A stretch of 61,906 nt of DNA, counting the filler, from Catajapyx aquilonaris (taxonomy: Eukaryota), in NCBI GenBank assembly GCA_000934665.2. It is 2 parts of 2 records of this genome, joined end to end, with 100 filler letters (N's around TTAATTAATTAA, not from the genome) between each part and the next. Parts side by side here need not be neighbours in the genome. Positions count along the whole stretch, not along the records: positions 30,985 to 61,906 come from JYFJ02004613.1; 1 more part is not named here. One strand, written 5' to 3'. The notes under the pieces are model-generated. The model made no database searches, was not told where the DNA came from, and saw nothing but the letters and a program-made list of their open reading frames with translations. Shown here piece after piece: positions 1-61,906 of this stretch. Both the position numbers and the translations under genes were made by a program. The stretch's first letter is position 1, and every line of letters starts with the position of its first letter.

Positions 1-3000
1 GGCCGCAGTGGCGCTTTCCCATGTTAAACTCGCATAGACGGTGGCGCCACTGCGGAATTTTTCCATGTGTCGCCGTAATAAGCCGTGGACCACTACTAAT
101 ACCTGCGGACTAATTCCTTCCAGAATAAGCCTCTGTCAAGCCGAAGCATTAGTATCTGAGACAGAATTTATTGAACAAGAAATTGCAGTTTCAAACTCCA
201 GCCTTCAGGATTATTCGGGTAAGGTAGCAACATCCAAAGAGCCGGTCCAAATAAAACCGGATATTAAAGTGGCCTAATTCTGTTGATCAAACTCAATTTA
301 GTTTAATGTGAAAGTGAGGAAGCTGATAACGCACATCATACTGTTGCACTCTGGCCTCGGATTATTAGCAACAGTTGCACAAGTCCTGGATCAATAGGAC
401 TACTGTTTCAAGCACTTCCCTTAGCCCCTTTGATTTTTCCTTTTGGGGACTGGGACCTGAACGTTCCCCAAAGTAGCCAATCCGTCACTGTTGCTAACTG
501 CGCAAACCTCTTCGTAGTTATTGGCAAAATACTTCATCCGCCCTGCCAAACGGTTCAAGCCGACAGCTACATGGAAATTGTCACGCCTTCTCTCACAATG
601 GTGCATTCACAGGTGAAATATCATCGACAAACTGCATATCGGTACGAAGCAAATATCAATGCAACACACCAGTATTATAGGAGCGCGCTTACCATGCCAG
701 AGGGACACATCTATCATATTAAACACAGTACACATCACACATGGTAGAATCACACCAATCCAAGTGACGTCACTTAATGGGCCAAATTCGTAATTAATCT
801 GCGATTTCAAATTGCTTCATTATACGGATGGGGATTTCAGCAGAGAGAACTCGGTATGAGTTGCACGTGGTGATTAGATGATTAGGCGAATCCTTGCAAA
901 TTGCTATAATGTGTTTCAGTGTAGTTACGTCCCATAGCAATTTATGCAATAATGCTCTCAGTCATGCTGTGGGGGCCTTCACACTGTACGAATCACTACA
1001 GATTCTTTTTAATGCCTAACTGAAAATAATAAAAATACATTGCGGTGGAAATGTCGGGTGGCCTCAGACAGCCGTGCTAAAATGGTCTGAAAACCACCTG
1101 CAAACAACGCCAGAAGAACCCACTTCACTGGTGGGTGCGTATGCTTATGTAGTCTCTTGTGAATATTATTGGATTTTAAAATGTACAAATCCCGTCTGTA
1201 AGCCGGAGTAATACGGGAGCATGAAATACTCCAGAGACCACGCCGCTTCTACTAAAAATACCGTTTCTCTTGGTTCGGTGTGCTCTAATGGCAATTATAC
1301 AGAAAGCCAAGTTTCAGAGCAAACTGCACGGTAATCTAAAAGCACTTTAGATATCTGATAGAGTTAAGCTTGCACTTTCATATTTGGCCCAATTGCTCGC
1401 AGTAAAAGTTTTAGTTCCATATTACTCTATTCCAGCTCGGGACGACTTCCTACGCGTTAATTGCTATTAGGAAATCATGGTACCGCATTTTCATATAGCT
1501 TGAAATCTACTTTCCTATTTTTTGGAACTCAATTGAAGCACGATCAAGGCGCTACTTCTCTTTTCGTCAATGCTGCAATATCTGATCTTCTGCGCCGTTA
1601 TCACTTTGCTTCTGGAATGCATACGATTCGTAGGAAATGGTTTGATTTTTTTTCTTCTCCTTTTCTTTATCCACTTATTAGTTATTACTTTACGTTTTGC
1701 AGGACTTTTCCAAAACAAATCGTGCCGAATCAGGAAAATTCTAATCTGAGTGCAAACCTTTCCCCCACAACAATCCAGAATTGTTGGTGTCAGGCAGAAT
1801 CTTGGCTAAGTATAGGGAACATCATGGTGATACGTGTCTCGTCAATCGGACCCAAGCTAAAACTGATTGATTCTCTATTTAGTGATGCCCCTAATACAAT
1901 GGCATGGTTCTGAACGTATAACATGATCCAGTTCCGTAATGGGATCATACTGCTTCTGGCCTCTCTTCCCTCCCGCTTCTGCTTCCCACATTCCTGGGTG
2001 ATCGATGACCGCCCAATAGCAATTGCGGATGTTCATCTTGTCTATAATGTATAGCTTCAGTAATGAAAAACTGCTGCCAGAAATAATTAGGCCCGAAGTT
2101 ATTAATTATTCACATTAAATGGTGTACCGGGGGGGGTGTTGTATTGCGGTGTCTGTCTTGCATACTGCAAGGTTCGAATCTGAACAAATCCATCGAGGAT
2201 CGCTGAAATGACGTCACTAGGAACCATCCCTTGGTCAGTATCCTTCTGGCACCGTAAGACGTTGCATGGCAGCAGACAGGTGCTGGAAATTGGTTTTTGC
2301 CAATTCGCATCGTTCGCTTCCTGGCGCAGTTTAGTCAAGTCCTGCAAAGGCTGGCAGCACATTGGCTTTTTCATTGAACATTTTCCCCCATGGGTGGCAG
2401 GTGATTGACAACCATAGTGACCATATTGAAGGCTCAAAGTGAGGTAAGCGCCGCGAATGAGAAACATCTCAAGTTCTCTTATCTAGTTGACATGTTTCGC
2501 ATATTTGAGGTCGGTAATGCCTCGAGTGGGCGGGGGCTGTCCTTGCTCCTGTTTCCATCGTCTGGTCCTCGCAGCATCTGTCCAAGCGAGTTAGTCATGT
2601 TTAGGTGCTCAATGAAGGCGATCATTTTTGCTGCAATCTATGTACGGACAGAGTACTGACAGGTATTCGGTACAGCTACGAGGAAAAAGATGAAGGTGCC
2701 CATCTACCACTGGTGAAGGGGATCTGTAAGGTCCAGGTCCAGTGTACCTTCCATCTGCAGGCCAATTTGACATGCTTTTCCTCCAAACACCTCGATTACA
2801 ATATCGTGCTTCCTCCCCACAAGCGCACGTACAGGCAACATTACTCTAGCAGAAAGCACAAATTGAAATGAACCCCGATGAAATCATTGACGAAAAACAG
2901 GCATAACCATTTACATTTACAAGATCGAGTCTTGCATGCATGGCCTTCATAGCGGTAATCCACCCAGTGCAGTGGTTACATACGATGATGCATGAATGAG

Positions 3001-3293
3001 CAACAAAATACATGGTGTTTCTTTCCTGTAGATCGACTCACTTCTAGGGCGAATTCCTTGTAGCCAGGTGTCCATTTTTATGTGGGATTATCATTCGGCA
3101 GGCGAACGCCTCCTATCTGTGATTATTTATCGCTTGCATGGTGTAACATTCCCAGTGATCTACTGACAGAGAAAGAGCTGACTGCGTACGACTTCCAGGA
3201 GCCGCCTACCAAATGTCAACCCCACATCAACTAATCGTACAACGACGATGAACCCACCCTAGAAGTTTGACGTCCAGTTCAGACACACCTTAC

Positions 3294-3329
3294 CCTATCT
3301 GTTTGTGAAGCAAGAGGTGTTGATCCATC
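3294..3329 (-). CDS. Possible 36-nt exon of the Rbfox1-like gene (DGSTPLASQTDR)
   Basis: acaatag|GAT GGA...GAT AGG|gtaagg; in frame and phase 0, 124 nt downstream of the 162-nt exon; the acceptor is weak. Confidence 0.3.
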
Positions 3330-3453
3330 CTATTGTGTAGTACATTTGTCAGAGTGCCGCCACCAGAAAGACACAAAACACCAGTGTTGACAGAAGTGAG
3401 AAAGACAAGCCGTGCAGAAGGATATACACTGTGACTGCGAAGGAATAACTTAC

Positions 3454-3615
3454 TGTCTGCTGCTCGACACCGTTGGCTGTGACGGTGGGCGGGGAGTATG
3501 GCGGTCCACCCAACGGACCTTCCTTGGTCGCGTCCGCAGCCTTGGGTATGCCCGCCTCCCCATTTTGGGCATACTGGGCTGTGTACGGTGCGGCCATGCC
3601 CGTTTGGACCATGTG
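3454..3615 (-). CDS. Rbfox1: Rbfox1-like N-terminal coding exon (54 aa)
   Basis: ctctgccctttcacag|CAC ATG GTC CAA...CAG ACA|gtaagt; 162 nt, open frame, Ala/Pro/Gly-rich HMVQTGM...NGVEQQT segment. Confidence 0.8.
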
Positions 3616-6600
3616 CTGTGAAAGGGCAGAGGTAGAAAGGCAAAGGTTAGTCACCCGCCTCCCAAAAGCTACAGAAGAAAGTGCTCTAAAGAAGAAGAAC
3701 TGGCCTTGCACAGCAAGGGGATTCAACTCGTCTGGAACAACACACACATAGACACAAAGACAGACAGACATACAGTCACACAAACACAAGTCTTCCCGTG
3801 ACACCTCGTCAGGCGCCAAGCTCTATTGGCGTCTAATCTGACCCTGACGAATTGTCAACGGGAGATGTCTGTCGACGTGTTACGTTAAGCCACTCAAGTT
3901 GGACACCCTCGAAATCAAGCTATACAGTTTGGAGTTAGTGCAGGTTAGCGGATAGTGTTCAAGAAGAGATCCAACATACACGCGCTTCAACCAAGAACGA
4001 TAAAGAAGTAAAGCTCTGTCCTAGTCCAAGTACTTGCTTAATTCCGCGATCAAGTGATGATCGCGAGGGAGCCGACTTCCAATTTGTTAATTGGCCGCCC
4101 TCATCCTCACAAAAGACACGTAGATGGGAGCTAAAAAGGTTTGAATTATTTTGTGCGGAGTTTTATGTGCGGTTCCTTTGGTTTGAAACACGGCAAGCAA
4201 GTACACCTCGCACTTGATCAAAATCGCGCAGGAATTTCCGACCGGGTTTCACGGTTATGTATCACTGCAGTCCGGGGAACAGTGTAATAAAATCTCCGTC
4301 CCCACCACCAATAAATCAATATTGCGCCGCACTGTGCAAGCCAAAAGCGGTATTAGACTCACTGGAGAGGGAACACCCAGGCCCCCTTATCAAGAAGGAA
4401 CCAGCCTGGTTTCCATCACCATTCTCAGGTGCCGTGGACCTAACCAGCCAAGGGTGGTCCTGAGAAGGGGAAATCACCTCCCCAAACTTGTGTCACTTTT
4501 CCAAGCGCTTAGCTGGAAACCTCCAGCAGAGACGGTATGTTAGCTATGTAGAAAGGAGGGTGTTTCAACTTGATGCAGATTCAGGCAGGGCCCCCCTTCC
4601 TTTGCATATTTCATGCCGCGCCAGCACGGCGGGGGAGGAACCTCCTTACCACACCAATGGCTTTTGCACCATGCAGACTATATGTACAGCCAGGTCAACA
4701 AGAAAATTGCTCTTGCTCCAAAAAGTGGTCTACTGGAAACCACATAAGGACAGTGGAATATTGCATGTTTCTCAACCGGTTCCTGTCGGGCATCGAGTGT
4801 GATTCGCCCAAACGCCATGTAGCTATATACATATTATCGATGTGGAGATAAACATCGATTAACAACCAATATGCCCACGGGCTGCTTATTTTACATGGCA
4901 CATGTGGGATGTGAGAGGTGGCTTTGCAGTGATGCACCTTTTATGAGAAATTGATTACTAGGAATTTGTATAACCTATGAGGAATCAGAACTTTAATTAG
5001 CCTGCAATTTGGGTCGGGTGACGAACAGTCCGGAGATGGTTCTACGTATGCTGTACACACATTTCTGCCGGACCCTTCCTATTTCGAGTACATTAAACCT
5101 TTAATCATAGAACTTATTGACACGTGCAGTCACACACGGGGAAGAAAATCATTGGCCATTATCACACTACAACCACGACAGCCGATACCAATAACCTAAT
5201 GCAATTGCATTAAAAGCTCCGGTGCTGCTATCAAACTCTGATATTAATGAGCTCAATGAGAGTGTAATCGGAAGGGGTCAATTGGGTACGCAGCATCGCG
5301 GAAAGTCGGGCTTACACAGTGATGCCACTCTGCCGTGTGGGTCCGACCGTCTGTCGCACTCTGCTAAGACGACTATCAAACTTCGGTAATCATGTCATCC
5401 TAAGCGCTTTCCAACCTGAGTCCCGGGCACTTTCCAATTATAATATACCGTATACTGTTTGTTCTCTCAGAATGGTATTCTGCAGGTCAATTATTATGAT
5501 CGCAATATAAATAGTAGCTATACTAACGATGCCTCTCCGGGGCCTGGACGATGGGATCCTATTTACAAGCAGTTTATTTTTGTGACTCTTTGCTCTGAAG
5601 TTGGAGTCGGTCTATAAAAAGCCCACTAGCCTTGCCCTATTAATTTAATGCACGTAGCTTTGAAAATGACTGTCCAAAAATATGTCTGAAAGAAACACTA
5701 CAACAAGCCTTCTCCTCGAAGCAGCTATTTTCAGAAAGGCTAGTCCTGCAGCATGTCTTCAGATGCAGATTTCTGGAGAAGGCATCATTAAAAGTGTGGG
5801 TTGCAGATGTCGCTCACCCCCCAATTATAGCAAAGAGGTGAGCGTGGCAACAGTACACATACATACCATGAATACTTGATTATGTATGCGACAAAATCAA
5901 TGCAAGTATTTTTTACTCGCTCACTAGCTGATATTGACTTGGCACTCGGGCCGTGTCCTTGTCATTCGCGTATTCCAATTATCAAGTCCAGTGTTGCAGA
6001 ACAAAACAGCGTATCCACCACACCTTCTCCGTGTCAGTTAGGGTCACATCGACCATTGCGCCTCCCATTATGTGCACAGTACCGTCATGTGGCAGCCTCG
6101 CAAATCCGATCAACCACGGTGGCACGAATAAGTATTGCCCTTATACTTACACCATAGCATGACAATTCCCCTGATTACCCCTAGGCGCCGATTCTGATCG
6201 GTCCCGATCTAGACAAACTGTGATTGCGGCATGTGAAATTATCTACACCATGTGTAACATTTTCAGCAAAACCTTTGGTCCAAATTGAGTAGAGTTTTTG
6301 CACATTATAAGTGGCTAATTCCGATGCATACCGCGTCCCTCTTGTGTGAAGTGCTCACAATTAATTACGGAACGCCGTCAGCTGAAAATGATAGGGATAT
6401 GCACTCGACTAGGGGGTTGTTCCATTTCAAAAACCATATAACGAACACGCTGCGGGGGCCTATGCTACTAGGGGTCGGTTGGGGAAAGAAGAGGAGGATG
6501 GGACCAGGGTGGAAGGGGGATAGAGAGGAAAATAGACTCGTAAATAACAAACCCAGGAGGTCGATGCTCGTGCCTGGGTCTCATCTTTCGTAAATGACGC

Positions 6601-9600
6601 AAATAGACGACAAATCTGCAGTATGGTCGGGATATTACTCTCTTAGACGATAACCTGGCTAAAATGCGTCTTTTCTGGGAGGTTGTAGCATCAAGAGTGA
6701 ACTGCTCACCGTAAATACCACGTAAAGCCTACTATTTATAGTGGTAAGGCATTTTTTACGCCGTTGCTTTGGACGCATGGCTTTATGTATGGGCACGCAT
6801 GAAATCTAGGCTGTGGAGGATTTTTGGCAATATAATTCAAACTTCCCGGGGACACGAATCCCTAGTGTGCCGGCCACCAACAAATCCCGCAATCTTTTTC
6901 AACGCGGCTCAGCAGGGAGATGACTTGTACATGTGGGTGCGTGCACATCCTTGTCATGTACCATACAAATGGAGATGTGCAGTACTATTCTGGTACTATT
7001 ACATTGATCGCACAGACACGAAAAAGACGGGACACATTCCGCATATTGACGTACGGTATTTTTAACAATTCTGCTTATCGATAAGCTACTTGAACCATCT
7101 GGCGATTTTAAAGCAGTATAAAACTGTTGAAAATTGGGGAACACCACTTACACAGGTACATTGTAGTTTTTCCATTCATTTCGAGGAATTACCAGTGGGA
7201 CTCCAAAATTGAACACCGTCCCTGCTAAATGCTCATCACAATGCAATGGCCTACACAATAATGCAAATGGGGGGTGCTTCGCCGTCAATCAAATTTCGGA
7301 AAGAGTTCGGCAGCCCCACATTAGCAGGAATATCCTGGAATATTCACCGGTTCATGGGATGACAACACCCGCTCCAAGGGTCATAGTCGTTACCCAGAAT
7401 AGTCGAGAATCAACACGCGAACCTAGCATTAGCCCCTAGTCTCCGCTCAAAAGAACCACGTAATTTCATGCTTACCAAAACTTTCTCCTCTCACGAGTAT
7501 GTCTACTGGTACCCACAGTAATTTAGCCCTAGTACGGGTGGCAATAGGCACGCATGTCCAACTCCTTCAGAAAAATATGAACCCCATTGGCCTAATGTGT
7601 AACGCATCTACATCGCCTATTTTCGGTGCAATCCCAAGCTGCGACATCTTCTCTGCTTCCATCCTTCCTCTACCCGCAGGACATGCTTTTTTCCAGACTC
7701 TTTTTTGCCCATTAGTAGCAAGGAGTGACACGTGGAAAGCAGCGAGGACTGATAGCTTCGGAGTGGGTAGGCCTAATAAAGAATCCCAGGCAGACGCGCC
7801 TTGTCCATCTCTCCTCTCGTCTAAGTTACTCACGGTTCCGCTATAGCATACAGGGTGGCACAAACACTAGAGTTCAAGTCCAACCTAGGTACAATACAGA
7901 ATTTTGTGCTTCTACATTTTATTTGATTTCTGCGACATACTCCACATCTGCACAACTACCAGGAGGCAAAGGCACAAAATAATATATTAGAATTGTTAGC
8001 TTAGGTCGCAGAAAAAAATTTGCCGATGAATAGATGCTAATTACAAGCATTAGCTGAGCAAGCAAGATTGCGCGGATCAAGTGTCGGAACATTGTGATCA
8101 AGGTAATCTCGACATGGGCGACACCAATGTAACAAAATACTGTTGGTGATGAATAATGTCGGTCATAACCAATTACTATTCCGAAAATGCTCATTAAAAT
8201 GGATTGCGGGAGTAAAGAGCACAGCGCTTCAGTGCGAGACGCTCATTAATTTTGGCAGAATCAACCCCACCAGGGAGGTGGGGATAGCTTTGCAAGTGAA
8301 CCGAATCCTAATTTTCTCTAAGAGAAGTAGCCTCGCGTTACCTCCCAACCACAAAATGCAAATTCAAATATTCCAACTCGGATCTAATGATTTCTGTCCC
8401 ACTTGAAAATAAGCTTTTCCTTGTACAGGCAACGCTGCCTGCATACGGATCTGATCTGATTTCCCCTGCGGGCTGGCAACCCCGCCACATTTGCGTGCCT
8501 AGACCTGCTCATAAACGGATCTTGCTCCGAGTCCGAAATATGTGTCCTAAAACAGCCAACATTACGTGTAATGCTAGTGGGACGTGACTCAAGCGACGAG
8601 GCCAGATAAAGCAGGATGTCGCCACTTAAATTTCATTTCGACCCATTTGGTCCGTCATCGCGTTAACACGAGCTAAGAATCGAGAAGGTCATGTATGGGC
8701 TGACTACAACGCCGCTCTCATGCTACTCCAAGTCTAAAGGGTTCTACTCAAATGAACCGCCATCGCTTTGTGTCACTACACTTGGATTGGCGGCTGACGA
8801 AGGGAGCCAGCCAATTCCTAATCCTTTTATTCGCACTTTGACCAATGACCTTTTCCTGACCACACTCTCTATCATGCTACTTACTGCCAGCAAAATTTCA
8901 TCCTAATTCTATTAGGATCAAAAAGTGGCGCACAGACGCGCAATACTGTTACATGTGCCCAAGTACTACCTCCCTTTTTAAGCTAGGTTTTTTATTTAAA
9001 AAAAAAACTGGTCTAAAAAAGAAAGCAGCAGTTTCAGGATTGTTATCTCCCCTTCGGCGCAAAATGCAGATGTCGGCTGCGAGAAACAGGTCCTGAGATC
9101 GATTTATGCTAAAGAGGCTTGTGGAAGTGCAAGCCAAAACCTAACTTTGTTGCCAAAACGCTGATTCTAGACAATCTCCGCATTAATTCGCCTCAGTAAA
9201 CGCTCCTGAGAGCTAACGGACCCTCCTTTTTGCAGGCAGTAGTCATGAAGATGCTTACGATGCTTGAATCCCCGCCATTTTGATTCGGCGCAAGAATAGT
9301 TGTCACCCGGCGACAGACCAATCCCCTATGGCTGAATGTGTAGTCACGTCAGACGGACACGATGGAAATGACAATCACTTGTGCAACTTTTAACACCAGC
9401 CTGCCACATCTACATGTATTACCCCCGTCCATGGTTGCACGCAATTATTTTCCAATATGCAAATGACGAGGCACGTCCGCTGTCAGATTCTGAACGCGGG
9501 GTACGGCAAACACCTAGTGTTAAGGACCATCGACGTCATTGTTGAACCATGGGCCGGGCGGTGTTGCCGATCGGGAGTAACGCTAGGCCAATACCCCAGC

Positions 9601-12600
9601 AGATGTCGCATGCCAAGTGCTCATAAGACGAGGTTAAGTAGTCACGATCGGACGCAGTCTTTCCCCTACTTGCGTGCCTTTGACCCCCCTTACCCCATAC
9701 ACGCTTCGAAGTTTCTGGTCTCACAAAAGAGGGTGACGATGATTACGATGATGGCTGGTAAGATGACGGGGACCCCCAGTTTTTTATACTTACCCCAGGA
9801 CTATCAATATTCCATCGCGATTGTAGGAAAAAACCGCGCTATTCTTACTTTCGTAACCTCGCCCCTTTGACCTCCAAACGACAAACCTCTTGTTATGCAC
9901 GCTAGCAGACAAATTATCGTTGGTAAGTTTGCATATCGCATCCTTGACGTGTTTCGCTTATACCGCGTGAATATTCTTGCAGGTCCGATAATGTTTGCAA
10001 TGTTCCTATAGTGTAGGTAAAACACGAACACATCCTCACATTGATAGCAATTTACACATACCAACCCACCCACATCATTCACTCTCTCTCTCTCTCACAC
10101 ACACACAGAGGCGACGTCCGCCATAAAAGCCCGTCATCAATAGATCGCACTACCCGCTAGGATTTAGCCGTAATTAATTTGGGCCCTAACGTGCCTTTTT
10201 CTTGCCTGAGTTCATCGATAATGACAACGGGGTCTCGCTCAACATTATTTACACCCAAGTAATTCGCAGGAGGTCGCATTTCCTCTCCTAGGGTACAAAA
10301 TGGTGAAGTTGAATGGTGGAAATGCGAGGCTTGGGGAAAAAGGAATTTTTTTCCCCCTCAGCTACACGTCACGTAGGCTTAGGAACTAATGTGCTATTTT
10401 CGGGTATCAAGAGCCGAACTTCCTGCGACGACTGAGTAAGATGTCGGGCACAGTTCTGGTCTTTCCCTTCCAGCCCACTCGTAGGCGCTCTCCCAAAAGC
10501 TCACTTCAGGTTGAGCCTGGCCATTTTCAAGCAGTCACGTCTCTTCTTTCATCTCATTTGAACACCCCCCGCAACCCATGGCCTTCTTAGTAGTTCTTCA
10601 CCAGGCGCTTCTTAAGCCAGCCTGTCCCAGCCTTCACTCGCAATTGAATTGTTTTCATGCCACGGCTGGGATCAAAGCTCATAGCTGGACACCGTCACAC
10701 CATATGTCACCTTTGCTCACCTACACATATGTGCATACTCTTAGATATCAAGTCTGCAACAGAATATATTTTATGCATAACATAATTATGCACCAAATAT
10801 ATATTTGCAGAATTTGCTGTTTCAAAAATATGGGCAGCAATTGAAGGGAAATGCTAATAGACTCAGCTAGGCAAATCGTTGTTTGTCACATATGGCTGAA
10901 ACGGATGGGAGTAAGTAGAAAATAAGCATGAAAGCTGGGTAAATGAACCCGCCTAGCAGAGCAGTCACGGGGGTTGGGATCGGAAAGGGCCATTGAGAGG
11001 ATGCCGGCAGAAAGTGTGACCAAGAAGCTCTGGAGCCTACCTCCTGTGCATGTTAACAGCCCGTGAGCTGCCGGTTCGTTTCTTCCTCGCCTCCAACTAG
11101 ATAACACAACTAAAACTTGATGCCTTTCGACCGCTCTAGGTCCTCTTCTCTCCACACCTCCCTGATCACCTTATGACTCTTTAAATATTGCGTTAGATTA
11201 ATTCGATATTTTAATTACGACCTATGCAAATGCTCATTTTCTACCAATGCTGAGTTTCCTTGATTGTGGTGTTTGCTCCAGGATAACCGTTTTATCGCTT
11301 GGTATCTTTCTCCGGAGATCCCATACATATCACGACCAGTCTCAATTAAAACAGTACAAGTGACACTCATGAGGCAAGCTGGAGGAGGTCGTCGAAACTG
11401 TACGAGACCGCTGGCTTTCTGACGTTGTCATTTCGATCTTTTACTGCGCACACAAACTTGAAAAACCTCCGCAGGGCTGATTCAGACACCCTGGCTCCGT
11501 TTAAGTTGATCGCAGCTCTAAGTGACCCCCCCCCCCCCCCCCCCCNGCCCCTTCGGTCCTGAATTTTCTGACAACGTGCAATCGCCGGCATAATGATGGA
11601 GACAGGATTTGTCAGCTAAATTCTGAACCACACGGTACACACATAGAAGTGAAACCATGAAAGGGAACCACCTCTAATGACGGGATAGGATTTGACAAGG
11701 GAGCTGGAGTGAAGGGGGTGGGGGGCATTGGAGAAGCTCCACTGATGAACATTTCACTCCCAGACTTCATTTGCTCGTAATAAATCCCGGGTTTTATCGG
11801 TCGGCAGCACGGAGCAGCGGCCGGGACTCGCCAAGCACTCGGCCGTTAAAAGAAAAGTACAGGAAAACTATTAGAGCCCGTCATAACCGGTCCCCTCAAC
11901 TACAGGCTCTGTTATCATTTGGTGCTTGGGCCTTCTCGCCTGCCAATAGGTCATTTGCCATCGAGTGTTGGCTGCTGTCAGAATATGCACACACAAAAAG
12001 CCAGCCCACTCTGATTTGGTAGAGGACATCCAAATTGCCCAGCTACTGTGGCTTACTTCCATGACAAGTGATTTGCATGCATTATTGACTGTTTATCTAC
12101 GGCGCTTGGCTATGCTAGTTGCACAACAGCAGATGTTAACGCGGTGGAAAAGTGATTTCATGTGGGAATGACTTGTTTGCCCATATTTGGTCAAATTTCC
12201 ACCTGGCAAATTTACAGTTGGAGCCAGACTTTTTCGCATACTTATTCCTGCTCGATAGCGCAGAATACACGTTATTCACTTGGGCTAGACCGGGGCGCCG
12301 GGTGTTCCCAACTCCACGCAATACAGTTAAGTCCAAGTTGCGCCTAAAGCTGCAATGGCGCGCATTCCTTCCAATGCATTGTGATCCCTGGCCAGGCCAG
12401 CAGGCGCTTAATAATTATTTCCATTTCCCAACAGCTGGTGCAGACTCGACTCTTGTATAACAGGCCCTGGTTATGTATTTAACAATGCAGCCATATACTA
12501 CTGCACTGTACACTCGCAATTCTATACCATCGGAGGCGGTGCTAGTGTGGCTTTGACACCCGCTTTTCAATTTCTGGGGGAACCTATAAGCGCACGGCAG

Positions 12601-15600
12601 CCAATATTTCACGATACTGGGCCATTTGGCTACCCTGCTGGTGTGCAGCCATGCATGTTGTCCTGCTCCCGTCATGTTGCCCTCCCGGTGATCCCGGATG
12701 CACGCCTTCCTGACCTGGTCATCAAAAAAGTGTCTCCGGTTCCTCCCGAATTGGATTCATAACAGGCGCATTATACTCTACACAAAATGACGTCATCCAT
12801 ATTTGTTGCAACACCAAACATCGGGGAGGGGATACACCATCCAGCCATGAGTCGATTGTCACGGGTAGGCCCGCGGGAACCAATAATCGATATCACTTGC
12901 TGTATACCTCCACGGCTTTGGTTTACATAGAGCCGTCAGCAGGATGATGTTGCAGAGCAATCTCCTGCTCCGGTATTCAACTCGGGAGGCTACCAAATGG
13001 AAGCCATTTCAATTCGAACAATTCGTATCTTTTCTTGCTATACACGCTCGTTACAAGTCTTCTGGATATTCTGGATATGCTCAATCCTAAACCCACAAGA
13101 AATGATTCCAGTCCTCGGGAATCGTGTTCTGAAGATGGGACATTTGTCGATCCCCGTTTATCTCCACCTGGGGCAGTTAATAAATTACGCAACTGGGTTT
13201 ATGTCGATCTTGATTCCCCGGTGCAACGCACCGTGACACTCGCGAACCCACCCTCAAATTACGTAATGATGAATTCTATCGCCTCGCGACCCTCCCCGAA
13301 ACGAATCAGATTTAATTCAGTCCTTTCCCCGAGCCAGAAACCGCAAAACTTAACCTCCAAAGAGGAGGTAAGGGGAGGGGCAGTGGATTTGTACACGTCA
13401 TATTCACCACGAAGGCCACCAAAAACTTCATTAAAAAATACCTCAGTTTCTACGCATTTGCTGAAATGCCATATGCCAAAGAGCAAGGCTTACTGCAGTT
13501 GCTCATTTGTATTTTTAACTTGGGGAAAAAACGGCTCGTCTAAAAAGGACGTTCTCAGACACAACTCCAATCGCTTTTTAAATCTCCTGCATGGGGAATT
13601 TCAGAGAGAGAATGTTCCCCTTTTCATTTTCACGCCAATTGAAAACATCCAATATAGCAGCATCCCACCCTCTCCATGTGATTGCTTCTTGTCAAGTCTC
13701 TTCAAAAGGGGAGTGCATGCCGAACATAATAATCGAAGCCACTTTCGGGTTGGAATATTTTATTTCGGATAGATTGGACGAAGAGGCGTAAAAAAAAAAA
13801 AAAAAAGGCGAGATTGGGTCGTGCGTAAAAATCGCGAGGGAGCAAATGACCCCGGAAGAGTTCACAGCAAGAATTCAATTCAGATGTTTATTCGCCTCGA
13901 TGCATAATTTTTTCCCAATTATTACAAGAATTCTATTGTTGCTCTCTAAGTACGTCGAATCCACATTGTCGGCTAGAATGTTTTATCAATCAATGGTGAT
14001 TCCACCGGCTGTGCCGTCCCCCTTTTCTATCCACCTGAAACACATCCCCATCCAATTAGGATTAGCCATTCATCCCATTCGCTGCCATTTTCACAACCCT
14101 AAATCTTGTAATTAGGCCAATTCGTTTAAAACGCATCGACCTAGACGACTAGTCAAGGTCACGTCAGGCTCCGGAAAGTAATAACAACTGTGTACTGTAT
14201 ACTGACAAGCATCATGTTACTTTTAGTCTTACATCTGGCCGGTTGTCAGCAGGACAGAGTCAAGTTGCGCTACAGTGACGTTACAGTCGCACGTTTCCCT
14301 AGCCCCCTGAGCGTCACCCGTTGTCTTGACGCGAAGACACCAATAACGACATAGGTCTAAATATTTGATTGAGCAAAAAGTGCATGCTGCTGTAATTTTC
14401 ATCATCAACCCAGAAGCAGTGTCGAGGAATTTAGGGCCCTTAAGCCAGATTGCCCAAGTGCTTTAGGAGGAGGAGGAGGAGGAGGAGGAAGAAGAAGAAG
14501 AAGAAAAGGGCGGGCCCGTTGGGCCTAAAACGGACTAACTCGATTACCATCGACCTGGACGCCAGGCGAAGAGTTCGGAGGTCGAGCGAATGTGTCGAGG
14601 AATCGTTTAATTAAAAGTAGGATCAAGAAGTTTGGGATCAGCTACAATGTATAAGGCGCATGACCCGATCGTCTCCCGTATAGCCTAAACGACGCGACGG
14701 CAGTGCGTTGTCCGTTGTCGATTAGTGTCGCGGGTAATTGACTGTCCATGTTTATTAGCGATACCTAATTTTGGAGGGTACAATTCTTTGAACGCCGGCT
14801 CCAATTAATGTCACTCAGCATTGCGGTGGTGAGGACGGAGGGGGAGGGTTTTTGAAGTTGACAGCATTGTCAACTACGCTAACTGGTACCTCTGTGGCGG
14901 CGGGGCGGGGGCCCGACAACCGGGACCAGGCTGAGCAACTGCATATGGATGGTTACCCCGAATGAACCGCGATGGACGATTGCACGTGCCCTTCTGCACC
15001 GGCTCTTTTGTCCAAATTCATCCAGAATTCCTGGTGTTAACAACCCAGTCCTCTCATCCGTGCTTTCCACACATATTTGCCTACCCCGGCAGACTCCAAA
15101 AAAGGTAAGCCAAGTCAATTCGGCGACAAACTGCCACTGCTGAAACAACGTCGACTTACCAGCAGCAGCGAACCTGAATTGAGTCCGTTTGACACCGGCG
15201 CAACTCCTGATGTGAGGGCCAGCTGCAGGGTGGGGTGAAGGGGAATCGGCAAGGAAACTAGTAGCCTACACCCTGCTTTTCATGTGTAAGTCCACCCATG
15301 CGAATCCACGAGCGCAGCTGCATGCCTCACCCAATCCGTCACCTCCGTTTCAAGTTTTGGTCTTTTGGACTGGGGGTCGTCTTACTACTGGTTGGGTACC
15401 CGTCCATCGGCCTCTTTCCCCTCCATGCAACTCGGTTTGGAACAATCACCAAACTGAATCATCAGTCAGGATCAACCCCCGGGGCTTAACTACTGTACCG
15501 AGAGCGTCATTCCGCACACCCCACCCAAACCACCAATCACTCTTGATGGGCACACGTCTCCGAGGAGATGGAAGCGATGCATCCGGATTGGTCAATCCCC

Positions 15601-16015
15601 AGCCGGCTTTACTTGTCAACGTGCCTATCAAGTGGCTTGTCCTTCAGCACACTGCCGGGTCAATATCGCAATTACCCAGTGAAGGCTTCTCAAGGAGCAG
15701 CTAAGCAGCCTTTAGTTATGCCAAGCATCATCCTACCCGACCATGTAACATGCAGGCTGACACATGGACACCACGGTGTGGCCCGACGCCTAATCTGACG
15801 TTACACTGACAACCCCCTGGCATTCTTCGCAGCCCTATCCGCCACACGCCGCAGCTAACCGATCCAGCTCATATTTGGGTGGTAAAACCCGTTTGGCTTT
15901 TAGAATGCAAAGACATGTGACCAGATTGAAGGTGTCGCAACTCTCCCAATTCTGGCGGTCCAGGTTGCGTAATGAGGGGGAAGGCAAGCTGGGGGAGAAA
16001 GAGCTGCGCGCCGGA

Positions 16016-16065
<50 letters not shown>

Positions 16066-19000
16066 AATAAGAGTGTCGTGGCTGCAAAATTCGAGGGGGT
16101 GCCAAGAAGATGTAAAAAAAAAATAACATGTCGAGGACACTTTTGCTGTCATGTCCAAAAATAATCCAATCTAGAGGCGCATACCATTTGATCCAAATGA
16201 CGTGGAGATTGGAGCCTTTCCGGAGGTTGCAGAGTGCATTGCAGATATCCCCCGGGCGGTTGATGGATCTGTGAGTATACACGTGCCGTACAAAACGTCA
16301 CTCATGAAAGAAGACGTATTGTCACGCTACTTCTTCAACATCCGGGGGTAGGCTACCTATTCCAGGATCTTCGCCCCATGCCACAAACCCCCCAGGTTAT
16401 TTTCAGAAGCCTCCCATCCACCCTCACCAGGCTCCTTCAATCTGGAGCTCCCATCTGGCTTGACTAAATCGGCAACTGGGAGATTGACCATGTATGGACT
16501 CGACGTCTGGAAGCGTCGGGTTCCATCAACATACTCACGTTCTCATTGGCTAATCGCCTGCTGACGGCCAAAATAATTCTGTTTACCCCCCTGACTCGGA
16601 TTTTGGGCTCCCTACTCTCATTGGCTCCAATCAATAACGAATGTGCTTCCCCTTTTCCAAAGGGATCTGGAGGGCAGATTACGATCATCACGTGCATCGC
16701 TTAGGACAATATTTGAAGTGGTTGACTCAAGTGTGACACAAATGACAAAGGAGCGCGTTATTTTTCCTAGAATTGACTCCAGCATGCGAAGTTTGAATCC
16801 TTCATACACTCCAGATAGGCTCTTTCTTGAACGCCCCGTTAACAGTTATCTGTAGCCGATCAGCACGAGCTCTAGTTGGATTTTTCAGAATGACCGTTAA
16901 TTACACTGCAGGCATGTCCAGTGCAACTCGGACCTGCTCGAGTTGCACTCTGCAGTAGCTAGCAACCAGGTGTGTCCAATGCCACCGGATCTGTCCATTC
17001 CACAGCAAAAAAGGGCCATGTGGCCCAGTTCCTAGCTACATTACATCAGTGTCCAAATGCATTTTTCACGCGGCTCAATCATCCCATTCGGCCGGTTCAC
17101 ATTCGCTACACCACACACGTCACGGGTATGAAGAAGCCATGGCCAGTCTTTCTCAATAGTGGCCTATTCACGGTCTCCCAAAAAAATCGGAAAAAAGGGT
17201 TTACTTAATAGGTTGGGTGTGAAGCCAACAGTTTCCGATAAGGCGATTATTAGTGCAAGTCAAAAGCCTTCTCTTCTCCCTGGAAATCCAATTATTTTTC
17301 CCACGTTCCCCATCAGACCTTACAGGAATTCCACCCGTCTTGACTAAGATCACAGGCAATGCCCTCAAATTGGTTGGTTTTGCTGAAAAGCCGGCTCCAT
17401 AATTGGACACAGGCCCTGACTTACATGACGAATAGGCCAATCAAAATGTGTAGATTCAATTCCTGCCCACGAGTATGGTCTCCGCCAACTAATTTACACG
17501 TGCAAAGAATTTCAGATTAATCAGTCCAAATAATAAACCTCCTATTATGATCAGATAGTGCATTTATCGCAAAATTCGAGTAGTTGGCAAATATTAAATA
17601 AATAAAAAAAATCAAACTAGCATTGTTCAATACTTGAGAACCTTGATAATGACTACCCTGTTCCACCTCGGTCAACAAACTGTAGCATTTGTCAATACTT
17701 CTCCCCTTGCCAACCCCCCTCGTCCCTCAACAAACAATCCTAGATGTCAGCCAAGGCGTCGAAAGAGGACCCGAATTTCAGGTTGTGGTGAAATTACCAG
17801 CCGAGCCAGAATTCATAATAGAAAGTCATATTTGTGTATGACGACAGGCGGAACGTGCCGCCAAATTTTGTATTGCCACGAATTAACGGCGTCGCATAGT
17901 GTCACCATGAACACCTCGCCAGAGAGATAGGGACACGTTTCCATTGCACCTTCCCTATCCGTTCCTTCCTAACCCAAGTTGCTTTTACGCAGCAATTCTC
18001 AGCTCAATCCCCGTCCGCTTTATTGCCAGTTATTTTTCAGCCTCCCTATACCCCCCCAACCACCAATCTGTCTCCTGATGTAGGTTATTCTTCCTGGCAA
18101 ACGTGCCACGTAAAATCTGATGCGCCACATAATTTCTCCAGTAAACTCGAGGACACAGAAAAATACCATTTATATTTCACTAAATTGCTCCAGTTGCCTT
18201 CGGGAAAGAACAGCCATTTGGATGAGGAAAAAACAACTTCAGTACATACGGTTGTTTAAATGTAGCGTTAGGTTGCTGAAATTGTGTCTATTTTTTTCAT
18301 AGGCGGTGAACTTGGCGCCTGCGGCCTATACTTTCCGGTGATGAGGTTCTTGGGTTGCATATAGCGTTAGGATGAAAGAGCTTTTCCGTGTCATTTTTAT
18401 GCGCGGTGCGGTTTACAGGTTTAGGCCTGCTCGCACAATAACGCGGAGCGTCAAGGTATGCTGTAAAACAACTTTGTGCCTACCTTTTTGTTATAAAAAT
18501 ATGCTGCGATGTCCTAACTCGACTCTCCGTCCTCATAATGAGAATTTTAACTCGAGTTCTCAAAAATCCAGGCCATGCAAAAGTGCTTCCCGCCTTAAAT
18601 ATTAATTATGAAACTTCAGCGATCCGCGAGCAATCAAGCTAGTAGGGTCGATATAGGGATGAATAGAATCACTATTCAGAGAATCACTATTCAGAGCGTG
18701 CTCTACCTTTCGAAAGTAAAATTCCCTTAGTTGCACTTTCTGCGATGACATTCCTTCAGAATACTAAACGCATAATGTCACCATGATAAAATTACTAAAA
18801 TTACCTGAAATTGGTCCTATGATCACACCACATACGAGGCGATTAGGGCGAGTTGTGTGATTTATTCAATATACAGTAAATAAAAAATCAATTCGAAAGG
18901 AAAAATCGAGTGCTGCAGTCCATGACAAATGGTAGCAGGCGATCCGCTTCTAATGTCCACCATTACACGACCTTGTTGTACTGTAAAAATGTTTCCTCTT

Positions 19001-22000
19001 GGTATCCCGATTGTTCATATCCGTAACGCTACTGCTACGGTTGGACCTTCGTGTCTAATCGGTCGTTTTCATTCGATATCCGTTCCTCGCCATTGTCAGC
19101 CCATTTCACCCAGCAACCATGTATCTGGCTGCTTCTCATCCGTGTCATAAAGACGAGGTTCTGGCGACTCAAGTCTGTGATCAGATATGAAAATATTCGG
19201 CATCAACGGCTCGCTCTCATGATGGGGCCGAACTCTTGCCTAATTCATGGCTCCACCCGTCCATACATTCACCAATCCATCCCAATCCTGTGTTTACTGT
19301 ATATCATTGGACGACGTGTGAACCCATGCTTAAGTACTCTTTACAAATTACTCCGCGACTGATCCGTGCGTGCCAGATAATGGTGCCCTTCCTGATGTCA
19401 AAAATGCTGACCCGATAACCACATTATACACCCCTGAAATTGCCATCCGTCACTCTCGCTATGCTGTTCACTGCTTTAGCCTATACTTTCAATGAGACAG
19501 TATAGAAATTGCATTTCCGGAGGTACAATTAGATTTGCATGATGGCTACCATTCAATTTTTTAATAAGCATAAGTTAACTGACAAATACATTTCAATTTC
19601 AGACGCCCTTTCCTTTTCATCCCAACCCTGGATATGATAAAATAATGGGAATATACGCATCCCCTGATTTTTAGTTAAAACATTACAGATAAAAACACGT
19701 ATAATTTCATCTGAAGAGGCAACGCCGCAGGGAGACATCTGGATCACATGATACTTATCACTTATCCTTTTTAGCAGCCCTACCCGTCCCGCAAGTGTGA
19801 CCTTCACCTTAAGCTTCTGTCATCACGCATTCGGGAGTGGGCAATCCCGTGACCGTCTAAAAAATATATCCAATCCTATGACTCTTAGGGTCTACCATAT
19901 ACGACACAAAAAATTAACGCAACATTATCCCGAGCCTGCCATCTTAATTGTTGCCTGCTGGAGGGTAAATGTTCCTTGTTGTGATCTTCTGATAACAATT
20001 AATACTGGATTTTTTTTAAAAAATTAAGCGGTAGGGCTGTGGCAAAATCGCCCTAGTTTGTAGCAGACCAGAGGCCATTGTGGGTCAGTCTGGGTGCCGT
20101 AATGTACTTGCAAACGCACCCTATTCCGTCCTCTCAATTTGGCTCAATTTGGTGGCACCCACCCACCCACCCTCGTGGCTCTCCCTCTCTCTCTACCCGC
20201 CCTTCCTCCCAAAAGTCAATTTCCTCACAGTTGTGATCAACGTCAATTGTGATTCAAGGCCAGACTGAGCCCCCGTTACAGCGCATTAACCAAAGCAATA
20301 TTAGCAAAGCATCGCCCCCAGACCATCAACTAGACTAACTCTCACTTTCCTACTAGGCGCTTAGGGGTCAATGACCTTCCCATTTCAGGCTAGCATCCAA
20401 TATGGCCGACAGCAGGTAGGGAAAGGTGCCAGGTGATGGGGATATTGCGACCAGGCGGAGGGAGGTGCCAAATTCAGATGGCAGTCATCAGGTGCTGGGG
20501 GTTGGTCACAATATACGTATCATTCAGTCACTTTTTTAAAAAAATCATTCATTCATTACTGGTCGGACACTGATGACTTTCTCTGCGGGCTCAACTCTTC
20601 ATTTCGCAATTAGATGAATGGAGTGTATTTTGGAACACCTGATATATCGAGCAGAGGCAAAGGCGCACACGCAATAATAGCGCGATCAATTCGTAGCCAT
20701 AAAACAAGTAGCGACAAAAATTTCCCGACACGAAGCAGCGACGTCGGGAACAATGAATTGTCGCAATGTAGGCTTAATGTTGTAAAACATCAGCGGATTA
20801 TCCCCGATAATAACCTGCAACCTACGCAATGTGTCGAAAGTTCGGTCCTGCCCTTCAAATACAGAACTTTAAAATGCAACATATTTAAAAATCAATTCAA
20901 TTACACCATTTAACTCGCTATTTCTCATCCAAAAATACAATTGCATGCAGGATATTCGCTGCGCCCGGTGATCCGAGAAAACATGTCAATCCATATCATT
21001 CATGGCTTAAATAATTATTTTATAGTGAGAAATTCGGGGCATTCGACAATACCAGAAATGACTACGCACGAACTATATTCAAGTGTATTATAAACCGCGT
21101 CCTTACACAGCCCATCATTTTGCTTTCAACGGGAGATTACAAAATATCGCGATACGGAGTGGACCATGCAGTATAGTGCTTTGCGTATTTGTGCAAAATC
21201 ACTCCACCAAGACATACATATCCCTGCAAAAAATGACAGCTTGTGATGCATCTCAACCTTCTTTTTTTTGCAATACTGTCGGCTGGCGGTTGAGTGCCTA
21301 GAATAAATTCAGCTGTCACTGAAGGAAGTCTGACGGAGAAGGCACGCTACACACGTACTTATTTGTACTAGTTTCTATTCCAACTACTCGCCAACTTCAT
21401 TTGAACTGTACAAGGGCACAGCTAGCGACCTTTTTTTTGAGGCTTTTTGCTGGAGGGACAGGCATGGAAATAATATCTCAACGCCAAATTGTGGTCCTTT
21501 CAGGAGTTGGTCCATCACCCCCCAGCGCAGAGGTCTCGGCATTCTCCGCGTTCCAAAACCGGTCACCCCTGGGTCCCCTCCTGGGTACGGCAGGGGGGCA
21601 ACAGGGGGACAGGCACCTCAACAGTACGAAGCCTGGCTCCAGCTGCCCGGATGTGACTAATGGCCAACATGTGGCATTCCACGGGGATAAAGTGTCGCCC
21701 CCGCAGACACAAGCCTCCTCCCGGAGCAAGCCTGTCTTCGACAGCCCCAAAATTAAATTAGACAGAATATTCTACCGCGCTAAAAATAGTACGAGAATGG
21801 TCGTAGAATGGTCTTGCAGCCGCCTTACATGGTAAATGGCCAAGGAATTCATGCTGAACAGATCAATTCAGTGATATATTGATCTTCCAGTCCCTGTTTG
21901 AAAGGGAGCAGTCTCTTGGATATAAGTTTGGGGCCAACATGGCCACCCCTTAGTTCAATAATTATAGCATCCCAAAATGGCTGGTGTCAACATCCTGTAA

Positions 22001-23692
22001 GTTTCGAAAACTTGGAAAACAGCGGGGTTGCAAAAATAAACATAGCCCACATTCGGTGGCTGGCCTCCTCGGCGCATCCACTCAGGCCCAGGCTAACGCT
22101 GTAGATTCTGGTTCCTACTGTCAACCCCTGCTTTCAAGTACACCGAGGGCGCTCTAAATTCTTCGCTGTTACGGCCAAAGGGAGTGACAGTGTAGACAAA
22201 ATATCAACCAGCCCGAAAAGTGCGTTTTCAAACCCAGCGGTTCCATATCAATTTTGGTGACATAAAGCAAACTATCCCGAAAATTTATGGCGTTGAAACA
22301 TATAATCTGCATGTCCAAACGGTGATCGGTACATGGGGCAATTCTGCGTTACATTCGTATTCAGCAATGCGGACGCTAACTCATTAATTAGCTAACTAAT
22401 TACTTAAAAATTGCTGTTTGCGAACTTTCCGAGTGTCCTCATTACACTTCATTCGACCGGTATCGCATCACGCAATTTCACGCAATTTCACGCCATTTCC
22501 CAAGATATTAGACCTAGCGGAGTTTGCCATATATGCACCGAAAGCAGACGGACCAACGAACATCGCTCGTATTTACATAAGCTCGGGGGCCACACATGTA
22601 TACTGCAATGGATGTAGAAAATAGGCTACCCCGCATGCCCTACAGGCTTCAAGGCCTGTCGTTGAAGGCGTGCTAAAATTGGCCGCCATTACTGCGTTCA
22701 AATACACCGCTTGAGCAACCGAGTGCCAACGGATGGGTTCCGAGCAAAACTACCCCCCCCCNAAAATAAAAATAAAAAAACTGACCAAACTACCATCTGC
22801 GCTGATGACCGCGCGCTCCGGGGGTAGTGTCCCCCAATGAAAATTAATTTTGTAAATGAAGTGTATTTGGTTGCGAACAAAAGAGTGGCGCCAGAAATTT
22901 TTGAATACCACGAGTAAAATCGCCTTTTGCATGTAAAACCGGTTACCAGCAACTCAAACCGGGGTTTCAACAACCCCCCCCCAGCCCCGTGACAAAAATC
23001 TTAGGTCAGTGCGCTGCGTAACAAAGAAACGAGCCGCAATGTGAGTTACAGCGCGCATTAGTGGCGCCCGTATAGCGCATTTCTTTGACCAAGTGCCCGC
23101 TCTGATTCAAAAGAACCTCTCCTTGACACTCCAAAGTCTTTTGATAGCGTCTTATCTATTTCTCAACCACTGGCCGGCACAATTCGATGCACGGACCACA
23201 GGCGGCCATGTGTAAAAACATGGCCGCAACCAGGCAACGAGTTTCCGGCTTTCCACTACCGTCGTTTCGCACTGTTGCCGTCATTCGGTGGCATACAGTA
23301 TTATCATTTTTTCCACTTACAAAAGTGTCCTACTTGAGAGGATGGGCAACAACCTCGGTGACCTTCTTGCTCATTTTTTCTAACCTTGACTACGAAAAAG
23401 GCGTGACCCCACCCTCGCCAACAGTTTCAAATATACGTATGTGATCGATAAACTCACTTATCCGAATAGTACTCGATGTACTAAGAGCCGCAATTGTGAC
23501 GCAATAAAAACACGCTGTCGAGCACCTGAAACTGCAAATGATTGTACCATATTGACGGCAATTAAAAGGTGTTAAGTCGTGTTAGAAGCAAAACCTGCAA
23601 GTGTCCAACGAGAGCTTTCTGTACCGCAATTCTCCTGCGCCAGCCAAAGATTGTCGACACAAAGTACGTGTACTTACTGGGTAATACACTCC
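3454..23692 (-). CDS. Rbfox1: RNA-binding Fox-1 homolog (Rbfox1/A2bp1-like), 5' coding exons only; gene continues beyond the left edge of the window
   Basis: Phase-0 exons 23678-23692 (GVYYP), 15160-15222 (LALTSGVAPVSNGLNSGSLLL) and 3454-3615 (HMVQTGMAAPY...SPPTVTANGVEQQT), all with pyrimidine-rich cag acceptors and GTAAGT donors. The joined YYP-HMVQ matches the recalled insect Rbfox1 N-terminus (Drosophila MYYPHMVQAG...). No RRM exon is seen in the window. Confidence 0.75.
14465..14504 (+). repeat. Compound (AGG)n(AAG)n microsatellite
   Basis: aggaggagg...gaagaagaag read directly. Confidence 0.9.
15160..15222 (-). CDS. Rbfox1: Candidate 63-nt cassette exon of the Rbfox1-like gene
   Basis: ttccccttcaccccaccctgcag|CTG GCC...CTG CTG CTG|gtaagt; 21 codons, no stop, phase 0 at both ends like the flanking exons. 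Confidence 0.6.
16021..16063 (+). repeat. (AG)n microsatellite, ~21 units
   Basis: Perfect AG run; it explains the ERERER and LSLSLS ORF artefacts. Confidence 0.95.
18665..18694 (+). repeat. 15-bp perfect tandem duplication (agaatcactattcag x2)
   Basis: Read directly. Confidence 0.85.
23678..23692 (-). CDS. Rbfox1: 15-nt microexon (or 3' end of the first exon) encoding GVYYP of the Rbfox1-like gene
   Basis: tttttccttccaccgcag|GGA GTG TAT TAC CCA|gtaagtac; YYP directly precedes HMVQ in insect Rbfox1. Confidence 0.65.
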
Positions 23693-26600
23693 CTGCGGTG
23701 GAAGGAAAAATGCTCCTGAGCCCCACAGCTTGGCAGTTTAGCTAGGACACCGCACTACATAAAACTCTCGCCAACCAAGTGGCGTGGAAGGTTGTGCGGG
23801 AAATATCCCGGGGATTTTGAAGAAGGGTCTGTCGGTGAGCAGCACCGGCCGGCCGACTCTTGCTGCCCAGCTTGTCCCTTGTCTGATGGTGGTGGAGACA
23901 CCGAGTAACCGGAGAGTCCTCCGTGGTAGGCTGACTGGGTCCAACTCACTCCCCCAACATCCGCGCGCGGCTCACTTCATTCCAACATGGCAGCAGCCCA
24001 AGATTGGCAGCACCATGCACGTGGCCAGATTTATTTTTTTCTCTCTCCCCCTCCCTCTCTCTCTCCCCTTCCCTCTCCCTGCCTCTATCCCTCTCTGGCT
24101 CTTTTCCACAGGCGGACCGACTACAACTGGGCTGTTGTTCGGGAATGGTCTGATTTGCAGGAGGAACCCGATGGTTCCGGGTGGGCTTCGGGATACAAAT
24201 GGGCTAGCTGGCTTGCTTTTCTACTTTTCGGGGGAGGGGGTGTTGGTTGTTCGGCGCCTGCTCCGTAGAAACAACGTTTGCCAGCCAGAGCCACTTTACC
24301 GGGGCGCTTTGGACCGGCTAATCGATGGCGGGGATGGGGCTCCCCCGCCCCGCTTTACCCCCGCCTTCCCTGCAGTGGGCTTGCGGGGGAATACCCGACC
24401 GACATCTACCGGTTTCGTCAGAAACCCGGCTAACACTTAAGAGGACTCTTAGGGGAGGACGACCCGACGGAGAGGATTATGATGCCATCGTAAGAAAAAA
24501 AGAAACAGAACGGAGCGTCTCCGCCTGCCAAAAGGATTAAAGGCCAACGATCCCTGTGGCCGCAATATTCGTCGCACCAGTCACCTGACCAAACATGCTA
24601 CTCAACTACCTGTTGTGAATTATCGAGTTTTCATCCACTGTGTAAGTGCGGAACTCGGCGAGACTGGAGAAATCGATTGCCCCCGGACGGTTTATCCTGG
24701 AAGATAGGTAACCAGGTGCGCCTCTCTTGCCTTACCGGAGGATCTACCGGAAGGCGCAAGACACGTGTCAGTTCGCCCTCAGATTACAAGCGATGGCTAA
24801 TACCGTACCATGCCTCGCAGTGCACAGCTATCTTAAACGGATAGGAACTGGAACGTGACTAAGGAACATTTATCACAAGCGCACACCGTACCGTTATTCA
24901 AACATTCAATATGCTCCTAAAGACCTTGGCACTTCCGATAGTACCAACAGGACGCTAAATGCTTGCACCCCAACCAGATGGTGGCTATCGTTCAAAATCG
25001 AAAATATTTGCCCAATTTGTTCCACACTCGCCGTTTAGCCTGCGAACTCAAAATTGGACGCAAGCTACCCCAAACCGTCGCGTCGTATAGTCACGCAATA
25101 GGATAGCAATTCTCAGGATACGTCTCAATCCCATCCGATCAAGAGACATTTATTCAATAACCCCTTCCGCATTCCCAGAAAACGCTATTTCTTGTTTCGC
25201 TGTCCATGCAGCAAGCACATTATCGCATCAGGGCTGTCCAAGAACTATGTGATCGATCCTTACCGAACGCTATACCTAAGGTACTTCCTTTTCCTGCGCC
25301 GACAGGGCTACGTCAAAATTCTGCGAGTAGACTCAAAATAATGCCCGTCTTGGCAATTTACTGTACACCTGTGTTGCACATTATATATAAAGGTCGTCAG
25401 AGTAGCCCTGCACTGAAGCTGGGTTGAACGGTATAGTGCGCAGGAGCTGCTGAACGACAGGTGTGTATAATTATCAGGCACGTGAAATCAATGATGGGAA
25501 TTCAGTCATGCACGGTAACATTCGAATCATAGTGTACATTAGCGTATATGTTGATATAAGGCCATGGAACAGTCTCATTCCACGTTTAAAACCGAAATAA
25601 AACAGCCAGAATTCAAATGTGTATGCGCCACAAAAAATGACGCACATATATTTTTCAGAACACTGCCAGCCCAGAGTAACTTGATGCATATCTAGCGTTT
25701 TTTTGGCCCATGTATGAATATCCACATTCTCCTCTCCTATATCATGAGCACAGGGGGGGGGGGGGGGGGGNGGGGGGGGGGAGTTATTACTGTATATTAA
25801 CCATTTGGGTATGCGTTGTATTCATTGCACATGCTGCACTTTCCCCCAAATCTGAGCATGGGTATTTCCCTGAAAATGAGCAGAAGGGGCAGGAATTCGT
25901 CCCCTGGCACTTGTGTCACTTGACCCCTCCCTGAGTAAATCAGGCCATCACTCTATCGTCTCCCAGCCCAAGTACCCGCCCGCACCATCATCAAGCTTGG
26001 GCTGCCCACATCAGCCCGGCAAACATGGCGGCCAGCAAAATGGCAGCGCTCACACAGCCTACCTGCTCATTCACTACCTATATAGGTGCAGGTCCTCCTC
26101 TCTCACTTTCCTTTTGTCCGGTGGTAAAAGGCCCCGCCTTCACGCTGTGTTTACAGTGCAAGCGTGGGGACGCTTCTGTACGATTTGGTCCGGACTAATG
26201 TAACCTATTAAGCCCATGCAAATTTACTCAAAAACGACCCGCAGGCCCTAGTTGGGCTGGTTATACAATCGGACGACTTTACACTTGCAAACACCTATTT
26301 TGCTCCATTCCCTGGCCTACAGCAATAGCCAGGCTACAGGCAATAAGGTAATAAGCCGTGTGGCGGGGGTGTGGAAAAAAACCCCATCATTTTAAAAGGC
26401 AAACTGCATCAGGTAGAACTGCATTCATATGAGATACGCAACTTTTTAAAATTTAAAAACTAGAATTTATTTTGCAACGACAATTTTGTGCTACCTTTTA
26501 CCAATGAACTTTCTGAGGAAGAAATTCATTGCAAAGTTTTGTAACGAAAGTGAAACAAGTGCTGAAAAGGATAAGCCGAGGTTTAATCCCTGCCAGTATT

Positions 26601-29600
26601 ATCTCACTTTAGGATGCTCGCCCACATTTGTCGCACCAAACAATGCCCGTAATCGCTCGGGAATATTGGATCACTCACAATGCAGTCCTCATGTGACACC
26701 AGTTTAGACCGTCGATGAAACATCGTCGATTTCAATCCATTTTATAACGGAGTATAGAAACCAGCATATACCATAGCAACACGATACTATGCCGCTGGAA
26801 TAGCCTAAGTGTCTGAATATTTAGGAAAAATGGTGGCTAGAGACACAAGCCATTCCACGAAAACATTGCAAATCCGATTAATAAAGTCGCTATTAAATAG
26901 TAACCCAACTGCGAAATACTGCTTATGACTTTCTTGCCTGGTTGCCTGGCTCAAAATAAAACTATTGCATCAATCTTATTCAGCCAATGGAGCGTATCAA
27001 ACGCCCCCGTGTCTTAATCGCCTACCAAATCACTGTGACAGACTTGCTCGATTCAGACTTCCAATTCCCAAAAGCAATATCTCCCGAACACACGCCGCTC
27101 CCTGACCATAAATTTCAAGCAAACAGAACGCTTCAGCAAGATAAACTCTTTCTTTCTCAGTGAAAAGAGACATCCCTAAAAGTACCCCCCAATATCTCAA
27201 TGAGACCCAAAAATGCATGAATTCTTGGGAATGCGAAGATATACGCATCCTTTTTACCTAATCGTGACTTATAGCCCAAATCTTGGCGTAATGGTTGATA
27301 AGGCTTACAATGGTATACTGAAATATCGGACGTGCCGGAAAAATCAATTTTTAGTAATAGACGGGAGAAAACTCGATACGGGCATTATTTTCCCTCCAAG
27401 TTATAATTATGTACTATATCGCTCAAAATCGTCTCTTATGTTTTTGAGCGATATAGTAGTACCTCGGTGACTAACCATATCGCAAATATTCCGACTTATG
27501 AACATTCCCCGCCGTATCTCAGCATTGAAATGTGAACTGTTTCATTTTTTGTCCAATGCCAAGATAAGGACCTAAGTCCAAATCGGAACATGACATCCAG
27601 TGCCCCTTGGTCATAAATTCGTGCCTAGTTAGTAGTATCTCAACACCATTCAACAAGAGGTTGATAAAATATGAAATATGGAAAGGTTGACGAGGGTAGG
27701 GCAGTACAAAATATCGTCGAGGCTACTATACCCCACCATAGTCCATTCCTGTTGCCAGGAGATTGATTACTCTCCGAGTTGGTATGAGCTATGTGGCTTC
27801 TTTCATCAAAAAAAAACTCCCCCTTTCCGCATCATCAACCATCACCCATGTAGAATGTTGCCGGGTAGCAATATTTCAGATCCAAACTAACTTATATGAA
27901 AGGGTTTTAGGCAGGTTGCACTGCCATATTCTTAGGAAGTGCGTGATTCGTGTGGACAGGATGTTTTCCACCGACTCCCTGGGCCGATGTCAATTTCAGC
28001 CGACACTTTGACCTTGCCGCTCCCACGCCCGCCATGGGTGGCTTCTGCTGCACAACAAGTCTGATGATGTCTGACTGGAATGAATCGGCTGGCTGGACTC
28101 CTTCATACCAATTTTCCCAAACCAACCGCAATTTTGCAGTAACCTTGTCAATTAGCCGGGACTTATTCCCCTCAAACGACGCAGAGGGTGTCAAATTCGC
28201 AATCTAGGCCACCCACTTAGGGTCGGAGAGGAGCAACCAGTGTTCTTTCATCACCAAGCTCAGCAATTTAACGCGATTGTGACTTAACAAGGAAGTCGAG
28301 CTCTTCGTAAGCTTCCGGTAGCAATTACCAAATCGGGTTATCAATTCCTCGAGGTTGTTTTCCGGATAGTTGAACCATTATTTTACTAGCTCGTATCACG
28401 TCAACACATCGTGCAAGCCGATAAACACCTAACAAGATTTTTTTTAAAGCGTTCGCTGTTGGTTATGTCTTTTGCACTGCGGCTTCAACTGCCGTGCAAA
28501 TTTGTTCCCTTATTGTTATCCACGGATATACCTAGAAGCCATGCAAATTAGCAACAGGGCGCTTCCTATCGTCCTTTATTTTCCAAAAGCTTGCGTCGTG
28601 TTTCCAAGCAGCCATTCAAGCTAGCTCTAGACCTATTATAGTCACGCACGCTCCTCGACCTTATTCTTTCAGCACTGGCTCCCATCGAAAATAAGGACAC
28701 GAAGCAATAATATTATGACGTATGTGGTCAGGGTTATCGGACTGAGTGTATAAGACGCTGCCACCCACATTCCTCGCTCGTATTTTCGTGCCTATTGTAC
28801 ACAAGACACGTACGTATATTTTCGGCATTCCATGCTTTACATTCCTAATGCCATTACGTCCCCCACGTTAATGCTGTACAAAAAATAAGACAAAAGAAAA
28901 AATGTCCGTGTTGTGCAACTTATTTGAATTACGAACTTACAAGCGCGCTTTGAGTCACTATAGCAACAAACGTAAAGTTCGGAGCGACTATATTTTATAG
29001 GTTTCAGTTATTACGGCGCGTATAGTCTACTGCATGGCTTCTCTCATTAACGGGTAAATTAGTTGGCCCGACACTGAAAGGTGGGGGGGGGGGGGGGGGG
29101 GGGTNAGCGTTCCGAGGGGGGTGGTGGGAGGTTGGGAACAATCGGTTTCAGTTCGGGGAAATCGGTCTCAGCCAAGCGGCAATATGTACCCAACCTTGGC
29201 AACAATAGACCGCTTGAGGGGGAGGAGAGGCATGGGCACAAGTGACTGAAGGGCCCAAATGTGCCAGTCGAAACCACACGACTGCACAGTCTACTTATTT
29301 AATAGTCGCCTGTCATTTCATGCAAGTTACCTTACGTACTATCGCTCCCATTTACAGCTAGCTCCGACAAAGTCTACATCACACCTTTTTTGCCGATACA
29401 TGGACCGCCGAACATTCTATAACGCCGATTATCTCCTCATCAACGCAATCTGGTGGCAAAAAATGAGTTAGCAATCAGCCCTTCCCGCAAAACGTAATTA
29501 CCGGCTGCAGAGCGCCCCTGACGATATACAGTGCTATCTGTAGATTTGGTCGCATGTCAATTCCGACAACTTTTTATCTGTCAACGGTAGTAAATTGACT

Positions 29601-30884
29601 TGTGCTTCTTCCTGTGGGTATCAGCCTATGTTCAGGAAGCTAACAAGGAGCCATAGTGTGGTCACGCGTTTTCAGGCGAAACCGATCAATACGTACATTA
29701 CGGGGCAGGTGTACGTTACTACTTCTTACCTAGTCTGCCAGCACCAACCAGGCGCTAAACTCTCCCTTCTAAACATTTTTTACTCATGTTAGAACACACG
29801 ACGCGATGGCAGGTGAAATAGTCACCTTGAACCACAGTGAGACTGACTTGGGGTTACCGGCCGTGGAGGCTGGAGAACTACTATAGTGATGACTGATGCG
29901 TCCGAGTTGCTAGAGATGGATATGAATGGACTGCGCCGATATAAAAACTGTTATATAGCGGCGTTGGAAGGCTTATATCGGTGTACAGTCGGGAGAAAGA
30001 AGATACTTTAGTAGGATATACCAGGAGTAAATTCTGTATAAAACCGCTGATGAATCTATTCCAACACGAATATACTGTAGCTGGCGTCATTTATTTTCAG
30101 TAGACATCATTGGTTTTACAGTGATCTCCACATCTCCTTGGGGCTCCTTAACCTGGTCCGTCCCCATATTTTAGCTCGAGTCTGTGCAACAAGGAGTTAC
30201 AATGTCAGGGATATCCTACTTTTTCTTTCCCGCCACCGAAAATATATGCCTACGTACGAGTCCAATGGATGTCCAAGTTAGAAAAGACTCAAACAGTGGA
30301 TATTACGTTAATAAGCATGGAATTAACTGGAAAAGAAGCCTCTCCTTTCACAGTTAAATATTTATGAAGCACACTGTCACGGATTCTCCAATAACCATTT
30401 AACCAAGTTTGTAAAGATTTAACTCACCCTGTTGCAGATATAGCTTTTGCATATTTCTCTCATCCAGTGGAAAAATATGTTAAGCACATAATATGACCAA
30501 AGAGCTTATACTAGGAAGAGTGGAAAAAACGGTTTCCAAGCGTCGCCACTTTTTGGCCAGTTGTTTGGCCAACGTGTTTTGCTGATGGCTCACTACGCGG
30601 CGCCACTAGGCGGCACCGTCGAGTGCTGTCGAGATGAATTTCAATAAACTGTGTTGATTTAATATCAAGAGGCACATAATTAAGAGTTATAAATCTAAAA
30701 ACTGACCAATATGAGGTCGTATGCGGTTAAGGCACTAATTTTGGACTCGAAACTGATATTCGACGCAGCTTGCCACCCTGCACCTAGCAATCCAAATAAT
30801 CACCTCGTTGCTTAGAAATCACGTTCGAATTTTGAAATAGAACAAGTTCCAAGGCCGGCAGAGTGGGGCGTAGACGGTCGGGGG

Positions 30885-30984
30885 NNNNNNNNNNNNNNNN
30901 NNNNNNNNNNNNNNNNNNNNNNNNNNNNTTAATTAATTAANNNNNNNNNNNNNNNNNNNNNNNNNNNNNNNNNNNNNNNNNNNN
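30885..30984. other. Assembly gap: 44 N + TTAATTAATTAA linker + 44 N
   Basis: Symmetric N runs around a 12-mer with stops in all six frames; artificial. Confidence 0.95.
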
Positions 30985-31729
30985 AACCCTGCTTAACCCC
31001 AACACTAATGTTAAACCAGTCAGAGAAACCCCCACTAGTTCTAACACAAGCTCTACTCTCTTCATACAATGACTTTACAGCAGCCTCCAACAAGCGGCCC
31101 TTCACTCCATAGAGACTCAGAACTTCCCCCAAACCTTCCCTACTTACTGTGTCATATGCTTTCTCTAAGTCTACAAAGGCAACAAAAACCTTCTTGTTTA
31201 CAGCTAAATACTTTTCTATCACGAGTCTCATACAGAATATCTGATCTACACAACTCTTACCCGACATAAACCCACTCTGAATATTCAGTATTCTCTGACT
31301 TGTGACCCTCTTAACTCTTTCTATCAAAACCTTAGCATACACTTTCCCTGGTACACTTAACAAACTAATGCCACGATAATTCTTGCAGTCACACACATCT
31401 CCCTTACCCTTATACAGAGGTACTATAATAGCATCCCTCCAATCCCTAGGAGCTACACCATTATCAAAAGAAACCCTACATAAATTAGTCAAAAAAGTAA
31501 CTACATCACCCCCGCCACACCTCACAATTTCCGAAGAAATAGCATCAACCCCAGGGGATTTACCTACTTTAAGTCCTAAAGCAGCAGCTGCAACTTCCTT
31601 CTTAACAATATCCCCACAACCATCATTACTTGGTACAACATCCCCAATTAAACTTACAGATACATCAACACTGGCCTTACCACTTGCTGACAGCAAGTCC
31701 TTAAAATACTCTCCCCAGCGCCCTTTCAG
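30985..31729 (-). mobile_element. Non-LTR retrotransposon (RTE-clade LINE) ORF fragment: linker plus N-terminal part of reverse transcriptase; 5'-truncated, 3' end lost in the gap
   Basis: Motifs RWGEYFKDLL, GKSPGVD, PRDWRDAIIVPLYKGKGD, NYRGISLLSVPGKVYAKVL, QSGF, DQIF, FVDLEKAYDTV and VGVKQG, characteristic of RTE-type RT, in an uninterrupted frame. Confidence 0.92.
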
Positions 31730-33192
31730 TTGCTACAACCCTATAATTATCCAAACGGGGTCTTGCATATAGTTTTCAAGTAACAGTCCTGCATACTTCA
31801 CCTATATACATACACTGACATTAGCGCGTGACTCCTGTCCCAACCCAATGCACTCGAGAAGGCCTATATTTGTGTGAACCTATTTCTAATCTATAAACAA
31901 TAACAACATTGTAACCTTCCCTTATTAAAAGTTGCGACCTATATGTATTTTGAAAGAAATCAATTAGGATGTTGAATTAATACTGGTCACTTCATAAGGT
32001 TTCACTTATTTTGAAGCTACAAGTAATTTAAAAGCTTAGAGCTTCCTTGAAATATACCCTATCATATATCATTTTATCAGCTCAAATTCCTATATCTCTC
32101 CTGTTCCAGCTTGTTGATAGAAATATCAAGTGAGTCATTTTATGAGAAGCCATTATTAGTATACTTTTCATTCTCCAATAAAGGATGAGAATTATCTTTT
32201 GTGACTGGAATATCGCTTGCAGATGATGAAATCAAACGTGAATATCAATGCACCTGTTATTGAATCACGTTACCTGCAAGCTATACAGCACAAATATATA
32301 GTTACCGTATATTTTCAAAATCTAGACTCCGGGTCAAATAATGATTTTCTGTCAAAATCACGCTGTATAATATAGGGAGGGTCCAGGCCTTGCTTATACA
32401 ACAATAAAATAAAAAATAGAAACTTGAGCACAAGAACATTCTTACCACCCAATAATGAGTGACGTACCTGAGTGTTGAACTGGAATTGAACAGGATTAAA
32501 CACATCAAGCAATGAAATGTACACTTAAAATCGACCTGAAATCCATCCAGGTCACGCGCCTCTCTCTCAAACGTATTGGCATTACTCTTTGTTGCCAACT
32601 TGAACAATGTGCTTAATGTACGAAAAATGACTATCAGTTTCGAGCGTGGTTTCGAGTACGTATAAAGACTGTAAAAATGTTGGCTATAGTTACAGCCAAC
32701 GTCCGCCTGATTTTCTTTTCTGCCTCACAACAGTTATAGTATTAAGTCTGGCAAAGACGAATCCTAAGTGTATCGTAATTTTCAGCGGTACACTGCAGTA
32801 ATTATGCAATGTCCGCCACCTGATATGAACCTACTATTAAATCGCTGGGGTCTTTTTCCGTGGTTTCATCCTACGATATCGTCGGTAGAATAAGCTCAAG
32901 TGGTCCGCAAAAGATTCGGGTTTAAAAGGCCAACCTGGGCAGCAATGGTCGGGGTCATCGTACAGCACCTTTGAATCCACCCTCGCACCGCCGCCTTATA
33001 TCCGGATGACCTTTTCGAACCCTTTCTCACCTTCAACCTTCGAAGCATCGATAATCATGCAGCACGATGATGTGACCATGTGGCTTAATGGCACGTGAGG
33101 TGCATAGGCGCACGTGACACTGTACAAGCCGTCACATCATGACCACATGATTAGAATAATGTAGTCTTCCGTCCAGCGGTGGCAGTGCGGTA

Positions 33193-33303
33193 CAGGGTGC
33201 GCCTAATTAAGATCCGGTCAAAGCCATCCCAATGAGAAGCCAAAAACACTAGTTTTGAAAACCCATACAAGACGTCTTCCACGGTCCTTTTCGGCACACC
33301 CTG
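33193..33303. mobile_element. Small Tc1/mariner-like MITE remnant (111 bp)
   Basis: TA|CAGGGTGCGCCTAA...TTCGGCACACCCTG|TA: imperfect terminal inverted repeats starting CAGGGTG, with TA on both sides. Confidence 0.5.
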
Positions 33304-36016
33304 TACACTGGTGCGCATTCGATGATTTGATCGTCAGGGGTGGTGTTGACAGCCCAAGTCCTCTCTGATAAGACTCGGACGACGAAGCACTGACTCTACA
33401 TCTACAGGGGCCAACATGGCCCCGGGCCCCACAAAAGGCAACACTGACTCGACTGACACCGTCTGGAAGTGTCTGCAAATTGTCTGTCGTCCATCACCGT
33501 CGTCGTTCAGGAGAGGAATGGGAAAAGGAATGCAGCATCCAGTAAAAACTTGTTTCAAATGAGTTCAATGAATTTCACTGCAAAATATTCATTGATGAGG
33601 CTAACAGCGAGGCTTCGTTGATGGAAAATAGAAAATGTGGCAAAAGAGATTCAGCCCTGAGTTAAACACGACTGTTTGCCTACTCTCATGTTACCGCACA
33701 AGTCACGTGAAACCAGCAATGAAAGTGACTTATAGGAGTTTGAAACATTTCGGGAAACTTTTTTTTATAAATCCGGTGCTGTTATGCATTCTTGGCCTCC
33801 ATTGCACTCACTTGTCAGATAATTCGACACATACATGATAATTGCATCGTAACTAATACCGTATATTTCAGATGAAAACAATTCTCCCTTCAGGTATGAT
33901 CCTACTTTTTTTTATCGAGTGAAATTTTTTAGTTTGCACCTAAAATGTATTTACCTCACAAGCTGCTCGTATATTGCATGATGAGATTAATGACTCCGTC
34001 GTTGTAAATATCTCAGTGCTCCCGAAATTAATGCAACGGTCAGTTGCCAAATATGCTGGAATCGCAAGCACGCCTTGCAACCAGTGTAAACCAACGTGTA
34101 GTACTCCAGTATCAAGCACCCATTGTTCTGATAATGCCAATTGACAGATAATAATAGTAAATTCCATGCACAGTGTAATCCTGGGCCCAGGAGGAAATAT
34201 CAGCAGTATAGGTTTAGGGTATAATTGAGGGGTCACGGGTGCTGGGGATCAAGGGGGAAAAACAGGGAAAAACACACAACATATTACTAATCCTATATAA
34301 TAATGATGACATGCAGCAGCATTCTCCGCTTCTCAGCTACCGCCGACGGCTATTTCCCTATAAGCAATCAGACTTATTGCATTAGTGGTGGCGCCATACT
34401 ACTAATATCGGCATTATCAGAAGAAGTGTTCACTGGAGTTATTAGTATCAGCATACATGCAAAACGCATGATGCCAAGCATATATATATCCCAAGAATGA
34501 AATTCAAAAGTCTAAGGTATATATAGTGTTGTGGCTAAGTTGGTTAACACACGGTATAGCGTGGCAGAAATTAATTTTCCAGAAGCAGGCAACATATGAC
34601 GTGGGCTGCATAATTTCGATTTACAAGACATATTTACAAGCCTATACCGATAATTGTGTCCTCCGCATTTATCCTGGCCATCTTGCTCAATTATTTTAAA
34701 TGCTATATTTGCAAGCTTTTTTTTTTTCTTTGTCTCGTGATAAGAAAATTACCCTTGGTGTGTAATGATGCTCCGCTTTGGAAGAACTTGATTGTAAGCT
34801 GATAATTTGTCCATAAACATTTTTCACATTATGGTATGGTAACACAAATTTGCTAAAAGTCCTGATGTTTAAATCAGTGGAGATTGATTTCAAAGTATAA
34901 GAAAGTCAACAATGCTGCCGCCTGTAGACGCTTGAGCTTGTTGCTGTGTATCTTGTGCACTTTTGGAGCTTGCTTTTTCCCCGCCTCTGTTATCTATACA
35001 CCAATTATTGACTACCTCGTTCAATTTCATTTACGCGACTTTTCCAGTACAGGATCACAAAATAGCAACGCAATAGTAAAATCGACCCCCAAGCATTTAT
35101 TACAACCAAAAAGAACAAATGGGCCCAATGTAACCAGTGGGGGCTTCAATGGCGTCGAAATTTTTTTATTTTTTTAATCGCCTTGCGATGGACCCAAGGA
35201 TGGACCTAAGTAGTATTTGACCGCTAAATACTGTATATAACTCGACTCATTAGCAGAACACCAGCTGCTTTATTTGTTCCCCCCCTCCCCATTTAGTCAT
35301 GTTCAGACCTGATAAAAAATGCGGCATCAGTTTTCGAGGGCAGCTGCACTCACACGTTTCAACTTGACTTGATTTTTTAAATCCCATAATTTTACCATCA
35401 CAATTTTCCATGTGCGCAGACCTTATCCAGTGCAATGCAGCACAGTCAGATGACTCAATTAACCAGCCCCCCCCCCCNCCCCATCCGCGCATTTAATTTG
35501 AACCCCTTTCTCAAGTCTGTAAATTGGGTAAAGTTTAAGTGGGATAAAACCAGACGTTGCATAATAAAAACTTGCACATCTCGGTAGGTGTGTATGTCCC
35601 ATCTGAAATGGCAACAGATAAATCTTAGTTAGCTACCGGCCTGGGATGACCTGTTGACCCCGACATGGGGCACACGACAACACTCTGCTCACCCTGATCA
35701 ATCATCAATCACTGGCATAAAAATCGCGGTAATGCCAGGTAATGCACTGATCTACTGTACCGTGCGTTTCAAAATTTAGCTCATATCAATATACCAGGTT
35801 AAATGCCGCGGCTTGTTTGCGTCATTATTGGTGCAGCATGATTTTCTAATAACGCCAACTTTTAGTCGTTCTCGGAAGGACCTTCTCCATCTCCTCATTC
35901 ACTACTGTCAGGGAGGCAACAATTTTTGACAATGCGGATGTGAGCTTAGTGTATGAAAAACACACGGCATGTAATGTAGTCTAATGCGCCGTTGAGAAAA
36001 AAAAAGGCGTGTGTCA

Positions 36017-37475
36017 TATGAGTAAACCTCATCATGAGCGCACTTTGCTTAACCCAATGGGCTGCCCCGGGGCCAACCAGGAAACCCGGAGATGTACCAG
36101 TCTCGTCCCATGCCCTCCATCTTGTAATAATTCATCTTATGGAATGAAAATGGCGTCCTTCCTATTAGCAGCATCCTACCCTCCCCATTCGACTTCAATG
36201 GCGCCAACTTTTTTGTGTGTGATGCGAGACTAGCCTCGCGCAACCAGACCCCCATTTATTAGCACCTGCACTGGGAATAATTTCCAAGCTGGCCAAATCT
36301 CGCCGAGTCCGGCCCCGAGCTGTACGAGTATACCGATGTCCGCGAAACAATACTCCAGCCCCATTGAGGCAAAGCCCCGGCTGCGGGGGGGAAAAAAAGT
36401 TACCGGAGGTTACCTCTTGTGGCCCAGGGTGGTTGATAGATAGTCGTCGCCTGCCCAGCTGTCGACGACCACCGACCCAGAGGTAACTTATTGGCCCCGG
36501 GTCTGTAGAAGCGTCAAACAGCAGCGCGTATACGTCCTATCAGCCGGAGACCTCGTCGAAGAAAGGAGACAATTTGGGCGCCTTCCCCAGCTTTTATCTG
36601 CCGCTTCCTCGACGCCCATTGGCTCATCGGCATGACGAAACTAGCCCTCATCCAATCCCGTGGCCCCGACGTCATCATTTTGGCGCCAAGTGATGCCGGC
36701 CATCTTGGATCCCTCACAGCCCATTGAAGCGGAACAAACCTAAACATGTTTCAGCTACCGTACATATAGTACCACATGATCGTATGTGAAAGTGTCCTGG
36801 CGTACGTTAATTAGTGGCGCAGTGTATCGCCGTTTGGCAAATAATGAGCGCGTGCCCTATGAGTAAACCTAAGCGTGGCCGCCCCTGTGCTCAACTACGG
36901 TCCTAGCCTCCTCCCCATTCGATACGATACTTCAATGTGGCGCCAACTTTTCATTGTGATTCGGGACTATATTAGCCTCGCACACCAGCCCCCATCCCAT
37001 TATTATTAGCACCTGCCCACCTCTCCGAGCACCTCTCCGAGTTCGGCCCCGAGCTCTACTACTATGTCAGCGACATATACAACCGGAGTTGGGGCAAACC
37101 TCGGCTGCGAAAAAAAAAAAAGAGGGGGTGACCTACTTACGTACTTTGATTGTCCCAGGGTTCATCCCCAGCTAGGTTCATCCCGATGTCAAGGGAGGTT
37201 GACAGTCGTCTGCCCCGCTTACGGCCATCGACCCCCCCGAGTTCACTGGCCCCTAGTAGACCCCCCCCCGGGGAGGGGGTGGCTGACCTCAGCGCAGCCC
37301 AGCGCGTCTGATCCGTTCGAGGCCGTCGACGAGAAGAAGGAAGGGATGAATTTGGGCGCCAGCTTTCCCTCCCTTCCTCGACAGCTGATTGGCCAGAATG
37401 ACGTCACGGCACTCTGCCACTACCTCTCATCCAATCCCGTAGCAGTGACGTCAGGCGCCAAGATGTCGGCCATCT
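36017..37475. repeat. Diverged tandem duplication, copy 1 ~36017-36705 and copy 2 ~36858-37475
   Basis: Collinear shared blocks: tatgagtaaacct (36017/36858), ctccccattcga (36181/36911), tattagcacctgc (36257/37004), cggccccgagct (36310/37044), aatttgggcgcc (36571/37349), ctcatccaatcccgt (36647/37426), and ggccatct at both ends. Confidence 0.85.
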
Positions 37476-38788
37476 ACTAGCCTCACTCGCGCCTCTCGCG
37501 GCAATAATAAAAGGTTCAGTATATCGTATACTGCATGATACAGTATATGCCGCCGTACAGTGTATCGCTGGTAGTACGTACCGCTAATAAATGTGCACAC
37601 CCTGAGAATAAGCCCTCGCTGAGCTGCAGTGCATGCACCATGCAGTACCCTCATCTCAAATTAATATGCACGCTTGCCATGTAGACTGTCGTTGCAACAC
37701 TGCGCACGAGCCATGTTTTGATGGTGACAGTTTGGGCACCATATCATCATTTTAAGGGGAGCAGAGGCAACTCAGGCCTCAAGGAATGGGGAGAGAGGAA
37801 TGCCGTACTAATTCACAGCCAGGACATGTGCTTGCGGGAGAATGTACTATGCTTCAAGCATCAACTGGACTTCTGGGACACCCTGCTGTCCCGGTGTCCC
37901 CTCACCTTTAGTGGGGTCACAGTTGCGAGTGAGGGTAGATGGGGATGAGGTTACGCTCAATAAGTCACAATAAAGGCTAAAGGCTAAAGGCAGAGTCAAG
38001 GGAGGCCTACTAATTTCCTCTCTCTTTACAAGGTTGCAATATATTGCGATGCATGTGTTGTGCCTTTCCCCGTCAAATAATGCTGTTGACTTCCTGTGCT
38101 TTTTCAAAAATAAATGGGGCTATTGCTGAAATAGACTATCCATGCCGGAGATCCCTGGCCACTTGGCCCAGCCTTCAGTGCTGCTGTTAGCCTGATACAA
38201 GTATACTACTAGAGCCCGTCAACGTTGTAGGCAAACTGAAGGCGCCCAAGTACATGCATTCATGTTATCAGGAAGCTATAAATGGTCTTGTGCAAATTAT
38301 TAACTCATACCGTCTGTTATGAAGCTCTGCCTTGATGTATTCTTTGTTGGCAGCTTGATCATGTCCAGAGCAGCATGCATATTATTACTGAACACCAATT
38401 TACACACCACTGAGGTATGTGGACGCACACCGAAACCTGGTCTACGATGTGTGCTTGAGCAGTTGGTAGTGTCGTACTGTTTGTGCCAGCAGTATTAATT
38501 CTCGTGTCGGTGTTCAGTTTCGATGAGGTCTATCAATCCATAATAAGCCGCGTTTACATGTGAGCAATTTGATTGGCGATGTTGCAGTGGTGTCATTGCA
38601 GAGCAGAAGTAACAATAATTGCGGTAACAATATACATTTTCGCCCCAAGCAATTGGTCTTTTCGCTCAGTGACGACATCGCTTCAACATTGTCCTTCAAA
38701 TCGCACACATGTAAACGCAGCTTTACCATGTGCAAATTGACAAAACATAGAGAGGTTAACTAGTAGAAATGTCCAGATTCCTTGCACC

Positions 38789-38794
38789 TTTATT
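38789..38794 (-). terminator. Probable polyadenylation signal (AATAAA) of the SEC14-like gene
   Basis: tttatt on the plus strand, ~175 nt after the TAG stop. Confidence 0.5.
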
Positions 38795-38967
38795 CATTCA
38801 GTTGTATACACATGACTTATTGGTACTTTTACTCAAAGACCCATGATAATGGCCGATGAGATATCACGGATGAGTGATGAATCGAAGCATTACGACAATA
38901 CGTATTGAACTGGTAGTCTTAAAATATGCAGTCTTGGTTATAGTGGGCTTCGAGGAGCAGGCTTCCG

Positions 38968-40898
38968 CTATGGAGTAATCAATTCAACCCTAAAAGACAC
39001 GCATTTGCTTCTCATCAAGCTGTAGCTGTTGTCAAATGTGAGTGTGTCTGGAACATGAAACGCAAGTGATTTAAATAATGGACCATCCTGCCCCAGCACA
39101 CATCAGTTTCAAAATAAGCATCTTACATTCACCACACTCCAAAAGATCAGTCTTTCCTTCCATCAGCGAGACATGGCTGTCAACTTTTCTGTATGGTGCC
39201 ACATCATCAAATGCGTTGCCACTGTTACGACGAACCACAAAGCCAATGTCATGCGATTCAGTTTTAAATGCCCACCTGCCAATAATTAATTACACAAGAG
39301 CTTTCAAAGTGACATCTTTGCAGGCTTCACAGTTCACTTACTTCAAATAGGAATTGGCAACGGTTACGTCATACTTCAAGCTGAAATGTTCCCCTTTTGC
39401 AATCACAACTGAGGTGAAAGGAATTTCAAATGAAACATTCTTCTTTTGATTCGTGCAATTGCTTTTGGCGGGCTGCTTCTCTCCCGCTTTACCCTGCATA
39501 GAAAGCTAGGTGAAATGAATGCAGCTACTCATGCAGAGGCATTACGAGAAACAGTAAGGAATGCGGGACAGTAAGCAATTTTAGAATGATCCTGAACTAA
39601 CTTGAGATGAACAAGAAATACTTCCGAGTGTGGTCACTCCAGTTCCTCCTTCTCCTCTCATCCTCGTCAAGTGGTTGGGAAGCTGATCGTGGTGAATGAG
39701 ATTCAAAAGTGCGGGCAGCCACTTTGAGCGGTCGGAATTGAACACCTCCACCTTTGCCTTGGTCCTCTCACTCATGAATGGTTGCATCAGATTATACACC
39801 ACAGCAAATGCCTTAGGAGCTGCAACCAGCCATCAACATTTCAAAACAATAACCCCAACGAAAATCGCCTCACCATTTATTACGAAGCACTTCTTGAGAA
39901 TCTCTGGATAATTATCGTCAGTTAATTTCGCTGCCTCACACAGGTACTTCAAAGCTGTAAAGCAAAGTTATTCCTCATTATTACAACCCACCATAGTGTG
40001 GTTGTTGTGCAAATCGAAGCAAATGAGTCTCACATGGCTTGTACAGGTAATCTCTCAGGCAGAATCCTTGCATGTCGATTATGGTGATGTGCCGGGAAAT
40101 TGTTCTCCCCAGCTTATTTGTCTGTGCCGCCATCTCCCTCCTGCTCTGCTCCAAGATGAGGATGGACTGGCGCAGCATATCCTCCAGGCCTACAGACTGC
40201 ACCAGACCTTTTATGTCCATCTTGCCGTAATTCAGGAGCCACACTAGATCAAAGAGGGAAAGAGTATCATAAGTTTCATGTCTAGTGCAGAGTAGATGGT
40301 TCTGCTCAGACAATACACACGGTATTCTTACCTGGGCATCCATCCAGATCGTGGCCAACAATTTCTCTAGGGTAGTATTTTTCCAAGACCTCTGGACGGT
40401 TCCACATTAATATGTCATCGGCCTTGACCTTCTTTCTCCAATGCAACGACTGAAATGATAGTGACGCAAAAAACATTGCATTATAGTTCCTGACAAGTAC
40501 CCGCACAAAATGTGATTAGTGATGTGATACAGCAAACCTCTCGGAACATCAGTTCAGCTTTCTGACAGTCATAATTTCTCGCTGCAATGAAGATGCAATG
40601 TGTTCAAGAAAAGATGCGGACTTGGAAATGCTGTTTTCCATACATACTGTACCATTCTTGTGCAGGCGAGACTACTCACCTTTGAGCCACTTCAGCAAGT
40701 AATCATCATTTTGAGATGGTTGTACAACATCAGCAATTAAGCGTTTAAACTGCAATGCATTACACACTGTGTGTAAGAGTAGGGCAGGCTCAGTGAAATG
40801 ACATGCAATTGATTTACCACATGCAACTAGGATTTCAAAAGAAGTTTCCCACATACCTTGGCCAAGGCATCCTTTTGCTGTGCACTACACGCAGCCAT
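38968..40898 (-). CDS. SEC14L2: SEC14-like protein 2/3/4 family (CRAL-TRIO N + CRAL-TRIO + GOLD domain), ~387 aa, 10 coding exons
   Basis: Exons 40857-40898, 40680-40749, 40538-40581, 40332-40449, 40034-40243, 39874-39954, 39602-39819, 39342-39493, 39127-39275, 38968-39047; all GT-AG and phase-consistent, 1164 nt in total. Motifs QKDALAKF, DDYLLKWLKARNYD, GHDLDGCPVW, NYPEILKKCFVINAPKAF, YNLMQPFMSERT, and GOLD motifs WAFKTESHDIGF and TFDNSYS. Confidence 0.92.
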
Positions 40899-41672
40899 CG
40901 TAATACACTGTTCCACTGTCGTCACATACGTACAGGGAGATCAGTTCAGGATGAGTGCCAAGGACCAACTGAAATGGATGACTCTCGGGAAGTCGCTTTA
41001 TAAACTTCCCATCGCCATTGGCAGTGACGTGTTGGGAGATTTTGGGACTTGACCCGTGACGGCCAAGGACAGCCACAAAACTGATAAAGGGAGACGTTGG
41101 GGTAGGTCCACTCACTCTTTGACCTCTTCTTCTGCCGCAACCCTCGCTTCATCAATGACATGGCAGTGAATGGAAATGGATGGCAACAAACAATGCCAAC
41201 GAAAACCATCTCACTTGCATCCAGAGAAACTTGGAAGGCTGCGAGAGTATCGCTATTACATGCTTTTCGATAGCTGCAAGCAAGTTGTGTTTGAAGGAAT
41301 TGAACTGTCACTTATTCCCCTGACTGCACCAGAAAGGAACAGTTGCCCAGCACTAATGGAGCGAGTATTATTAATTATTCTAATTAATCCATGCATCTTC
41401 CCGATTGTGCCACAGCAGCTGACTGTATGTGCTGTACGTCAAGGACACTCCTGACTTCTACTGAAAATAGCATGTATGGCAACACAGGTCAAAGTAGTGC
41501 GGGCCTGGTGCTTATCATCAGCTGTCTCCGCTCCACTAACCTGGCATTGACACCATGCCCCACTTGTTGTGTTCCAGTTACTTTGCCCCATCAACATTCA
41601 AAGTCCTAACCACCCCCCAAGGAACTTTTTGCAGCATGCAGAGGGTGTCTGTAGCATTGGTTGTCCTCATAA

Positions 41673-41795
41673 AGGCCCATTCACACAGGCCATCGATGGT
41701 TTTGGTATTTGGTCGCGTTGACGCAGCGGACCAATCCTACCTCACCAATGTTTGATGATTGGTCCGCGGCGTCAACGGCCTGTGTGAATGGGCCT
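41673..41795. mobile_element. PIF/Harbinger (Tourist-like) MITE, 123 bp
   Basis: TAA|AGGCCCATTCACACAGGCC...GGCCTGTGTGAATGGGCCT|TAA: perfect 19-bp TIRs, a 3-bp TAA TSD and an internal 21-bp inverted repeat with one mismatch. Confidence 0.8.
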
Positions 41796-43224
41796 TAATA
41801 CTGCAGCAGCATCCATCAGTTATTACGCCGAGATGAATATATTACAGCACCATATATTTCCCCAAACATGCCTGGCCTCCAGGCAAACCCAGCCTATGTC
41901 ATTTTGACGTCATCAGTTTCACGCTATCAAGCTCGAGTGCAGAAGACCTTGGCCAGTGCACGTGTCCTGGTCCATGGCGAAAGTCTGACCCATAATAATT
42001 ACTGCTATACTTCAGGTCAGATGTGTTGAAAGCTCCAGATTTGGCTTCCTGTTGGTACAGAAGAACCTCCATTTTATACCACCTGTCCTACAAGGTGCAA
42101 GTGACTGGAGCATTGGAACTAGAATGAAACACTGCGGCTACAAAACTTGGACGTGTAAGAGTTTAATACGAAAAAGAGATAAAGAGAGAGAAAAAAAACA
42201 GGACATGTGATTTACACGACTGGTGGGGGATGGAACCAAGAGCTTCGTGGGATAATTAGGCGTACAACAATAACCCCTTGCACATGTCAGCAGCATAAAT
42301 ACAAGGTACTCGGAAAGAAAAAAAGCAACAAATCACAGGGAAAAACCCTAAAAGAATGAGACGAGCAATTACGACTCTTACAAGTCACCTTTAGGTTTTA
42401 TGACATATCGTCTCCCTCTGGCTTCGTTTATCAGTATATATTTCTTCCAGGTTTATTCCTTAATTAATCCCCTTGTGGATACGGGGGTGGAGCTACATGA
42501 TTCGAAGCTGTCTGGGAAGACTGAACAGACACGGAAATACTTTGGATGGCAGACCATCCCCCCCAATGGACACATTTTTCTTAACATTTCTAAACATAGC
42601 TAGATCTCAGCGGGATGCGTTGCGGGGTCGACAAAATTGGGTGCAGCATTCATACCAGAAAGTGGTGGGTCGGAGGTCACTGCTGCCTAATTCTTCAGCA
42701 AACTATCAACCAAAGTGGGCCACCCACCCACACTTTCTTTGGTGAAAAATAGGCCTTACTCAATAGTGGGCAATCTGAACAGCATGCCCTTAATCCACCC
42801 GAGTACAGGATGCTGAGGGAGGCCACGGAACGAGGAAGGCCCACAATGAGTCACCATATGAAAACGAGGGGGCCTTACGAATGGCACAGATCAGCATTTG
42901 CTCACAAATCAAGTGGTGCGGGGGGACAAGTCCAGTTCGGGTCAGATCACTGCCAACCAAATCTCACTCACATGTGTTGGGGGGTGGAGGAGGGAACGTG
43001 ACCTATGCGCATGGTACATATGTAAAAGAAAAACCAACCACACCCAGGGCAGCCTTAAAAATCACACGAAAAATGGGGGGCAGACCAGCAATTAACAAAT
43101 CGAATGGGAGAGAAGGGTAGGTCCTCCAGTGGGAGGCCTCCGCAAACCAAATAAAAGGAGGGAGGGAGGGGGATGGCCAACCACCATTCCACAACTGCCA
43201 ACCCCAAACCAGACGCGAGCCAAA

Positions 43225-44990
<1,766 letters not shown>

Positions 44991-46370
44991 TCAGATACAA
45001 GTTTTACTAGACTGTCACTGGTAAATCTGCAAAAGACGGGGAGGAATAATTGTAATCATCTCCTTTTTATGGAAATGCAGGCTTTATCCCATCATTGCCC
45101 TTTGCAAGTTGCCCACTTACATCTCATGACAAAAGCCTTGCTTGTAACTTAATGAGGAGGCCTTCACGCCATTAGTATACCAAGCACAGCATGTAGCACA
45201 GGTTAGGTGATAAAAACATTCATGAAACCAGTTGTTTACAGTGAATAATGATCATACATAAGTAGTAATCTACAAGGTCAAGAAGTGTATCTGGTCAGTG
45301 AACCCTGGCCAAATGTCCTTGACTTTTGATAATGGTTGGCAGCACAGAAGGCATGTACGAAAAGTGAGATTGCAATGAGTTCAACCCTCCAGTGCACTGA
45401 ATATTATCCAACGCTGCATACTTCACTTCATAGGCAAGTTGAAAATGCAAAGCAAAACAATATATGCCACCAATTACTGTTGAATAACCTGTCATGATCT
45501 TAACTGCTGAAATGGCAGCTTCTCTTGTATTCATGCCCTGATTACTCCTGAACTCTTGCGTTACAAGAACAAACCTTTTGCAATAGAACTGTGGTCACGT
45601 AACCAACTGACCATAAAAAATTACACTGCAATAAAGTGCCTCCCCCATGGAAAGTAACACTGTCCGCTTTTTTTCTTCCTTTCTTTTCTTTTCGGCGTGA
45701 TTCAGATAATCAAGGGGGATTGCCCAATACTTTTAAATGTACAGCTGATTTACTCCTGACTGTGCAACACCTGGAAAATCTTGAGCATACTTCATAGCTG
45801 CGGCCAGATTATCCCAATTTAAAAAAAATTTAACCCACACATGGCACAAAAGACCAAAGATGAAACTCCTTACCCAAATGGAACCCGCCCCATGCCATTC
45901 AATCACCCACCAAGAAGCGTCTACACAAAGTAAGCCTAGCCTACACTAGTGAGACAAAGGAATCGCCCGAATGCACCCCACTCCCAAGGGTCGCCTCTCC
46001 CCCAAGCCCGGCCGATCCTGGTTCCTCTTCTTCCCCTATACCCGTGTGGTCCGCCCTTTTTTCCTTCCCTCCTTCCCTTTACCGTACGTCTGGAATATGG
46101 AATATTCAAAACGGCGTGGCTGCCCAGCCCTCCATCTTCCTTTTTCGCCCCCCACTTTTTTTTTTTTGCCCCCTCCCCTCCCGGCTTCCACACACACACA
46201 ATGGAACCCGCATTTGAATCGCCCATTTCTCCCTAGGACCTAGCTGCACGGGGCCGATCCGACCACCGATCCCTTCCTTGGGCCTTACCGAATCGACAGA
46301 TGCACCCAGGGGCAGAGGGAGGGCCGGAGTGCGGGCGGGGCAGGGGCACAAAGCTGAGGAGCTCACTCAC

Positions 46371-46500
46371 CTCCCGACTTCCGACTGCGACCAGAGACCT
46401 CGTAAAGGACCCAAAGAGGGAGGAGGAAGGGTGCAGGCAGCTTCAAACACCGGGGCGACATCTTTCATCCAGTCCCCCACGCTCATCTTATCGGAATGCC
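46371..46500 (-). other. Probable non-coding first exon of PRMT1 (5' boundary uncertain)
   Basis: Donor GGGAG|gtgagt at 46370; acceptor tcttttgcag| at 45027 upstream of the ATG; GC-rich context. Confidence 0.5.
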
Positions 46501-47100
46501 CACTCACGGCCGGACTTCATTTGAATTTTATGCTTTTGCCATTTTATGTGCCAAATAGCCTCACAACAATGCCCATTTTCTGATCGATTATACTGTGCGT
46601 TTATAGTGACAGCTGCAGTCAAGCGCTGTTCACGGCCATATTTGTTTAAGTCAGATTTGGGCGCCGCATGGTCAGTAGTTGGTCAGTTTGCCCGCCAGGT
46701 AGAGCGCGCATCGGCGAAAATCATTAGCTGCACGCATGCGCACTCAAGCCAGCGCAAACATGGCCCAAAAAAACATGCCGGTCCGGCACGGTCCGGTAGG
46801 AAGAAAAGAAAAGCCGTAATGAAATAGTCATGGTTGCATATGTGATTCCTGGAACCATGGTGGACGTCGGGCGTCACCAGTCGTCACGGTGACCACATGA
46901 TTGGGCAAAAGTGCGTCACAAGCACAAGGAAGGAGAATCGATGTGCCGCCCTAGTATCGATACTCTGTGGGCATGGTGGGGAGTATATCGATATATATTC
47001 CCAAGTACATTTCATTGATTGGGAGGACACGTGCCAAATTACCAGAGAGAAAAAAAGAGACATAAAAAATGCAGCAGCAAAAAGAAGACGAGAGATGAAT
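46500..47100. promoter_or_regulatory. Bidirectional promoter region between PRMT1 (-) and the TRPA gene (+) with two DRE (TATCGATA) elements
   Basis: TATCGATA at 46955-46962 and 46986-46993, each within a 12-bp palindrome; head-to-head gene arrangement. Confidence 0.6.
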
Positions 47101-47278
47101 CCATAGGAACGAGGCGGGGTCTTCTCCCAGGGAGGGAGGGAGGGTGAGTCGCCGGCGATGGAAGCCCTGCTGGGAATAATGCCCAGGAGTGGACGATGAC
47201 CATCATACTTGACTCAACTTGATCATTTGCAGGGTTGTTGCTTATTGGAGGAACTACAACGACAACAACTGCTGAAGG

Positions 47279-50200
47279 ATGGGAGCGGCAGCCTCTGCTT
47301 CGTACATTCCGGAGAAGGACTCTGGGCAGCAGCAAGGAGGCGAGGACGACGACGAAGATGCAGTTCCGCTCCAGGACGTGAGGGCACAGAATGTCATGCG
47401 GGCTGTCAGCACGGTAACTTTTATTAAACTTCTCTCTGACTCTGTGGACATTCTGGTGACAAAAGTCAACAAAACATGGCATAAAACATATAGCATTGGC
47501 GCTATGCTGCACTCATTCGAAAAAAAAACTCAAGCAGGAGTTTGTTAATTAAGAGTTGCAGACAAGCAGCTGTGTAACCATATCTTGACAGTTGTTGCTG
47601 AGGCTGTCTTTGGTGGGAAGTGTGCAATTAGCGCAAGCAACTGTCATATGTTCCAGATGAGGATGTGCACATGTGACGTCACATTGAAATGGTCTCATTT
47701 ATGCAGCCTTGCCTCACAGAAATTACTGGCCATGTGAAGGACTATTTCCTCTAATAATTAGAGGCTGCCATAAAGTAGTCTACACATCATTGAGATCTTG
47801 CATCAGGCATTGTCATTGAGATCTCAAGTAGAAAAGGTAACAGGGTAGAACAAGAGAGAGGCTAGGTAGAACAAGATGCATATGAGTGTTTAAAAAAAAT
47901 GCTAATAGGAATGGTATTCAAATTTAATATGGCAAACTGTCTTGCCATTGTGGGGCAATGGCATTATTTAAAAAGCTAAAAAAGTCACTTTGACTGTTAC
48001 ATTACTCATAACTAGATGAAAGAGATGCTGCACATGGCGGGAGAACTCCACAGTAAATTTTCCGTAACGATCCTTCAAAGTGAGTCATGGATTCACAATA
48101 TTTTGTGAACAGAATTACGTATTTTAAAAATAATATATTATCTACCTGTCACAAAGCAGGACAGTCAAATTCCTTCTTTGACCTCTAGCTGTTTGGATGG
48201 TTTCGTGGTGGGGAGAGGTAAACCGGAGTAAATTTTTCCTGAGTTAATTTGCATTAAACCTAAGAGTTGCGTGTATTATTGCAGGTTCTGGATGAGGTCC
48301 TCCGCTGCAGCTCTGAGGGTGACTCGTCCCAGCTGGCTCAGATCCTGGATGACCTGGGCCCGGGAGAGTGCACCGTCCGCCTCCCAACCCTGTGTGATGC
48401 AGAGGGGCAGACTGCCCTCCACCTGGCCACCTTGGAAGGTCACCCTGAATGCGTCACAGTCCTTCTCGACAAAGGGGACAGCCAGCAGGTCGGAGTGACT
48501 GACTCGCAGGGAATGACAGCGCTGCACTTGGCTGCCAGGCAGGGACATGCTCACATCCTCGCAATGCTGCTGCAGCAAAAGGTACTGATGCTTTTATGAC
48601 ATGTTCCGTGGACATTGGACGTGACTAATCGTACTTCTTATTTTATAAAGCCATCTGCGGAGGTATTGGCCATGCGCGCAGGGGAATCTGGCAACACAGC
48701 CCTTCATGAGTGCGTGGAGGGAGGCCATGTTGAGTGTGTCCGCCTTCTGGTCCAGGCTGGCTCGCAGTGGTGGTGGCGTAACAAGAAGGGATGCACCGCT
48801 GTCCACTTGGCTGCCTGGTGGGGTCATCTTGAACTCCTGTCGCACTTCATGAAAGAAGGAGGTACGCATAGCTGGAATGTGGGGCGAGGTAAGCATAGCA
48901 GGGAAGTGATGGCATTTCCTTCTTCTGCAATTAAGACGGAGACAGGGTTGTGGACCCAGAGGACCCTGACCACCAAGGGAAGACCCTGGTCCATCTGGCA
49001 GCGGAGTTTGATCATCCCGAGGTCCTTCGCTGGCTGTTTGGGGAGCACCTGAGCTGCCAGGTGCAGCCGACGGATGCAGATGGGGAGACACCCATGCATC
49101 TGGCTGCAAGAAACAACAACCTGCTGATTGCATCCATATTAGTCGACTCAGGTCATGACCCATACCTCAGGAATCTGGAGGGGAAGCGACCTGTTGACCT
49201 GGCCATGGAGGAGGGCAACACGCAGGTGGAAGAGTGGCTCAGGAGTCCTTTCTCCGATCTTCCAAACAGGGAGAGGTGAGGCTGTTCCTCTCCGCTTCCT
49301 GACCACTTGAATTTGTGGCACAGTCTTTACAGTAATTATGGATTGTTTTGCTGAGCATTTACTGAATTTTCTTTTGGTAGCACTGGCTCAACCCTTGCAG
49401 TGGAATCTGACTTGCCAGTGGATGAACCTGACTCGAGTGACCTTCTGGAACCAATTCAGTCTGGAAACGTTGAGCTTCTGACCTCCCTGCTGGACTCCCT
49501 TTCTTCTGGAGAATCCATCCCGGACTCATGCTTGCACTTGTCCTGCTCACTGGGGCAGGATGGTCCCACGCTGCTGCTGCTGGAGAGAGGGTGCGACCAT
49601 TCAGCGCATCATGGCCCTGACCTTTCAACCCCTGTCCACCAGGCAGCCATTGGTGGGCATGCTTCATGCTTGCAACTGCTTCTGGACAACGGGGCTTCCC
49701 CTGACCTGCGAATGGAGCGTGACCTCACCCCTTTGCACTGTGCAGCCTTACATGGCCATCCTGATTGCCTTCGAGTGCTGCTGTCCTCTGGTGCTGACCC
49801 ATCTGCAATGAATGAGACTGGTGACACACCTTTGCATGTTGCGACCTGGCAGGGACGGCTGGAATGTGTGGCCGTCCTGATTGAGGGTGGAGCCTCACTG
49901 GATGCGTCTAATCGAAGGGGGAGAACAGCACTGCATGAGGCAGCCTGGCAAGGCAATGTTGACCTAACGACCATGCTGGTGCAGGCTGGTGCGTCACTGG
50001 ACGTGCGGGGTGCTTCTGGAGGCACACCTCTTCATGATGCCGTCGAGAATGGCAAGTTGGATGCAGTTGCCATCCTGGTCCGCAGTGGTGCGAGCCTGGC
50101 AGCCAGGAACGGGATGGGACGCACTGCAATGCACCAGGCTGCAGAGTTTGGGCACCTCAACATTTTGCAGGTCAGTAGTCTGCAGTAATCAGTAGGTCAG

Positions 50201-53200
50201 TTGACTTCTCCCTAATTCCCATGTTTCTTAGTGCTAGACCCATGTGACTCAAAAAGTGTGGCAAGTTGCTCTTTTCCTGCTCTGAAATATGAACTGCAAT
50301 ACCTAATGATACGCTGCCAACCAGCCAGCATATAAGAAACACCCTGTAGTCCTATTAGTGATTTGGCTGCCGAGTTCAAAGACCTCCTATATAAAGTAAT
50401 CCTCTGTTTCCCAGGATATCACCTCAGAAGTTTGTTGATGTTATTACGGCGTGCCCTCTATATCGGTCACACTTTTTATTTGTTTCAATATTTACAATTC
50501 CCAGTATTACAGTGATTAACTTGTGCCTCGTGTTAATGCTGCAGTGTTTATGGCAGGAAGGTCATTGAAGGATCCGTAACTGATGGAGCTTCCAAGGTCG
50601 CACTTGTAGTCCTGCACGTGGAAAGGCAACTGACCACAGCGTTCTTTGCGCTTTCATACCAGAATGCAAGGATGCTGATGACCCATCCTGCTACTACTAG
50701 TCCAAAAGGACCGTACAATTTTTCTTTGGTTAGCGGCTTCCCCTCTTCTTCCTCGTCATCACCCATATTGCTGTCAGCTGCGTTGGCTTCAAAATTGTGT
50801 ACAGACTGGAGGAGATTCATGTAACCTTCCATGTCCATGTATTGTTGGAAGAACCCTCCCTCAAACATGTATGACATGCCCTGACTGAAGGCCATGAAGG
50901 ATGGAAAGTCCTTCAGGTATGCTAATCCTGAGTATATGTTGATGGCAACTTCAGTCTTGTCAAAATATTGGATGCGTCCAAGCAGGTCGGTAAACATCAA
51001 CAGCTTAAGCTTCAAGAAGTTTTGCACTCCGAGGCAGGCTGCCTTGGTTTGAGAGCACCTCGTGATGCACTCGTCGTATGTCGAGTACAGCACCATCCTC
51101 TCCTTGATGGTCTGGTGCAGTGGAAGGTCCAAGTCTCGCAGGAACACAGCATATGCAAGTCCGTTGATGTTCTCAGCGCCGATCTCGTACTCCATGTCCA
51201 GCAGTTCAGCGAAGGTCACAGGGAGCACTTCCTTCCTGGGGATGGCCACGAATGAGAAGACTGCCTCCTGGTAGCCGCAGGTGATGACCATGGCCAGGAA
51301 GAGCCAGAAGGCAAGGAAGGTGCGGAATGCATCTCCTGCAGGGACCTCCCGGTTGGGAAGCTGCTCCAGGAAGGACTGGAGGAGGTACTGGCACACGTAG
51401 GCCAGGGGACTGGGGGGCCCTTCCCAGTCAGGGTCGAACAGGGACCTCCTTCTCAGGAGGAGCCAGGCCGAGAGGATGCCGATCGCTGTTCCGAACAGGA
51501 TGCAGAGCCAGACTTGGGCCGAGTAGGGCCAGAATATGGTCTGCCAGGACCAGACCGGGCCAGCATGTGCCCGAGTGAAAGAGAATCCAGTGTAGAAGAA
51601 GGGAAATGCAAAGTTGACATGCGTCATGGAGTCTGCTTGGTAAAGGGCTACTATTGAATCTGCGTGTCCTTTTATAAGTTCACCAATGTATCCCAGCCAT
51701 GTCCCGTTGCTCATCCTGCTCATGTATATTTCCTCTGGAGTGATATCTTTTGGGTATGCTTCCCATCCAAAATTGAAATTTTTACCCAGTTCATGTGCAG
51801 CCATTATGAAGCTTTCCAGTTTCCAAAATCCTTTCTCTTGGATCATTTTCTCCACTCCCTCACTAGTAACCTTCTTAATAAAAGGCATTCTCATGTTCTT
51901 TTTGTTCAAGTTCCATGTCATATCAGGAAAGAGTTTCGTGTTGGGAGGGAGAGGATGAGTTCCCAGGAACATTCGTGTGGGATTGCCATTGTCACAGTAG
52001 AAGCAGATGGTGTACAGTTTTATCGACTGATGGGAAGGTTGAAGTGCAACCTTGAACTTCCATCCCGCGGCAACATCTAGCTGCAAGGCCTGTGGAGATG
52101 GCTCCTGCCTGGTCCACACCACAAAGTAGTCCCGAAAAGCCTGCGCCCTGATGCTGAATGCATGATGCAGACTCAGTCGTCTGAAGCCATCCACCGTGTT
52201 GCTAGTCAAGAAGTGCACCACACAGTCCCCACCCGATGTCTTCTTCCGCTCGTACAAGTCCCACAGCTCCCTCACACTTTGGTGCTTGGGAATCTGGAAG
52301 TGCTCTGGGGCCTGGAATGCCATGGAAAATCTGTCCTCTTCACTTAAATTCCTCAATAGGTGTTGGAAGGGTTCTGGTAACTGAATGAAGTCATGCACAA
52401 GCACTAAACTGCATGTGGGCAGTGCTTGTGCCATAATGTTTGTGAGAAAGTCGGCTGTCAGCTGCACCGAGAGCAGTTCCTGTGACGCACAAAATGAAAT
52501 TAAAATATATGCAAGTGATATGTACTGGAACGCTGCCATGGTGCTGTACACAACTTCTGGCACCGTTATGTGAATCCAGCAAACTGAGTGGTGACGCTTC
52601 CTGCAGTGACCACGTCATGAGTTCCTGAAGGCTAGAATCAAGTGATTTTGGTTGTTCTGGTTGTTTTCGTTATCTCTGCGTCACTGGTAAATTGCAGCCT
52701 AGTGTCAATATTGTCGTAGGTGGCCTGGCTCTCACTGGAGGCAATTTGTGTGGGTAATTTATGAGGAAGATGACCATGAGGATTGTGTAATTGGACATTT
52801 CTGTGGCACAGGAAGAGCCCCTCTGTCATTTCAGAGCTGACAGCTATCTATTTCCCAGCACTTTGGGCTAAATCGGTTGGGCAACTTTCCCAGTTAAACC
52901 GTACAGTTCTCAGGCTAATATTACCAGAACTGGTGGGCTTCTCTGATGCTTTCAGAGATATGGTTGCCTTTGGTGATGGTCTTTCCTGACGCAGTCAATT
53001 TATAAATAATTGATTGTCCCCCAAATGCTGTCATTATGTGCTGACACGGTTTGCTCTGTTCGCGTCGTAGGAGGCAAGGAAGAGGCGGGAACTATTAAAG
53101 GCAAGAAAGTTACGTCTAGGAATAGGGTTTCAATATTGGTTGAAGGATGCGAAAGGTTGACAATGGATCAAATGCCATCTTTGCAAGTAACTTCCAAATA

Positions 53201-56200
53201 AGTAAAGAGATGAATTTATTGCTTTTAGGTTTTAGCCGGTGAGTCTCGAATTAGTCTGGAGGATGCTGATGACCTGGGATCAACGCCCCTTCACCTGTCG
53301 TGTCAGAGAGGTCACCTGCGGGTGGCCAGGCAGCTGCTGGAGTGGGGCTGCAGGGTGGGGCCAAGGGACTGCCGCGCCTCAACTCCTCTTCACCTGGCTT
53401 CCATGGGGGGTCATCAGGAGGTTGCCGACTTGCTTCTGGGGGCAAGGGCTGACCCAGCGGCCAGGGACCAGGTTGGGAAAAGGCCGTGCGACCTTGCGCA
53501 AGAGCAAGGTAACATGCAACGGATTTCTTTCCTCTTCTTCATTATGTGGTCGCACCACAGGCAGAAGTTGAGATGCAAAATGTGAGTTGAATTGTAATTG
53601 TTACTGTTCTAGGTTGGGTTGGACTTGCAAGGAGTTTGGCAAAAGGAGTTGGAGGGAACATCGCAAAATCAGATGAAGGGGATGAGGGATCAATCCTCCA
53701 GCTCCATGCGGCAGTAAAGGAGGGGAAGGTTGGGGCCGTCAGGAGGCTGCTGGAGGAAGGGGAGGACCTCAACGAGCAGGATGCCAGTGGGAACTGTGCA
53801 CTCCATCTGGCAGCACTCTTCGGACACAGGCAAATGGTAACTAGAGAACATGGCAGGCTTACTATCTGATTGATTGACAGTGTGGTTGAGATGGAAGGAG
53901 TCCCTTCAGGATGAATGGCAGTGACAGAAATCAGTCCACATAACTAACGCACTTATGTTTTATTCAGGTGTTTCACCTCCTTCGGTGTGGGGCCAACCAG
54001 ACCTTGCACAACAACTGTGGCAACACTGCTGCCCACCTAGCTGTCCTGCACAACCACCCGTCCATCTTGGGGCTTCTCTCTCGGCACGACCAAAATGCCT
54101 TCCTGTTCCAAGTCAACTCACAGAACGAGGAGGGCTGCACCCCGTTACACTATGCTGTCATGGGATCAACGACACCCGCGTCTGTGTCTGAGCATGACAA
54201 GAAGCCAGCCGCTGCTCCAACCATGCGCAACAATGGTGCTCCAACCGCAATGGAGGCCTTACTGCAGGACAGGCCCAGCAGGGTAAGAATCAATGCTCGC
54301 AATGCTCAGGGTTACACTGCTCTGCACCTTGCTGCATTCAGGAAGGCCAAAAGTGAGGCAGAGATTCTCCTGAAGCACCTGGGTGATCCCCGGTGTATTG
54401 TTGATGGCGACATGACAGAAGAGCTCATAGAAGATGGTATGCCCGTGTTGGTGCCACTAATGGAAGGTCAAAAGGTTAGGCTGGAGGAAGAATACACGCA
54501 AGTTGGAATGCCAGTTGATGCGCTATTCCGGGCCCTGTACAGCGAGCGGGATGACCTCTTTTTGTACCTTCTTTCAAAGGGCATTGTGGTGCCGACAATG
54601 GGCAGGGGCACTGGGGAAAGGGGTCGCCTTGGTAGTCTCAGTGGGTGGAAGGGAAGAGGCAGAGGAAGTGTTGACGGGGTGTTGAGGGCCAGGGGTGGTG
54701 CCAGCTTTGAGATTGTCCAACCCTGGAGTAAAGGGGAGGAGCTGAACCAGAGCGATGGCCGCTACACACTCCTGCAACTGGCCAGCCTGCTGGGGATGGA
54801 CACCTGTGTTGATGCATTGTTGAGAGCAGGTGCTGATCCCAATGGTGTGTCTGAGGTGTGTCCATTGACGCCCCTACTGTTGGCTGCTTCTTGGGGTCAC
54901 CATCGCGTCCTTGCAAGCCTCCAGGGTTGCAGACGCGTCCGCATGCATGAGACCACTGCTACTGGCGAGAACATTCTTCACATATTGGCTAAAGGCATCC
55001 ACAACACAGTCAAGGAGCAGAGCTTTTTCTCACAGTATGACCTTGACCCGGAACGGCAGGACTTTGATGCTAGCATGCAGCAGGTGCTCACTGGACTCGA
55101 GTCGAAAGGAAGTTTCCCGTTTTATGTTAATGACGAGGATGCAGATGGCTGCAGTCCACTTGTGGTGGCAGCTACTCACCGCTCTTCTGCATCTGTGGTC
55201 CACCTCCTGGCCCAAGGAGCTGACCCATGGCAGACTGACCCAACAGGTCGGCAGGCCGTTGACAAGATTCCAGCTCGCACACTCAACACCTACTTGGACA
55301 GGTGCATTCAGTTGTCTGAAAAGAGCCATCATCCACGTGTGCTCGTCAACTTTTCACTGCTGCGTCCCCCAAGTGAAGGTCCTGATGAGTCTCAACGGTT
55401 AGAGCTCTTCCGGACTTCCCACAAGCACCGACAACTTCTGAAACACCCTGTGTTTGCCACGTTCCTTCAGCTGAAATGGTATTGCCTACGCGGCTGCTTT
55501 TGGGCCAATCTTCTCCTGTACCTGGTGTTTGAGGTTGCATGGTCCACCCACGTTGTCTTGCAGCTTAAAGGCTACAACAAAGGTAACCCAGGTGAGACAA
55601 TTGCTTCTGTCTTCACCATTTGCAGCCAAGCTGCCCTTGCTTTTTTGGTCATACGTGAAACATGTCAGTTTTTGGGCGCTCCTAAGCGGTACTTCCTCAG
55701 CCTCGAGAACTGGATGGAATTGGGTATTATTGGTTGTGCAACTACTGATTTTATATTGGACTCGGTTGGGAGTAAAATGGATGACATTGCAGTCATTGGC
55801 CTGTTGTTGAGTTGGGTTGAGCTAGTCCTACTGATTGGTCGCTTCCCAGCTTTAGCCCGCTACATTGAAATGTTCTCCGCTGTTCTTAAGAACTACTTGA
55901 GTTTTCTGGTTGTGTTTGCTGCGTTAATTATTGGGTTTGTCCTGTGTTTTCATCTGACACTTGGACGCACTTGCACAAAGCCAGAAGATCCAGCAGAGCA
56001 ACCTGATTGCTTTTTCAAGTTGCCTGAACTTATTGGCCTGAAGACAACAGTGATGATGATTGGTGAGCTGGAATTCCACGACGCCAACCTGGACACCCCA
56101 ACAACGCGGCTGCTGTACCTCTTGTTCCTCTTCCTTGTCGTCTTGGTACTCATGAATCTCCTGAATGCACTGGCTGTCAGTGACACTCAGGAAATTGCAG

Positions 56201-56823
56201 AACAGGCTGAACTCTACGGGCTTCTCTCTCGCATCGAGCTGGTCTGCTACATCGAGTCTTTCTTCTCGTGGCTGGAACGTTGGCGATTTGGCAGATTCCA
56301 GTGGGGTAAATGGCTGTGGAGAAAATTCAGAGGCGGAGTCCTCCTGTTTCCAAGGCTTCCGAGAGGGACTGTGAGCATTGATCTGTCCAACGGGCGGGTT
56401 GGGGTTGTGGGTGGGAGTGGTAAGTCCACTGTTGAGCTTGGTTGGAGGCTCAGGAAGGAGGTGGTTGAATCCCTGAGGGAGTTGGTGGAGGCGAAGCAGA
56501 AGGAAGAGGAGGAGAGCAAGGAAAAGGGGGGTGCCAGGGAGCTGAGGAGGGAAGTGAAGGCTCTTCAAGAACCAATGCTGGAGCTGCAGGAGGACCTGGA
56601 GGACGGACTGGAGCTCCTGGATCGGAAGCTGGAACAGCTTATGTGTGCCCCCTCATTCCTGAAGGAAGGAGAGATGGGACAGGGAGAGGGGCACTGGGTG
56701 GTTCAGGATTTTGGTCCACGGCTGGACAGGCTGGAAGATCAATTCATGAACCTCAGGAACGACCTGCAGCACCAGCTTGGACTCATGCTGAGTGTTCTGC
56801 AAGCTCTCAAGGATTCTGCCTAA
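47279..56823 (+). CDS. TRPA-family cation channel, Painless-like pore region, with very long ankyrin-repeat N-terminus, ~1710 aa, 8 coding exons
   Basis: Exons 47279-47413, 48285-48581, 48651-48861, 48936-49275, 49381-50170, 53229-53508, 53613-53836 and 53968-56823; all GT-AG and phase-consistent, 5133 nt in total. Many TPLH/TALH ankyrin repeats, pre-S1 LLKHPV..FLQLKW, six hydrophobic segments, pore KTTVMMIGELEF, S6/TRP-like LMNLLNALAVSDTQEI..QAEL (recalled Painless signature LNGLAVSDTQ...AEL) and a C-terminal coiled coil. An in-frame TGA at 47273 precedes the ATG. Confidence 0.88.
50548..52539 (-). CDS. Divergent ionotropic receptor (IR, variant iGluR), intronless, ~663 aa, nested antisense in the TRPA intron
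   Basis: Single ORF from accATGG with a signal-peptide-like N-terminus; S1 NGTWLGYIGEL..GHAD; M1 WPYSAQVWLCIL; M3 RTFLAFWLFLAMVITCGYQEAVFSFVAIP; last TM PLTKEKLYGPFGLVVAGWVISILAFWYE; AATAAA at 50475-50480 (-). Confidence 0.9.
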   Translation of the reverse strand: MAAFQYISLAYILISFCASQELLSVQLTADFLTNIMAQALPTCSLVLVHDFIQLPEPFQHLLRNLSEEDRFSMAFQAPEHFQIPKHQSVRELWDLYERKKTSGGDCVVHFLTSNTVDGFRRLSLHHAFSIRAQAFRDYFVVWTRQEPSPQALQLDVAAGWKFKVALQPSHQSIKLYTICFYCDNGNPTRMFLGTHPLPPNTKLFPDMTWNLNKKNMRMPFIKKVTSEGVEKMIQEKGFWKLESFIMAAHELGKNFNFGWEAYPKDITPEEIYMSRMSNGTWLGYIGELIKGHADSIVALYQADSMTHVNFAFPFFYTGFSFTRAHAGPVWSWQTIFWPYSAQVWLCILFGTAIGILSAWLLLRRRSLFDPDWEGPPSPLAYVCQYLLQSFLEQLPNREVPAGDAFRTFLAFWLFLAMVITCGYQEAVFSFVAIPRKEVLPVTFAELLDMEYEIGAENINGLAYAVFLRDLDLPLHQTIKERMVLYSTYDECITRCSQTKAACLGVQNFLKLKLLMFTDLLGRIQYFDKTEVAINIYSGLAYLKDFPSFMAFSQGMSYMFEGGFFQQYMDMEGYMNLLQSVHNFEANAADSNMGDDEEEEGKPLTKEKLYGPFGLVVAGWVISILAFWYESAKNAVVSCLSTCRTTSATLEAPSVTDPSMTFLP

Positions 56824-57351
56824 TTAGGTACTCGTGGATGAAGTTGTAGATTATTCTACAGGGCCAGTCAGAATGCCTCAAAAGTTTCTTAAAAACTGAC
56901 ATCTACTTTGGCTTCTTTTTTTTTGCAGTATTGCGTTGTATAAACCCAGAGATTTTATTACAGTGATGTCGGCTGTGTAGAATTGTTTTTACTTGTTTTC
57001 CTATAGAGGAAACTTGACTCATTCGCATACCAGAGAGGAAGGATTATTCTCATATTATTAAGACGCAGGAAAGATTCTCCATGTGAAAGTTGAATTCGAA
57101 TGGCTCGAATTTTTCCTGCCCCTCTCTCTTCATTCCTAATCATTTCTGTGATTCCAGTTTTGAAAGTTCCACTACAATAATATTAAGTGCCCAGTAAGAG
57201 CCATAATTATATGGCAACTAGGTTAAGATATTGGCGTGTGTCATTATAAACAAATGTGTGAGAGTGTGTTTTAGTGTGTGTTAATGTCACACAACTGTGA
57301 ATTCAGAAGGGGTGTAGTTCGGTAGTATTTTGCAACAATTCTACATCAAAT

Positions 57352-57357
57352 AATAAA
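57352..57357 (+). terminator. Candidate polyadenylation signal (AATAAA) of the TRPA gene
   Basis: AATAAA ~530 nt after the stop, followed by T-rich sequence. Confidence 0.4.
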
Positions 57358-60300
57358 CCTATCTTTTTACTGACTTAGACATTCCAGCATTGTACTGTAC
57401 CTGCGCATTAGCAGTAGTACCTTATCAAGTAATGCAAGCTAATGAAAATCTTTGCTGCCAATTTACTTACATTTTATATGCAACTGAAGTGGTTCAAACC
57501 TGTTGAGAAAACCCAAAGAAAATTGCATGTTACTGATTTTGTTATTCGCGAAACAATATTTGCTCCTAGTGGTGTTGTTGACATAAATTATGTTACTGTC
57601 CGTATGACACTCAAAAAGTATTCTCACTGATGTCACTCTTCATGTTGTAACGATGAGTGCCTTTTTCTGTGGGATACTGCAAATGCCCAGTTAAGAAGTA
57701 CACCGGTGCTGATGCATCTCTGATGCAGTAATACTACGTATAGGTATAGTAAAGACAAATGGCTACATGAGCATGGAGCCAGGCTCTGGTTGATGTTCCA
57801 ACCCATGAGTTTCACTTAAGTGTTGTACTGTTTGTTTCATGTGTACTATAATTGCTTTAATTTCTGTACCTGATGTTTTGTTTATTAGATACTATTACTC
57901 TTGCGAGCAGTGTAATACAATATGCTGCACTAGAGAGTCAGAGGGGTGTACATTTTTGGTTATATTACATCTGCCTGGTATTGTAGTGGTACATTGTAGA
58001 TACTCCAGCCACAAGTGTTGAAGTCAGGTTTCTGAAAGGCCTGCAGGACCAATGTTTTCGAGAGGGACAGGTGAATGTAAATCTCACAGACCTCCGCATG
58101 AGGCCTCTGTCCCCAGACTTGATTGATAATGCAATTCCATTTATCAGGCCCATGCATGCACAGACTTCTCACTGTGCGTTGCATTCCAATGATTTTGTGC
58201 CACAGCCACGAGTCAGATGCTCAGTGCAGATGCATTCCAGTGGGTTCTCTTGGGGGGAGTCAAGTCAAGGAATGCATAGCCTGTACCAAACATTTGTAAT
58301 ATTTGTTATCTTGCAGTCAGTATGACATGCTGATGACAGTTGCCATTATACAAATGATTTGCCAAAATGAAGTGTGCCACTAATAGTGTATATCATCTAA
58401 AATTGTGCTGGTGTCTGTTATGACATAATTGATATTCGCTCTAAGCAGTAACAATTCTGCTTTGCCACAGTTACTTATGTAGAAGTAAATAGCAGGGAGT
58501 TGTGTGAACATTATTTTACAATACCTTTTGGTCGTAAGATGATGTTTTGTGCCAGGATGGGATGAGTTTCAAATTCCTAGGTGTTTACAACAGTTAAAAC
58601 ATAATGTGCCATACTTTCATGAGAATACTAAAAATATATAATTATTAAAGATACCAGTTCAGAGTACATGCATCTGGATGCGTAACTTTTTTAAACTCAC
58701 TTGCAGCTCAGATTATACTAGCATGTTTACAGATCGGGGAAATATTTTCTGTAATCATTGACGTATATTTTAGAAAGCTAGGAGGTCAGGAGAAAGTGTC
58801 AAGATGCACACTGTGGGTTGTAAGTTGCAAGCCCTTTGCACCTACCACATATGTCAATAAAAAAATTGCACTGCTAACTGCTCTGAGAACATGCCACTTT
58901 GTGCATATAGATCTGGGGTTGGTGCAATGGGAATGCAACTTGCACAGGGCGTCTGCTCTACTGCCCTTAATTCCATTGCATCTGCGCAAATATTGTCGTC
59001 CATGTGTAACGTTTCATGTTGAGTGGGGCAATAATGAGGAATATTTTTATATTTGATTTAGCTTCTTTCTTCACATGTTGCTTGTTCAGCCTCAGTTGTA
59101 CGTTGCAGTGGAACTCTGAAGTGCTATTTATATTGCAGTACACGCCTTACTCAGTCACTTAAACGATGAATGCAATAGTTAAAATAGTATTTTATGAGTA
59201 AGTTTGAGAGACTTGTAATATGGATTACGAAAAGGGTGCAGGTGTCGACTTGAATGGCCCGTGTCTCTCTTATTATGTGATGCAAGTTGGGGGAGATTCA
59301 AATAATTGCCAAACTCCCAAAATGTCAATTTTTGTGGAGGAAAAAAACTAAAAGTTATCTGGGGGGGGGGGGNGGGACAGCATTGTGATGTAGGGGAGAC
59401 TGGGGCACAGTGGTCCTGTAATCCATTTAAAAAATCATAAAGTAATCCATTCCTAAATAATATTCCTACTGTTCATTCCCGAAGAACAATTATTATTCAA
59501 GTGTTGTTTCACCCAACGCCACAGACAATAATAATGACAAATAAATGATAATATGAATTATGCCAAGTGTGTTCTCCTTCACTGATTCCCATGACAAAAC
59601 ATAAAAAATGAAAGCTCTTATTTCCTTTCACTTTCTGTTGCTCCCATGGTCCCAGTGCTGTACCGTGCGCCATAAACTACACGTCAGATTAATGGGCCTA
59701 AGCTGACAAGGAAAGGTCGCAGCATGTAAATAATGGAGTTGCTTAATGAAACTTGGCACTATAATAGAGGCTGCAGGCAAAGCTATTTTGGTCTGGGTTG
59801 TTCCATGGTTCCCAATATATTTTCTGGCTCACTGGTAAAGTGGCAGTTTGGTGTGGAAATATCATTTTAAGTGACCTTGCATAATTATGGAGCCCTGCCT
59901 TTCTGGAAATATATTGGCTAAAATGTCAGGAGGATTGACCGTGGAGAGGGTGGAAATAGAGATCAAATTGGCTCATTTTTATTATCGGTGGTCGCTTTCG
60001 CATTGATCCAGTGCTCCTTTTCTTCTTTCGTAAGGCATTTGTGGAGCAACATTTCCTGCCAAGCGTACAGTGCTCAGGCTGTCATTACCATAATTGAGCA
60101 GTTTTGGTGGGCTCCCCAGGTTTTCAGAGATATCGTTGCCTAGGTGACACTATGATTTGACAAGTGATATAAGTACAAAAGTGTCACAAAATTACTTATG
60201 CAATTTCAAATGGTTATAAACAGATGACAGATGCATACATAAAACTTCTGGAACGTACATTTCAACATACTTTTTTTTTTTTCTTCGCAAGTGTTTAATT

Positions 60301-61810
60301 GCGTTTCCCCTGTGACATTACCCAATAGTTTCAGTCCCAGTATATAGTCTTGCAGAATTTTTCTGACCTTGGGCCTCTTCTTTTTATTTTCTTTTTTTTT
60401 TGTATGTGCTGTGAAATTGCTTACCTCGGCAGAATATATTGACTGAACCCGACAGGCTTGTAACTCAGGAGGGGCTAATAACTAAACACACAATTAGTAC
60501 TAGTAAGGTGCTAATCCCCAATTTGAAATAACCTAGTGCGGTGCTTGTTTAGTTCGCATTAATTTATTTTTTAAAAATAGGTAGAGGTCAATATTGGCGT
60601 TAGAGTCATGTTAGGTTATGTGACCATTTTACGAGCAGTGTTTCTGATCACACAGCTGGTGAAACATTTAGTAATAGTCTGATCATCACCTCTATTTTTT
60701 TCAGAGCAGGATGAGCTTATCTTTAAATCATAATGATTTATCATCCCCGAGCAGGAAATTCATCAAAATAGTTCAAGTGTGTTTCACAGTCAGGGTTACG
60801 GAAAGAGTAATGCCTCAACATACCAGGAATACTAACGGTGATTCAGTTTGCCACTCCCATTGACGTCTCACTGGGAGCATTTTCGTGCTTGCTATCAATG
60901 TAGTGCACGTACCTTTTGATGCCAGCAATGGTAGTAGGTGAAGGAGAAAGATTAGATAAGTGATCACAATCACACCAAGCATAATATGCTGCTAACAATC
61001 ATACATTGCTTGGACTTTTTTAGAAGGAATGACAGCAGTTTAATTCAGCATGACTCATTACATATCCTTAAATCAGTATAATTAATAGACACTTTTTGCA
61101 AAAGTGCTAGTAAATCTGGTGTGCCAGATAATAATACAAGCAAAAATGTGCAAAAATTGACATAATTATGCTGACTGTTACTGAGTTAGCCAGAGTGAAG
61201 TGGCAGCTTGCTTGCTTGTTTGTTGCCCCCAATGAGATTATGCCTAAGCTAGATCTAAGAGAGCACAGTCTCAGTCAAAGTCCGAGAATGATTGGGCACC
61301 ATATCTTGAATTTATCTACACGCTTTTTACTTAACCAAAAGGAGTTTGCCAAGCAAGGCTGCAAATTATCTGAGGAGGATGACTTATGCATGTTGCCATC
61401 CTGATGGTGGGCAAAGTCCCAGTTCACACTCGAAGGGTTTCCCTTGTTAATCAGCCTAATTCCTTCAAAATAAACTTGCGAAAACATGCCTTGGCCTACA
61501 GAATGATCCAAAAGAAATGCAGCTTTATTTAATAGCCTCTATGTGCATAGGCATTGATCAATATTTTGCACACATTTCCAGAGTATTTGTAACTCTTGTT
61601 CAGACAGTTTTGTAGGTTATTAAGCAGAAGCAACTGTGGATTTCTGCAGTGTAATGTAGACTTCATATAATTACGTTTGCTGTTTTTTTCCCCCCTTCTG
61701 ACAATGAGATTTTGTTTCCTCACCAGATATCTGCATGATGCAAAGTATAACGCTGTAAAATTAATGTGATGCAACTTTTCAAAGTGTATCTTATTCTGAT
61801 TAAAGAAACA

Positions 61811-61896
61811 CTAGGAAAATCCTCGCTCCGCTCGCCTTTTCCTAGGGCGCAGGCCTAGAAAACCACTCGCTTCGCTCGCTGTTTTCTAGGCCTGCG
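61811..61896. repeat. Double hairpin with repeated CTCGCT(C/T)CGCTCG loops; probable end of a repetitive element
   Basis: Stem 1 ctaggaaaa/ttttcctag (61811-61819/61837-61845); stem 2 cgcaggcctagaaaac/gttttctaggcctgcg (61848-61863/61881-61896). Confidence 0.7.
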
Positions 61897-61906
61897 GCCT
61901 GCTGTG

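Follow-up and report, generated by a model that had tools for sequence, protein, structure and literature searches.

It is debated whether the ankyrin domain of TRPA channels serves heat sensing, localisation or force transmission. The TRP channel NompC has 29 ankyrin repeats in one continuous array. A crab NompC is given 28 repeats in the available part of PMC10795286. Drosophila Painless carries eight repeats, four of them degenerate, and according to the accessible sections of PMC3266251 its ankyrin domain is needed for thermal but not for mechanical nociception; the same sections report that mechanical nociception was rescued by the short isoform and not by the one with the ankyrin domain. 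Crab and crayfish Painless proteins are 857–985 aa long in the portions available of PMC10795286 and PMC13483504. Here we describe a locus of Catajapyx aquilonaris (assembly GCA_000934665.2) that appears to combine a Painless-type channel with two further ankyrin modules. It lies within a window, the whole stretch of DNA analysed, of 61,906 nucleotides including filler, of which positions 30,985 to 61,906 come from JYFJ02004613.1.

Gene structure

Splice-site reading and conceptual splicing of eight exons between 47279 and 56823 on the plus strand give 5097 bases, or 1698 codons, with a single stop at the end (Table 1). Replacing the exon 3 donor at 48861 with one at 48888 yields 1707 aa (9 aa more), and a second phase-0 donor of exon 1 at 47413 would add 12 aa; the product of about 1710 aa from eight phase-compatible exons in the original prediction is thus reproducible. 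All seven introns run from GT to AG with fitting phases, and GC content is 36–49% in introns versus 53–59% in exons. No stop interrupts any of the eight exons, whose frames include ones of 277 and 959 codons. The three junctions singled out earlier (49275/49381, 50170/53229 and 53508/53613) have a GT past each donor and a pyrimidine tract and AG ahead of the acceptor, and their splice signals are canonical. A stop codon overlaps the exon 4 donor, so that a retained intron would terminate the protein there, and an in-frame TAG forms part of the exon 6 acceptor, which leaves this exon not extendable upstream. A Pfam scan of the exon reading frames detected ankyrin families in seven of the eight and no Pfam family in exon 1, which is the least certain exon of the predicted model.

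Table 1. Features of the locus, with positions counted along the window; exons 1 to 8, joined in this order, make up the gene model
Feature	Position	Strand	Content
Exon 1	47279..47377	+	ATG straight after an in-frame stop; 33 aa with Gly2, Ser6 and an acidic run; phase-0 donor
Exon 2	48285..48581	+	N-cap-like helix pair, repeat A1, beginning of A2
Exon 3	48651..48861	+	Remainder of A2, A3, beginning of A4
Exon 4	48936..49275	+	Remainder of A4, A5, A6, RPVDLA cap repeat, start of A-B linker
Exon 5	49381..50170	+	A-B linker, uncertain B0/B1, confident B2–B6, first half of B7
Intron 5	50171..53228	+	3058 bases; hosts the nested minus-strand gene
Nested intronless gene	50548..52539	-	Variant ionotropic-glutamate-receptor-like protein, 663 aa from first Met; AATAAA of its own about 70 bases downstream of the stop
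Exon 6	53229..53508	+	Second half of B7, B8, B9, RPCDLA cap repeat
Exon 7	53613..53836	+	B-C linker, C0, first half of C1; start of the Painless-like match
Exon 8	53968..56823	+	Remainder of module C (C1–C9), pre-S1 region, S1–S6, C-terminal helices, stop codon
Ion_trans (S1–S6 and pore)	55552..56208	+	In exon 8; residues 537–755 of the frame starting at 53944
Two long C-terminal helices	56530..56817	+	Helices 855–896 and 915–950 of exon 8, predicted structure
Candidate polyadenylation signal	57352..57357	+	First AATAAA past the stop, about 530 bases beyond it

A Painless-type channel core

Exon 8 contains a Pfam Ion_trans domain (E 5.9e-12), and residues 65–997 of a 1011-aa protein whose cluster includes a thrips protein (P0001) align to model residues 693–1638 (E 5.5e-67). 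By this measure exons 7 and 8 alone are a complete Painless-like unit. The best 150 of 4207 matches in an exhaustive search are mostly channels of 700–1100 aa, and 7 of the 30 matches whose names were looked up are called painless or painless-like, at an identity to any relative of only 24–38%. In a tree of the membrane region (38 rows, without Waterwitch, TRPA5 or HsTRPA references) the channel falls in a 22-row clade that holds all painless-named rows, with support of 88/99, a value below the star threshold of the tool, and both its own branch (1.25) and that of its sister are long. Outside it lie a TRPA1 clade of 12 rows (98/92) and a pyrexia clade of 2 (100/99), and the NompC-like rows form the outgroup on a branch of length 3.5. 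These NompC-like rows (3 of the 38) gave no BLAST hit with the membrane region at E 1e-3, and the PDB sequence matches (E up to 0.01) include no NompC chain, 9 of the 12 being TRPA1 (best 7ykr, E 7.4e-16). An AlphaFold2 model of exon 8 (pLDDT 82.5, pTM 0.74) gave a similar picture in Foldseek, with TRPA1 at ranks 1–13 and NompC only at rank 14.

Among the columns that are at least 85% conserved in 81 relatives, 65 of 74 are kept and most changes are conservative; one of the nine departures is an Ala in S6 in place of a 96%-conserved Gly. The two long predicted C-terminal helices are probably a tetramer coiled coil as in TRPA1, a candidate assignment aided by the part of PMC10993193 available. 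Taken together, the sequence comparisons support an arthropod-like gene whose core would belong with the Painless-type TRPA channels rather than with TRPA1, pyrexia or TRPN. This agrees with the earlier description of the S6 region as Painless-like and not TRPN-like.

Ankyrin repeats in three blocks

Upstream of this core, exons 1–6 add about 670 residues in two modules, A with 6 clear repeats and caps and B with 8 clear repeats and caps. Both cap motifs previously noted at the module ends are present, RPVDLA at model residues 287–292 and RPCDLA at 664–669. Sixteen canonical 33-mers were counted (6 in A, 8 in B and 2 in C), although the profile behind these 16 strong matches was built from the window's own 16 repeats and is to that extent circular; the independent measures are the Pfam counts and the structure models. 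Three further repeat matches (703, 863 and 1047) score above all of 50 shuffles and four weaker ones do not. Pfam PF00023 stretches number 13 here, as against 16 and 16 in two NompC-like proteins, 8 and 6 in two TRPA1 proteins and 1–3 in Painless-type channels. About 24 repeats are supported overall, and the 25–29 estimated by eye in the original prediction reach 29 only when caps at both ends (N and C) are counted along with the degenerate units.

The repeats are parted into three blocks by two acidic or Ser/Gly-rich linkers of about 25–35 residues each, placed after the cap repeats. Modules A and B are near consensus and share 38.7% identity, compared with 27–32% to module C, and no internal duplication was found at the DNA level. 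The fold of exon 5 is a single-sequence prediction whose first 81 residues are unreliable, which leaves B0 and B1 uncertain. Sequence matches in module C comprise 2 canonical and 3 weak ones, and the predicted structure places hairpins for C2–C9 in exon 8, with a disordered break at exon-8 residues 207–250 (pLDDT <50). Sequence matches and predicted structure combined give module C about 8–10 partly degenerate repeats with a stack break after the fifth, as expected of the Painless clade. The longest unbroken run in the whole protein would be about 9–11 repeats.

Relatives of the long form

No ortholog of the long form was found in word-index searches with exon 8, against proteins of similar and of greater length, or in the exhaustive search, the closest match having 38% identity. 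Of the 120 proteins of at least 1680 aa listed, 6 carry Ion_trans as we read them: two forms of one Hydra protein, a tunicate TRPA1 bearing additional domains, and NompC-like proteins. Exon 5 retrieved generic ankyrins only (28–38% identity), none of the 120 listed having Ion_trans, and among these matches there is no donor family or ortholog for modules A and B. A full-text search of the literature, supplementary tables aside (e.g. Table S5 of PMC10993193), found no Painless-type channel with more than about 10 repeats.

Expanded Painless-like gene models do occur in the mealybug Planococcus citri (XP_065199516.1, 1261 aa; XP_065199491.1, 1402 aa; XP_065199503.1, 1303 aa; XP_065199530.1, 1109 aa) and in the locust Schistocerca (XP_046994257.1, 1157 aa), all of them automatic predictions like the model presented here. 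They share with it a Painless-clade pore and a lengthened N-terminal ankyrin region; the 1261-aa mealybug protein has 9 PF00023 stretches and the locust protein is the sister of the channel in the tree (92/72), both branches being long. Their additions differ in that they repeat the first block of Painless itself or consist of an internal series of similar repeats, and in extending over at most about 350 residues, read from alignment offsets, compared with about 670 here. Judged by these models, N-terminal ankyrin expansion of Painless-like channels is not unique, and none of the public models reaches the length predicted here. The possibility raised earlier that such a long architecture is already common holds only in part: the expansion as such occurs in mealybug and locust gene models, its extent does not, and the described crab and crayfish proteins are no longer than 985 aa.

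One transcript or two

Several features bear on whether modules A and B belong to the same mRNA as the channel. At the two module borders only 105 and 104 bases of intron separate the exons, too little room for a gene end and a new promoter. Exon 5 closes with the first half of a repeat and exon 6 opens with its second half, and the T-x-x-H motifs at 563 and 597 keep a spacing of 34 residues across junction 5/6, as those at 733 and 766 keep one of 33 across junction 7/8. Leave-one-out repeat scores are higher for spliced than for read-through sequence at both junctions (30.0 vs 26.3 at 5/6; 21.4 vs 16.3 at 7/8), though such profile scores tell the two apart only weakly. None of exons 5, 6, 7 and 8 opens with a Met or has one close to its start. 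A six-frame scan of the whole window confined ankyrin-like coding (score at least 12) to the exons of the model, the best score elsewhere being 10.5, and within intron 5 it found no ankyrin-like coding on either strand. The short module-border introns, the repeat in register across the 3-kb intron, the absence of a start codon opening exons 5–8 and the lack of any other ankyrin exon together suggest that all eight exons would be spliced into a single mRNA encoding the long protein of about 1700 aa.

The strongest competing explanation, which we consider unlikely but far from negligible, is that the locus comprises two transcription units or uses an internal promoter alone. Exons 1–5 would then encode an ankyrin-only protein that reads into intron 5 up to a stop at 50186–50188, and a standard Painless-like channel of about 1000–1060 aa would begin at a promoter or first exon of intron 5 that has escaped detection, possibly with the in-frame Met inside exon 6 as its start codon, leaving the 1700-aa protein a rare isoform or one that exists on paper only. 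Gene predictors are known to merge genes wrongly where such a gene as the nested one lies between exons. This intact opposite-strand gene, with its own polyadenylation signal, occupies the gap between exons 5 and 6 and does not belong to the channel. The closest relatives measure about 1000 aa (900–1030 aa for the nearest, transcript-derived ones included), and public models do fuse neighbouring channel genes, as in P0241 (1603 aa), which is two pyrexia-like channels in tandem and not a long ankyrin array. Drosophila painless, moreover, varies its N-terminus by alternative starts and a downstream promoter, according to the accessible part of PMC3266251.

Against two units, exon 6 opens in the middle of a repeat, immediately behind an in-frame stop, and must be joined in phase 0 to an exon that contributes the missing half; exon 5 does this in register, and intron 5 offers no other ankyrin-like coding. 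The N-termini of 15 Painless-like proteins, used as queries, found no Painless-type leader exon in intron 5, the matches at E ≤0.01 (5 of the 15 queries) falling in exons 6 and 7, and no AATAAA occurs for 1.7 kb past exon 5. A short isoform could also coexist with the long one, and its existence alone would leave the long form standing. The earlier proposal that two extra ankyrin modules were joined to a Painless core is upheld to the extent that a complete unit is preceded by about 670 residues of well-formed repeats, with a single gene favoured by the sequence.

Possible function of the added modules

We regard it as reasonably probable that the locus is a single eight-exon gene for a Painless-clade TRPA cation channel subunit of about 1700 aa in which the added modules are regulatory rather than a spring. 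Exons 7 and 8 would provide about 10 ankyrin repeats in two sub-blocks, S1–S6 with a pore helix and the long C-terminal helices, and gating would probably be as in Painless, by noxious heat or irritants. Modules A and B would be two near-consensus modules, each closed by its cap repeat and joined by a short linker to the next block; from this architecture of separate capped blocks we posit that they are probably cytoplasmic docking or regulatory platforms, which may set localisation, stability, partner binding or thermal set-point instead of forming a single continuous gating spring. The channel N-terminus, with Gly2 and Ser6, resembles a myristoylation site, and the distal end of the arm may accordingly be located at the membrane.

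A NompC-like tethered mechanosensor, in which 25–29 repeats act as one gating spring on a Painless-type pore in a convergent TRPN-like design within TRPA, is quite improbable. The total repeat number does near that of NompC by the PF00023 counts, modules A and B are near consensus and stackable, and the N-terminus carries a possible lipid-anchor motif. The two linkers past the cap repeats and the disordered stretch in module C nonetheless leave three blocks, the last of them broken, rather than one stack, and the analogy with a NompC-sized spring in the original prediction does not hold up. The membrane region is, at the level tested, unrelated to TRPN, and the isoform rescue reported in part of PMC3266251 likewise speaks against a mechanical role for the ankyrin domain of Painless.

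A variant for which we see very little prospect is that a Painless-clade pore independently gained a lipid-anchored, three-block ankyrin arm that works as a segmented tether, transmitting to the gate either strain from the membrane or cytoskeleton or large changes of shape driven by heat. Its N-terminus would be myristoylated and inserted in the membrane, and tethered TRP sensors would then have arisen a second time, convergently, outside TRPN. Least probable of all is that the locus, in whole or in its upstream ankyrin exons, is what remains of a duplicated ankyrin gene that no longer functions, as modules A and B without an ortholog among the matches listed, the long membrane-region branch and the changed conserved columns, the S6 Gly included, might suggest, but the open exons with their long frames and intact splice sites, the large majority of conserved columns kept, the near-consensus repeats and the preserved GC contrast between exons and introns all speak against decay.

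If the favoured single regulatory gene is correct, a Painless-type channel in which separable modules bring the repeats to about three times the usual count would be a natural test case for the role of the ankyrin domain, and the full-length channel could be compared with forms lacking module A or modules A and B in gating, trafficking and partners. Combined with the mealybug and locust expansions, it suggests a Painless N-terminus to which ankyrin modules are easily added. Should the long transcript not exist, the locus would be an ordinary Painless-like gene beside an ankyrin-repeat gene.

Comparison with TRPA1, NompC and Painless

TRPA1 (Drosophila 7ykr/7yks, human 6pqo and others) is the best solved-structure match by both sequence and fold, but the membrane region of the channel lies outside the TRPA1 clade and TRPA1 has one array of 16–17 repeats (title of 7ykr). 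With NompC (PDB 5vkq) the predicted protein shares a TRP pore preceded by a very long ankyrin region and a comparable number of Pfam-detectable repeats; it differs in having three blocks with linkers where NompC has one continuous array, and the membrane regions of the two are without a sequence match. With Drosophila Painless and the Painless-like channels of insects and crustaceans the predicted protein shares the painless-named clade of the membrane region, an S6 motif of the same type, long C-terminal helices and a degenerate repeat stack broken mid-way, the break in module C matching the AR5/AR6 break that the available part of PMC10993193 reports for Painless. From Painless the channel is set apart by the Ala in place of the conserved S6 Gly and by its extra N-terminal residues, which hold 14 clear additional repeats in two capped modules.

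Gene structure and exon borders

The plus strand between 47279 and 56823 carries a series of ankyrin-encoding open frames and, after them, a frame of 959 codons that encodes both ankyrin repeats and an ion-transport domain; together they are modelled here as eight exons with a spliced length of 1698 aa. Use of donor 48888 instead would give 1707 aa, and donor 47413 would add 12 aa. Junctions 4/5, 5/6 and 6/7 of the original prediction are borne out by GT donors, pyrimidine-rich AG acceptors and compatible phases, as are the remaining borders of the model, and GC content is 53–59% in exons versus 36–49% in introns. The exon 4 donor is overlapped by a TGA stop (49273–49279). Retention of intron 4 would leave an ankyrin-only product of ~317 aa, that is, module A (exons 2–4) alone, possibly as a regulated short product.

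Coordinates of features in the window
Feature	Position	Strand	Remarks
Exon 1	47279–47377	+	least certain exon
Exon 2	48285–48581	+	
Exon 3	48651–48861	+	
Exon 4	48936–49275	+	
Exon 5	49381–50170	+	
Exon 6	53229–53508	+	
Exon 7	53613–53836	+	
Exon 8	53968–56823	+	
Nested gene in intron 5	50548–52539	-	intact, intronless
Protein arginine methyltransferase gene	43225–44990	-	PRMT_C and methyltransferase domains, two exons
Reverse-transcriptase fragment	30929–31732	-	RVT_1, E 1.3e-13
Weak CRAL/TRIO match	39981–40406	-	E 3.9e-4, under cut-off; 141-codon frame

A Painless-like channel core

On sequence comparison, exons 7 and 8 correspond to one whole Painless-like protein. Residues 65–997 of P0001, a public protein of 1011 aa with a Megalurothrips protein in its cluster, align with model residues 693–1638 (27.5% identity, E 5.5e-67). 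An exhaustive search returned 4207 matches at E ≤ 0.001, including 216 at E ≤ 1e-30 (top E 7.8e-64; identities 26–40% across matched stretches). Cluster names, which are automatic annotations, were looked up for 30 matches; the 14 that were named include seven painless or painless-like, three TRPA1-like and one copepod protein with mixed names. A tree of the membrane region (38 rows, 343 columns, without Waterwitch, HsTRPA and TRPA5 references) places the window inside a 22-row clade holding every painless-named row (support 88/99), separate from a TRPA1 clade (12 rows, 98/92) and a pyrexia clade (2 rows, 100/99) and with NompC-like rows as outgroup, which agrees with the original prediction of a Painless core. 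The exact position within the painless clade is unsure because the window's branch (1.25) and that of its sister, a Schistocerca protein of 1157 aa, are both long.

Of the 12 distinct PDB sequences that the membrane region matched by sequence, nine are TRPA1 (top match Drosophila TRPA1, 7.4e-16), three are TRPV and none is NompC. BLAST gave no match to three NompC-like proteins and matched all 35 other labelled proteins. The AlphaFold2 model of exon 8 (82 aligned sequences; pLDDT 82.5, pTM 0.74) has TRPA1 structures as fold matches 1–13 and NompC at rank 14. The channel looks intact, since the window keeps 65 of the 74 columns conserved in at least 85% of 81 relatives and its nine deviations are mostly conservative. 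One of the nine is in the S6 motif, where exon 8 residue 734 (56167–56169) is Ala in the window and Gly in 96% of these relatives. The last repeat of module C (exons 7–8) has Val where 95% of relatives have the His of T-P-L-H.

One transcript or two

The eight exons probably form a single long transcript, judging from the genomic evidence. Two units, or a short-only channel, seem rather unlikely, even though the closest relatives are ~1000 aa long and the nested gene in intron 5 raises the prior for such a split. The module-border introns 4/5 and 6/7 measure 105 and 104 bases and so have no space for a gene end, a new promoter and a first exon, and a Met is lacking at or close to the start of each of exons 5 to 8. 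A gene boundary is possible solely in intron 5 (3058 bases). The acceptor of exon 6 includes an in-frame TAG, directly after which the exon begins. An ankyrin repeat is split between the exons on either side of intron 5, its first half closing exon 5 and the matching second half opening exon 6; T-x-x-H motifs across this junction stand 34 residues apart, the usual repeat period, and junction 7/8 behaves in the same way (33). Leave-one-out repeat scores, however, discriminate only weakly between the spliced and unspliced readings. A six-frame ankyrin-profile scan found such coding confined to the model's exons (top score elsewhere 10.5) and absent from intron 5. No leader exon was found in that intron with N-terminal sequences from 15 Painless-like proteins as queries. 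No AATAAA lies within 1.7 kb after exon 5; one is present 530 bases past the final stop.

Neighbouring channel genes do get merged in public annotations, a point in favour of two units illustrated by P0241. This second-best match (1603 aa) consists of two near-identical pyrexia-like channels, head to tail, and most likely results from tandem duplicates being merged into one gene model. Alongside the long transcript that we favour, a short isoform could well exist; three N-terminal variants of Drosophila painless are described (PMC3266251), made by alternative splicing and a downstream promoter.

Nested and neighbouring genes

The nested gene, antisense to the channel gene, has a 663-codon frame counted from the first Met and its own AATAAA ~70 bases beyond the stop. 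Weak, consistent matches to ionotropic glutamate receptors, Pfam Lig_chan matches under curated cut-offs and a kainate receptor subunit as top PDB match (E 1.2e-7) indicate that its predicted product is a divergent ionotropic-glutamate-receptor-like (variant IR-type) protein. The arginine methyltransferase gene points away from the channel gene, and the two may share a bidirectional promoter region in the gap of ~2.3 kb. The RVT_1 fragment adjoins two 44-base N runs (30885–30928 and 30941–30984) and probably represents a retroelement where the assembly has a gap. The CRAL/TRIO frame may belong to another gene as one of its exons.

Ankyrin repeats and their origin

Sixteen canonical 33-residue repeats are evident in the sequence (six in A, eight in B, the module of exons 5–6, and two in C), and a profile built from them, circular for those sixteen, adds three matches above all 50 shuffles (starts 703, 863 and 1047) and four weaker ones (342, 804, 1018 and 1157). 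The exon 8 model has helix hairpins C2–C9 and a disordered break at exon-8 residues 207–250; counting C0 and C1 of exon 7, module C comprises two sub-blocks with about ten repeats in all. This agrees with published descriptions of Painless, which give eight repeats, of which four are degenerate (PMC3266251), and an interruption of the stack after the fifth (PMC10993193). For exon 5, a single-sequence fold gives confident structure over residues 82–263, taking in five and a half hairpins from B2 to halfway through B7, but not over the first 81 residues, which leaves B0 and B1 uncertain. Against the 25–29 repeats originally predicted, about 24 are supported, and 29 is reached only with the A N-cap, the RPVDLA and RPCDLA cap repeats, B0 and B1. 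A non-circular yardstick is the number of Pfam PF00023 stretches with E ≤ 0.01: 13 in the exon pieces of the window, despite four repeats being cut by junctions, compared with 16 and 16 in NompC-like proteins (n=2), 8 and 6 in TRPA1 (n=2), 3, 1 and 3 in Painless-type proteins (n=3) and 9 in a 1261-aa Planococcus protein.

Modules A and B share 38.7% identity over 230 aa (E 1.6e-42), versus 27–32% for either with C, and one added module may have arisen by duplication of the other long ago; no DNA-level duplicate of the region was found within the window. Among the matches listed for exon 5 there are generic ankyrins only (28–38% identity), so no donor family for the added modules can be named.

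Proposed working of the channel

The core would form a tetrameric cation channel, like other TRPA channels, with two long C-terminal helices of the model as candidates for a coiled coil. The added modules A and B are each closed by a cap repeat and followed by a linker of ~25–35 residues rich in acidic residues, Ser and Gly. The array is not one stack, and module C also has an internal break. Because cap repeats, the two linkers and this break interrupt it, a single NompC-like gating spring is unlikely. We take Gly2 and Ser6 of the predicted N-terminus in exon 1 to resemble a myristoylation signal. In the best reading, modules A and B would be docking or regulatory platforms tuning localisation, stability, partners or thermal gating. 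In Drosophila, PMC3266251 reports rescue of thermal nociception, and no rescue of mechanical nociception, by the Painless isoform that carries the repeats, which also localises better to dendrites.

Comparison with other Painless-like channels

Crab and crayfish Painless proteins described so far are 857–985 aa (PMC10795286, PMC13483504). Among the best 150 of 4207 matches, 11 pore-bearing ones have the pore at least 190 residues beyond the query-based expectation, a count read from alignment offsets in which one is the tandem merge P0241; they include four Planococcus citri models (1109–1402 aa) and a Schistocerca model (1157 aa). Duplicated N-terminal ankyrin blocks occur in the Painless-like gene models P0260, P0269, P0304 and P0325 of the mealybug Planococcus citri, and an extended N-terminal ankyrin region in P0321 of the locust Schistocerca. 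N-terminal growth of Painless-like channels is therefore not unique to the window, and in insects expansion of the Painless N-terminus may be a recurrent event. As to whether the long architecture is already common, smaller expansions exist in these insect models, but no equal in length and module type was found among the best 150 of 4207 matches, nor a description of such a protein in the literature searched. The extra parts in Planococcus citri and Schistocerca are a duplicated first block of Painless itself or a run of similar repeats, and they add at most ~350 residues, whereas the window adds ~670.

Follow-up and report, generated by a model that had tools for sequence, protein, structure and literature searches.

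The ionotropic receptor frame and its probable host gene

The window analyzed here is a 61,906-nucleotide stretch of DNA from Catajapyx aquilonaris. On its minus strand, positions 50548..52539 contain an open reading frame of 663 amino acids plus a TAA stop in a single exon, which we annotate as the coding sequence of a divergent ionotropic receptor (IR) on the basis of the ORF itself, phmmer, PDB chains, AlphaFold2, and Foldseek. The frame starts at the first ATG downstream of an in-frame stop (stop to stop, the open stretch spans 50548..52614), and this ATG lies within CACCATGG. Given the local base composition, 663 stop-free codons would arise by chance with a probability of about 1.5e-15. 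The first-pass annotation had described an intact 663-residue IR frame with its own poly-A signal, lying on the opposite strand and mostly filling a 3.06-kb intron, and the ORF listing confirms the frame and its placement. A candidate AATAAA is indeed present at 50475..50480 on the minus strand, about 68 nt past the TAA stop, and it is the sole minus-strand AWTAAA between the IR stop and the preceding host exon; because the hexamer occurs 116 times across the window, both strands counted, its presence argues weakly for a genuine signal. At the other end, the gap between the IR start codon and the next host exon, previously put at about 690 bp, measures 689 bp (52540..53228). This gap must hold the 5' UTR and promoter of the IR, provided that the promoter is intronic.

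The presumed intron around the IR (50171..53228, plus strand; intron 5 in the earlier numbering) is 3058 bp long, of the GT..AG type, and in phase 0. Its boundaries read CAG/GTCAGT at 50170/50171 and TTTTAG/GTT at 53228/53229. On the plus strand, host exon 5 (49381..50170) encodes ankyrin repeats, with a Pfam Ank_2 match (E = 9.7e-41) on its 3' part. Exon 6 (53229..53508) and exon 7 (53613..53836) are likewise ankyrin-coding, and the last exon (53968..56823) combines ankyrin repeats with a six-helix Ion_trans channel domain (Pfam, E = 5.3e-12). The provisional seven-exon model is open over 1666 amino acids, in which 18 ankyrin anchors were counted. The other introns of this model are 69, 74, 105, 104, and 131 bp long, with an uncertain first intron of about 0.9 kb. 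The claim that the IR-bearing intron is by far the largest, most others being shorter than 140 bp, thus holds for the provisional model (3058 bp versus 69–131 bp). Of these introns, just the 131-bp one (53837-53967) has a spliced contig in its support; this contig, from run X5, covers 53718-53835 in exon 7 and splices on to 53967.

Compared with solved structures, the channel part of the host matched TRPA1 in 8 of 12 cases (best 7ykr, E = 1.2e-15), and the remaining matches were to TRPV or OSM-9-like proteins and were weaker. Homologues are 28–40% identical, and one of them is labelled painless-like. An Atlas search with the channel part did not single out a subfamily. By sequence, the host groups with TRPA-type ankyrin-TRP genes; it shares N-terminal ankyrin repeats and a six-helix channel with the TRPA-clade proteins painless, pyrexia, and TRPA1. 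It differs in its predicted length of 1666 amino acids, with 18 ankyrin anchors counted, which is far above that of the relatives of roughly 950 amino acids. The closest TRP homologues, of 946–956 amino acids, are colinear with the last host exon only (P0161 residues 78-815 correspond to 54178-56328), and for this reason the continuity of the host across the IR is something that we infer. A host of 1666 residues, with so much additional ankyrin sequence, is unusual, and the exons farther upstream may be part of a different gene. As a separate observation possibly useful to specialists, the host could be a channel of the TRPA type whose ankyrin array is exceptionally long.

Family, fold, and domain layout of the receptor

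The IR was searched with phmmer against 1.84 billion representative sequences, yielding 750 matches at E ≤ 1e-3, 190 at ≤ 1e-10, and 11 at ≤ 1e-30. The best match (7.6e-51) is a springtail protein that is 26% identical to the IR. The top matches comprise Orchesella dallaii proteins named "ionotropic glutamate receptor C-terminal domain" and unnamed proteins of 620–710 amino acids, at 23–31% identity. The best relatives, O. dallaii CAL8072510.1, CAL8110958.1, and CAL8097689.1 (P0005, P0006, and P0015; E = 7.6e-51 to 3.9e-32), resemble the IR in length and in carrying a Lig_chan domain, but they are only 24–26% identical to it. O. dallaii entries of 1,200–1,300 amino acids align to the IR over two separate segments and appear to be fusions of two adjacent gene models. 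A word-index search found no relative. Arthropod IR clusters came up in the Atlas feature search at 0.98.

The IR itself scores below the Pfam gathering thresholds for Lig_chan (PF00060; 16.4 versus 30.8 bits) and Lig_chan-Glu_bd (PF10613; 20.1 versus 30 bits). Because Lig_chan was above threshold in all 9 of the 9 top relatives scanned, we read this shortfall as divergence of the domain rather than its absence. Among PDB chains, 196 sequences of the ionotropic glutamate receptor (iGluR) type matched at E ≤ 1 (best 1.2e-7). Bit scores were about 30 against these chains versus 120–190 against IR-like proteins of 600–700 amino acids. Together with the IR names of the Atlas clusters, this difference is indirect evidence that the protein would fall within the IR clade and not among the AMPA, kainate, or NMDA receptors. 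The AlphaFold2 model has a mean pLDDT of 82.5 and a pTM of 0.71, and Foldseek returned at least 500 PDB matches to it at E ≤ 0.001 (best 1e-21, probability 1.00). All of the matches listed belong to the iGluR family (AMPA, delta, kainate, and NMDA receptors), including full-length GluA2, GluD2, GluK2, and NMDA subunits, with GluA2, GluD2, and NMDA reaching 1e-21. By sequence similarity and predicted fold, the ORF is a member of the ionotropic glutamate receptor superfamily.

In the model, a two-lobed ligand-binding domain is split by M1, a re-entrant pore helix, and M3, and is followed by M4. Hydropathy peaks at residues 343, 404, and 608. Together with the model helices and the conserved residues W344, W412, and Y423, these peaks delimit a channel core at 51244..51519 on the minus strand, with M1 at residues 341–368, the pore helix at 378–390, and M3 at 403–432. 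The M4 helix begins at about residue 605 (50650..50727, minus strand; hydropathy and model), and the hydrophobic N terminus (residues 1–19; 52483..52539, minus strand) is a probable signal peptide according to the hydropathy scan and the sequence. The N-terminal region is short: similarity to the S1 lobe starts at about residue 250, compared with about residue 450–500 in the matched solved iGluR chains. The predicted layout includes a reduced N-terminal domain ahead of the ligand-binding lobes.

In an alignment of 53 sequences, 16 columns are invariant or nearly so, and the IR conforms at 14 of them, the exceptions being G273M and R304S. Ser304 occupies a column that holds arginine in 48 of the 53 relatives, and the motif that follows it corresponds to the iGluR "R..V.F..PF" stretch. 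As the S1 arginine that holds the ligand carboxylate is a serine here, an alpha-amino acid is an improbable ligand for the IR. Short, encoded by a single exon, lacking a full amino-terminal domain, and with serine in place of the glutamate-binding arginine, the IR looks like a member of the tuning, or divergent, class. These divergent ("tuning") arthropod receptors are reportedly the subject of work by Benton et al. in 2009. By analogy with characterized insect IRs, the protein would act in sensory dendrites together with a co-receptor subunit, as part of a ligand-gated cation channel. Arthropod tuning IRs (Croset et al. 2010, PMC2924276) share with it the single exon, a length of about 650 amino acids, the missing full amino-terminal domain, the order S1, M1-pore-M3, S2, M4, the loss of a glutamate-contacting residue, and very high divergence. 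It differs from them in having no known orthologue and in its remote best match and sub-threshold Pfam scores.

The stretch from M1 to the start of S2 (codons 323–495; 51055..51573, minus strand) differs in composition from the rest of the gene. GC3 is 139/173 = 0.80 inside this block versus 266/490 = 0.54 outside (Fisher p = 7.8e-10), and within the same interval the DNA contigs break up into pieces, branch, and leave loose ends. The block is probably common to paralogues or gene-converted. The IR is a mosaic with a GC3-rich pore-coding block that is apparently held in common with paralogues, an observation possibly of use to specialists.

Probable nesting of the receptor within the TRPA-type gene

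The splice sites, their phase, and the ankyrin register indicate that the IR most probably lies antisense within an intron of the TRPA-type gene. We consider it probable that the IR is a working-looking tuning receptor and an ordinary antisense nested gene, whose pairing with a TRP gene is coincidental. The layout is not an obvious misjoin, because DNA contigs bridge both sides, from exon 5 into the IR (47000-51141) and from the IR into exons 6–8 (51544-57500); since they may derive from the source sample, these contigs are perhaps not independent.

The main competing account, which we regard as unlikely, is that the two genes are not nested. The ankyrin exons before 50170 would then form a separate gene, and the TRPA-type gene would start with an unrecognized short exon in 52540-53228. 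The IR would be intergenic and head-to-head with the TRP gene, and some 690 bp might act as a promoter region serving both directions. The colinearity of the closest TRP homologues with the last exon alone favours this arrangement, as do the roughly 1119 amino acids that exons 6–8 would encode by themselves, set against the unusual length of the full model. Moreover, none of the X5 contigs joins exon 5 to exon 6, and the frame of exon 5 reaches a stop five codons beyond the donor. The junction itself argues the other way. Ankyrin sequence starts with the very first codon of exon 6, whose open frame begins exactly at a strong acceptor and whose first methionine lies in the middle of a repeat. 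The spacing of the ankyrin anchors runs 33, 33, 33, 33, 33, then 34 across the IR-bearing intron, then 33, so that the register is unbroken. The donor is a consensus GTCAGT, with phase 0 on both sides. Finally, no plus-strand AWTAAA that could end a separate upstream gene occurs in 50189-51876, that is, for 1.7 kb past 50188.

According to Lee & Chang 2013 (PMC3814207), 9.5% of Drosophila melanogaster genes lie in nested structures, and 71% of the nested genes are antisense. Given that share and the weaker correlation of such pairs compared with neighbouring genes, antisense nesting at this locus is best taken as the default and not as something special. The IR would resemble the opposite-strand nested genes described there as a fast-evolving and probably narrowly expressed guest lying wholly inside one intron of a longer gene. 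In Drosophila, the introns of an including gene add up to a median of 12 kb without the nested gene, whereas the host intron here, at 3.06 kb, is almost filled.

Origin, condition, and possible coupling of the probably nested gene

Of the interpretation in the first-pass annotation, an intact, intronless, divergent IR placed antisense in a probable intron of a TRPA-type gene is supported, but the retroposition, the sensory-neuron-active locus, and the coupling of the two genes are not. Intronlessness is the only hallmark of retroposition present. Inspection of the sequence found no A-rich tract after the AATAAA, and the flanking direct repeats are only 12–21 nt long, 76–100% identical, and off the gene ends, so no target-site duplication was recognized. 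In an old insertion, both the poly-A tract and the target-site duplications would have decayed. In Croset et al. 2010 (PMC2924276), single-exon IRs are argued to descend from a few old retroposition events followed by duplication at the DNA level, and an intronless IR therefore need not be a retrocopy itself. Duplication or transposition at the DNA level is at least as likely as retroposition for this insertion.

The IR gene probably comes from an IR expansion that is large, fast-evolving, and specific to its lineage. One copy probably inserted in antisense into an ankyrin-TRP intron that had been short until then and that thereby grew to 3.06 kb. By analogy only, the dipluran Campodea augens offers such an expansion: the genome study (PMC6938034) reports 2,424 IRs, mostly intronless and highly divergent, many of them scattered singletons that have moved around the genome.

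Expansions of this kind also shed many copies, and 901 of the 2,424 C. augens IRs (37%) are given as pseudogenes in the same study, so the open frame of the IR is no proof of function. Nevertheless, we find it quite improbable that the IR is a young, non-functional duplicate whose frame is intact simply for want of time to decay. That the IR lacks G273 and the S1 arginine kept by most relatives fits a dying copy, and short, nearly identical stretches that it has in common with other loci suggest that it exchanged sequence with paralogues recently. Against this, neither contig branching nor a close relative was seen outside the pore block. With that and a best library match of only 26% identity, the bulk of the IR is old and yet open over all its codons. 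The family-conserved positions it keeps and the confident full-length fold likewise speak for an intact gene.

IR and TRPA gene families both include sensory receptors, and the IR transcription unit would be contained entirely, in antisense, in the transcribed region of the host. With both promoters active in one cell, polymerases approaching each other would run together. On these grounds the nesting could be functional, with the two genes sharing sensory-neuron enhancers or excluding each other through transcriptional interference as a receptor-choice switch, but we hold this to be very improbable, because in Drosophila a nested gene and its including gene show a weaker correlation of expression and function than neighbouring genes do, much as random non-adjacent pairs (PMC3814207), and IRs in expansion genomes are so numerous and scattered (PMC6938034) that insertions into any gene class are to be expected. 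Our literature search found no description of an IR nested in a TRP gene. Taking base rates from another species as a guide, the pairing of IR and TRP is most probably a coincidence. What the analysis demonstrates is the open frame with its family and fold, the geometry of the splice sites, the unbroken ankyrin register over the gap, and a single spliced host intron; the splicing of the host over the IR, the expression and function of the IR, the way it was inserted, and the absence of coupling we infer.

We give hardly any credence to a bolder combination, in which the IR and the long-ankyrin TRPA-type host would form a conserved, mutually exclusive pair acting as a modality switch by convergent transcription over the 3-kb intron and, separately, the pore block would be homogenized by GC-biased conversion with unlinked paralogues while the ligand-binding lobes diverge freely. 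If it were true, a sensory neuron would make one of the two proteins, chemoreceptor or TRP channel, but never both, a hard-wired choice between two sensory modalities; were the pair conserved and the transcription of one gene to gate the other, this would be a simple cis-acting choice between receptor classes in a sensory neuron. As it stands, the locus provides one further orphan-like IR and one further antisense nested pair, both of well-known kinds.

Identity of the minus-strand receptor

The minus strand at positions 50548–52539 carries an open reading frame of 663 codons in the ORF listing, which we refer to as the IR. It is the opposite-strand frame of 663 residues described in the first-pass annotation. 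With the local base composition, the chance of 663 codons without a stop is ~1.5e-15. The frame starts at the first ATG past an in-frame stop (context CACCATGG; stop-to-stop frame, 50548–52614) and ends in a TAA codon, followed ~68 nt downstream by a minus-strand AATAAA at 50475–50480. This is the sole minus-strand AATAAA or ATTAAA between the IR stop and the next host exon, in a window where the poly-A hexamer is frequent (116 matches on both strands). No second copy of the IR was found when it was compared with the window by tblastn, all other matches having E ≥ 2.9.

Pfam profiles of the ligand-gated channel family scored below threshold on the IR (Lig_chan-Glu_bd, 20.1 bits with a cut-off of 30; Lig_chan, 16.4 bits with a cut-off of 30.8). 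A word-index search for homologues gave no match at E ≤ 1e-3 and was superseded by phmmer, run exhaustively against 1.84 billion representatives. Here 750 matches passed E ≤ 1e-3, of which 190 reached ≤1e-10 and 11 reached ≤1e-30; identities ranged from 20 to 32%. Among the 10 top matches looked up, four come from the springtail Orchesella dallaii under the name "ionotropic glutamate receptor C-terminal domain-containing"; another is called only "hypothetical protein," and the remaining five are unnamed; all nine matches scanned with Pfam passed the Lig_chan threshold. The IR also aligned with solved ionotropic glutamate receptor (iGluR) chains from the S1 ligand-binding lobe to M3 (E ~1e-7, ~30 bits), and an Atlas protein feature search led to arthropod IR clusters at 0.98.

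The AlphaFold2 model of the IR, built on a 53-sequence alignment, has a mean pLDDT of 82.5 and a pTM of 0.71. Among the Foldseek matches listed for this model, full-length GluA2, GluD2, GluK2, and NMDA subunits come first, with E values down to 1e-21. Hydropathy and the model together place a hydrophobic N terminus, M1 at residues 341–368, the pore helix at 378–390, M3 at 403–432, and M4 from approximately residue 605. In the alignment, the IR retains 14 of 16 invariant or near-invariant columns, the exceptions being G273M and R304S. Position 304 is arginine in 48 of the 53 relatives and serine in the IR, and we take it, from the motif that follows, to be the S1 arginine of iGluRs, which binds the carboxylate of the ligand. 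The short length, the lack of a full amino-terminal domain, the single exon, and the degenerate ligand pocket thus support a tuning (divergent) IR, an assignment in which clade membership comes from score differences and which agrees with the identity first proposed.

The probable TRPA-type host and its largest intron

The last exon of the host (53968–56823, plus strand) encodes ankyrin repeats and an Ion_trans domain in Pfam. The best structure match of its channel part is TRPA1 (7ykr, E = 1.2e-15), and other TRPA1 entries and TRPV3 match at ~1e-5. The library relatives of this exon are 28 to 40% identical and ~950 residues long, and one is labeled painless-like. Because TRPA1 structures match best and a relative is painless-like, TRPA-type is a fair label for the host; an Atlas search with the channel part returned mixed TRP, YVC1, and PKD clusters and no subfamily assignment. 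A contig of run X5, inferred to hold spliced RNA from its GT..AG joint, skips 53837–53967 (131 bp), which demonstrates transcription of the host and removal of this intron by splicing. The run has no contigs on the IR, and no RNA record is listed for 50171–53228, both blanks being uninformative on expression. Just beyond the host stop, a 2.4-kb X5 contig in minus orientation lies over 56920–57500 and could be a convergent neighboring transcript or the host 3′ UTR. Upstream of the host, a protein arginine methyltransferase gene with at least two exons occupies 43225–44471 on the minus strand (Pfam PRMT_C, 1.5e-44, plus methyltransferase domains).

Exon 5 ends in CAG/GTCAGT at 50170/50171 and exon 6 starts in TTTTAG/GTT at 53228/53229, both in phase 0, and this donor and acceptor delimit the 3058-bp intron of the first-pass annotation. 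The other host introns in the provisional model measure 69, 74, 105, 104, and 131 bp, in line with the earlier description of this intron as by far the largest and of most others as under 140 bp; the first intron, of ~0.9 kb, is uncertain. A candidate first coding exon of the host at 47279–47413 (plus strand) begins MGAAAS..., a possible N-myristoylation-type start; how it would be spliced onward, over this ~0.9-kb intron, is ambiguous.

Whether the exons on either side of the IR form one gene bears directly on the nesting. Both flanking exons are ankyrin coding on the plus strand, and exon 6 is so from its first codon after a strong acceptor, with the first methionine only in midrepeat. The seven-exon model is open throughout for 1666 residues with 18 ankyrin anchors, whose spacing runs 33 five times, then 34 across the intron, and then 33 again, and the 1.7 kb after exon 5 contain no plus-strand poly-A hexamer. 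However, residues 78–815 of the TRP library homologue P0161 are colinear with 54178–56328, and the closest homologues map to the last exon alone, so that a long N-terminal ankyrin extension would be unusual. Moreover, the exon 5–exon 6 join was seen in zero X5 contigs, of which none lies on exons 1 to 6, a blank equally uninformative on expression. A search for longer, long-ankyrin TRP homologues gave four matches, all ankyrin-repeat noise. As one gene, the host would span 48285–50170 plus 53229–56823 (plus strand) and greatly exceed its nearest TRPA-type relatives in length. The region holds either a TRPA with an unusually long ankyrin array or a pair of genes. DNA contigs of runs X1 to X3 connect exon 5 with the IR and the IR with exons 6 to 8, although these may come from the assembly's own sample and are possibly nonindependent. 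Taken on the sequence, it is quite probable that the IR is nested in an intron of the host.

Origin of the IR and its mosaic pore block

The first-pass annotation had the IR retroposed into this locus. Its intronlessness agrees with this and is the sole retrogene hallmark present, whereas the sequence contains no A-tract beyond the poly-A signal, and neither target-site duplications nor inverted repeats were recognized on its flanks, where all matches were short and chance-like; retroposition is thus unproven. Croset et al. (2010; PMC2924276) infer that retroposition took place anciently, once or a few times, and that single-exon IRs then multiplied by duplication at the DNA level; they could not identify parent–retrogene pairs. 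In a dipluran study (PMC6938034), 2,424 IRs are mostly intronless, with many singletons relocated around the genome and 37% pseudogenes. The intron remainder flanking the IR frame comprises only 377 and 689 bp, which suggests that the host intron was short, like its neighbors, before the IR arrived. Elsewhere in the window, a reverse-transcriptase ORF fragment (30985–31732, minus strand; RVT_1, E = 2.4e-13) adjoins assembly gaps (N runs 30885–30928 and 30941–30984) and is probably a retroelement remnant.

The pore-coding part of the IR stands out in composition. Codons 323 to 495 (51055–51573, minus strand) have a GC3 of 0.80 (139/173) versus 0.54 (266/490) elsewhere (Fisher p = 7.8e-10), and an unconstrained scan selects codons 328 to 519. 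M4 and S1 are conserved too, yet without high GC3, so that neither transmembrane coding nor conservation accounts for it. Over 51055–51573, the DNA contigs fragment into short pieces, and side contigs match just 87 and 36 letters before diverging into unlike sequence, suggesting that short near-identical stretches are common to other loci. Summed contig depth over 51212–51562 is 80 to 100 versus ~32, which we do not read as copy number. The block looks shared with paralogues or gene converted from them, and its pattern would be in keeping with GC-biased gene conversion between such paralogues.

Relationship between the IR and its host

Coexpression of the IR and the host, or a mutually exclusive choice between them, had been proposed. 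Such regulatory coupling is unsupported and, judged on base rates, unlikely. According to Lee and Chang (2013; PMC3814207), nested structures include 9.5% of Drosophila melanogaster genes, and 71% of nested genes lie on the opposite strand. Nested genes there show faster evolution and narrower expression, and nested/including pairs correlate less in expression and function than neighboring pairs. No account of an IR lying inside a TRP gene appeared among the papers listed in literature searches. The divergent IR and the probable antisense nesting each add one case to a kind already known. On the simplest reading, the IR family, very numerous and mobile, placed one of its members in a TRP gene by chance.
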